64,000 nt of DNA from Octopus vulgaris (Eukaryota): positions 54,622,001 to 54,686,000 of the forward strand of contig OX597828.1 of the NCBI GenBank assembly GCA_951406725.2, written 5' to 3'. Under the pieces are notes generated by a model. The model saw only the letters and a list, made by a program, of their open reading frames with translations, made no database searches and was not told the origin of the DNA. Below are positions 1-64,000 of the stretch, in pieces. The translations under genes were made by a program, and so were the position numbers. The stretch's first letter is position 1. Each line of letters starts with the position of its first letter.

Positions 1-1121
1 TCACCAGCTTATTTGGTTTTGATGTATATGTGTATGTGTATGGTTCTGTGTGTGTGTGTGTGTGCTTATGGTTGTGTGTGCCTGTGTGTATGGTTATGTG
101 CAAGTATGGTTATCTGTGTGTGTGTGTGTTTGTGTGTGTGGTTGGTAGAGGAACAAGGCTGTTATTTTGTACTTTCTCTCTGCTATGCCAGCCAGACACA
201 CAGTCTGAAATAAATATAAGAAACAAAGAAGATTAAAAGAAAAACAAGGGGGGAAAAAAATAACAAAAACCCAATATAAAAGTGAAAAATAAAATAAAAT
301 AAAATACGAAAGTAAAAAGAGCAACATGTTATAAAAGCAAAAAAAACCCAACAAAACAAAACAAAATTAAAATACAAGGAAACTAAACTTGTTAGAAATA
401 GGAATTAGGAATTGTGTGTTTGACCTCTGGGGTCAATAAAAAAACAGAATAAAAAGGAAATGAATAAAAACAACAAATTCATCACCCACATTTACATATT
501 CACATTTAAATACATACTCACATACATACATGTATAAATACACATACATACATTCATACATACATATACACATACAACTAAAAGCAATACCTCAAACCAG
601 CATTTACATATATACACATGTGTACATATACATATATATACATACATCCATTCACACACACAAATACACACACACACACACACACACAAGAATACAAATC
701 TACCTCCATATACATTTACATACACATAAATACAGCCTTAAAAAAAAAGAGGGTACAGTTGGGTAAGGGATCACCTTGCCTTAAAGCCCTGGGTAAAATG
801 GTTATCAGAGCAGAAGGGGTTAGAGAAACAGTAGGGTGGGGGAGAGGAGAAGGAGGAGGAGGAAGGGGAGAAGGAGGAAAGGGAGGAGGAGGGTAGCCTC
901 AGCGATTCATTTTCATACATGTCTGACTCCCTTCTTTTAAAAGCAAAAGTGGTGGTGATGGTCGTGGTGATAATGGTGTTGGGGGTGATGAAATGAAGAG
1001 CTGAAGTGTGATTTTTATCTAACTGGTGTTGGATGTTTTCAAAACCCTGATGAAGCAGGACCTCATTAAAAGCATACCAACCATGACAATCTCTCTTTAA
1101 GGCTATCTATCTCTATTACAG

Positions 1122-1423
1122 TGGAGGCACATGGCCAAGTGGTTAGAGCAGCGAACTCGTGGTCAAGGGATTGTGGGTTCAAATCTAAGACCGGGCGACG
1201 TGTGTGTTTATGAGTGAAACACCTAAGCTCCACGCGGCTCCGGCAGAAGGTAATGGTGAACTTCTACTGACTCTTTTGCCACAACTTTCTCTCACTCTTT
1301 CCTCCTGCATCTTGCAGCTCACCTGCGACAGACCGGCTTCCCATCCAGGTGGGGAAACCTATACACCAAGGAAACCGGCAAACCGGCCTTAATGAGCCAG
1401 GTGTGGCTCGAGAAGGAACAAAC
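1122..1423 (+). mobile_element. tRNA-derived SINE, family C (V-domain-like body)
   Basis: A-box-like TGGCCAAGTGG and B-box-like GGTTCAAATC head; homologous to minus copies at 25071-25371 and 32851-33151. Confidence 0.75.
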
Positions 1424-1932
1424 ATCTCCATTACAACATTGCTTTGTGTATCCTTTCCTTCTTTAAAATTACCAGATGAGATTTAAAGGAGACTTAGCTG
1501 CTATTTCTAACCGATGAATGACCACGAAATAAGTTTCTTAGTTGTTTCTTAGTGGCCCCTGCAAGCCAATAATCAAAAGTGTTCCAGCTGTGGCCATCCT
1601 GTCTATTGCATATTACAGGAAAAACAGAACCTCATTATCCAATGTATGTGTTTTTACTCTTAAACTGTAAAGGGTGATTTGAGGGAAAATCGGCAGCTTC
1701 TTTTGGCAAGTTGAATGACCATGTGGATATTCTTTATTTGACTTTAGAGATTGTTGGCCTCAGTAATAATTAATTGTTGGGACACTGTATTTCATTATGC
1801 AACCATAATATACTACAAAGTGTATTAAATAAATGTTTTATAAGTCAATACTATGTCCTACTGTGTTAGCAGTGCTGTTAAATCACATGTTAAGGTTATC
1901 TCTACAGACTTTCAATTAGAAAGAACAGATGT

Positions 1933-2160
1933 AGGCATAGGAGTGGCTGTGTGGTAAGTAGCTTGCTTACCAACCACATGGTTCTGGGTTCAGTCCCACT
2001 GCATGGCACCTTGGGCAAGTGTCTTCTACTATAGCCTTGGGCTGACCAAAGCCTTGTGAGTGGATTTAGTAGATGGAAACTGAAAGAAGCCCATCGTATA
2101 TATGTAATTGACTTACCCAGCTCCCCCGAAGTTGCTGGCTTTGTGCCAAAATTTGAAACC
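1933..2160 (+). mobile_element. SINE family A 5' half joined to a family-B-type 3' tail
   Basis: GGAGTGGCTGTGTGGTAAG...GGTTCAGTCCC head as in 21090-21575; then GCTGGCTTTGTGCCAAAATTTGAAACC tail seen in family B copies. Confidence 0.7.
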
Positions 2161-2557
2161 TGGGATTACTGAGTTTTAGGAAGTTGATGTAAGTGTATAA
2201 TTAAGTTGATGTAAGTGTACAATTAAGTATTATTAGAACTACACTTTGATTGACAGACATCACTGAAGCCATAGATTCTAAATCTTGATAAAATAATCAA
2301 TATTAGTGCAAATGTAAGTATTGTTGCAAGTAAGTAACATTACAAGTAAGTGTTGTTGAAAGTACACTTACATGAACAGACAACATTGTTGCTATGGACT
2401 CTAAATTGTTGTTGTAATCATGTATCCTTGCATTTATTATCATGTGGGGATGTAAAAAATGTATACTTAAGTGTTGTGTGAAGCATATTTATGGTAATAG
2501 ACAACACTGTGGCTGGATAGGGCCACTACAAACCATCTTCAACATTATCATCACCAT

Positions 2558-2699
2558 TTGGCGTTAGGAAGGACATCCAGCCGTAGAAACTCTGCCAAAT
2601 CAAGATTGGAGCCTGGTGCAGCCATCTGATTCACCAGCCCTCAGTCAAAATCTTCCAACCCATGCCAGCATGGAAAGCGGACGTTAAACGATGATGATG
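2558..2699 (+). mobile_element. RTE-tail repeat (family D) 3' fragment
   Basis: GGCGTTAGGAAGG...CCATGCCAGCATGGAAAGCGGACGTTAAACGATGATG; same 3' end as the LINE fragment at 11588-12135. Confidence 0.7.
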
Positions 2700-3611
2700 G
2701 TGATTGTCATTGTACCACTACAACCATCACTCATCATCATTATTGCTATGACCATCTCCACCACCATCGTCAGCATCATTTTACATCTGCTTTCTATGCT
2801 GGCATGGGTTGGATGAGTCATCATGGTTTGAGCTACCTCCCTATGGTAACTTATTTGTATGTGTTATCTGGCTTCATTTCTATAGCTGGACCCTCTTCCT
2901 AATGCCAGCCAGTTTGCAGAGTGTATTGGGTGCATTTTCTCAAGACACCAACAGCTTGAATAGTCTTTGGTGAAGCAGAACTAGAGATTCCTAACCATCA
3001 GCGTTGTTATCATCATCACCGCTGCCGTTGCCTTTGTCATCATTGTCATTGTTTATCAATTTCCTGGCTACAAATGGCTTGGCTGAGTTCTAAAGTTAAA
3101 ATGTCTTTGCAAATTGGATTGATTTTATCATAAAGTAGTTGGTGAAAGATCTAAGTGTGGGGTATTGATAGGGGCTGTGTGTTAGAGGGAGGCAAACAAA
3201 TGTCAAAAGTTCTCCAATGTCACTGCTTTGTGTGTGTGTGTGTGTGTTTGTAGATATTCTCCTCTTTCTCATCATCATCATTTAACATTTTTTTTTTTTT
3301 TTGTTAAACTGGCATCGCTTGGACAGTTAGACAGGAGCAAAGAACACAGTAGCCACAGTAATTTATTTTGGAATACAGGAATTTTTTTTACACTCCTTTC
3401 TCATCATAAAAACACACACACACACAAATGTTACATACGCACACACACACACACACACAAATGCACACGCAGATGCATTGCGAGTGGCTACAAAGTCTTT
3501 GTACAATTCAAAACTTGTATCAATTAAAATTGCATAAGCTTTATAATGACTAAGAAAGTAGTAATTTTATATGTATATATATGTCTGTGTGTATATATAT
3601 ATATATATATC

Positions 3612-3755
3612 GGGCATGGCTGTGTGGTTAGGGAGCTTGCTTCCTAGCTACATGGTTTCGGATTCAGTCCCACTGCGTGGCACTTTGGGTAGGTGTCTTC
3701 CACTATAGCCCCGAGCCGACCGGAGCTTTGTGATTGAATTCGGTAGGTGGAAGTT
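3612..3755 (+). mobile_element. SINE family A, diverged 5' half
   Basis: Homology to other family A heads in the window. Confidence 0.65.
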
Positions 3756-3811
3756 ACTGCCGTGTGTGTATGTGTGCGTATAGCTGCTCAGTGCCTCTCC
3801 GAAAGAGAGAG

Positions 3812-3854
<43 letters not shown>

Positions 3855-3856
3855 TG

Positions 3857-4237
3857 TGGAGGCGCAATGGCCTGGTGGTTAGGGCAGTGGACTCGTGGTC
3901 GTAGGATCGCGGTTTCAATTCGCAGACCAGGCATTGCGAGTGTTTATTGAGCGAAAACACCTAAAGCTCCTCAAGGCTCCGGCAGGTGGTGATAGCGAAT
4001 CCTGCTGTACTCTTTCACCACAACTTTCTCTCACTCTTACTTCCTGTTTCTGTTGTACCCGTATTTCAAAAGGCCAGCCTTGGCACACTCTGTGTCACAC
4101 TGAATCTCCCCGAGAACTACGTTAAGGGTACATGTGTCTGTGGAGTGCTCAGCCACTTGCACATTAATTTCACGAGCAAGCTGTTCCGTTGATTGGATCA
4201 ACTGGAACCCTCATTGTCATAACTGATGGAGTGCCAC
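3857..4237 (+). mobile_element. tRNA-derived SINE, family C head with alternative 3' tail
   Basis: Head shared with 25071-25371; tail CTTGCACATTAATTTCACGAGCAAGCTGTTCCGTTGAT shared with 22342-22650. Confidence 0.75.
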
Positions 4238-4256
4238 GATATATATGCTTGTGTGG

Positions 4257-4303
<47 letters not shown>

Positions 4304-4396
4304 CATCGTCACTATCATCATCATCATTTAACATCCGTGTTCCATGCGAGCATGGGTGGGAAGATATATATAATGCCTGTGTGCATGATTATGTGT

Positions 4397-4434
<38 letters not shown>

Positions 4435-4995
4435 GTGAGTGTTTATATATGTGTGTCTGTGTATCTGTTTATGTTGAGAAAGGAGTGTAAAGAAATCCCC
4501 AAAATTCAAGGAAAATTACTGTGGCCACTGTGGAGGTGGGGAGGATGTGGAATAGAGAATGTGTGGATGGATGGGTAAGTGGTGGTGCCATAATTTGAAA
4601 GAACAGAGGGAAGAGGCTGGGGTGGGGGTGAAAGAAAACAAAACTCCATTGGTGATGATAGTGGTGAAAAGGGGACGGAAGGGAGCAGGTTTCAATCACA
4701 GAAGGTAATTGTTGAGTTGTGTTTTAACATCATCCAATGTAGAATGGAGGAGAAATAAAAATAAATATTGAAAAGCAAAAAAAAAAAAAAAACTTAAAAA
4801 AAATAATATAGGATGTTTTGGTTTGTTTTCATAGAATATTGTTGGAGCTTTTGAAGATATCTCTGTGGAGGTTGATGGTCTGACTGCCTTGGCTGTTTGA
4901 TGCATGTATGTGTGTGTGTGTGAGAGTATAAGACTTTGTGTATATATGTATATGTAGGTAGGTCTGTGTATGTATGTATATATGTATCTGTGTGC

Positions 4996-5260
4996 AGATG
5001 GATGGATGGATAGATAGAGATAGGTAGACAGATAGATAGGTAGATGGATAGATAGATAGATAGATAGACAGATAGATAGGTAGATAGAGATAGATAGATA
5101 GATAGATAGATAGAGATAGATAGATAGATAGATAGATAGAGATAGGTAGATAGATAGATAGATAGATAGAGATAGGTAGATAGATAGATAGATAAATAGT
5201 TAGAGAGAGGTAGACAGATAGATAGATATAAGATAGACGGAGGGACAGATAGATATAGAT
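4996..5260. repeat. (TAGA)n microsatellite
   Basis: Direct reading. Confidence 0.95.
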
Positions 5261-5267
5261 GTCACAT

Positions 5268-5485
5268 AACTGGCACCTGAGCCAGTGACACATAAAAACA
5301 CCTGTCCTGGTAGCACATAAAAAGCGCCCATTACACTCTTGGAATGGTTCGCATTAAAGAAAGGCATCCAGCCCTAAAAACCATACCAAATCGGACTGGA
5401 ACCTGGTGCAGCCCTTTGGTTTACCAGTTCCAGTCAAACCATCTGACCCATGCCAGCTTGGAAAGCTGACCCTAAATGATGATGA

Positions 5486-5523
<38 letters not shown>

Positions 5524-5900
5524 CATGACCTTCTGTGCTTGAGGAGACCTATTGAGTCAAGTACATCAACATCAAAATAAATATCAAATGGAAATTGTAG
5601 TTGTGCCACCATTCGAACGTGGCCGTTGCCAGTGCTGCCTTGACTGGCTTTTGTATCAGTGGCACATAAAAAGCACCAACCAATCGTGGCCGCTGCCAGC
5701 CTCCCCTGGCACCTGTGCCAGTGGCACGTAAAAAGCACCCACTACACTCACAGAGTAGTTGGCATTAGGAAGGGCATCCAGCTGTAGAAACTCTGCCAGA
5801 TCAGACTGGAGCCTGGTGCAGCACCCTGGCTTCACAGACCCGGTCGAACCGTCCAACCTGTGCTAGCACGGAAAATGGATGTTAAACGATGATGATGATG
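5268..5900 (+). mobile_element. Two tandem family D (RTE-tail) copies, 5268-5487 and 5519-5900
   Basis: Both carry GGCACATAAAAAGC modules and a (G/A)GGCATCCAGC motif and end in (GAT)n. Confidence 0.7.
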
Positions 5901-6677
5901 ATATAGATAGATAGATAGATAGATAGACAGAATCATTGTACCACTTTCCATCAGCTGTCACTGTCCAAAACAGTTCTTATTGGAATTGCTGTTTCTTATA
6001 TATATTTTGATATTCGTATGGTTTCTCTGGCTGGATACCTTTTGCATCACTAACTATTTTACAGTGTACAAGATATATTTTATTATAGCACTAGCATTAG
6101 TGAAATTATCATATTCTCAGCAACATTACATGAAATTCACCATGTCTAGTTCCCCATAGCAACTGACTAATTCTCTTGTAGACATAAAAATAACACATTT
6201 AAAATACTTTTAATTATTGGATTTGGGAAATAATGGAATGGCAGATATTTTGGGATGTAATAAGTCATGTAGTCACTTAGTAACAGGCAGATACATGGTT
6301 CAAATCACATTAATGAATGTGATTCCTTCTTTTCTATCAACTGGTGTTTGTACTTTCTGATATGACTTAATATTGAAAATTTAATTAATTCATTAAATCT
6401 AATTATTATTAGACATCAATCAAAGTTATATATTTATGACCAGCTCCACTTCAGAGTGTGTGTGTGTGTGTGTGTGTGAGTGTGTATGTAATGTAATAAT
6501 TTTACTGATAGTGACTCTGAAATTCTGCCAAGAGTTGGCTTCGACATTCAAAGGAGGCCAACAACTGTCAAAACTTTGAAGTCCCTGTCGATAAAGTTAT
6601 TAAAAATATCTCATTTTACACATGGAATGAGATTGTGTATACATATATCTGTATGAGTGGATATGTGTGTGTGTATA

Positions 6678-6725
<48 letters not shown>

Positions 6726-6728
6726 CAT

Positions 6729-6893
6729 AGGTGCAGGCATAGCTGTGTGGTAATAAGCTTACTTCCCAACCACATGGTTTCAGGTTCAGTCCTATGGTGT
6801 GGCACCATGGGTAAGTGTATTCTACTGTAGCCTCAGGCCAACCAAAACCTTGTTAGTTCATTTTGATAGATGGAAACTGAAAGAAGCCCATCA
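6729..6893 (+). mobile_element. SINE family A 5' half
   Basis: Homology to family A; inverted partner at 7187-7341. Confidence 0.75.
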
Positions 6894-7091
6894 TATATAT
6901 ATATATATATGTGTGTGTGTATATATATATATATGTGTGTGTGTGTATATGCATGTGTGTGTGTATATATATATATATGTGTGTGTGTGTATATGCATAT
7001 GTGTGTATATATGCATATGTGTGTGTATATATATATATGTGTGTGTATATATACATGTGTGTATATATACATATGTGTGTGTATATATGCA

Positions 7092-7125
<34 letters not shown>

Positions 7126-7186
7126 CATTATATATATGTATGTGTGTGTGCCTATATATATATATATATATATATAATGTACACAA

Positions 7187-7341
7187 TGGGCTTCTTTCAG
7201 TTTCCCTCTACGAAATCCACTCATAAGTCTTTGGTCAGGTCAAGGCTATAGAAGAAGACACTTGCTTAATGTGTCACACAGTGGGACTGAACCCAGAACC
7301 ATGTGGTTGGAAGCCAGCTTCTTACCACACACCTCCACCTG
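7187..7341 (-). mobile_element. SINE family A 5' half
   Basis: Reverse complement matches the family A head. Confidence 0.75.
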
Positions 7342-7680
7342 CATATATGAATTTATTGGTTCAAGCCATTAGGCTGTGATCATGCTGCATGGCGGGACAC
7401 GTTTATGCAATTTGTGTTTATGGATTTAACTAAAGCTACACATTTGCTTGGTAGTTACTTGCACGTTTGTGTCAGCAGTCTGGTGTACATGTATGTATGT
7501 GCACGTGTGTGTGGCTCGATGTTTATAGCTATGTAACTTATGACATTGAATCAATAACTTCGTTGCTGACATCCACCCTGAGATCCATAAAATACTAGTG
7601 TTACGTCATGGTACGGCTTTAATGACTCTGAAGCCACAACATAGTCACATACATCTTTCTCTGTCTGTGTGGGTGTATAT

Positions 7681-7985
7681 CATCATCATCATCATCGTTT
7701 AACGTCCGTTTTCCATGCTAGCATGGGCTGGACGGTTCAACTGGGGTCTGTGAAGCCAGAAGGCTACACCAGGCTCCAGTTTGATCTGGCAGGGTTTCTA
7801 CAGCTGGATGCCCTTCCTAACGCCAACCACTCCGTGAGTGTAGTGGGTGCTTTTTACGTGCCAGACGAGGCTGGCAACGGCCACGATCGGTTGGTGCTTT
7901 TTACGTGCTACCGGCACGGAAGCCAGTCAAGGTGGCGCTGGCATCGACCACGTACAGATGGTGCATTTTACATGCCACCGGCATT
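7681..7985 (-). mobile_element. Family D (RTE-tail) repeat
   Basis: Reverse complement closely matches 5640-5900. Confidence 0.75.
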
Positions 7986-8029
7986 GATAGATATAAATAT
8001 GTGTATGTGTGTGTATATATATATATATA

Positions 8030-8223
8030 CAGGGTGAGCCAAAAGTCATGCACCATAACATTTGACATTTTATGTTGTTAATTATTATTCATTCATCATT
8101 TACAAGTATGCATGTATTCATCGTTATTTTACTTATTTCATTCAATTTTAGAAAATTTGAAGCATGTCTGAGAATTCCAGAGCATATTGAACATATTTTG
8201 TGTGGGAGTTTTGGTTCACCTTA
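8030..8223. mobile_element. Tc1/mariner-type MITE remnant
   Basis: Imperfect TIRs CAGGGTGAGCCAAAAGTC / GAGTTTTGGTTCACCTTA, left end abutting (TA)n. Confidence 0.45.
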
Positions 8224-8257
8224 CACACACACACATATATATATATATATATTATAT

Positions 8258-8680
8258 TAAATTAGAGACAAAACCACTATTATGAAAATCAAACAAAGAA
8301 AGACTTAATCCAATACATAAATTAATTTATATTATTTAGAAATTTAACAATTATTAACATCCACTACGATCGTTTCATGTCTTCTTTTCATCACATCTTT
8401 GAGTAGTAGACATTCTTCAGGTGGTTTCAAATCTAAAATATAATCAATATTTTTAAGATATAAATAATCTATATAATCTAAAATAATAATTTACTTATAA
8501 TAAACTCTATTATTATATATGATTATACCGAAATCGACTATAATGTTAAATATTAACTTTAATTTATATATATATATATATATATCATAATAATAATAAT
8601 AATAATAATATGAGGGAATATTATTCCAGACTTACAGGGAAAAATTCACTAAATCAAATTTCACAAAATATAACATATAT
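8258..8680 (-). mobile_element. Penelope-like element terminal fragments (family P1)
   Basis: Homologous to 31080-31325 (AATAGTGGTTTTGTCTCTAAT, TTTTCCCTGTAA); carries a hammerhead; flanked by (TA)n. Confidence 0.65.
8361..8424 (-). ncRNA. Minimal type I hammerhead ribozyme
   Basis: Minus strand: CCAC-CUGAAGA-AUGUCU..AGACAU-GAAA-CGAUCG-UA-GUGG; intact core, stems I-III, GUA cleavage triplet. Confidence 0.85.
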
Positions 8681-8841
8681 ATATATATAAATTAGAAAAA
8701 CACCCCACCTTTTATTGATTCATTAATGAAAAATTAAATTATACCATCTAGAAAATTACATATTATAGAAAGATTAAATATAAGATAAAACATATAATGA
8801 TGATTAAATAATGTGCAATATATATATATATATATATATAT

Positions 8842-9125
8842 CATCATCATTTAACATCCATCTTCCATGCATGCATGGGTAGGACGGTTGACATGAGCTG
8901 GCCTGGTAGAAAAACTACCTACTGTGTCTGTTTTGGCAGGGGCTTTATGGCTGGATGCCCTTCCTAACACCAATCACTCCGTAGAATGGACTCAGTGCTT
9001 TTTACGTGGCACTAGCACAAGCAAAGTTAGTTTTGGCATAATTTTCACAGCTGGCTGCCCTTCGAAATGCCAACCATGTTACAGTGTGGACTGGATGCTT
9101 TTAACATGGCATCTGCACTGGCAGA
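8842..9125 (-). mobile_element. Family D (RTE-tail) repeat, diverged
   Basis: CATCATCATTTAACATCC...CTGGATGCCCTTCCTAAC motif. Confidence 0.65.
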
Positions 9126-9367
9126 GTAACCAAGTAACTCACAAGACAAGGAATTATGAGAGGGGCAGGGCCATTTGAGGAGGGGAACTTGTGCCAGAGG
9201 AGGAAAGGTTAGAGTGTGACAAAAAGACAGAGAGACAGAGGCAGGTGTCTTGCTACAACAGAGCAGATATTAGAGGAAGTGATCCAGTATCAAATGATGA
9301 AAGATTAGAGAAATAGAGAGGCAGAAAGAGGAGGTACATGGTTACCCAGTGAGTGAGTGTGTGTGTA

Positions 9368-9398
<31 letters not shown>

Positions 9399-9979
9399 AA
9401 GAGAGAGAAAGAGGAGATAGAGAGTGAGAGAGAGGTAAAAGAAAGAGACCAGAAAAAGTGTGCTGATGTAAAGGTGATACTTGGTTACCTGGTCAGAGGA
9501 AAAGCAAGAGAAGAGAGAGAGTGACCAAAGGAAGAGAGAGAGAGAGTGACCAAAGGAAAAGAGAGAGAGAGAGAGAGAGAAAGAGTAGGAAACAGCAAAA
9601 GTATAAGAGAGAGCGGAAGGAAGATAGAGTAGTGCTGTGGTATACTCACTAGTAACAAGAACATGAGTGTAGAACCTGGTTAGAAGTACAGGGTATGGGT
9701 GTGAGTGTTGGGGTGTGGAGGGCAGAGATACAGTGAGCGCGGCAGTGAGGTCAAGAAAAGGGATTGAAAGACAATCGTAATTTATGAAGAGGAAATGTAA
9801 GGAAGAGAATGATGCTGTTAGAAGAGTAATTGTAGAGTGGGTGAAAAATGTGTTGTTACATGTGGGTGGGGCACAACTCCTCTAGCACCCAGTTTTGTGG
9901 ACGGGTCTTTTCTAGCACTTCAGATCACCAAACATCTCAGACCACTGTCGAGGTTGACATGTTTAGTATAGTCAGTGAA

Positions 9980-10211
9980 AGGCGTTGAGCTGGCAGAAAC
10001 GTTAGCGTGCCAGGTGAAATGCTTTGCAGTATTTCGTCTGTCGTTACGTTCTGAGTTCAAATTCCGCCGAGGTCGACTTTGTCTTTCATCATTTCGGGGT
10101 CAATAAATAAAGTACCAGTTATGCACTGGAGTTGACGTAATCGACTTAATGCCTTTGTCTGTCCTTGTTTGTCCCCTCTATGTTTAGCCCCTTGTGGGCA
10201 GTAAAGAAATA
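9980..10211 (+). mobile_element. SINE family B monomer
   Basis: TGGCAGAAACG A-box-like, GAGTTCAAATTCC B-box-like, central TTTCATC..TTCGGGGTC..TAAA..AGTACC (resembles the Meta/MESC domain, from memory). Confidence 0.8.
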
Positions 10212-11261
10212 TATAGTTAGTCAAAAGTGTTCAAAGCCATATTGGGAAGAGAAGAAAACCATTAGCCTTATTGATGAATCATGGTCAAAAAAGTGAAAGG
10301 AGATAACTTTCAGTGGAATCGTGTAATGGTGTGTGGGAGATATTTGGCATGTACAGAGATAACTCTGAACATGTTTCAGCTTTATTAATCCTCATCAATG
10401 AAATATAGTGTCATCAATGCTTGATGTGTCCTAGCCGACTAAGACAATGTCAGAATTTTGAGTCAGTGATCACTAACAGACATGACATATTTAAGGAACT
10501 GTTGAGCAGTGTGTGTGTTATATTCTGTACAGATACAACTAGCATAGATGAAAGCATCATAAATAAATGGTTACAGTTATTTATTATTTCAAACCTCTTT
10601 CCTATCCACTTCCTCCCATTTTTATTTTTTATTTTATGTTTCTGAGCCAAAATCCTAACAGCTTTCTTGTGTGGGAACATTCATTTAGCAGAGTCTAAGA
10701 AGTCTTTATGGGCTTTGAAAGATATTAAGATAAAAATAAAGTGATCTGGAGCGAAATAAACCTCAACTTGAACATATATAATCAATTAGGATGTTCCAGA
10801 CCTGCAGCAGATAGCAACACACACACACACACAAAATAATAATAATAATAATAATAATAACAATAATAATAAGACAGCCGCCATCATCATCATCATCATC
10901 ACTTACATTAACAATATTATTAGCAAAAACAACTATAAAAGCAAATCCAATTTTGTTTTTTTAGAAAATATTTGATTATTTTTTATTCTTTTAGTGTCCC
11001 TACATTATGATGGAATGAGATGTATGTGTGTGTGCATGTGTGTGTGTGTGTGTGCGTGTGTGCGTGTGTGTATGTGTGTGTGTGTGTGCGTGTGTTCATT
11101 TCTGCCTCGTCCTTTCCCTTAATGTTTTCTGCTTCAAACCTTCATTCATTCGCCTGTTTATCTTTCATTTTCTTCTCTTTCACTTCTTCCCTTTTACCAC
11201 CATTGTCTATCTTTCATTAGTTTTGCTGCCTTGTATATATATCGTTAGTTCTTTTCTTCCT

Positions 11262-11492
11262 TATTTCTTTACTACCCACAAGGCGCTAAACACAGAGAGG
11301 ACAAACAAGGACAGACAAAGGGATTAAGTCGATTACATCGACCCCAGTGCATAACTGGTACTTAATTCATCGACCCTGAAAGGATGAATGGCAAAGTTGA
11401 CCTTGGCAGAAATTGAACTCAAAACATAATGGCACACGAAATACTGATAAGCATTTTGCCTGGTGCGCTAACGTTTCTGCCAGCTCACCGCC
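11262..11492 (-). mobile_element. SINE family B monomer
   Basis: Reverse complement of the family B consensus seen at 46268. Confidence 0.8.
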
Positions 11493-11587
11493 TTTCTTCT
11501 TTTCTTCCTATCTATCTCTATCTATCTCTCATCATCATCACCATCATCATCACCATCATATACATATCATCATCATCATCACCATCA

Positions 11588-12135
11588 ATGTTTAGCATCC
11601 GCTTTCCATGCCAGCACGAGTGGGACAGTTTGATTGGAGCTGGCCAGCCAGGAAGCTGTCCAGATTCCAATTATCTGTTTTGGCATGGTTTCTACAGCTG
11701 GATGCCCTTCCTAATGCCAACCACTTTACAGAATGAGCAGGGTACATTTTATGTGCTACTGGCATCGGTGCATTTATGAAGCTGCAGCACAAGTGCATCT
11801 TATGTGGCACTGGCACCTGTAAAAGACAAACCTGTAAAAGACAAACCTGTAAAAGACGAACCTGTATGTATGGATGAGAGCAATTTTGCTTAGCTTGATA
11901 CATTTCAGGTACAGCAAATCATCTCAACTCCCAGTCCCTTCTCATTTCTTTAGTGAGGCCCAGCATCCAAAGATCCTTTCTCACCACTTCATCCCACATC
12001 TTCCTAGGTCTACTCCTTCCACAGGTTTCCTCCACAATTAGAGCTTGGTACTTCTTTGTGCAGTTGTCCTCATCCATACGCATCACAGAACCAATCTAGC
12101 ACAGTCTTCTCTCTTGCACACAACATCTGATGCCT
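11588..12135 (-). mobile_element. RTE-clade LINE 3' fragment (end of ORF plus 3' UTR)
   Basis: Minus strand translates to QERRL..VMRMDEDNCTKK..CGRSRPRKMWDEVVRKDL, typical RTE C-terminus; UTR ends in (GAT)n. Confidence 0.75.
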
Positions 12136-12327
12136 TTTTTTTTAGACAAGTATTGGAGTCGATTCATTCAACTAAAAATCCTTGAAAGTAGTGCCCCAGC
12201 ATGGCCGCATTCTAATGACTGAAACAAGTAAAATATAAAAGATACACACACATGCACACGTGTTTGCACAGACATGGCTACCTGGTTAAGTTTGCTTTTC
12301 CATTACATGGCTTTGAGTTCAGTGCCA

Positions 12328-12477
12328 TGTTCTGAGTTCAAATTCCGCCGAGGTCGACTTTGCTTTTCATCCTTCTGGGGTCGATAAATTAAATACCAGT
12401 GAAAGACTTGGGTCGATGCAATCGACTAGTCCCCTCCTGCAAAATTTCAGGTCTTGTGCCTAGAGTAGAAAGGATTG
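12328..12477 (+). mobile_element. SINE family B, 5'-truncated, alternative tail
   Basis: GTTCTGAGTTCAAATTCCGCCGAGGTCGACT core plus AAATTTCAGG...AGAAAGGATT tail. Confidence 0.7.
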
Positions 12478-12609
12478 TGAAGTGCCTTGAGCAAGCATCC
12501 CCTTGTTTGGCCCTGGGCCAACCAGAGCCTTGCGTATGGATTAAGTAAACGCAAACTAATAGATCCTCTTCATGTGTATGTGCATGTTTTAGATATATGT
12601 GAGTATGCT

Positions 12610-12649
<40 letters not shown>

Positions 12650-12768
12650 ATGGCTCCTTGTTTTGACTTCAAGTGACAGCATAGAGAGAGAGAAAGAGAG
12701 AGGGTGGGTGGGTTGTGGTAAAAAGTCCTTCAAACTTGTCAAGTTTATGGCAACCGAGCTGGTATTAA

Positions 12769-12991
12769 AGGCAGTGAGCTGGCAGAAACGTTAGCACGCC
12801 GGGCGAAATGCATAGTGGTATTTCGTCTGCCGCTACGTTCTGAGTTCAAATTCCGCCGAGGTCGACTTTGCCTTTCATCCTTTCGGGGTCGATAAATTAA
12901 GTACCAGTTTCGCACTGGAGTCGATGTAATCGACTTAATCATTTTATTTGTCTCCTCTATGTTTAGCCTCTTGTGGGCAGTAAAGAAATAT
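12769..12991 (+). mobile_element. SINE family B monomer
   Basis: Full head, core and AAAGAAATA end. Confidence 0.8.
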
Positions 12992-13363
12992 ATTTGTGGT
13001 GTCATGAAAAAAATGCACCCAGGAGACTGTGTGAAGCAGTTGGTGTTAGGAAAGATATCAAGACGTAGACACCAAGACGAAAATGAAAAATCATAAATAT
13101 ATATGTGTGTGTGTGTGTTGAGTAGGACTTAGATTAGCTGCTGCACAGCCCCTATCTTTCTACCAACCATATTCATAAAACTAAACTAATGCATGAGCTT
13201 CAATACAAACACTGAAAACCGATTCCATAAATGATGCTTTTAAAATGAGTCACGTCTAACAAAATATGTCAAACAAAGAGTTTTTGAAAGTCTGCTAGAA
13301 TTAATTTCTCTTTTACATTATGTGTTTCTAGTGTCCATGTTAACATATATGAATATGCACATG

Positions 13364-13402
<39 letters not shown>

Positions 13403-13707
13403 AATGTTGACACACCAATAATTTATGTATCAAATTACTTGCCAAAAATACATTATATATACAAAGTACTCTCTTTAGTTTTACTTAAGCCCTTAAGAAT
13501 AGTGGGTTTCTGTAGACTGCTAAAAAGGGTCTTTAGTAACTTAAGAAGTCTTAATACAGGAATTTAAAACTATTTTAGATGATCCCCTATTTTTCTGCCC
13601 ACAAAATTACCATATTTAAAAGCAAGGTGATTACATTTCACTGCAATGTTTGATAACATGCATTTGTTTAGTATAGTATAGCAAAAGGCATTGTTAATGC
13701 ACCAATA

Positions 13708-13935
13708 AGGCGGCGAACTGGCAGAATCGTTAGCATGCTGGGTGAAATGCTTAGCGGTATTTCGTCTACCGCTACGTTCTGAGTTCAAATTCCACCAAGG
13801 TTGACTTTGCCTGTCATCCTTTCAGTGTTGATAAATTAAGTACCAGTTATGCACTGGGGTCGATGTAATCGACTTAACCCCTTTGTCCTTGTTTGTGCCC
13901 TCTATGTTTAGCCCCTTGTGGGCAATAAAGAAATA
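13708..13935 (+). mobile_element. SINE family B monomer (CpG-decayed)
   Basis: Full head, core and AAAGAAATA end. Confidence 0.8.
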
Positions 13936-13936
13936 A

Positions 13937-13967
<31 letters not shown>

Positions 13968-14949
13968 TGAGTGAGTGAGTGAGTGAAAGTGTGTGTGAGA
14001 GAGAGAGAAAATGTTGAAAAATTGCTATTATGATTCATGTAGGGTAAATCTGTGTTAGTCCAATTTCCAGTCAGATATCAAATATAATTTGTCCTCAGAT
14101 TTACCTTTGGTATTAAAAACATGAATTATTTGCAGAGTGTTTATCCAAGAGATAATTAAAATAAGAGATTCAGTGAATCTCTTTATTACAACATCATAAA
14201 TAATATAATCTTTACATGTGTTCCACTTGTGCATATGTACAGTAATCATTACATAGACAATTGCATAATCACCATAGGATGCCAGATCATCAGAAGAAAG
14301 GAGTAATTTAATCCATTGTTAGTTATCAACCTCAATTGGTAACCAACACAAATGAGAAGAAAATAGAACTCATTCATAGAAGTAAATACATTTTTAATTG
14401 ATTATAAAGAGCTGAGTTTCTTGCACAAAAATCTTGGTTCTTAAGTCACTTAACTTTACAGTTGAATAATGTGTAAGTGTGTGTGTGTGTTTTGTTGCCT
14501 CAAAAGTTGACAGTCTGCTCTGAGTGAACTGCTCAGCATTGAACAGGGCTCAAAATTTTAGAAAAATGATATAAATCTGTTTTTTCAGGTTTTTTTTTTT
14601 TTTTTTTTACCATTTTTTTAAAAGAACCAGGGTGACTAAGTTAATTAGAAAGTGGCCAATGAGGGATTGGTTGTTCATATGCTGTTATTGGCATTGGTCA
14701 GTATTACTGGACAAGCTATAGTAACCAGACAGAATTACTAGTTTACCAAACGACTGCATTTTTTTAAACCAAGTAACTCTCTTAATAGCTATGTAATATT
14801 AGATATAGATATGTGCTTTTTTTCCTATGTGCACATGTGTATATGTATAGATGTGAGAATGTTGGTGTATTTGGGGCTATATTACTTTGTGTAGATGTGT
14901 GTGGTATATGTATAAACTGCTTTATGGGTTTATCTGTGCACAGGTATAT

Positions 14950-15049
14950 NNNNNNNNNNNNNNNNNNNNNNNNNNNNNNNNNNNNNNNNNNNNNNNNNNN
15001 NNNNNNNNNNNNNNNNNNNNNNNNNNNNNNNNNNNNNNNNNNNNNNNNN
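14950..15049. other. Assembly gap (100 N)
   Basis: Run of N. Confidence 1.
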
Positions 15050-15054
15050 CACAT

Positions 15055-15200
15055 ATAGTTCACAAAAAAAGAAAAGACGAAGGCAGGTGAGGAAAGAACG
15101 AGCAGGTGTGTTAGTTTGGAAAAGTCTTTGACGTTTCGAGCCAACGGTCTACGACAGAAAGGGTTGAGAGGAAAAGTGGAGAGTGAACGAGAAAAATACA
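15055..15200 (-). mobile_element. Putative PLE-terminal repeat (family P3) with hammerhead-like motif at 15126-15161
   Basis: Homologous to 40567-40763; CUUU-CUGUCGUA-GACC(GUUG)GCUC-GAAA-CG-UC-AAAG. Confidence 0.45.
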
Positions 15201-15221
15201 ACAGAGAAAGAGAGAGAGAGA

Positions 15222-15272
<51 letters not shown>

Positions 15273-15320
15273 TAAATGCGAAGGGATTAACGGTTCAAAA
15301 TAATGAAAATAATATTTATA

Positions 15321-15428
<108 letters not shown>

Positions 15429-15434
15429 CTGTAT

Positions 15435-15470
<36 letters not shown>

Positions 15471-15709
15471 TGAGAGCGGGAGAGTGAGATATGAAAATTG
15501 GTATTTTTCTGTCGTTTAACGAGAAACAGATTTTTAAATTTTCTTTTACTGTAATTCACTTTCGACATTTAATTTAATTTCAACTTATCATTATTAGCAA
15601 GCTTAATGTTTATACGCACACTTATATATGTGGCGTGGTAGGTAGTTGTGTTAAGCCTCTACACATACATACATATATATATATTATATTATATTATATT
15701 ATATTATAT

Positions 15710-15778
<69 letters not shown>

Positions 15779-15965
15779 TGCAGCTGTATGTATACATACA
15801 TATGCATGTATGTCTGAATAGCAAGACTGCTAGAGTGCATCTGAACTCGTTCAAACCAAATGCAAGATCTCTAAAAGTACGGAACGAATAATAAAAAAAT
15901 GTAAATTACTCGATGCTAGGGCGGAATAAAATACGCAGATCTCTGATACACCCCTATTTAGAAAC

Positions 15966-15966
15966 G

Positions 15967-16048
<82 letters not shown>

Positions 16049-16293
16049 ATACTAGTGCTGCTGCTGCTGCTACTACTACTACTACTAGTAGTGCTGCTAC
16101 TACTACTAATGATAATATAAATGGTTTCATATTTTCGCACAAGGCCAGCAATTTTGGGGGAGGTGTAAGTCGATTACATCGAACCCAGTGTTTCATTTTC
16201 ACTGGTACTTGATTTATCGATCTCCAAAAGGATGAAAGTCGATCTCGGACGAAATACCAGCTCGTCTCCTTAATAATAATAATAATAATAATA

Positions 16294-16347
<54 letters not shown>

Positions 16348-16389
16348 TTGATGATGATGATGATGATGATGATAATAATAATAATAATG

Positions 16390-16437
<48 letters not shown>

Positions 16438-16459
16438 GTAATAGTAGTAGTAGTAGTAA

Positions 16460-16498
<39 letters not shown>

Positions 16499-16509
16499 AA
16501 GTAGTAGTA

Positions 16510-16552
<43 letters not shown>

Positions 16553-16562
16553 CAACAACAAC
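15966..16562. repeat. Compound trinucleotide microsatellites (ACT/TAA/TGA/TAG)n with a SINE B fragment (16130-16255, minus)
   Basis: Direct reading. Confidence 0.9.
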
Positions 16563-16604
16563 ACAGACACACAAACATATACACGCATACATATATATAC
16601 ATAT

Positions 16605-16771
16605 ATACGACGGGCTTCTTCCAGTTTCCGTCTGCCAAATCCACTCACAAGGCTTTGGTCGGCCCGAGGCTATAGTAGAGGACACTTGCCCAAGGTGCCA
16701 CACAGTGGGAATGAACCCATAACTGTGTAGTTGGTAAGCAAGCTACTTACCACACAGCCACTCCTGCGCCT
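16605..16771 (-). mobile_element. SINE family A 5' half
   Basis: Close match to the family A head. Confidence 0.8.
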
Positions 16772-16774
16772 AAA

Positions 16775-17500
16775 TGATTCTAAATGTTTTTTGTATTTAT
16801 TTGCCTGCTGAAACACTGTGTTTGCGAATGTTAGACCAAACTGTTGACAAAAGGACAGCAATCCTAAACCGCTTTCATTCACCCCTTTTCCATGTTCCAT
16901 GTTTTCCTGTTACTTTTGACCACACTGTGTGTTTGTTACCCATTCTGGCATTAAAATCGCCTATCAGTATGATTTTGTCATGGTATGGAATTTTACTGAC
17001 AACTGTCTGCAATTCGGAGTAGATGTTGTGTTCCTGTTCGCCTGCCGATAAGTTAGGTGCATACGCACTGATAATGTGTATAGATGAGGGTTTATCTATT
17101 GGTATACAGAATGTACCGAGACGCTCATCAACAGCTTGAGGGATGGATGGCAATTTTCGAAGTAGAGTCGATTTAATGGCAAAGCCAGCACAATGAATTC
17201 TTAGTTCATTCGCCGGTTTTCCATTCAAAAAAAAAAAAAAAAAGGGAAAAAAGAAAATAAAAGAAAAGAAAAAGAAAAAGGAAAAGAAAAATGTACAACC
17301 ACTTCCAACTTCTAATTCACCAGTGTCCGCAAGCCTGATTTCGCTTAGAAGAGCAATATCAACGTTATAGGAGAGAATAACCTTCGCAATTATTGCCGTT
17401 TTTCGATCTAGGCTGTCTTTGCTGTTTTGTAAAGTTCTTACGATCAAAAATTAGCATGCTTCTTTTATTCCTTTCATCTTAAATTCGACTGCAATAGACT
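16775..17500 (-). mobile_element. RTE-clade LINE apurinic endonuclease fragment (degenerate)
   Basis: YNVDIALLSEIR, GFAIK, IISAYAPN, IILIGDFNARMG, then frameshifted NESGLGLLSFC..NTVFQ; interrupted by an A-rich tract at about 17227-17290. Confidence 0.85.
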
Positions 17501-17554
17501 GAATGGTTAGATATCTGCAGTTAATGCCAAGCTCTTTAATGGTAACACATTTTT

Positions 17555-18795
<1,241 letters not shown>

Positions 18796-18849
18796 ATTAA
18801 AAATAATGATAATAATAATAAAATAATAATAATAATAATAATAATAGTA

Positions 18850-18900
<51 letters not shown>

Positions 18901-18902
<2 letters not shown>

Positions 18903-19433
18903 CCATTCTGTTATAGAGACAAGTCCTGGATTTGACAGCGCAAAAAAGTGGCACGAACAGAAACCCGAAGGCATTGTCGAAAGTGATAATGCAAAAATCT
19001 TATGGGATTTTATGATTCCGTGCGACCATGAGATAGAGAATAGGAAGCCAGACATAGTGTTAATGGAGAAAAAAAGCAAACGATGCTGGATCATAGATAT
19101 AGCATGCCCCAAAAGGTATGCGATAAGGAAGAAGGAGAAGTCGATAGATATGACAGGTTAGCTTGGGAGGTTAAGCAGTTGTGGTGGATGAAAAAGTGAT
19201 AGTAGTACCAATAACTGTCGGAGCCCTGGGAAAAGTGAGTAAAAATTTTGAGAAGTACATGGAACAAATAGGGGCTGCAATAACAGTGGAGCACTTGCAG
19301 AAAACAGCACTGCTTGGAACCACTCGAATACTCCGGATGGTGCTCAAAAAATAAAGGGTGTTACCTTAGTTCACTGGTAGTGAACAGCTGACAGCGTAGT
19401 ACATCTCAAGCGTTAGAAGCTGTGCAAAGACAA
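18901..19433 (+). mobile_element. R4/Dong-type 3' fragment, second subfamily
   Basis: KWHEQKPEGIVESDNAKILWDFMIPCDHEIENRKPDIVL..IIDIACP, LQKTALLGT; (TAA)n on both sides. Confidence 0.8.
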
Positions 19434-19436
19434 TAA

Positions 19437-19486
<50 letters not shown>

Positions 19487-19545
19487 TGTAAGAAATTCAG
19501 AAAATATTACTCATAGGGACTGCTTATATAACTGCAAAGCAATCT
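19487..19545 (+). mobile_element. Very short R4/Dong-type C-terminal fragment, third subfamily
   Basis: EIQKILLIGTAYI directly after (TAA)n. Confidence 0.5.
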
Positions 19546-19681
19546 TTATTCATATATGGAAAGCGCATTTTCTATAACAATTCTTCTTACGAACTCAAGG
19601 TAGACAATTGAAACACGAATCCCTCTCACAGAGCTAATTCTTACCCCAAAGCATGGCAGTTATCAATCATCCTATACATAA

Positions 19682-19885
19682 TGGTTTCAAATTTTGGCAC
19701 AAGGCCAGCAATTTCGAGGGGGTGGGTACCTCGATTTCATCAATCCTAGTGTTTAACTGGTAGTTATTTTATCGACCCCGAAAGGATGAAAGACAAAGTC
19801 GACTCCGGCGTGAGGATTTGAACTCAGAACGTATAAAGCTGGAAAGAATGTTCGCTAAGCATTTTGTCGAATGCGCTAACGATTT
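19682..19885 (-). mobile_element. SINE family B, alternative tail
   Basis: Reverse complement of the family B core and GCTGGCCTTGTGCCAAAATTTGAAACC tail. Confidence 0.7.
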
Positions 19886-20758
19886 TGAACTAAAACGATC
19901 AACAACAAACACAAAGTTTCGAGAGGTTTGTTAGATTCGACTCAACTTTCTACTTACATTCCCTAACTCTTGATCAACATCCGTATACTCATCCATCCAT
20001 CCGTCCGTCCGTACGTACGTACCTCCGTATATACACACGTTTCTATCAGGCTGACAATCACTTAAACGTATCTCTTTATCTCTTACCTTCTTTCTTTAAA
20101 ACTCTCCGCCCTTTTCAATATGTCTCTGTCTGTCTGTCTGTCTGTCAGTCTCTCTCTCTCTCTGTCTATCTATAACCCCATCTGAATATATTTAATGAAG
20201 CCCACTCACCAAAAGTGTCATAAAGCTGAAATATCTTTAAGTGTCTACTTCTCGAGTTCTTTTATATATTTCCTCATTTTCTTTTTACAGTATTTCTTAT
20301 CTGTGTGCTTCATTATTCTATGTATGTATATGTGTGCTTGCGTGCGTACAAGTGTGTGTATGTGTATGTGCACGCGTTTGTGTGTACATTGATTAGGGGC
20401 GGAGTCCCTTGCCCAGTGGTGTGTCACCGTAAAGAAATCGTCTGGAATCCTGGAGACTCGGCTCATTAGTTTCTATGAACGATAATTAACTGACGATATT
20501 ATGATTGGATATGTTATTGCTGTTGTTGTACGGTCTTAGCCATGTTCTATAATCTAGCAAACCTATAATAAATGGCGTTCCAGTCACGACCATCACGTCT
20601 TCGTTGCAGTGTAAAACGAAGAAGCGTGACTTGTTGATGACTTAAACATTATTTTTAATAGATTTCATGCTACAGTTTTATCTCCCTCACCCTCCTCTTC
20701 CTCCCTTCCTCCCTCTCTCTCCCTTCCACCTCTCCTCCTCCCTCTCTTTCTCAGTATT

Positions 20759-21060
20759 GGTTTCAAATTTTGGCACAGGGCCAGCAACTTCGGGGGAGGG
20801 GAGAAGTCGATGACATCGATCCCAGTGCTGAATTGGTTCTTATTTCATTGTCCCGAAAAGAATGAAAGTCAAAGTCGACTTCGGCGGAACTTGAACTCAG
20901 GACGTAAAGACAGACGAAATACCTATTTCTTTACTACCTACAAGGGGCTAAACACAGAGAGGACAAACAAGGACAGACAAACGGTTTAAGTCGATTATAT
21001 CGACCCCAGTGCGTAACTGGTACTTATTTAATCGACCCCGAAAGGATGAAAGGCAAAGTG
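20759..21060 (-). mobile_element. SINE family B dimer fragment
   Basis: Contains the AAAGAAATA|GGTATTTCGTCTG junction on the minus strand near 20923. Confidence 0.75.
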
Positions 21061-21089
21061 TCAATTTGTTCCTGTTTTTATGAGTCTCA

Positions 21090-21310
21090 CTTACTCTTTA
21101 CTCTCTTTTACTTTGTTTCACTTATTTGACCGAGGCCATGCTGGAGCACCGCCTTGAGTCGAAGAAATCGACCCCCGGACTTATTCTTTGTTAGCCTAGT
21201 ACTTATTCTATCGGTCACTTTTACCGAACTGCCAAGTTACGGGGACGTAAACACACCAGCATCAGTTGTCAAGCGATGTTAGAGGGACAAACACACACAC
21301 ATACACACAG

Positions 21311-21373
<63 letters not shown>

Positions 21374-21575
21374 CATATATACGACGGGCTTCTTTCAGTT
21401 TCCGTCTACCAAATCCACTCACAAGGCTTTGGTCGGCCCGAGGCTATAGTAGAAGACACTTGCCCAAGGTGCCACGCAGTGGGACTGAACCCAGAACCAT
21501 GTGGCTGGTAAGCAAGCTACTTACCACACAGCCACTCCTGCGCTTAGCCACTTACCACACAGCCACTCCTGCGCC
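21090..21575 (-). mobile_element. Full-length SINE family A with internal (CA/TA)n and duplicated 5' end
   Basis: tRNA-like head, CORE-like CCTTGGGCAAGTGTCTT, internal microsatellite, 3' GCTCCAGCATGGCC..AAGTAAAA; matches 61295-61703. Confidence 0.85.
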
Positions 21576-22341
21576 TTGAACTTTGAAAAAAGTGGTGCAT
21601 AAAATATCGTTCTAATCAAACCGAAAATGTTAATTTATGTTCATCTTGTAGTTGTTTAGCCCCAGATCGGCTCTTAACAGACAGATATATGATCAAAGAC
21701 TTTCCAGATTTGATTTTTTAATCTTCCTTTTCCCAGACATAGCGTACCCTGAGCTACATTCTCCAATGATGATAGGGTGTAACTGGAAGATTTAGCTACT
21801 TTTTGTTGCAGGTTGAACGACTGGGCAAAAGGAGTCTTCGCTGGCTTTTCTTGCAGGCTGATCGTGGCGGCTACAGTATACGTCACCGACATCAATTCAA
21901 CCGTGGCATTTTACCGACCAATGATTTACAGATGAGTAAATTCCTTTACAAAAACAATTTGGTCGATTAAAACATTCACCGATGACAAATTAATGATTAA
22001 TTAATATCATGATTTCAATAAAAGGTTTTAAAAAAATATATATAAAAAAACTAATTACTTATTACTCACAAGATGTATTTTTAGAATATGGAAATATTGA
22101 TAAAACTTTGAAAGGATTTTTAAAATGAAATTTTATGAGTAAGACCTCTTAAGTATGGAGCGATAGACTCATTAGGTTTATGATTCACAAATGGTTTTAT
22201 TGTTTTTGGCGGCATAATCATGACAATGTCGACTCTTCACTGAAGGTCCTCTTACTAATTGAGTGAATTGTTGCCTGACGATTCTAACACACAGCAATGA
22301 TATTATTATACGTAGTTAACACACATACACATATAGAGGAG

Positions 22342-22650
22342 AACTGCGTCGATTACGACGACGAGGGTCCCAGCTGATACGATCAACGGAACAGCTTGCT
22401 CGTGAAATTAACGAGCAAGTGGCTGAGCACTACACAGACACGTGTACCCTTAATGTAATTCTCAGGGAGATTCAGTGTTACTCACAGTGTAATAAGGCCG
22501 ACCCTTTGAAATACTGGTACCACTCATTTTTGCAAGCTGAGTGGACTAGAGCACCGTGAAGTAAAGTGTCTTGTTCAAGGATACAACGCGTCGCCTGGAA
22601 TTGAACTCATGATCGTGAGCCAAATTCCCGAACCACTAAGTCACGCGACT
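22342..22650 (-). mobile_element. tRNA-derived SINE (family C relative)
   Basis: CORE-like CCTTGAACAAGACACTT; tail shared with 3857-4237. Confidence 0.7.
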
Positions 22651-22659
22651 TTAAACATG

Positions 22660-22945
22660 TATTATATAAAATGCGTTCTGTCTGTCTGTGTGTATGTCTT
22701 CTAGAATCTCGGACATCCTCCATCCGATTACGCTCAAATTTGATATGGAGATACCGACGGTATCTTGAAAAAATTGCAAAAATCAATTCCTGGCGAGAAT
22801 GCGATCGATAAGGCCGCGGGAACGTGCATTTGTACGCGCAAGTACATCAGCTGTTGCGATCAACACTACGCGTACGCGAGAAAAATGCACGTGCAGTTTG
22901 CGCAAAAAAAGCCGGCCTGTTTGGTGTCTCAAATTTACGTTAAAT
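22660..22945 (+). mobile_element. Possible non-autonomous Helitron/DINE-like 5' fragment
   Basis: TATATAAAA start, (GTCT)n, CCGATT..CTCAAATTTG motif; by-eye similarity only. Confidence 0.35.
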
Positions 22946-23742
22946 CAGTGTTTCTCAAAGGGGAGGCCTATGGGACGGTCGGACAAGTTGTTTTGAGAAA
23001 ATTTGGTTTAAATGTTTGACAAGTCAGCACCGTCCATTGGACGGGGGTGGGGCGTTTTGCTCGTATACACATATTTAGTTAACAAATATATAGATAACAT
23101 GTGTATATGTAGTTACCAATGAGATATATCAATTATTCGAATCAAAAACCACATCAAACTTATGTCCCCTAATACAAGTAGCGCATCCCCCTTTAAAAAC
23201 AATGTTTCCAAGGATACACAATATTCGAACCTACAACGTTTCCAACTAGGTATTCCTAGTTGAAAAGGGCAAATATGACAACAACAATAGACTAGAGAGA
23301 AAAAAAATCATATAACACACATTCAGGCAACACTAACACACATCTTAGTAGATGTGTCAATCTAATCTGCATCTTGCAAGGATGAGCACTTTGTCACCCT
23401 GCTTCACAAACACCGAGCTAGGAAGAAAATCATACACCGTTACGGAGTGACATTTATAGAGAAGCATTTAAAAAAATACAAAGTAACAATCCATATTATA
23501 ACGCTGAAAATAGCCAATCAATAGAAGCTAGCATGTCATTAGCTTAATGCGGTTGCCGATTACAGAAGTTAAAAGGAGACGATATAATACTCTAGAGAGA
23601 CAAACCCTCATAAATCTAGAAACTTCCCCTCTCTAAAGACTAGCCGCAGGGACCGATTGACTCTTGAAACTTTATTAAACCACCATCCTTCGCGCATGCC
23701 CCGTCGACTTCCCTGTAAAGTTAATCAATTAACGGAAAAAAA

Positions 23743-24092
<350 letters not shown>

Positions 24093-24300
24093 TGTTAAGT
24101 TTTTTGTGTAGTTTTCAGTATTGTTTCCTCGATCTTATAAATTTGTTTAATAAACCTTTAATATTAAGTGGAAGATTCTGGAAGTATTGAAAACAACGTG
24201 TCCTTGACAGAATTAATTATTCATCTCTTAACCGAGTATAAAGATTAAAAAAACACATCAGCGGGAATTAAAAATCGCATTAACCAATAATGCAGTTGTC

Positions 24301-24307
24301 TACAACA

Positions 24308-24351
<44 letters not shown>

Positions 24352-24358
24352 CACAACC

Positions 24359-24429
<71 letters not shown>
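24301..24429. repeat. (ACT/ACC)n microsatellite
   Basis: Direct reading. Confidence 0.95.
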
Positions 24430-25070
24430 ACGCGGACGCGCACACACACCTTACTGTAAACAGCGATTTCTGTAGATAAACTTACGTACACGTATTATAT
24501 ACACACAAAACACACACAAGCGCACTCACATTATTGTACATGCTATTATTTATAATTACCGAATGAAATATAAACGGATAGACATTTCTACTGGTAGTCT
24601 TCTTCACCTACACTCACTCACTCTCTCTTTCACTCACACACCCTCACATACCTTTTATAAGTTTCAATGATAGGACTGCGGCCATTCTGGGGCACTGCTT
24701 TCAAAGGTTTTTAGTCGATAATATCTAATGTCTTCAGCACTTATTTAATCGATATCTATCGAATGGCTAACTTAACGTTTGACGTAAAACGACAAAGATG
24801 GACATACCATTTTACACTTGAATACACAAACGCAGAGGCATGCACACACACGCTCGCATACACACATACACACACAGACACACACTCATGCAAACATACA
24901 TTTAATAAACACTATGTTTAACTGCGGTGTTCTCTTTGAAGGACAAACCGAAGAACAGCTCGACTAGTTTCATGTTGTTATTGATGGTTACTAGTGAGTG
25001 TCTTCGTTCAACTTAGAATGGAAGAAAGCATCTTACAACTTCATATAACAAACGATAAAACGATAAACGT

Positions 25071-25371
25071 CGCCCTTTTCAAGCCTGGCCAGGATCATGG
25101 GCCCGGTTACCCGGTTTCTGTAGCGTATGTGTTCCCCCCAGCTGCACGGGACGCCAGTCCATCGCAGCGTTACTCAAGAAACAGGAAGAGAGAGTGAGTG
25201 AAAGTTGGGGCGAAAGAGTACAACAGGGGTCGCCACCACCATCAGCCGGAGCCTCGTGGATCTTTTAGGTGTTTTCGCTCAATAAACACACACAACGCCC
25301 GGTCTGGGAATCGAAACCGTGATCCTCCGACCGTGAGTCCACTGTCCTAACCACTGGGCTATTGCGCCTCC
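25071..25371 (-). mobile_element. tRNA-derived SINE family C, full length
   Basis: Highly similar to 32851-33151; GCGATGGACTGGCGTCCCGT V-domain-like motif. Confidence 0.8.
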
Positions 25372-25464
25372 TATATAACAAAGATTAACTAATTACGTTT
25401 TCGGTTATGTTTATGATTCCTGAAGTAATGTTGTTGAAACTTCAATATCATTTCGGATGAAAGA

Positions 25465-26075
25465 GCGGCGAGATGACAGAATTGTTGGCAAGCCGGGAAA
25501 GCTGGTTAACGGCATTTCGCCTGCTTTTACTTCCTGTGTTCAAATTATGCTGATGTCGACTTTGCCTTTTCTCTCCTTTCGGGGGTCGATAAAATAACTA
25601 CCAGCTGAGCACAGGGTTCGATGTAATCGACTTACTCCCGCTCCAGAAATTACTACCCTAGTGTCAAACTTTGAAACCAAGGAGATGGCATAATCGTTAG
25701 CACGCCAGGCATGCTTAACGGTATTTCGCCTGCCGATACGTTGTGAGTTCAAATTCCGCCAAGGTCGACTTTGCCTTTCATCCTTCCGGGTCGACAAAAT
25801 AAGTACCAGTTACGCACTGGGGTCCATGAAATCGACTTAATACCTATATCTGTCCTTGTTTTTCTTCTCTATGTTTAGCCCTTTGTGGGTAATAAAGAAA
25901 TAGGTATTTCGCCTGTCTTTACGTTCAGAGTTCGTATTCCACCAAAGTCGACTTTGCTTTTCATCCTTTCGGGGTAAAATAAGTAAAATAAGTACCAGTC
26001 GAACACCGGGGTAAATGTAATCGACTAGCCCCTCCCTTAAAATTGCTGGCCTCGTGCCAAAATTTGAAATCAATA
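25465..26075 (+). mobile_element. Cluster of SINE family B units (monomer plus dimer)
   Basis: Three cores; dimer junction near 25903. Confidence 0.75.
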
Positions 26076-26868
26076 TTATTTTGGATGAAATGAGTGCGAA
26101 GTGTATACAGAGCTGCAAAAAGCTTATTTATCAATAACAGAAAGACGTAATTTTTATGAATTACTGTAGCTGTGAAGTATATTTAAGATCAGACAACTTT
26201 GCACACAAATACGTGACTGATAGCAAAGGATATATATATATATATTTATTTATTTTATATAATGATTTCATCAATTTAGTATCGCTAATAAAACGATTTG
26301 TCGTTAAGAATTTTCTTTTAAGAAATATGTTGTGCGCCGACCAGTGTTATAAAGTGTTTGTTAAGCTCTGCTGTGTAGCAAGCTAAACATTCCCTTGTAC
26401 CGAAAAAGGACAAATCAAGTGATGTGATTCGAACCATACCTTCAGCACTTTCAGGTCTGCTGATCTACCTATTGCAACACACCTAGTTTGGGCGACTGCT
26501 TTCCTGAAATGTTTCACTGTTTATCTGTTTTGAATAAACTTTGCGCTCACCACAAGCATCTCCACCTGTTTTTAAAGATAACGTGCCAGACACACGCCGA
26601 GGAGAAAGAGAAGTTCAGTTGAAAAATAATAAAGAAACAAAAATTATAATCCCACGCACGCACACGCAACTACACCATAGACACAAAATACAGATACATA
26701 CTTAAAACGAAACACATACATTCGCTTACACAAACACTTTGCAGGGCGCGTCCACAGTAACTAAGAGTGAAACAGTTGTTAAATATAAACACAAAGGTTA
26801 GCTGCGATTAACCCAGTTGGATAACCAATACGCAGCAACGGATGGACGGCAGCAGCTTTTATCTATAT

Positions 26869-27199
26869 CAGGGGTACTCAACCACTTTTTCACTATGGAC
26901 TCCTTTGATACTACTTTATTCAAGTGGACTCCCACAGCCATTCGATGTTTAAAAATTATTTTTGGAAAAATTCTTATTTTGTGTTTCACACATTAACTTG
27001 TGTAGGCCGAACTTTGCAAAATTAGAGAAAAGAGTCTAGCAGTTTCTTGCAATAAATACCAATACATCTAAAGCAGAATTGTTTTAGGAGTCCTTAAAAT
27101 ACTATTGTAGATCCCTAATTTACTGTTTTGTTGCATGGACCGCCCCCAAATTCTTATATGGTCGCTCAGGGGACATATGGACCCCGGTTGAGAACACTG
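26869..27199. mobile_element. hAT (Charlie-like) MITE
   Basis: TIRs CAGGGGTACTCAACC / GGTTGAGAACACTG; 8-bp TSD ATCTATAT / ATCTAGAT. Confidence 0.8.
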
Positions 27200-27686
27200 A
27201 TCTAGATGCAAATGTCCCAACAAAGGTTGGATCTGTAAAAAGCTGTGAATTCACCACGACGGTGTTCATACAAGACGCAATAAAGAATCCTTTGAATGAA
27301 CCCTGCTTCCATCTCTGGATTAAATAGATCTAGCTCCATCCTCTTTTCAGCTGACACGTTTTTGTTTCGCTGGTTCTAGAGTTTGAGGGTCGAGAAGAAT
27401 GTTGATATGTCCTCGCATGAAATATTGGAGTGAAAGCATGATAGATGAGAACGGGATTCTTTTTCCTGCTACCAACAGGTACTCAGTTGCGTGTGAAGGA
27501 CAACGTGTGTGTGTGTGCGCACGCGTGTTTGTATGAGTACAGACGGATGAAGTTGGTGATGGACTATGTCGCTACTCAGAGTTTCCATCTAAATGCAATT
27601 CTGAGAACGTAAAACTATAGTTACTCTACAATATCTATTGAGCGTACTTTCTCTCGTACGTTAAACGAAATAGATACGTATGTACA

Positions 27687-27760
<74 letters not shown>

Positions 27761-28123
27761 TGTATGTATATATAAAGTAAATTTGGATTGGGTAAAATTG
27801 CGGTGTATTCTTTATGCAGCGTTTAATACGAACACTGTCCACCAGGGAAAAAGCGGCAGAGATACGTGTCACTGGTATAACAGGTGTGAATTATTTCGTA
27901 GAGAGTAATAAGGAAGACGACAACCGATATCAAACTTATTTTGCCATTTTCTTATTCCTTTATATATATTCTTTTATATACATACATACATACATACATA
28001 CATACGTACGTACGTACATACATACATACATACATACATACATACATACATACATACATACATACATACATACGTACGTACATACATACATACGTACGTA
28101 CATACATACATATATATATATAC

Positions 28124-28188
<65 letters not shown>

Positions 28189-28190
<2 letters not shown>

Positions 28191-28530
28191 AGTAAGAAAA
28201 TGGAGAAATACATCTAAATCAAATATCAATTACCAGATAATACTCAATCACATACTTTATTAAACCACCACATAAGAGACTGTAGGGTTAAATATAAAAA
28301 GCAGAACAAATCAGTGTACATAAAGGAATGTACATAAAAAAGTGTACATAAAAGAGTAATGTTGTATAATAATTAGAATATATATAAAAAAGAATATAAA
28401 TACAAGTAAATATAAATATAAGTATGAATTAGATCTTACAGCTGTTTCGGCCATGTCGATAATTTTGTCTCATTTTACCAATATTAGCCCTTTATGGTTG
28501 GTCAATATATAGATATAAATGAGACATTAA
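28189..28530 (-). mobile_element. PLE-terminal fragment with the 3' half of a hammerhead
   Basis: Minus strand GGCC-GAAA-CAGCUG-UA-AGAUCU at about 28431-28452; abuts (TA)n. Confidence 0.45.
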
Positions 28531-28539
28531 CAAAAAATC

Positions 28540-28730
28540 ACAAGAAATTAAAAACGGAAAATATGCACACTTACATAGTTTTAATATAATTTTTAATATA
28601 TCCGCCGGTTTCGCTATCGCTATTCATGACATGTTTGCATATGTATTTTCTTAAGAAGAAATTTTGTCCATGTTGTGTGGTGATGATATTTACGAGTGAA
28701 TGACTTCACAAGTAGAAAAATAAGGTGGGG
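28540..28730 (-). mobile_element. PLE-like terminal repeat family P2 (A3-U8 hammerhead, decayed copy at 28599-28631)
   Basis: Homologous to 50740-50932. Confidence 0.6.
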
Positions 28731-30052
28731 GGAGAGGACTCGGAAGATTCACATCATGAATGTTCCGAGTTTCTTGGTTCTGGTGAGGTGACTCGGAACA
28801 TTCACGATGCGAATATTCCGAGTCCTCTCTCCCACCCCCTGTTCGCGAGCGCGCATTTTTTTTCATATTCGTTTAGGCAAGATGTTTTACACATATTACA
28901 CTATTTTCTCTTCTTTTTTTTGCTCGGGTCAAACGCTTTAGTTTAACCGTAAAAAAAACACTCGACCTAGGCGCCACGTAGTGGGACTGAACTCGGAACC
29001 ATGTGGTTGGAAAGCAAGGTTCTTAACCACTCAGCCATAGCTGCATATATGCACACGCATTCATTCACACGTACCTTCATACATACATACATACATACAT
29101 ACATACATACATACATACATACATACATACATACATACATACATTACATACATACATACATACATTAAAACCCTTTGCATACATATATATGACATTGATA
29201 ACACTAGAGACACAATGAATAAGAAAAGCAATGGGGTAATATGTGTGGAGTCCCCGCGCGCACACACTTAACAGTTACAGATATGGCATTTCGTTTCATT
29301 CGTGCTGTTGTACTGACAAACTTCACCGAGGGCTGACCTGTAAGAAAACACAACAGGCTGACCTCGAGGTTATTTCTTAACACCCGTCGTGTTGTAGTTT
29401 ATGAAAATCACTCGTTCTTTCTCGTATTCTCTTCCTCTTAGATGTGTTTAAAACTACACAAAACGAGAAAACAACCGCGCTTCACTGCTTAAACATAGAA
29501 AAGATTAAATGGGTTTCGTAGCGGAACTAAATAGCAGGCTCTTCAATGAGATGACACCATTTCTTCCGATGATTATAGACGACACTCAACGAAATTGTCC
29601 AGGTGGTTCACGTCAGTGTTTTCCTTGTTTCGTCACCTTCACATAAACCCTCAAAATTACCCGATCCCTGCTTGCCGTCGGCGGTTTGCGTTGATGTGAA
29701 TTCATATCAAATTCTTTCATTTCCCGTTAAATCTAATTTTAGTTGCTTATTTCTTTTATTGGAGTATTCTGAGGAAAATTTTCGTTTGCTTTCAACCATT
29801 TGTAAATTTGTAAATTTTTCTATTTTCAATGGATTATTTTCAAATTTTCTATACAGATGCAGTTTTGTTTGCTGATGACGAATATCGCAGTCAATTTTTT
29901 TGAAAAATTAATAATTAACAAGACAGTAGCATTTAAAGTTATATATTTTTTAACCAATGAAATTAGTCATGTCTTTAAAAGCGGAAGTCGAAACTTTGCT
30001 GCCATGGCAATTCATTGAAAATGAAGAAGGGAAGGCGAGATTTTATTGTTTT

Positions 30053-30220
30053 GTTGGCAGAATCGTTAACACTCCGAACGAAATGCTTCGCAGTATTTCG
30101 TCCGACTTTACGTTCTGAGTTCAAATTACGCCGAGGTCGACTTTGCCTTTCATCTGCTGAACGCTGTGGTTGATGCAATTCCCCAAAATTGCCGCTCTTG
30201 TTGCAAAATTTGAAACCATT
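30053..30220 (+). mobile_element. SINE family B, internally deleted
   Basis: Head, core and AAATTTGAAACC tail. Confidence 0.65.
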
Positions 30221-30719
30221 ATTGTCTCCACCGGTGTTGGTATGTTTGTTGGTTGTGACAACCGGTGTTGGTATGTTTACGTCCCCATAACCTAGCGGTT
30301 CGGCAAAAGTGACAGATAGAATAAGTACCAGGCTGTTATATCGCAATACTACACAGTGGCTGTGTGAGTTACGAAATCCTCGTCGCCACTGCTACATCGC
30401 ACGTTCGGATGACCTCTTCTCAACCCTAGACTTCTCCCTCTGTATCTACGTATTGGGCTAGCCTACTTCATCGTCCGGGGGCGTCCACACAACACAGGCT
30501 TTATAAAAAAATGTACTGGGGTCAATTTATTCAACTGAAAATTCTTCAAGGCAGTGCCCCAGCATTACCGCAGGAAGTAAAGTAGGGGACAATCCTTTTT
30601 ACTATAGTCACAAGGCCTGAAGTTCCATTTCTCCGTTCATAATTTTGAGTGATGTCCGTTTCTAGAGCGGGATTGTGGGGTGTGTGTGTGTGGGAGTATG
30701 AATAAGTATTGTGTTGAAG

Positions 30720-31318
30720 TATTTAGCTATTTTATTTATTTATAGTTGCCTAGACGTTTTTATGTGTATGTATAGGGATATATATATAGGTGTGTGATTT
30801 AGTGTATGTAGTTAGATATGGTTATATATAATTAGTTATATGTGTATGGGTGTATATATAGTTTATTATTATATTATTATTATTTTTCGTTTTGTTTTAT
30901 ATTTTATATTTTATATTTTATATTTTATATTTAATTGTTGATAGGTTTATTTTAGTTTATATATTGTTTATATATTGATTATATATGGATTATATATAGG
31001 TTATATATGGATTATATATTTATATTTTTCATTAATACTTTAATTATTTTAAAATTATTATTTTTATATTTTAAAATATTGATATTTTAGATTGGAAGTC
31101 CACCTGAAGATTGTCGATCAAGACAAGAAACAATTGTAGTGGCGGTTTTTTTGACTATTTATTAAAATTTTATGTATTGATTAAGTCTTTCGTTGTTTGT
31201 TTTGCAAAATAGTGGTTTTGTCTCTAATAATATTTTATAATATTTTACTATAAAATTGGATTTAATCCTAAATCTGATTTTTTTCCCTGTAAATTTGGAT
31301 TTATTCCCTAATATTTAT

Positions 31319-31325
<7 letters not shown>
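30720..31325 (+). mobile_element. Penelope-like element terminal fragment (family P1)
   Basis: T-rich leader, hammerhead, 3' segment homologous to 8258-8680, ends in (TA)n; left boundary uncertain. Confidence 0.6.
31100..31142 (+). ncRNA. Minimal type I hammerhead ribozyme
   Basis: CCAC-CUGAAGA-UUGUC(GAUCAA)GACAA-GAAA-CAAUUG-UA-GUGG; intact core, GUA triplet. Confidence 0.85.
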
Positions 31326-31374
<49 letters not shown>

Positions 31375-31375
<1 letters not shown>

Positions 31376-31540
31376 TACGACAGGCTTCTTTCAGTTTCCG
31401 TCTACCAAATCCACTCACAAGGTATTGGTCGGCCCGGGGCTATAGCAGAAGACACTTACCCAAGATGCCACGCAGTGGGACTGAACCCGGAACCATGTGG
31501 TTGGTTAGCAAGCTACTTACCACACAGCCACTCCTGCGCC
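31375..31540 (-). mobile_element. SINE family A 5' half
   Basis: Close match to the family A head. Confidence 0.8.
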
Positions 31541-32245
31541 TTTATACATATACATACACATGTGTGTATATATATACATATATACAAGTAAAAGGTGAAC
31601 GATAAAAGATATTCGGTAACAGCATCCAAAACTATGTCAGAAGCACTTTTCTCTTGAAAATTGTCAGATGAAGTTTTGTGGTTATCCTTTACGATTGTAC
31701 TGCAGCATGACCGCAGCTCAATGACGCAGAAAGTCAAGCAAAAGTAAGAACGCTGTGACCGCCCACCTCAAATACAGAACATAGGATCATTCTTGATTAG
31801 AATACTCCCAGACTTGAAATAGAAATTAAATACAAAAAGCAAAAACTCTTTATCTCTTCTTCCAATCAAGAATATCGTTTAATCCTGCAATATTCTCAGT
31901 GCGTTCTTAATATCTGGTAAAACTAAACCAGTAGTACGTCACCTCGCTAAGGATTGTTAATAAAATAGAACAGCGTATAGGAACAAGATATTTATAGACA
32001 TCGCCATCATCAGGACGATCAAGACACTGGATTTTACAGAATCGGTGGATTGTCGAAGGAATGTGACATCCACATCACTTACACAACCACCACCACCACC
32101 ACCACCAACAACAACAACAATAACAACAACATCACCATCATCATCATCATGATCTTCTTCATCGTCTCCATCATCTTCATCGTCGTTACTATCAGCATTC
32201 ATCATTCATCATCATTTTGACAAATGAAAACAACGATGGCAACCC

Positions 32246-32277
<32 letters not shown>

Positions 32278-32850
32278 ACCACCACCGCCACTACCACCAC
32301 GATAATGACGACGACGATCATCATCATCATCATCAGATGCAGGCCAGGAGGCTAGGCGAAGGCTTGTGATGTGAACGCCAACAGCATACATTCGGTTCTC
32401 CTGCAGAGAAGGTGTGAAGAAGACTATGTGAGGCTAACGTCGAAGAGCTAATGCCTTGCGGTGTTTAGTTTCGTAGTCCCCTTTTACGTTCTTTTGAGTT
32501 CAACTCCTGCCGAGTTCGACTTTACTTTCAGATTTCCGGGGTTTGATAAACTAAATTACCACTTCATATAATTGTCTGCCATTTGATGTAGGACATCTGC
32601 GTGCGGTGATCCGACTAACCGTTCTGTAAGAGGTAGTTACGGAACGGTGTGCACCTACAGAGGCTTCTAAGCATCACGTTTGAAACGATGTTTAGCTTCA
32701 ACATATGTTGGCGGCGCAGCGTTTTGGAAACGAAAAACGAAAAAGACACAAAATTAAACATTGCTGTTCATGTCATGTGCACCACGTATAGGGGAGTTTG
32801 TTGGTTCAATTCTATGTGCAGTTGTTTCACTTACTCTCGCTTTTTCATTT

Positions 32851-33151
32851 CCGCCCTTTTCAAGCCTAGCCAGGCTCATGGGCCCCCGGTTTCCCGGTTT
32901 CTATGGCGTATGTGTTCCCCCCAGCCTGACGGGACGCCAGTCCATCTCAGCGTTACTCAAGAAACCGGAAGAAAGAGTGAGAGAAAGTTGGGGCGAAAGA
33001 GTACAACAAGGGTCGCAACCACCCCTGCCGGAGCTTCGTGGAGATTTAGGTGCTTTCGCTCAATAAACATACACAACGCCCAGTCTGGGAATCGAAACCG
33101 AGATCCTCCAACCTCGAGTCTGCTGCCCTAACCACTGGGCCATTGCGCCTC
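32851..33151 (-). mobile_element. tRNA-derived SINE family C, full length
   Basis: Highly similar to 25071-25371. Confidence 0.8.
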
Positions 33152-33244
33152 TACATTTCACTTACACACACCTGCATAAATATATAAATATTTAACTATA
33201 TACGCGTTTATATATTTATATATTAATGTTTGTGTGTATAAAGG

Positions 33245-33425
33245 TTGCTAGCTGGTAGAATAGATAGCACGCCTAGTAAAATGCTTATCTGTATTTCATC
33301 CGTCTTTAACGTTCTGAGTTCAAATTCCCCCGAGGTCGACTTTAAAATAACTCACACTTGAGCACTTGGGTTGATGTAATCGATCAAACCTCTCCCCCGA
33401 AATTGCTGGCCTTGTGCCCAAATTT
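33245..33425 (+). mobile_element. SINE family B, diverged
   Basis: Core and alternative tail. Confidence 0.6.
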
Positions 33426-33462
33426 GTGCATATGAAGGCGGCGAGCTAGCATAATAGTTATG

Positions 33463-34012
33463 GCACCTGAAAAAATGTTGTGTGTATGGTGGGACCGGGA
33501 AAGGATTATCCATTACGAATTGCTTGAATGGAACCAAACGGTCAACGCGGAAGTCTATGTTCAACAGAAGGAACGTCTCAACACGGCTATTCAAGAGAAA
33601 GGACCTAATCGGCAGCATGGGGCTCTTCTGCTGCACGACAACGCCCGCCCCCATATCGCCAATATGACCAAGGAAGCCATTCAAACGCATGGCTGGGAAG
33701 TGCTGCCACATCCGGCGTACACTCCTGATTTGGTGTCAACGGATTTCCACCTCTTACGATCTGTTTCAAATGCAATGCGCGGAGTTTCGTTCAATACTGA
33801 TACAGAATTGAGAGCTTGGCTGGATCAATTTTCCGAGTCGAAATTGGGTGATTTCTACCAACGTGGTATTGAAAATCTTGTTGAACGTTGGGAAGAAGTT
33901 GTAAACAACAAGGGTGAATACATTATTGATTAATTAGTTGTTATTTTTTCATCAAACCTTTCAAAAACTTTAAATTTAAAAAAACGGCAGGAACTTACTT
34001 GCCAACCTAATA
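33463..34012 (+). mobile_element. mariner (DD34D) transposon 3' half with right TIR
   Basis: MLCVWWD..LLHDNARPH..HPAYTPDLVSTDFHL (34 residues between the 2nd and 3rd Asp), stop at 33933; TIR ..GAACTTACTTGCCAACCTAA then TA. Confidence 0.9.
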
Positions 34013-34019
34013 TATATAC

Positions 34020-34071
<52 letters not shown>

Positions 34072-34368
34072 GGTTTATGAGTAACAATGAAGGGTGAAAT
34101 TAATTAATTTGGAACAATTATCAATTACACCAAGTAGTCTTCGGCATGTAAAAGCCTCATTCGAGGAAAATTTAAGTAATACTAAGCAATTAAGGGTTTA
34201 GCAACGAATTGCCTTACCACACACCGAATTTAGAAATAGCAGTCAAAGAGATTATAGCTATTTCTTCTACTAAAAGGGAGATCACAGTAAAGGCACAGCA
34301 TTTGAAAGGCAAACACAAACAGGTAAAGAGAATGAATTAACGGCAATCTATCATACAGTTTTAAGTCA

Positions 34369-34460
34369 CCTACGGACGTACGTTTCGAGATCAAGTCTTA
34401 GGAAAGCATAAGAATTAGATAACTCTACTTTACCCAGACTTCTTCTTTCATCAGCGCAGG
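34369..34460 (-). ncRNA. Type I hammerhead (left-arm copy)
   Basis: Reverse complement of 34860-34951. Confidence 0.7.
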
Positions 34461-34859
34461 ATACAAACAATCATGAATGATTGAATATTGAATTTTGAGA
34501 TACTAGAAGGCACCAACTCAACTCAGTATCAGAGCGAGCTAGAAGCCACAGCTAGTATCACCAAATTCAAAGTATGAATGAAAGCTTGTGTCACCAGTCC
34601 CTTCCCACCCGCGTGTAGCCAAGTCAAGTGCTGTGGTCATTTACTGGGATGAATATGGTTTATGAGTAATCCCAGTAAATGACCACAGCACTTTGACTTG
34701 GCTACACGCGGGTGGGAAGGGACTGGTGACACAAGCTTTCATTCATACTTTGAATTTGGTGATACTAGCTGTGGCTTCTAGCTCGCTCTGATACTGAGTT
34801 GAGTTGGTGCCTTCTAGTATCTCAAAATTCAATATTCAATCATTCATGATTGTTTGTAT

Positions 34860-34951
34860 CCTGCGCTGATGAAAGAAGAAGTCTGGGTAAAGTAGAGTTA
34901 TCTAATTCTTATGCTTTCCTAAGACTTGATCTCGAAACGTACGTCCGTAGG
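34860..34951 (+). ncRNA. Type I hammerhead with long stem II
   Basis: CCUGCG-CUGAUGA-(61-nt imperfect hairpin)-GAAA-CGUACG-UC-CGUAGG; A10.1/C11.1 mismatch. Confidence 0.7.
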
Positions 34952-35153
34952 TGACTTAAAACTGTATGATAGATTGCCGTTAATTCATTCTCTTTTACCT
35001 GTTTGTGTTTGCCTTTCAAATGCTGTGCCTTTACTGTGATCTCCCTTTTAGTAGAAGAAATAGCTATAATCTCTTTGACTGCTATTTCTAAATTCGGTGT
35101 GTGGTAAGGCAATTCGTTGCTAAACCCTTAATTGCTTAGTATTACTTATATAT

Positions 35154-35205
<52 letters not shown>

Positions 35206-35228
35206 GTATATATATATGGATATATAGA

Positions 35229-35276
<48 letters not shown>

Positions 35277-35308
35277 AATATACATAGATAGATATACATA
35301 TACATACG

Positions 35309-35356
<48 letters not shown>

Positions 35357-35734
35357 GTGCGTGTGAGTGTGAATACATGTATGAATGAAATGCTTGAAAA
35401 TAAGTGCGCTATGTTTGCATGTATATTATACATGTTATGCATGTTTCTATGCTTGCGTGCATATCTCTTCTTTATTCAGTATCATAGCCTGTTGTTATCA
35501 AACACCTTGCTTGGTGTGATTCTAATCTGATTCCAAAATCACAATGCTACAGCTGGCCTGATGTTTATCATCAATTTCAATTTCTCAGGTGTTCCGTAGG
35601 TGTCAGACAGATAAATATTTCTTGGTGTACCACTTCACTTTCTCTCGCTCAAAAAAAAAAAAAAAAAAAAAACCAAATCCACCTCCTTAATCGCTTTCAA
35701 AGACTTACGTCATGCCATTATTTGGAGCACCTAA

Positions 35735-36120
35735 AGCGGCGAGCTGGCAGAAACGTTAGCACGCCGGGCGAAATGCTTAGCGGTATTTCGTCTGCCATTA
35801 CGTTCTGAGTTCAAATTACGCCGAGGCCGACTTTGCCTTTTATGCTTTCGGGGTCGATAAATAAGTACCAGTTACGCACTGGGGTCGATATAATCGACTT
35901 AATCCGTTTATCTGTCCTTGTTTGTCCTCTCTGTGTTTAGCCCCATGTGGGTAGTAAAGAAATAGGTATTTCGTCTGCCGCTACGTTCTGAGTTCAAATT
36001 CCGCCGAGGTCAACTTTACCTTTAATCCTTTCGGAGTCGATAAATTAAGTACAAGGGTCGATGTAATTGACTATACCCCTACCCCAAATTTCAGGCCATG
36101 TTCCTATAATAGAAAGGATT
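35735..36120 (+). mobile_element. SINE family B dimer
   Basis: Head plus unit, junction near 35965, second unit with alternative tail. Confidence 0.85.
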
Positions 36121-36605
36121 CTTTGGAGAACCTAGTGATTCCTTTCTATGACCAACTAGTAGTCCTGGACTGCATTAGTCAGTACGATGTTTTAGTTTGG
36201 AATGGTCAGATCGAGAAATGATCGAACATTTTGAAACGTGGAATCATTCTAGAATCAAGGACGAACAGCAAAGGAATATGAACTTATAGAGTTTTTTTTT
36301 TCTTTTTAAGCTTCTTATTGTACTAATGTAGTGTATGTGAGAACGATTACAAACTGCACTAATTAATTAATCTACTAAAAAATAACACCTGGATTTGGTA
36401 GATACATGCACGATAATGAAACTAGATAGTTGATTTTATTAACCTGAGCATCCTGTTTTAGTGTTTTGTATATCAACACATCTTCCATTCTCGCTTTCCA
36501 CTCTCTCTCTCTTTCTCTGCCGCTCTCCACTCTTTATGTTATTTATCTATCTGTTTATTTATCAATGTATTTATGCAAACATAGAATACACACACAAACA
36601 CATGT

Positions 36606-36672
<67 letters not shown>

Positions 36673-38840
36673 TACACAACACATACAAACATACACATGC
36701 TTCTTATCAGCCATACAACGCCTTTCCGAATTTCTTAATCCTCCCACCCATAAAATATTCTATTAAAGTCCCAGGTGACACAAGTTATCTGTCAGTCGTT
36801 CTTCCACACTGTTTATCTGTATGTGTGTGTGTGTGTGTGTGTATGCGTGCGCGTGTATTTGTGTGTGTATGCGTGTATGTGTGTGTGTTATAGTTCGAAA
36901 GTTTCATTAAGAATCAAGGCACATCAACGTGTGTGGCGCCACCAGTTGGTTAGATAGACCCACACAAAGACTGTGAAATAATCTCTCATCATTGGTATCA
37001 ATTATACAGACTGGATACTGCTGTTAGGTAATTCTCAATTCCAATTATTTACCAATGATCCAATTTCTAGATGGAGACGGTCTCCGTTGAACCGAACTAA
37101 ATATCTGCCGTATAACATAATGATAGATTAATGTACACTTTGACGCCGTTTAATCTGTAAAAATCTTTTTTTCCTGCTACCTTTGGGTCGGATCATAAAT
37201 TAAATTACATTTTTTCTTCTCTTCCTTAATCTGTACCCTAGTTGATTGACATCTCTTGAACACACCCACGTATTCCAACTCTAAATCTCCACCATCTGAA
37301 ATTAGTAGGCTGTCATGGTTGAGTAAGTTTATATAGCGTCTGATGAGATTGGAGATTATGTAATATGATGTAATCCGTTATAACTACATTAAATAAATTT
37401 CTACCGAAACGATTGCCACGAATTTAAACCTGATAAAACACTGGTTCTTAACCATTTTCATCATCTTACCTGCCGAGACTCTCTATGGTATTACTGTGAC
37501 CCCTATAATAAATTTTGTAATAGTGATCCCTATAATAAATTTTGTAATAGTGAACTTTGCGTAAAGGTAAGATAAAACAAAACTATATGAAGATCCTAAT
37601 TTATTGAAAATCTTACAAATAAAAGGCCTTGAAAAGTGCTACAAAAAAAGGCATGAAACTACTGAACATCATACAAAACCTACTTATTCCCTCAGTGGGA
37701 GAGTTGATATTGTTTTGAAGTCGTAAATACTTGAAAGCGAGGAGCCGTGCTCGACAGACAACACCTCATGTCGGCGTTAATCACAAGCCTGCTGCATGCC
37801 TTTGTTTTCAGTGCCATCATTGCTGAATATCCAGCCACGCGGCGATAGGTCGAGGAGGGACTGGATCAGCATTGTCAGAGCATGCATCCATCGAAAGAAG
37901 AGAATAGTCGTCCTTCAGTTTCGCCTAAAATGTCGGAAGCTCTTATTCATAAAAATAGACTTTCAACTGAGTATCCTCATGAATGTGAAGAAACTCTACC
38001 TTCGCAGAAACATCAGTATAACCGATGGCCCTGTCCTTCATTGAAAAAGGGTCTGCAGATCCACACATCAATACAGTAGTCATCCAGTTCTGAAAAGTAA
38101 CTTTCGATGGCGACATTGCCAGAAGATGAGCTGAAATCTCTTCACGGAAACTGCATTCAGTTTCTGGCATGAAATCCAGAATAGTTGACTTCTGAAGGAA
38201 GAAATTTGTGTCACCGTCCTCAACTCTTTTCTGATAAAGTTTAATCATGCACTTGAACACTGCAATACAATACCTCAAATACATGAAATAAACTACTTTC
38301 TCCGAAATTCTCCGTGACCTCCACCCTCCGAGAAACCCCAAATGTCACCCCATCGGTCACGACCTCCTCCAGTCACAGCTCCCAGATTAAGAATCGCTGT
38401 GATAAAATATTTCCAGTATTCGCTCCTTTTGCGCTCTAAGTCTTGCCGAAGATGCGTATCCCGTTAATTCCCACAAGGTTAATGAATAAATTACCATTCA
38501 ATACCGCTTTACATCTTTCTCCCCACTCCACTGTTTCTCTGGAAAGACAGGCTTTGGAAACTGAAGGGTCCACTCGGATTAGATATTCAAGATACGATTT
38601 ATGTCACTCCATGTTCTGTCTTATGGTAGGCGCTATGGATAGTGCAACATTAGAGCCTAGATGGTACATGGAACACATGTAATTTAATCACATTTCACTG
38701 GGAGAATATACACACAAATATATGTATAGAGTCAACAGATGAGGACCAGAGATACCCAAAATAGAAAACAGTAGCGCTCAACTGATTTGAACTTATACTC
38801 CGAAATCTTTATTGGGGATTAAGTCAGTGGGGTGTCCCAC

Positions 38841-38943
<103 letters not shown>

Positions 38944-39058
38944 CATGCATACATACACACATACATGCATACATACATGCACACACCCATTAATATAATT
39001 TTATTACATATCGATGGGAACATATATATATATGTATATATATATGTATATATATATG

Positions 39059-39135
<77 letters not shown>

Positions 39136-39440
39136 CCATGCATAAACACATACAAAAAGAAGAAAAATAGAATGTACGTATTTATGTATCGTTTCTTTCC
39201 GTTTAATTTTTATACATATTTTTCTAAAAACATAGCTCAATGGAACAGAATATTATCTATTCCGTTCATAAAATAACAGACTACGTACTAGTTTGTATGT
39301 TATGATATATTCATTGATTTACCATTTGGTTATAATACTTGAATTAACCTTAAGTGGTTACTGAAAGCAATCTATATTCAATTTCAATTTTAGACTTTAT
39401 TCTTAAATCGCTATTTTGTATCATATATATATATATATAT

Positions 39441-39808
39441 TTCAACAATTGAGGGTAAAATTAATTAATTAATCAATTTCACCAAGAATTCAGTATACAA
39501 AGGGACCATTTAAGGCGAATTCAAATTATTACATTATATAAAAGGGCTTAGTAAAATAAATTACTTTGCCGCATACTGAACTCATTAGAAATAGCAGCTA
39601 AAAAAACTTTTTTAAAAACTATTTCCAATACTTAAAGAAAACCTCTCTCATATAGTGTTTGCTCAACGTGAGTTGAGTTGAGCAAACACTATATGAGAGA
39701 GGTTTTCTTTAAGTATTGGAAATAGTTTTTAAAAAAGTTTTTTTAGCTGCTATTTCTAATGAGTTCAGTATGCGGCAAAGTAATTTATTTTACTAAGCCC
39801 TTTTATTA

Positions 39809-39813
<5 letters not shown>
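39441..39813. mobile_element. Shorter inverted pseudo-LTR structure related to 34070-35148
   Basis: Arms 39530-39667 and 39677-39813; extension and arm motifs homologous to P4 (AGGGT.AAATTAATTAATT, TTAGAAATAGCAG). Confidence 0.7.
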
Positions 39814-39880
<67 letters not shown>

Positions 39881-39949
39881 GTATATAGATAGATAGATTG
39901 ACAGATACTGACAGAGAATTCGGTCCGGAGAAAACCGAAGTCGAGCAGT

Positions 39950-40000
39950 CCGTACTGATGAGGCAACGGAAATTGTTGAAACTGACCGGTCAGTATATAG
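39950..40000 (+). ncRNA. Hammerhead with 14-nt palindromic stem III (weakened stems I and II)
   Basis: CCGUA-CUGAUGA-GGCAA(CGGAAA)UUGUU-GAAA-CUGACCGGUCAG-UA-UAUAG. Confidence 0.6.
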
Positions 40001-40566
40001 TAAATTCGCGATCGGTGTTTTCGGATGATCATAGCCCCTACTACAATATTAGAGCATTTTAGCTCTTATTTCTAGCAATGTGGGTGTTTCTAACATCCTA
40101 GTCATATTTAGTGGCAATTATAGTTTTCCTTTTTGGTAAAGCATTTCATACTGCTTCCTATATTGATTTTCTGTCTGTTTGTCTGTTTGTCTCCGTCTCT
40201 GCCTCTGTCTGTCTGTCTGTCTGTCTGTATGTCTGTCTGTCTCTGTCTGTCTGTCTCTCTCTCTCTAATGCATTTAAAAAAAATATTTCCGGATTCCTAC
40301 GCTTTAGATGTCTGAGATTACGAATATGCAAAAAAAAAAAAAAAGAATTTAATCAACCCCACATTCTCCCCCTCTCCCCACCTCCAATTAAAATTTATGA
40401 TTTTGTTTACTTTAAAGAGATTATAGCGAATAGAAATTAAATACAGACAAAAACATAAAAGTGAAATTTTTTTTGCATATTCGTAATCTCCGACATCTAA
40501 AAATTTTTAACAATACATTTTTCAAGAAGTGCGAAACTGCATTAGTCCCTATATATATATATATAT

Positions 40567-41330
<764 letters not shown>

Positions 41331-41504
41331 TAGAAATGTATGAATGAAGTCTTTAAGGTTTAAGATTCAAATCAAGGAAGTGCAATAATAATGTTTAGCA
41401 GTTCAAAACTGAGTAGTGAAAGCAGACTTAGGTCGGTTGATCGCGGGAATCGCTAAAACCTGCAGGTGGTATGGGTTATTTCCCTTGGTTTGTTTAAATA
41501 AAAT

Positions 41505-41613
41505 AGCCGAGGTTATAGTAGAAGACACTTGCCAAAGGTGCAACGCAGTGGGACTGAACCCGGAACCATGTAGTCGTTAAGCAATCTACTTACCACACAT
41601 CCACTCCTGCGCC
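41505..41613 (-). mobile_element. SINE family A head
   Basis: Match to family A. Confidence 0.7.
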
Positions 41614-42037
41614 TATATATATATATATGTTTACGAAGAACTCACTAGTGGGCAGGGTTTCAAATATAGATGCGGGTGATAATTCTTCCATGGGTCAGGT
41701 GTACTCTATTTCTGACACAATGGCGTTTTTATTAGCTTAAATGTATTTATGTTCTGAATGAAGTAATCTGATACTTATATAAAAATTCTGTTGATCCATT
41801 TCTTGTAGGTTCCATTTTTATCAGTCGTGTGTGAAAGATAACCTTCTTTTTTCGGCCCTACTTCACCCAATGTCTTTAATGTTAAGTGGACAGCTGACAT
41901 CCACCATAGAACAGGATTTTATTTGCTCTCCCTGATAACAATGTCAGATAGGTTACGCTTTAAATTGTTTGCTGTCCGATTTTATTTTCCAAGTAGCTCC
42001 GATATTAAGTTCCAGCAAATGTATGTGAGCATACATG

Positions 42038-42125
<88 letters not shown>

Positions 42126-42162
42126 CATATATATTATATATATATATATATACATACATACG

Positions 42163-42198
<36 letters not shown>

Positions 42199-42488
42199 TA
42201 TAAACAAATCAAATTGCGATAAAATAAAAATAATTATAATCGCTGGTATTACTAACACATACATGTATATATATATATACATGTATGACTGTATGTGTGT
42301 ATGCATGTGAGTGGGTACGTATGTGCGTGTATGTTTTTATGTGTGCGTGTACGTCTGTATGAATGCATTTATAAGAATCTGTGTACAGTACGTGGGCGAA
42401 TGAGTGTGTGAATGTTTGAATGTATATGTGTGTATGTGCATATGTATATTTATGTATGAGTGTGATTGTAAATACGTGAAAGTAAAGT

Positions 42489-42533
<45 letters not shown>

Positions 42534-43234
42534 GCGCGCATATCTATACATACGCACTCATATCTATGCACGCACACACATACATACCGCTACACACACA
42601 TAAATATATATATATATATATACACAGCTATAAGCGGATAAGTTTATGCGTGTCTGCTTATTTCGAATGCCAACTACAGGAAACGTGTAATAAGAAAAAT
42701 AAACATGTTATAAAGCTATCAGACCAGTCCAACCAACATGCTTACATAAGGTTCAACAATAAATGGCATATTTACCGTCTGATAATGTACCACAGGAGGC
42801 TTAAATATATCTGGCTGCCGTCCAAACAATGTAGGGTTCAATTCTCACTGGAACCCGTTCAATTGTTTTTTTTCTTTTTTCTGGTACATTTCTAGCTTGG
42901 TTTGGCACCAGGATGGTTACAGTCACACACACAAAACTACATACACTCGCACATCCACTTACACGTGCGCGCATGCACGAATATATTCTCTTTTACCGGT
43001 CATACTGGGGCATTACCGTGAGGAGCTTGTGTTTTTACTCTAACAATTATTTTATCGTCCTCATTTTCGAGAACGCTAAGCTATGAGTACGTAAACAAAC
43101 CAACACCGTTTCTCAAATAGTGTTGGCAGCAAAAGACAAAAACACGTGCGCGCGCATGTACACACACACACAACGGCATTATGCACAATTTCCGTTTACC
43201 AGGTCAGCACATAAGGCATCAATCGGTCCGGGGT

Positions 43235-43562
43235 TCGATCACAAAAGACCATGGGATTGCACCTATAAAGTTACCCTCCCAGGCTCAATTCCGGGCAAGG
43301 TTGTTTATGGAAGACCGGCAGTCGCCCATGCATACCAGCCTCCCCCCTCCACGCCACCGATGTTACCCAAAGGAAAGGCAAAGGGACCGATACAGCTTGG
43401 CACCAGTGACATCGTAACTCGTTTGTACAGCTGAGTGAACTGGAGCAACGTGAAACAAAGAGTCTTGCTCAAGAACACAACACGCAGCCCGGTCCGGGAA
43501 TCGAACTCGTTACCTCATGTTTCTGAGCCCGACGCTCTAACCACTGAGCCGTGTGCTTTCAC
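43235..43562 (-). mobile_element. tRNA-derived CORE-like SINE (family C relative)
   Basis: Minus-strand GGCTCAGTGGTTAGAGCG..GAGTTCGATTCCC head and TTCTTGAGCAAGACTCTT; related to 59754-60010. Confidence 0.7.
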
Positions 43563-43862
43563 TCCAGTTTGGGACGTAGAACACAAGTGAATAGAAATAC
43601 CCCTATTCTGGTAAAAGGGTATTGCTAATAAAATCAAGAAGGAACATCAGAAAGGTTAGCTCTGGCTCGCTTTCACTTTGGAAAAATTGCTCGATGTACT
43701 TCGGCTAATATAGATAAAGAAGCGGATGCGTGTGTGTGTGTGTGCGTGTCCGTGCGTATGCGTGTGCTTGCGTGTGTGCGTGTGCATGTGTGTGAGTGTG
43801 TGTGTCTGTGTGTGTATGTATGTAAATGCATACACACACTACACACACACACATATATACAT

Positions 43863-43909
<47 letters not shown>

Positions 43910-43917
43910 TATATATG

Positions 43918-43966
<49 letters not shown>

Positions 43967-44173
43967 GCGTCAATTATTTATGCATTTACACACCTTCTGG
44001 TAAATGCTTCCCTGTTCGTACACAGATACATATTTATTACGAATTATATGTGAGTGTGTGTACATGTGTGTGCGGGCCGCGTGTGTATGTATATATATAT
44101 GTATATATACATACACACAAACACACACATTTACATATATACGTAATGCGTGCGTGTATATACATACATACAA

Positions 44174-44223
<50 letters not shown>

Positions 44224-44540
44224 ATATGTTTTTACACACACACACACACACTCAAGCATATATATATATATGTATGTGTGCGTGTGTATTCAAATGGTGG
44301 AGTGAGGGGGTGATGCGTACAGTAAACAAATAAGGTTGATTGCACGAAACCTTTAAATCCGGTTGTGTAATCCTGTCTCTCTTAGATATTTCACGCATTC
44401 AACAGTCTCTCAACACTTCGGTACACAGCGCTGTGTTAAGCACGGCCATGTTTTCCTACCACAAAACAAACAGAAACTATAGATACATAAATGCATACAT
44501 ACATTCACATATCCGCGTATACGTGTATGTATGTGTGTGT

Positions 44541-44588
<48 letters not shown>

Positions 44589-44758
44589 CGTGTATGTTGT
44601 GGAGATGTAAAACGATGAATATCAAAGCGAGCAGGCCAAGAAAAACCGAAGTTTGGCAAATATGGTTTTACTTTAACACTTTAATGAAAACGGAGTGTTT
44701 ACATACACACTCACACACAAAGATGTGTGTGAGTGTGTGTGCATGTATGTGCGGGTGC

Positions 44759-44792
<34 letters not shown>

Positions 44793-46267
44793 GTATATAC
44801 GCACACACACATATACATATGTCAGTGTATACATGTTCACACTCACACATGCATACACACACATAAATGCATACATACATATATAGACATGTGTGTATGT
44901 CCATGTATATGTGTAATTATATATAGATACATGTGTATGTATGCATGTGTGTGTGAGTGTGTGTGCTTGTGAATGTGTTTATGGATGTCTGTAAGTATAG
45001 ATTGATTGGTGGATATACCAGTGTATATATATCCTCTCTCTCTCTCTCTCACACACACAGACTCACACATACACAAAGACCCACACACACACATACACAA
45101 ACTCTACCCAACAGCACATAAGCATTTTTATAACGTCGGTGTATAATGATGTACTTATAAATTCAGAACTTGAATATAATTTTGATACACACCCCGGAGT
45201 ATCGCGTTATGCACTTCGAGTCTCAATAGCACATTGACGAGTATCGAGGAGACTTTCATCCTCTTCAATGTTCGATTAACTTCCGATCGCATTAATGTAA
45301 GGATGAGACAAATCACAACCACACAGTAATTGAATCTAATTCACACCACCTCAGATCATTTGCATATCAGCTAGTTTGCATATTAGCTAATTTGCATATT
45401 GCTATTTGATGCAAACGCTGGAAACTGGGAAATTTCTATAACTAGGAATATTTCGCCATCTTATATAAAATTGTTGAGTTAGGAATTATTACAGCTTGTT
45501 TAATCACAAGTCAGCTCCGCTCTTACGAAACTATAATTAAAGACATTCTAGCCATGACCATTCCGTCTTATATTCAGAAAGTGTGTCTAGAACTGATACA
45601 TTATTCGATATTACTATGTTCATAGTTGTAGACGATGAGGAGTGATTTGAGGGAGTTTGGCAGCCATTTCTAGCAATAAAGTGATCCTATAGTGGTTCCA
45701 TCCAGGGTTCGTGCAATTCCTGGATGGTTGTCAAACACAGACGGAACTAATTTGCATATTGGTGAATGGTTGACGACATCAAAATATGGCAAATGTCTAA
45801 ATGTTTGCTGCATCCATCTGAACGCCGAGTTACCTTTAATCTTTCTGTGATTGATAAAAAAAAAAGAATAGTAATCAAAAACTGGATCGATATAATCAAC
45901 TATGGCCAACCCTTCATTTAAATAGTCGTTACTAATTTAGTTTAATTATTAATGGTTGACATTTAATTATTAAAAGTTGTCATACGAACACTAATATGCT
46001 AATTAACTCATCATTTATGAATCGTTTTGGTTAGTGCGACCGAAGATGCAATTCACCTTTGTTACGGTTAAGATTTCTCGGTACCACAGAATCTAGTCGA
46101 ACAAAAGCTAAAGAATGTCTTAATAAGTTTGAAACTGTAATCTTACGCTGTATTACCGTCAGTTCTGAATTTACATATATAACGTTATATTCTACAGCAA
46201 CACTATAGAATGTATACGTGGCTTCATAAAATATTGCATATTTGTCCATTATAAATTTGTTAACTTA

Positions 46268-46836
46268 AGGCGGCGAGCTGGCAGAAACGTTAGCACGCCG
46301 GGCGAAATGCGTAGCCGTATTTCGTCTGCCGTTACGTTCTGAGTTCAAATTCCGCCGATGTCGGCTTTGCCGTTCATCCTTTCGAGATCGATAAATTAAG
46401 TACCAGTTACGCATTGGGGTCGATATAATCGACTTAATCTGGTTGTCTGTCCTTGTTTGTCCCCTCTGTGTTTAGCCCCTTGTGGGTAGTAAAGAAATAG
46501 GTATTTCGTCTGCCACTACGTTATGAGTTCAAATTCCGCCGAGGTCGACTTTGCCTTTCATCCTTTCGGGGTCGATAAATTAAGTACCGGTTACGCACTG
46601 GGGTCGATATAATCGACTTAATCCGTTTGTTTGTCCTTGTTTGTCCTCTCTGTGTTTAGCTCCTTGTGGGTAGTAAAGAAATAGGTATTTCGTCTGTCGT
46701 TACGTTGTGAGTTCAAATTCCACCGAGGTCGAGTTTGCCTTTCATCCTTTCGGGGTCGATAAATAAGTACCAGTTTCGCACTGGGGTCGATGTTTGTCCC
46801 CTCTAGGTTTAGCCCCTTGTGGGCAATAAAGAAATA
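46268..46836 (+). mobile_element. SINE family B trimer (184-bp period)
   Basis: Units start GTATTTCGTCTG at 46317, 46501 and 46685; only the first has the 5' head. Confidence 0.85.
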
Positions 46837-46877
46837 TATAAATTTGTTAACTCTGTATGCTTTCATTTGTGTGTGTG

Positions 46878-46927
<50 letters not shown>

Positions 46928-47099
46928 TATGTGTGTGTGCATGTGCGTTCATGTGTGAGCGTGCGTGTGTCACTGCAAAAGTAAAATTCGAAAGAAATGA
47001 ATGTAGAAAAACCCGAAAACGCATACACACGCACACGCACGCACACACATATGTATATATCATGTCTACGAAACATGTATTTGTAACTGTGGCTTGACT

Positions 47100-47700
47100 G
47101 CGTGAACGTGTAATTCTTTCTCCAATTAACGATGGAGTTAATGAAGTTAGTGGTCCTAATGATTGACTGATTTTCAGGTCAAAGCAAAGATTATTTTAAA
47201 ACAGTGACGCAGTCCTCAATAGCGATGGAACACATTTTTCCAGCTCTGCTTTAAAACACAATTTGTTTCAGTGGGTTGCTTGAACAAAGATGACTTCTCA
47301 AAGGAACTGTGCTCATTGTATTTTGATGCCGCTAATGGCCATTGCGGTGGGACAAGGTAGATTGTTCAGAGCCTCAACAGCACGGTTATATAAGCTGTTA
47401 TTGCTTTTGGCATCCATAACGAGAAAGATTTATTTATCTCAAGGATACAAATGCAATCAAATGATCAAGTTTGGCTATTTCCATTGCAAACGTGTCAATT
47501 TCCGGTCAAACAATCCTTTGGTCTTACAATTCACAAAGCTCAAGGCCAAACATTTTCCCAAGTCGGTTTCTCCTTACAGAACAATAAATTCTTCTCTCAT
47601 GGTCAGTTTTATGTAGCTGTGAGCAGAGAAGGAAATTACAAGTGAACTTAGCTTTATGGTCAAAAACGAAGAATAAAAACAGGTTTTACAGAGAATATTG
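47100..47700 (+). mobile_element. Helitron PIF1-like helicase C-terminal remnant
   Basis: [57 protein letters not shown]; frameshifts and stops. Confidence 0.85.
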
Positions 47701-47837
47701 GAAACACAGAAACTCTGTAGTGGCAGTAGAAGTTTTCTCTATTTCATTTGGTTACAACTGGTTCGTTAATCTCGTTTGTTTAATTAAAGCATTAGCTATT
47801 GGCAGAACAGTGGTAATCAATAAGTCTTTCATTGAAA

Positions 47838-47840
<3 letters not shown>

Positions 47841-47894
<54 letters not shown>

Positions 47895-48354
47895 ATATAT
47901 ATACGTATGTATGTATGTATGTATGTATGTATGTATGCATGTATGTAAGTATGTATATATATATGTATATATATATATGTATATATATATGTATATATAT
48001 ATGTATATATATATATATATATGTATGTATGTGTATATATATATATGTATATATGTATATATATATATACATATATATATATATACATACATACATACAT
48101 ATATATATATATACATACATACACATATATATATATGTATGTATGTATGTATGTATATATATATATACATACATACACATATATATGTATTTATGTATGT
48201 ATGTATATATATATACATACATACACATATATATGTATTTATGTATGTATGTATATATATACATACATACACATATATATGTATTTATGTATGTATGTAT
48301 ATATATATACATACATACACATATATATGTATTTATATATGTATGTATATATAT
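47841..48354. repeat. (TA)n/(TATG)n compound microsatellite
   Basis: Direct reading. Confidence 0.95.
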
Positions 48355-48924
48355 CACGTTATTTTCTACAATAAATAAATTACGCAACTGACTTCTTAAA
48401 GCAGAAACTTATATTTATACATTAACCGTTATATTTGTACATTATATAAACTTATACGTTGCCTACAACGAAACCCATTTATGCAAGCAGTTCTTTTCTG
48501 TATGTCGTCATTTCTGAATGGATTGCCATCCATTATTATCAACCTCTCTGTACCTTCAGCATCTTTTTAACAATCCGTGCTGTTTTATAGATTTACATTA
48601 TTGTACAACACACCACCGGAAGACGGTTATATTTCTGAAAGTACGTTTGAAAACAAAGAAAAAAGAATTTTTGTGTTACAATTCCTTGTCGTTATTTTAA
48701 CCAATTAATTTCATACGAATGACTCAACCCGATATTTTCCTCATGGGGCCGTTACGAATAATTGACAACACATAGATATGCAACGAGATTATCAGTTTTC
48801 TGTTGGAAGGACGGTTATACATGCACATATATCTATTGACACATATATACATACACACGCAAATATATATATATACATAGACACGCACACACACGCACAC
48901 ACACGCACACATATAGTATATAAG

Positions 48925-49075
48925 TGTGGCTGTGTGGTAATAAGCTTGCTTCCTAAGCACATGGCTCCGGGTTCAGTCTCACTGTGTGGCACCTTCGGAA
49001 AGTCTTCTAATATAACCTCGAACCGACCAAAGCCTTGTGAGTGGATTGGTAGACAGAAACTGAAAGAGTCTGTCG

Positions 49076-49078
<3 letters not shown>
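48925..49078 (+). mobile_element. SINE family A 5' half
   Basis: Match to family A. Confidence 0.7.
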
Positions 49079-49129
<51 letters not shown>

Positions 49130-50706
49130 CACTGCGTGTCGGACTCTGTTTTTTCGAAATAACAGTATTTATTCGTTCGAATCCAGATATTTTTTCACTG
49201 AATGATGGCAACATCTGCCTGCGTATACTGCCGTAGAATAAATTGGATTCGCGCAGATTTAAACAAACGGCGGTCATTTTCGTGAAACACCAACAATTTT
49301 ACCGTCCTAAATTATTAGGCATGTGCCCAATAAAAGTATTATTATGGATGAAAAACGTGATTTAACATGAAATGAGAAGTCCACCATCATCTCAGTGCTT
49401 GGATAAACAAAAACGATATTGGAAATATCAAAGATCCAGGGAAGAGATCATCGAACTGTGAAGAAATTTGTGGAGTCTTCTGCTGTCCGTTCGAGGGATG
49501 ACATGGGTAAATAGAGAGTTGTTTCCAGGCGTACCTTGTCACGTATAACGAGGAAAGTTGCGAAGAAGACGTGTCTGACTAGTCGAGAAGTGTTTAAACG
49601 TTGTGGTAGGGAAGACACTTTGAAATCTTCTAGTTGTCGGCTCCTGAAGCAGGTAGCCAAGAACGTAAAACCTGTTACAGGGCCCCCTCAGAAGGCTGTT
49701 CATAAACAAAATAGAGTCAAATGGGCAGAAACAACATGAAGATAGCTTTTTCAAAAGTCCTCTTTACTAACGAATGCCGTCCTACTGTAGACGGACCAGA
49801 TGGATGGAATAAAGGATGGGTTACAATTTGTAGAAATCGTCCTCATCGTTTGAGACGCCAAAAAGGGGAGGCGGAGTCATGATTTGGGCTGACATCAATG
49901 GGAGACAAGTTGGTTGGTCCTTTGAAAGTTCCAGACGGAATTAAGATGTCATCTAATGCCTATGTTGCCATTTTGGAAAACAATTTTATACCATGGTTGA
50001 AGAAGCAGAAAGTTTCATTAAAGAGAACGCTGGTATTCATGCAAAATAATGCGCCCTCTCAGGCAGGTAAGAAATCTCTGGAATACCTACAGTAATTAGG
50101 CTTCTCTGAACACCGTTTGATGAAGTGACCAGCGTATTCACCCGACTTAAACCCGATTGAAAATTTATGGAATGTTCTGAAGAGGAAGATATATCAAGAT
50201 GACCGGCAGTTTTGAACGAAAGATGCGCTCTGGGAAGCTATTTTGGATGCTTCTGAGTGTTACACCAGATGAAATAGTTACCGTGACAAATTCTATCGAA
50301 AAGCGCGTCAGGGACGTTCTCTCATGTTGAGGGTCATACATTTATCATTAAGAACTTTATGACGTCATATTTCTTGTATTATTTCCATTCAAACATATTA
50401 CTATGCTCATTATAAAGTCCGTTATGATTATAGTTGTTAAAAATTAATTGTCGCATTAAATAAATGTTTGTTTTTGCATAATTAGCATTGTTATTAGACC
50501 TATCTAATAATTTGAGACGATAAAAATTATGCCCGTTAACAAAAACGGCCGTTGTTTCTCTACGTATGGCTGGATCAGATTTATTATGGCACAGTACGTG
50601 CAGATGGGTGTAATCATCAAGCAGTGGGAAAATATCTGGATTCGAACGAATAAATATTGTGTTATTTCGAAAAAAACAGAGCTGCCTAATAATTTGATAG
50701 GCATTG
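49130..50706 (+). mobile_element. Tc1-family transposon, near full length, degenerate transposase, long TIRs
   Basis: KVLFTNECRPTVDGPDG, GVMIWA, FMQNNAPS, PAYSPDLNPIENLW; ~200-bp imperfect TIRs (49144-49200 vs 50622-50681 clearest). Confidence 0.9.
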
Positions 50707-50739
50707 TGTGTGTGTGTGTGTGTGCGTGTGTGTGTAATA

Positions 50740-50932
50740 AAAGAAGAAAAATGTGCACAGTTTACATAGTTTTAATATATTTTATAAGTAAAATAGTATT
50801 GTTTGTCGACCGGTTTCGCTTTCGCTAATCATGACATCGAAATTATTATTTCGTATTTTCTGAAGAAGATTTTAGGCCATGTTGTGTATGGGGGTTTTGT
50901 GAATGAATCAACAAGTAGAAAAATATAGAGGG
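50740..50932 (-). mobile_element. PLE-like terminal repeat family P2
   Basis: Homologous to 28540-28730; contains the variant hammerhead. Confidence 0.6.
50804..50836 (-). ncRNA. Minimal hammerhead-like ribozyme with A3-U8 core variant
   Basis: UGUC-AUGAUUA-GC(GAAA)GC-GAAA-CCGG-UC-GACA. Confidence 0.6.
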
Positions 50933-51765
50933 AGGTAATTGGTGATCGTTATTATTCGGGACAGAGGAGGTAGTTGCTCATTTCTGGGGGTGATGATAAA
51001 TAAATATACAAAAACTGAAGTAGTGAGATGAAATATTTACAATGATGGGTAAGTGAACATGAATTAAAATATATACTGAGAACAAAGTTGGTTATGCGTT
51101 CATATTTAGGCGTGTTCTGTATTTTTCAATAAATAAATTTTCTTTATTTAAACGCTCTTGTACAGAAATTGTTTCTTTGCAGCGGTAGATGGAGGAAACT
51201 GTGATGGTTGATTGTATATTACCTGCACATCTCTCTGTGTTAGCTCAAAAGAATATGTCTGTACTGTGGGAAAACAGATCTGTTCCTTATGAAGTGTTGT
51301 TCTCTGCCTAACTACCATACTTTTCTGTTCACCAAAGGAATGGAAGTAAATTGGGGTACTATGACCTCTTGGCTGAAACAGCTCTAAGATACTATTCTAC
51401 TTCCTATGCTCCACGTTATGTATTTTAATAATTACTGGTATTTTTATATTTTTGATTATATATGTAAAGCATATGTTATACATGTATGTATATTGTTATA
51501 ATGTTTTTTTAAATAAATAAATAGACATAATATAATATCTAAAAGTTTATGAATACCACCTCTTGATCCCCTCCATTTTCTTACTGCTGTATAAATTAAG
51601 GGTAAAACAATTTTTTACCCTCACCCATTTATTACATTCAGTAGTGTAATTGCAATGCAATGAAATAGCACTTGTGTATTAATAATTGGGTATTCTACCA
51701 GCAGTATATTGGATAGATATTATCCCTTAGTTGGTTGGATTCACAACCTCTAACTCTCTTGGAAT

Positions 51766-51831
<66 letters not shown>

Positions 51832-52309
51832 AGTAATAATTTAAATGGAGGCAGAAGTCAAATTGACATTACGGTTGTCTCAGTAAATGGATATTTTTGA
51901 TTCCATAAAAACAAATGAATCATTTACTCGATCGTGCCTTCAAATCATGACATGTGAGGATGTGAGTGGACTATAAAATTATTATCACATATTTCCATAT
52001 TTTACGACATGATTACAAAATATCGCATGAATTAGATAACAGTGTACGAGTTATGAGAAAAAAATTGTCCGTTTGCGGAAGCAATTTTACTTGTTCTTGT
52101 TTTCCCTTTTGAATTATTCCATTTATTATTCCCTCCGCGGTGCTTATTTTAAGCCTACTGGATCTTGCTTTTGAGTTGCGTAGTGCTACCGTTTATATCA
52201 ATCGATGTCTTATGGGTTTTGAAATATTACATTAGCCAGGATCCGGCAGGATGTGCTAAAGAGGTAATAACCAGGATCATATTACCCTTCAATCTCTCTC
52301 TCTCTTTCA

Positions 52310-52694
<385 letters not shown>

Positions 52695-52754
52695 GGTGGT
52701 GCTCCAGCATGACCACTGCTGCGTGGCTGAAATGAATAAAAGTATACACACACA

Positions 52755-53080
52755 TACAAGGGAAAGTAAAATATCATCTGCCCTTTCACCAAAAGGATTT
52801 TTAGGTTGGTTGCATTGCCTTCGCCGCACGCATGCTTAAAGGTGGCACCCTTGTGGTGACATAACCGAGATTTGATCTTCATCATTCTACTTTTCATTCT
52901 TGTGTTACAGAGTAAACATGGCTGCTCTACTGGCAGTGTACACCAACGAAGAACAGAGACGAGTGATCCGATTCCTCTGGTCTGAAAGTGTGTCAGTGGC
53001 TGAAATTCATCACGGGCTTCAGCACAATATGGTGACAGCGCTCTACCGCTTAGAAGTGTATATGAGTGGATCGAGAAGGC
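52755..53080 (+). mobile_element. mariner 5' fragment (N-terminal HTH)
   Basis: [21 protein letters not shown], then frameshifted [18 protein letters not shown]; TACAAGGG terminus-like start. Confidence 0.75.
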
Positions 53081-54312
53081 TAATAACTCAGTGTTCAGCT
53101 TTCTAACAAGATACCAATGCAAAGCTGGGCATAATGATTACCTTTTGCTATTAATAGTACTTACATTACTGATATTTGGTTTTTAATAAGCCATCTGGCT
53201 ATTTGCAGCAGCAGTGTCTGAAAAAATGCTGATATTGAATATATCATAGCAGCGAGATCTGACTGGCATGCGGTGACCGGATGCTTTCCACTGATGATTT
53301 CCAGCAGAATGAAATTACACGATGTAGGTATTCCGGCGCCTTTGACAGATGACTGTTGTCTGCTACGACCTTTGTATGTACTTTTATACAAGTACATACA
53401 AAGATCTCGAGGCTAATAACACTGTTATTGTATCCAGTATCAGATGAGAGAAAGTCACCTGTTCTCAGCATAGTTCTGTCTCCTGTATTTCTTTGTTTAG
53501 GTGTAATTTCTACCTTCTGTCTTTATTGTTCTCTTCCAGTGAAGGCCAAGGTCTTCTGCTTCTTCTGGTATTTTGTAACGCATAAGCCGATCTTCAGGCT
53601 GAGATCAAAGAACGTGGCTAACCATCGTCATTAACTCTTCTTTAATCTTGATTCTGCCGTGTTTGTCGGTAGACAAGGAACTAAGAGCATGAGTTTCTCA
53701 GACGTTCCTTAATTCTGGCAAAGCCTTTCTTGAACCACTGCTTACCAGTAATCAAAACACTGGCTTTTCCTTTAAAAGAAGCAGACTGATTTCCTGAGAT
53801 ATATATATTTTTTTATAATACAATGTACCATATAAGCTCTGAAAGCTGATACAAAATGATACTTTCGCGTGTTTTGAACCACTTCATTTCTCACCAAATC
53901 ATGCCATTAGATTCTCAAGACTTTTATAAGATTTATTTTCAAAGATTCTTAAACTATTCTTTGGAATTTGTGCGCCACACATGACTCTTTCCCATTTATT
54001 TAAACATTTTGTAGTAATCATGTCTACAGTTTAATATAATGGTGTATACAGTTTAATGAAACGATGTATACAGTAATGATAGCGCTCGTTTAATTTTACT
54101 ATGAATCACCAATCGATGCGATTTCAATACATTTCAAAAGAATCCCGTTGCTTCATTTGCCTTCTTAAATCTCTTTATTAACTTCCACACTCGACAGATA
54201 AGCAATAAAAGCATGTATACAAACGCGCGCGCGCGCGTAATCGAAATACCGTTTAAAGAATTAATTCAGTTTTGAATTGAACTGAAACAGAATTAACTCT
54301 GTAAAACTCACC

Positions 54313-55020
54313 ACATACATACATACATACATACATACATACATACATACATACATACATACATACATACATACATACATACATACACACACATACATGC
54401 ATACATACATATACAAACATACATACATACATACATAGATATACATACATACATACATACATACATACATACATGTACAAACATATACATATATACACAC
54501 ATATACATACATATACAAGCATACATACATACATATACAAACATATACATATATACACGTACATACATATACACACATACACAAACATACTTATACATAG
54601 AAACGTATATATACATACATATATACACGCATGCATATATAAACATACACGCATAGATATATGCATCTATATATATATATATTCATGTTTGTGTGTGTGT
54701 GTGTGTGTGTTTGCATGTCTCGTATACCTAATATAAATACACACAACGCACGCACACACACACACATACACACACATGTGGTTGCATGCATATAATTATC
54801 TCTCTATATATGTATTACCCGTGTGGGGGTATAAATAAATGTTTCTTTATTAGCCACACAGGGCTGCACACAGACAAATAAATAGAAAGATAGGTAGATA
54901 GATAAATAGACAGAAAGACAGACTGACAGACAGATAGATAGACAGTTAGACAGACAGACAGGCAGATATATAGATAGACAGGCAGACAGACAGACAGAAA
55001 GACAGACAGACAGACAGACG

Positions 55021-55071
<51 letters not shown>

Positions 55072-55100
55072 GGATAGATAGATAGATAGATATATAGATG

Positions 55101-55177
<77 letters not shown>
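54313..55177. repeat. (TACA)n then (GACA/GATA)n microsatellite blocks
   Basis: Direct reading. Confidence 0.9.
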
Positions 55178-55434
55178 CCACACGCAGACAGGCCGGTTGA
55201 CAGACGGATGGATGGATGAATGATAAGACGTGTAGGAAATGAAACGTCTCGTACAGCAAAATCTAAGAGACAAGAGGCGACCGGAAGTTTACTAATTGTT
55301 TCACTTACACCGTAAGTCGTGTTCCAGTTTAGTTTGACCGTTCACTAAATACTCTCAACTATTTTGGCAACAAACGGTACGAATGAAAGATTTAATCGAC
55401 TCCGACACGGTTAATGTCAAATACTTGTATCTTT

Positions 55435-55800
55435 TATCTTTCATCTTTTATTTTTATTTTACTTGTTTCAGTCGTTAGACTGTGGCCATGCTGGGGCACC
55501 ACTTTGAAGAACTTTAAGTCGAATGAATCGTCCTCAGTACATTTTTTTTAAAAGCCGGGTACTTATTCTGTTGACCTATTTTGCCGAACCGCTAATTTAC
55601 AAGGAAGTAAACACACCAACACCGGTTAGGGGACAAACAGAGATATAAAGATGCGCGCGTGTGCATATATGCAATGGGCCTCCTTCCATTTTCCGTCTAC
55701 TCACAAGACTTTGTCTGGCCCAGGGTGCCACGCAATGGCACTGAACCTGGAACGATGTGGCTGGAGAGCAAACTTGTTACCACCCAGACACACCTGTGCA
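55435..55800 (-). mobile_element. SINE family A, diverged and internally deleted
   Basis: Head and 3' tail motifs of family A. Confidence 0.7.
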
Positions 55801-56365
55801 TAACACACACACATATACACAACTTTGCACCTGCGAGAACATTATGAATAAATCTTGGACATATGTGTTTAGTTTAAATGAAATGTTATTGAATGGTTTT
55901 ATATCACAACACTCGTTCACATGAATTATAGGTTCTCCATAAACAAGGACAATAGACGAACCAATGACGTCTCGTGTGGAAAACCCCTCATCCACATACA
56001 AATTTGAAAACGGCCATTGAAGAAATTTTAGAAACCCAATTGGTGAAATAAAAATATGGTTTATTCCTTAGGACCTAACAATAATTTAATAGCAGGTATC
56101 TAAGGATTTATTATAAACTTCAAGATTCTTTATTTTTCTTAGCAAAAATGTGACACCGGCACAGTGTATATGTATTTGCAATTCAACCTTATTTCTAAAA
56201 AAATTCCCCAACCCGCTCAACATGATAACTTGTTCTGCCTGAAACAAGAGCTAAATCCATTTCAAATCATCCATATGTTTTATAAAAACAAGAGAAAGGA
56301 CATATTGAATTATATAGTTTGAGTTAAACTATGAAAGGAGTGATGGTCACACATTAGAATACTTT

Positions 56366-56774
56366 GAGCTGGCAGAAAAGTTAGCACGCCGGGCGAAATG
56401 CTTAGTAGTATTTCATCTGCCGTTACGTTCTGAGTTCAAATTCCGCAGGGGTCGACTTTGCTTTTCATCCTTTCGGTGTCGATTAAATAAGTACCAGTTA
56501 CGCACTGGGGTCGATGTAATCAACTTAATCCGTTTGTCTGTCCTTGTTTGTCCTCTGTGTGTTTAGCCCCTTGTGGGTAGTAAAGAAATAGGTATTTCGT
56601 CTACTGCTTCGTTCTGAGTTCAAATTCCGCCGAGGTCGACTTTGCCTTTCATCCTTTCGGGGTCGATAAATTAAGTACCATTTACGCACTGGGGTCGATG
56701 TAATCGACTTGGTCTCTTTGTCCGTCCTTGATTGTCCCCGCTGTCTTTAGCCCCTTGTGGGTAATAAAGAAATA
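56366..56774 (+). mobile_element. SINE family B dimer
   Basis: Junction at 56591. Confidence 0.85.
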
Positions 56775-57558
56775 AGAATACTTTTTATAAGAGACCTGTT
56801 CAATTTGCGTGTCCTGGGACTAAGCAATAACAACAACAGTAACAACAAAGATAATAAACGACAAACTATATATGTATTAGATCAATTATAAAGCATAGCG
56901 TTCCTGCCAGGGCCATCCATACTTTTACGTCAAACTACAAAGCACTTAAAAAAGTATATTTCACATCATCACGGATTACGCAAGAACCACACTTCTTGAT
57001 AAACGAAACAATGTCAAAATTACCTTCACGTGCATGAAGTACAGTTCGTTGCCATAGAAAACTACAACCACCGCAATCACATAATGGGTCTACACTTCGA
57101 GGTCCCACACTATTCACAATAACTAATCCTTCCTCCTCAGAATGTTGGACATTTGGAATCCCCTCCAGTTCATGTATTTCTGCAACTGTTCAAGAAATCT
57201 CTCCATTGTAGCAAGGGCCTGTCAACGCCATGATCTACAAACCTTTCCTTCGGACCAATAGTAGGGAAGAATCGAACCCAAAACCGAGAAATTACAAAGC
57301 ATGCCTCTTACCACACACATGTTTAAGATTTTTATATAATATACATCAATGCAATCGCCACACACGCACACACACACACACACACACACATAAGCGCAGG
57401 CATAGCTAGTAAGAAGCTTGCTTTCCAATCACATGGTTCCGGGTTCAGTCCCAGAAGCAAATTTAATGACCGAAACAAGTAAATCTCTATATATGTAAAT
57501 ACACGCACAAATGGATATACATACATACATACATACATACATACATACATACATACAC

Positions 57559-57631
<73 letters not shown>

Positions 57632-58471
57632 GCGAGAGAGAGAGAGAGAGAGAGAGAGAGTGAGAGTGAATATACTACTATCATGTTCTTAAGAATGAAA
57701 TCAACCTCTCTGTCTATATATCTACCCTCTTTATAATGTTGGCAAACGAAATAGAGATAAGAATGTGCATTGTCCGTTTGACTGGAAAATGCTATAAGTG
57801 GCTGAAGATTGCTCGACATTTTAAAACTGATGTAATACTTACAGTGTTTAATAAAATGAAGTGGCATAAAACAATTGTACTACTCTACCTCGGATATACT
57901 TGTTGCTTATTTTGATTATATATATATTACACATTTATACATGTATGGTATATAGTATGTATATTTTGTGTGTGTGTGTGTGTGTGTGTATTTACTCGGT
58001 TGTCTCATCGTTTGACGTGATCACAGTTCCGTTCACATTAACAACTCGCCATCTTATCTGCCTGAAATCACAGTTTACATTTTTCACTACGTTTTAAAAG
58101 CTCGGCTCCATTTTAATCTACAATATGTCATTACTAAACAGCTTAGTATCTTGTTTGCTTTGCCGCTATTGTTATTTCTAACTTGTGCTCTTGCAATTCT
58201 GGTTACTGTTATTGTTTCTCTTCGCTGTTGCTTTATCCTGAGAAGGTGAAAAGATAGGTCGCAGATAATATGAAAACTATACACATTTTCGGTTTTCAAT
58301 CTTCTACTGGCGTCTACACTTAATTCCATCTGCTTCAGTTTGCGAGCTGCTTACATAGGAAAGATAATAGAGATAAGTACAGAAGCTTTTTTTTTTCCGG
58401 GAATGTTTTCTCTATTTCCTTCTTTACGTCATATGCAGGGTTGTAACAAGTACTGAAGAAAAATCCAGAGA

Positions 58472-58976
58472 TCTTTTATCTTTTACATGTTTCAGTCGTT
58501 AGACAGCGGCCATGCTGTGGCATCGCCTCGAAAACTTTTAAGTCCGATGTAACGATCCCATGACTTATTTTTATAACCGGATACTTATTATATTGGACTC
58601 TTTTTGCCCAGCCGCTGCATTACAGAGACGTGAACAAACCAACTCCGTTTGTCAAGTGGTGGTGGTGAACAAACTCAGACACACGCACACGTATATATAT
58701 ATATATAACTTACTTGGAAAGGGATACGTGGAGTTTGATCATATAATAATATAAATAATATATAAATATATGCGTATATACATACATATATGTACATACG
58801 TACACATATATGTATATATACATGCATATATGGGTACAGGACATGAAAAAAAAAACTTTGAACACAATGAGAAACGAAAATATAAAAACAAAAACATAGA
58901 AAACGAACTTTGTTTTCGACTAACGAAAAAAGCAAGCAAACATAGAAACGAGACATACAACATAAAGAATATTCCC

Positions 58977-59050
<74 letters not shown>

Positions 59051-59208
59051 GACAGGCTTCTTTCAGTTTCAGTCAACCAAACCCATCACAAGACTTTGGT
59101 CGGCCCGGGGATATAGTAGAAGACACATGCCCAAAGTGCAACGCAGAGGGATTGAACCCGGAAACATATGGCTAGGAAGGAAGCTTCTTATCACACAGCC
59201 ACGCCTAT
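58472..59208 (-). mobile_element. SINE family A split by an AT-rich insertion in its internal microsatellite
   Basis: 3' half at 58472-58680, 5' half at 59046-59208; unrelated repeat-like sequence at about 58708-58980. Confidence 0.55.
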
Positions 59209-59753
59209 TCCCATTTACAAAGAACTGAAAAACCTCTGTTGTTTCTGAGAACATTCATTTGCATTTGGCTAAAAGTCGTGTACAAGACATGAAAAGAAAC
59301 AGAAAGAAAAACGCCACTCGTCCAATTTATTTCAAGTTGGACTTCATTCCTGCAAAAGTATTTGGCTGGCAGTACCAAGACGAAATTGACTTTTAAAGTG
59401 ATGTGGGTTTTTTTTAATTGTTTAACCCTACGTTCGGCCTACTTGGTCAGACTTATGATGTCCTCCTCCGATTCAGTACTACAGACAATTTAGTTGAGGA
59501 CCATACTGTGTACAGCGGTATGCCGTGGTTTATCGCATACTGTACAAGAAAAAAATCCTGCTATACTGTTTTTATTTCTAGAGTCCTATCTCTTTTAAAC
59601 GCGTCTATATTTACTGCGGCGGTGACCGTTGTACACTTGGTCGGGTGAAATAATTGCAGCACTACTTCACTTATCATTAACTCAGATATTATTTTAAAAT
59701 GAGGTTATTTATAATGCAGGCTTTATTATTGTTCATAGCTATATCTGTCGTAG

Positions 59754-60010
59754 TGAAGGCGCATGGCTTAGTGGTTAGAGCGTCGGGCTTACGATCGTGG
59801 GGTTGTTAGCGCGATTCTTTCACTGGGCTATGTGTTGTGTTTTTGAGCAAGAGACTTTATTTTTCTCGTTGCTTCAGTTCACTCAACTGCAGAAATGAGT
59901 TGCAACGTCACTGGTGCCAAGCTGTATCAGCCTTTGCCCTTTACTCGGATAACATCGGTGACATGGGACGGGAAGGCTGGTATGCATGGGCGACTGTTGG
60001 CCTTCCATTA
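59754..60010 (+). mobile_element. tRNA-derived CORE-like SINE
   Basis: GGCGCATGGCTTAGTGGTTAGAGCG head; TTTTGAGCAAGAGACTT. Confidence 0.7.
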
Positions 60011-61294
60011 ACAACATCAATTCCAAGAAGAGAAATTAATTAAAATTAATTAATTAAAAGTGAATTTGGTAGAATTTGAACTCAGAATAGTAAGGGTCGT
60101 AACTAAATACGGCATGGCTTTACGTTCGATGCTTTATCCAATATACTAATCTGCTCTTTCACATAGTTAGAGTTAGGGTTAAGGTTGAGTTGGGGAGAAA
60201 CTTTCTGGGTGCTATCCCATGGTCATTCCCGACCGAAGGGGGTCTTTACCCTTTCATATAACTCCTGACTGTGTTGGACAGCGGGTAGTCTTAGGGCGAG
60301 GTTGTAATAATGTTCAGTTTATCAATATGTTGTGAGCAGAATTTGGTCGACAGGAACATTTGTATTTATGTTTCTGCATCCGTATTCATAATGTAATTCT
60401 TTATGCCGCGTCCCTCAACGGTTCGATAAATAGATATCGATAAATTAAGTAGCAGTCGAAAATAAGTCCATGATCGACTAAATACTTTAAAGTAATGTCC
60501 TGTGTCTGTAGTCCAATGACTGAAGCCAAGACGAAAATAAAAGTGTGTGCGTGTGTGCATGCGTGCGCGATTTATATAAACTGAGTTAGTTTTTTCATTG
60601 CACGGGTTTCACGCCGCCACTATCATCAGAGAAATGTATTCTTTTAATTGTCAAGATAGTTTTATATTCATTGAAGAGGTTTCATTCATTTTTCTATGGT
60701 TGTTGTTTTAATTAGTTGCTTTTAATGTTGCTTTGTTAAAATGTAGTTTTTGAGTGGCGTAGTTTCAGTTGACAATTTATTATTTCTTCTTGTTTTACAT
60801 TATTCGACTTCATCATTATTTATTTGTAATTGTTTTTATATCGAGTCCTCTTATGGTTGCTTTACTGAAATAGTTAATTTGTACATCAAAGATGGCCCTG
60901 TGTTACATTTAATTTGCCAATTTTTTCACACAGATGCGCCTATAGAAGTGTTGGATTCCCATTCAGTTCCTGTATAGAATACAGCTATATCGATATATTA
61001 AGCGTTTTTAAATGACGTCATGAATTAATATAAAATGTATACACTACTTAAATGGCAGCTTTGAGTCTGAATTGATTTCACCTGATATTTTATGTTTAAA
61101 GTCTTCAATTCTTAATCAAGCTAATCATTAACTCGTTTTGTCTCTTATTGGTTTCTGAAAATGTTCCTTCGTTATATCGTTCCCAAACTATAGATGTCCT
61201 CCTGGACACACTTTTTTAGTTCTCAAAAATCTTCACAGAGTAATGGACAACATTTGGAACTGAGGAAAGATTGTCAATTTTTCTTTGGTATCTC

Positions 61295-61703
61295 TTTCTA
61301 TTTTACTTGTTTCAGTCATTTGACTGCGGCCATGCTGGAGCACCGCCTTTAGTCGAGTAAATCGCCTCCAGGACTTATTCTTTGGAAGCCTAGTACTTAT
61401 TCTATCGGTCTCTTTTGCCGAAACGCTAAGTTACGGGGACGAAAACACACTAGCATCGGTCATCAAGCGATGTCGGGGGACAAACACAGACACACAAACA
61501 TATACATACACGTACATATACATATACATATATACGGCTGGCTTCTTTCAGTTTCCATCTACTAAATCCACTCACAAAGCTTTGGTCAGCCCGAGGCTAT
61601 AGTAGAAGACACTTGTCCAAGGTGCCACGGAGTGGAGTGGGAATGAAACCGAAACCAAGTGTTTGGTAAGCAAGCTACTTACCACACAGCCACTCCTGCG
61701 CCT
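61295..61703 (-). mobile_element. Full-length SINE family A
   Basis: Colinear with 21090-21575. Confidence 0.85.
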
Positions 61704-61709
61704 ATAATG

Positions 61710-62137
61710 AATTTATTCTTTCAAGTCAATAAATACACCCTTTATTGATGAAATGAAATTGGGTTTATGTGAGTATGTGGCCTTCATCTTTAGAGGAGTC
61801 ATGAAAACGATTTTGAAAAGTTTTCTGCAATAATTTGATCTTTCAACATATTTTGTAAAATTTTCCTCAGCACATATTTTCTGTTCTTTTAAGTGTGAAA
61901 CCTGTTCCAGATTCTCATATTTTAATTGAGAAATAAAAAATCTTCTTTTCTTCATCATGCATTCTTTCTCAAACTCGAACAAAACTACTCGCTCCACCTT
62001 TCATTCTACTTTAGTTTAATGCTGTATTTTGTAGAATATTTTATAATAATGTTTTATACTATGTGTGCAATGTAGCATTCCTAATAATCTAATATGTCAC
62101 TTTTAGTGCATGCGCCATAGGTTGGCGATATCCGCTG
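61710..62137 (-). mobile_element. hAT transposase remnant with probable left terminus
   Basis: SQLKYENLE..HLKE, frameshifted LLQKTFQNRFHD; CAGCGG..CCAACCTATGGC terminus-like motif at 62137; may continue beyond the SINE to about 61080. Confidence 0.45.
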
Positions 62138-62514
62138 CATATCGTTTCTAATCAGCCGATTCTGTAGCCATTTTCTCTCTGCTTCTTATCCTCGTGATTG
62201 TATGATGGTTTGCTAAATTTGTTCATTTATTCATTGGCTGGTTCAAATGTCGTCCTGTGTCTACCTATTCACTACGTTATTCACATCCTGTTTTGCTAAA
62301 GCTGTTCTATCATGGTGCTTCTCAAACTGTTCTTAACTATTTCCTCTTATCCTTGATCAACACTTTTTAAACAGCCCATGCTACGATTCGATTTATCTTC
62401 CCCACCATTCACCTTTTAACGTACTTACACGTAATATCAGGCCGTGATGTTTATTCGTTTTGTTTCATTTACGTATTCGCATTTCGAAATTCATCATCAT
62501 CATCATCATCATCA

Positions 62515-62546
<32 letters not shown>

Positions 62547-62549
<3 letters not shown>

Positions 62550-63813
62550 TAGTTTTATTTTTATTTTTATAGCGTGCTTTCACTTCACTACCGAGCGCAG
62601 CTCTGTGTGCCTTAGGTATGTGCTGTGATTTGTTGTGATGCTCTGATGGTTATTGTATGGAAAGTGTTCTGCGTAGGATGTGTGCAGTGCCTAGTAGTGC
62701 AATTTTCTGTATGTTATATGTGTTTGTAAGTCCTGGTGTTTTTGTTATGTATTTGTCTGAATATTTTTTTATCATGCCTAATGCACCTACTAAGATAGGA
62801 ATTGTTTCTGTTTTCAGATTCCACATTCTAGTTACCTCTATTTCCAGGTCTTTGTATTTTGAGAGTTTCTCCATTTCTTTTAGAGACACGTTGTCATCTG
62901 CCGGTACTGATACATCAATTAGAAAGCATTTTTTTTCTTCATGGTCTCTGACAACTATATCTGGTCTGTTGGCCTTAATTTCTCTATCTGTGTGTATCGG
63001 CATATCCCAGAGTATGGTTGCTTTCTCGTTTTCTGTGACCTTTTCTGGTGTGTGCCTATACCATCTTTTTTCTGTTGTTATTCCATAATGTTGGCATAGC
63101 TTCCAATGTATGTAGGTTCCAACTCTGTCATGTCTGTGAATATATTCATTCTTAGCCAGGACTGGGCAGCTAGAGATAATATGATTTATTGTTTCGTGTC
63201 CATCTCCACATATTCTGCAGTTACTTGTAATATTTCTTTTCATTACATGTTTTTGGTAATTTCTGGTGGGGAGGCTTTGGTCTTGTGCTGCAATTAAAAA
63301 TCCCTCTGTTTCTGCTTTGAGTCCTGAGCTTCTCAACCATTGCTGGGATTTTTCTTTGTCTATTTCTTTTGCGTTTAGTTTAGTCCAGTATTTACCATGA
63401 AGGGGCTTTTCTTGCCATCGTTTTATCATGGTTCGTTGCTGTTCTATTTTTAGTTTGGATTTCATTTTTTTTATAGCTTTTGTTGTTTCTTCATCTTCTT
63501 CTTCTTCATGTTTATTAGGTGGTATGATTTCTTGTTTGTATTTGTCAGCTTCCTTAAATACTGAGAACAGTTTTTTGTTTTGCTCGTGTTTTGCCGCTAT
63601 CTGGATCAGTTTTCCTTCCTTCTGAAGTAGATATTTTTGCAGTCCTATGGTGGTTATTTTATAGTAGTTTTCCAGCTGTATAAGGCCTCTACCACCTTCT
63701 ATACGTTGTATATATAGTCTTTCTATGTCAGATTTTGGGTGATGCATCCTAGATCCTGTCATTATTTTTCTTGTTTTCCTGTCTATTTTGGTCAGTTCAT
63801 TTCGTGTCCAGTT
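62547..63813 (-). mobile_element. R4/Dong-type non-LTR retrotransposon, 5'-truncated, inserted in (TAA)n
   Basis: Intact frame plus ~100-bp 3' UTR; (TAA)n on both sides. Confidence 0.9.
62650..63762 (-). CDS. C-terminal part of an RLE-type retrotransposon protein (post-RT region, CCHC knuckle, PD-(D/E)XK endonuclease)
   Basis: ERLYIQRIEGGRGL; CRICGDGHETINHIISSC; RHD; RPDIVV..LIDVSVP..EKLSKY; frame stays open upstream to about 63813; not a host gene. Confidence 0.85.
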   Translation of the reverse strand: MTGSRMHHPKSDIERLYIQRIEGGRGLIQLENYYKITTIGLQKYLLQKEGKLIQIAAKHEQNKKLFSVFKEADKYKQEIIPPNKHEEEEDEETTKAIKKMKSKLKIEQQRTMIKRWQEKPLHGKYWTKLNAKEIDKEKSQQWLRSSGLKAETEGFLIAAQDQSLPTRNYQKHVMKRNITSNCRICGDGHETINHIISSCPVLAKNEYIHRHDRVGTYIHWKLCQHYGITTEKRWYRHTPEKVTENEKATILWDMPIHTDREIKANRPDIVVRDHEEKKCFLIDVSVPADDNVSLKEMEKLSKYKDLEIEVTRMWNLKTETIPILVGALGMIKKYSDKYITKTPGLTNTYNIQKIALLGTAHILRRTLSIQ

Positions 63814-63830
63814 ATTATTATTATTATTTC

Positions 63831-63877
<47 letters not shown>

Positions 63878-63911
63878 CATCATCATCATCATCATTATTA
63901 TTATTATCATT

Positions 63912-63942
<31 letters not shown>

Positions 63943-63969
63943 TTATTATTATTATTGTTGTTGTTGTTG

Positions 63970-64000
<31 letters not shown>
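63812..64000. repeat. (TTA/TCA/TTG)n microsatellite
   Basis: Direct reading. Confidence 0.95.

Follow-up and report, generated by a model that had tools for sequence, protein, structure and literature searches.

Is the small hammerhead-like motif near position 50,800 one damaged copy of an ordinary ribozyme, or does it belong to a natural family in which the core pair between positions 3 and 8 has been exchanged from C-G to A-U? Among the tertiary contacts that hold the active hammerhead fold, the 3-8 pair is the key one, and the natural 3-8 pairs known so far are C-G and U-A. A high-copy A-U family would be a natural test of how far a purine at position 3 is tolerated by the core of so small a scaffold, and it would show that surveys based on sequence descriptors overlook whole families.

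Results

Anatomy of the minus-strand motif

The window, that is, the whole stretch of 64,000 nucleotides analysed here, is animal DNA rich in repeats and microsatellites with about 36% GC. Read directly from 50836 to 50804, its minus strand gives UGUC AUGAUUA GC GAAA GC GAAA CCGG UC GACA. In hammerhead numbering, A3 falls at 50832, U7 at 50828, U8 at 50827 and A9 at 50826, whereas G12 to A15.1 occupy 50817-50814, U16.1 is at 50809 and C17 at 50808. The motif, the repeat that contains it and the related loci in the window are as follows.

50804..50836, minus strand: type I minimal hammerhead motif with an A3/U8 core, 33 nt (sequence, descriptor scan, fold)
50833..50836, minus strand: 5' strand of stem I, UGUC, with its partner at 50807-50804, 4 bp (sequence; pair probabilities 0.50-0.93 in the 33-mer)
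50826..50832, minus strand: core box A3 U4 G5 A6 U7 U8 A9, with C3 and G8 replaced (sequence; family majority)
50818..50825, minus strand: stem II of 2 bp (G10.1-C11.1 and C-G) with a GAAA loop and no nucleotide added after A9 (pair probability 0.82)
50809..50817, minus strand: G12-A13-A14-A15.1 box and the palindrome ACCGGU (50814-50809), which is predicted to form stem III between two molecules (self-duplex -8.3 kcal/mol)
50804..50808, minus strand: C17 (50808) and the 3' strand of stem I, GACA, with the predicted cut between 50808 and 50807 (hammerhead numbering, by analogy)
50737..50932, minus strand: body of the dispersed repeat (copy 1), common with copy 2 (71% over 197 columns; self-comparison of the window)
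50908..50992, minus strand: second conserved block of the A3/U8 family, with a depth peak at 50912-50950 and a short direct repeat about 35 nt apart (contig depth; probable end near 50992)
28546..28722, minus strand: copy 2 of the repeat, decayed; its motif at 28599-28631 has A3/U8 and lacks U16.1 and C17 (sequence, alignment)
31100..31142, plus strand: canonical C3-G8 minimal hammerhead of another repeat family, used as an internal control (descriptor scan)
8361..8424, minus strand: second copy of the canonical C3-G8 family, with a different stem III palindrome (descriptor scan, self-comparison)

The strict core box of the hammerhead, C3-U4-G5-A6-N7-G8-A9, is not matched, because A3 and U8 stand in the places of C3 and G8; U4, G5, A6 and A9 are kept. 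All the other landmarks, namely G12-A13-A14, A15.1-U16.1, the NUH site (GUC), G10.1-C11.1 and the 4-bp stem I, are present in copy 1 and in register. Positions 3 and 8 are complementary in both copies in the window and in the family majority, and would form the tertiary pair. The three helices are all predicted: the centroid structure of the monomer contains stems I and II, and stem III would form when two copies pair. Every hammerhead element save C3 and G8 is in place, as originally described for this strand.

Such an arrangement is rare by chance. Our full descriptor asked for NUGANNA with a Watson-Crick 3-8 pair, a stem II of at least 2 bp, GAAA, a palindromic stem III with at least 4 inner nucleotides, UH and a stem I of at least 4 bp. 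It matched three times in the window, at the A3/U8 motif and at two canonical C3-G8 motifs (+31104-31138 and -8420-8365), against a mean of 0.017 matches in 60 block-wise dinucleotide shuffles (0.083 when the inner-length rule was dropped). With a looser descriptor, six matches were found on the two strands of the window, three of them with a Watson-Crick 3-8 pair, a 4-bp stem I and a 6-nt palindrome. The stability of the monomer is unremarkable (z 0.63), with 145 of 200 shuffles folding equally well. At gathering level, the Rfam hammerhead models found nothing in the whole window, where they missed the two canonical C3-G8 motifs too, and no hammerhead match was obtained at E<=10 over 50700-51050; six weak and unrelated Rfam matches at E<=10 were set aside as chance. 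As a control, we used a 22-letter core pattern that left positions 3, 7 and 8 free (N). It matched 13 metagenome and 6 prokaryote contigs and no viral contig; outside the pattern none of these 19 is similar to the repeat, and none can be completed to the full fold, so we regard them as chance matches.

Two copies of the repeat in the window

The 3' end of the repeat in copy 1 lies about 70 nt beyond the predicted cut, adjoining a (CA)n tract. The original prediction had also pointed to a diverged copy at 28599-28631 with A3/U8 and a different N7. Both features were borne out, 28 of the 33 motif positions being identical to copy 1, but this copy supports the prediction less than was implied, as its cut site is gone: without U16.1 and C17, and with a changed loop II, it cannot be a working hammerhead. 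Identity between the two copies is higher in the motif (28/33) than in the flanks (103/163), with p=0.016, or p=0.13 if gap columns are left out. A search of the window that allowed up to 10 mismatches over the 33 nt of the motif found no third copy. The two copies are solo, 22 kb apart and not in tandem at either locus. A Pfam search at E<=0.01 on 41 ORFs of at least 45 aa near the two copies, a set that excludes most microsatellite frames and most downstream ORFs, gave no match (0/41) and hence neither an RT nor a GIY-YIG domain; the short ORFs overlapping the repeat likewise have no Pfam match and are not regarded as genes.

Some neighbouring features were observed along the way. Directly upstream of copy 2, at 28728-28833, lies a 43-bp inverted repeat (91% complementary, 20-nt gap) built of imperfect units of about 53 bp. 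On the minus strand at 50870-50859, about 25 nt upstream of the motif, a pyrimidine run ending in CAG resembles a splice acceptor, and copy 2 differs there. The intron of the D. virilis Penelope ends at helix I (PMC4209133).

State of the family at positions 3 and 8

Words of the repeat are shared by 23 sequencing runs from five differently labelled organisms, and four of these runs (X1, X3, X16 and X10) were aligned on 50760-50970 at a likeness to copy 1 of at least 80%. The three DNA runs, X1, X3 and X16, which come from organisms A, B and C and from three studies, gave 673, 903 and 748 contigs on the repeat, most of them less than 95% alike; X1, possibly the source of the window, does not count as an independent run. 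In these runs the motif had 8.6-13.9 times the summed depth of the neighbouring flanks, with a second peak at 50912-50950; as contigs were recruited by their likeness to copy 1, depth and variant shares are biased, and summed contig depth is not taken as copy number. The family consensus runs on beyond 50964, and the second conserved block, 50908-50992, is possibly a promoter or a terminal element.

Among the variants listed, those inside the motif affect only the CpG bases 50808, 50811 and 50818 (1.8-13.3%). For the 36 further variants, the tally of places per kind of change was used. In X3, all the places at 5% or more for A>C (1), T>G (2), A>G (5) and T>A (3) fall outside the motif, so C3, U3, G8 and C8 each stay below 5% by depth; two T>C places and one A>T place are unaccounted for in that tally. 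The A>C places unaccounted for number one in X1 and two in X16, and the T>G places three and two, so that the A3/U8 case in these two runs depends on the best-supported variants being those listed. A partly independent line of evidence comes from the unaligned loose ends of upstream-anchored contigs (16, 21 and 23 contigs), whose consensus reads AUGAUUA in all three DNA runs; with median lengths of 15-17 nt, these ends extend as far as positions 3 and 8 in less than half of the contigs.

These data show an old dispersed repeat family, found in three differently labelled organisms, in which A3/U8 predominates; the swap is not the decay of one copy. The natural A3-U8 family that had been predicted is borne out in this respect: a CUGANGA consensus with these copies as outliers, the outcome named beforehand as contrary, is not what we found, and C3 and G8 are each below 5% in X3. 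Taken jointly, descent from a hammerhead and a family-wide A3/U8 state appear very likely to us.

The family is not uniform. The loose ends at 50800 and 50803 give two different consensuses downstream of the motif, which points to subfamilies with differences beyond the motif. Some loose ends have A10.1, and U11.1 is found at 6-9%, which hints that the 10.1-11.1 pair may also occur as A-U; these are per-site shares without linkage, and U11.1 is also a CpG change. The guessed-RNA run X10 gave seven contigs, none with aligned cover over 50808-50847, and is uninformative on expression. Three of its single-contig loose ends reach position 8, one reading AUGAUUA, one GUGAUUA and one having C7 and G8. 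This last contig, with its loose end at 50802, shares stem II and the downstream flank, is decayed, has a depth of 4.45 and has position 3 outside the letters displayed; it may be a hint of a canonical sister subfamily.

Predicted dimer

Two 33-mers are predicted to co-fold as a double hammerhead with stem III formed between the ACCGGU palindromes, at -14.9 kcal/mol. With its own flanks, copy 1 is predicted to favour an inactive fold, 2.1 kcal/mol more stable than the hammerhead dimer, because of a private base at 50838; at this position 96.5-98.8% of the family depth differs from copy 1. With the family-majority base there, the hammerhead dimer becomes the minimum-energy structure (gap 0.0, -16.5 kcal/mol), as it also is in a C3/G8 version. 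Two competitors are predicted for A3. One is pairing of A3 with U16.1 in the monomer, for which P is 0.47 when the flank carries the majority base; the other is UCAUGA, a further palindrome, located in the 5' arm, whose extended duplex would reach -8.8 kcal/mol versus -8.3 kcal/mol for stem III. The stem II of the A3/U8 RNA has only 2 bp, and no loop-loop contact is evident.

In the hammerhead, G12 is the general base and the 2'-OH of residue 8 the general acid (PMC6155905). Since these roles do not need the base of G8, an A3-U8 pair could in principle work. The geometry that had been proposed, a dimer through the palindromic stem III, agrees with the fold predicted for two copies carrying the majority flank base.

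Discussion

Comparison with known hammerheads

Przybilski and Hammann reportedly found in 2007 that all four Watson-Crick 3-8 pairs are cleavage-competent, with a preference for a pyrimidine at position 3 in one ribozyme. The original prediction had relied on compensatory swaps partly rescuing activity. This holds with a limit, as C3G/G8C was the only swap to restore activity when all double mutants of one type III hammerhead were scanned (PMC9901934). Ribozymes with covarying 3-8 positions were active in vitro according to Perreault et al. (2011; PMC3088659), a paper that shares with our case natural 3-8 covariation, natural stems II of two base pairs and weak stems III; its examples, in the accessible part, are scattered and all U3-A8, whereas here A3-U8 is the majority of a high-copy family.

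The closest likeness is to the min-HHRs of Penelope-like elements (PLEs) described by Cervera and De la Pena (2014; PMC4209133), which have the same type I topology, a 4-bp helix I, a palindromic helix III that implies cleavage as a dimer, G10.1-C11.1, mostly solo dispersed copies and AT-rich flanks, and whose 3-8 pair is changed on both sides to U3-A8 in about 1,300 S. mansoni motifs. There are also differences. Among the 56 motifs of their Figure S3, 53 have C3-G8, two U3-A8, one U3-G8 and none A3, whereas our motif has A3-U8, with a purine at position 3; the shortest helix II in that figure has 3 bp and most are longer, against 2 bp here; the nucleotide after A9, missing here, is missing in 2 of the 56; and no PLE ORF is linked to the motif here. 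The small PLE hammerheads of Lunse, Weinberg and Breaker (RNA Biol 14:1499) are similar in their diminished palindromic stem III and dimer cleavage, as recounted in a review (PMC6765202). Non-LTR animal retrozymes (PMC7229834; bioRxiv 10.64898/2026.07.22.740005) are likewise short AT-rich non-coding repeats with a type I hammerhead and a similar unit length, but in the accessible parts of these sources they are defined by tandem units with mostly canonical hammerheads, whereas the A3/U8 copies in the window are solo and minimal.

We found no natural A3-U8 family in the literature, although the collection of Lunse et al., the largest for small PLE hammerheads, could contain one. None is mentioned in the accessible parts of PMC6765202, PMC3884650, PMC7229834, PMC10085705, PMC11014351, PMC13282606 or bioRxiv 10.64898/2026.07.22.740005. 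Motif strings gave one unrelated partial match in the supplement of PMC8557442 (Naiad), where line-wrapped FASTA can hide matches, and none in that of PMC13282606. Descriptors based on CUGANGA, such as those given in the accessible part of PMC8557442, would indeed miss the A3-U8 motif, as had been anticipated. Natural 3-8 covariation in the form of U3-A8 was already known in 2011 and 2014.

Interpretation and alternatives

The explanation that fits best is a type I minimal hammerhead with A3/U8 as its family majority, likely in a Penelope-like terminal repeat and predicted to be cut weakly at GUC upon dimerisation through ACCGGU; for this reading as a whole, we judge the chances of being right and of being wrong about equal. 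The tertiary Watson-Crick pair would be made by A3 and U8 instead of C3 and G8, with the 2'-OH of residue 8 still serving as the general acid and G12 as the general base. An active master element descended from a C3-G8 form would have acquired the swap, the carrier being a Penelope-like element. Cleavage after GUC, weak and limited to pairs of copies joined by their ACCGGU palindromes, may have trimmed tandem transcripts while the family spread. That such dimer cleavage was biologically useful we judge slightly more likely than not. Most present-day copies, copy 2 included, are probably decayed relics, and probably copy 1 is too.

A Penelope-type carrier is probable by analogy, and because the flanking ORFs have no Pfam match, this origin is inferred from the architecture. 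The layout shared with PLE hammerheads comprises solo copies, AT-rich flanks, a palindromic helix III and a motif near the 3' end. Compared with what characterises a PLE pLTR, the minimal type I motif, the palindromic helix III and the dispersed high-copy repeat are all found; an adjacent RT and GIY-YIG ORF is found at neither copy, and most published min-HHRs are also solo. The PLE consensus CUGANGAH, with its additional nucleotide between A9 and 10.1, and an enlarged helix II are not matched: here G10.1 comes immediately after A9, and helix II has 2 bp. Given the departure from the strict CUGANGA box and the lack of ORF linkage, the motif is not filed as a proven member.

Among the alternatives, the one that deserves most thought is a vestigial hammerhead, possible in our view but not favoured, in which A3-U8 nearly inactivated a motif of C3-G8 descent in a spreading master element and the motif has stayed uniform by descent or was kept for protein binding or RNA pairing. 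The rescue of only G3-C8 in the scan cited above (PMC9901934) would agree with this, as would the Naiad PLEs, which reach high copy numbers without canonical hammerheads (PMC8557442), the poor cleavage of min-HHRs even with C3-G8 (PMC4209133) and the predicted misfolds specific to A3. Yet both changes are transversions and together give exact complementarity again, the motif is the centre of conservation, with flanks that split into at least two downstream types, and all the remaining catalytic positions are retained. It is improbable that the same ribozyme sits in a different carrier, a non-autonomous element of about 250 bp (a retrozyme-like monomer, a SINE or another small repeat) and not the tail of an autonomous PLE. 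Both window copies are solo and not in tandem, retrozyme hammerheads are canonical with longer helices, and solo minimal motifs are typical of truncated PLEs (PMC4209133); a 2026 preprint moreover derives animal retrozymes from PLEs (bioRxiv 10.64898/2026.07.22.740005). What such a carrier would account for is the absence of an ORF adjoining either copy, a unit of about 255 bp that falls within the 170-400 nt of animal retrozymes (PMC7229834), and a second conserved block joined to the motif across variable spacers.

The two remaining alternatives find little room. A canonical CUGANGA family, of which the A3-U8 copies were a minority favoured by the recruitment of contigs, is very improbable: recruitment did demand at least 80% likeness to copy 1, and the X10 contig, in which position 3 is not displayed, does have C7 and G8 together with an unchanged stem II, but C3 and G8 are each under 5% in X3, the two window copies are only 71% alike and both A3/U8, the loose-end consensuses read AUGAUUA in 3/3 DNA runs, and no large group of contigs among the loose ends listed is clipped at 50826. 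A chance look-alike, that is, a conserved block of a repeat unrelated to hammerheads, seems hardly credible. The silence of the Rfam hammerhead models at E<=10 and the monomer z of 0.63 would suit it, but Rfam at gathering level passes over the two canonical motifs as well, and neither the shuffle rate of 0.017 nor the failure of all 19 chance core matches to complete the fold is what a look-alike leads one to expect.

Returning to the A3-U8 hammerhead in a Penelope-like repeat, a stronger form of it can be put forward tentatively, and we rather doubt it: an active lineage would have fixed A3-U8, a 3-8 pair for which we know of no natural family in print, in a 33-nt hammerhead whose stem II has 2 bp, and kept it by selection through several rounds of amplification, with a C3-G8 sister beside it. 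A3 would then hold the ribozyme back, as its pairing with U16.1 in the monomer would be given up only upon dimerisation. If such a selected lineage were real, animal hammerhead counts, and claims of Penelope clades without hammerheads, would be partly artefacts of CUGANGA descriptors. The gain is modest: natural 3-8 covariation is published, swaps made in the laboratory have been the subject of studies, and the copies seem to be old and, for the most part, decayed. What goes beyond the first reading is that, in three organisms, an old repeat family has A3/U8 as its majority state.

Other hammerhead families and mobile-element remains in the window

The two copies of the canonical C3-G8 family are 71.5% alike over 246 columns, with different palindromes in stem III and stems II of different length. 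A third hammerhead-like family has left relics at about 28430-28520 (minus strand) and about 51340-51402 (plus strand), which match each other at 82% over 34 bp; both are no more than about 600 bp away from a copy with A3-U8. They retain GAAA, a palindrome of 6 nt and a UA site (with one base changed in the second copy), and the 5' core box is degenerate. Remains of a non-LTR retrotransposon were observed at 62650-63831 on the minus strand, where a 393-aa frame, a distant control ORF, has a zf-RVT match at E 6e-6, just under the cut-off. A fragment related to this frame lies at 17932-18279 (plus strand), and 16875-17450 (minus strand) looks by eye like an endonuclease fragment. Judged by eye from the translations, 33436-33933 and about 49300-50340, both on the plus strand, appear to be relics of Tc1/mariner-like transposases.
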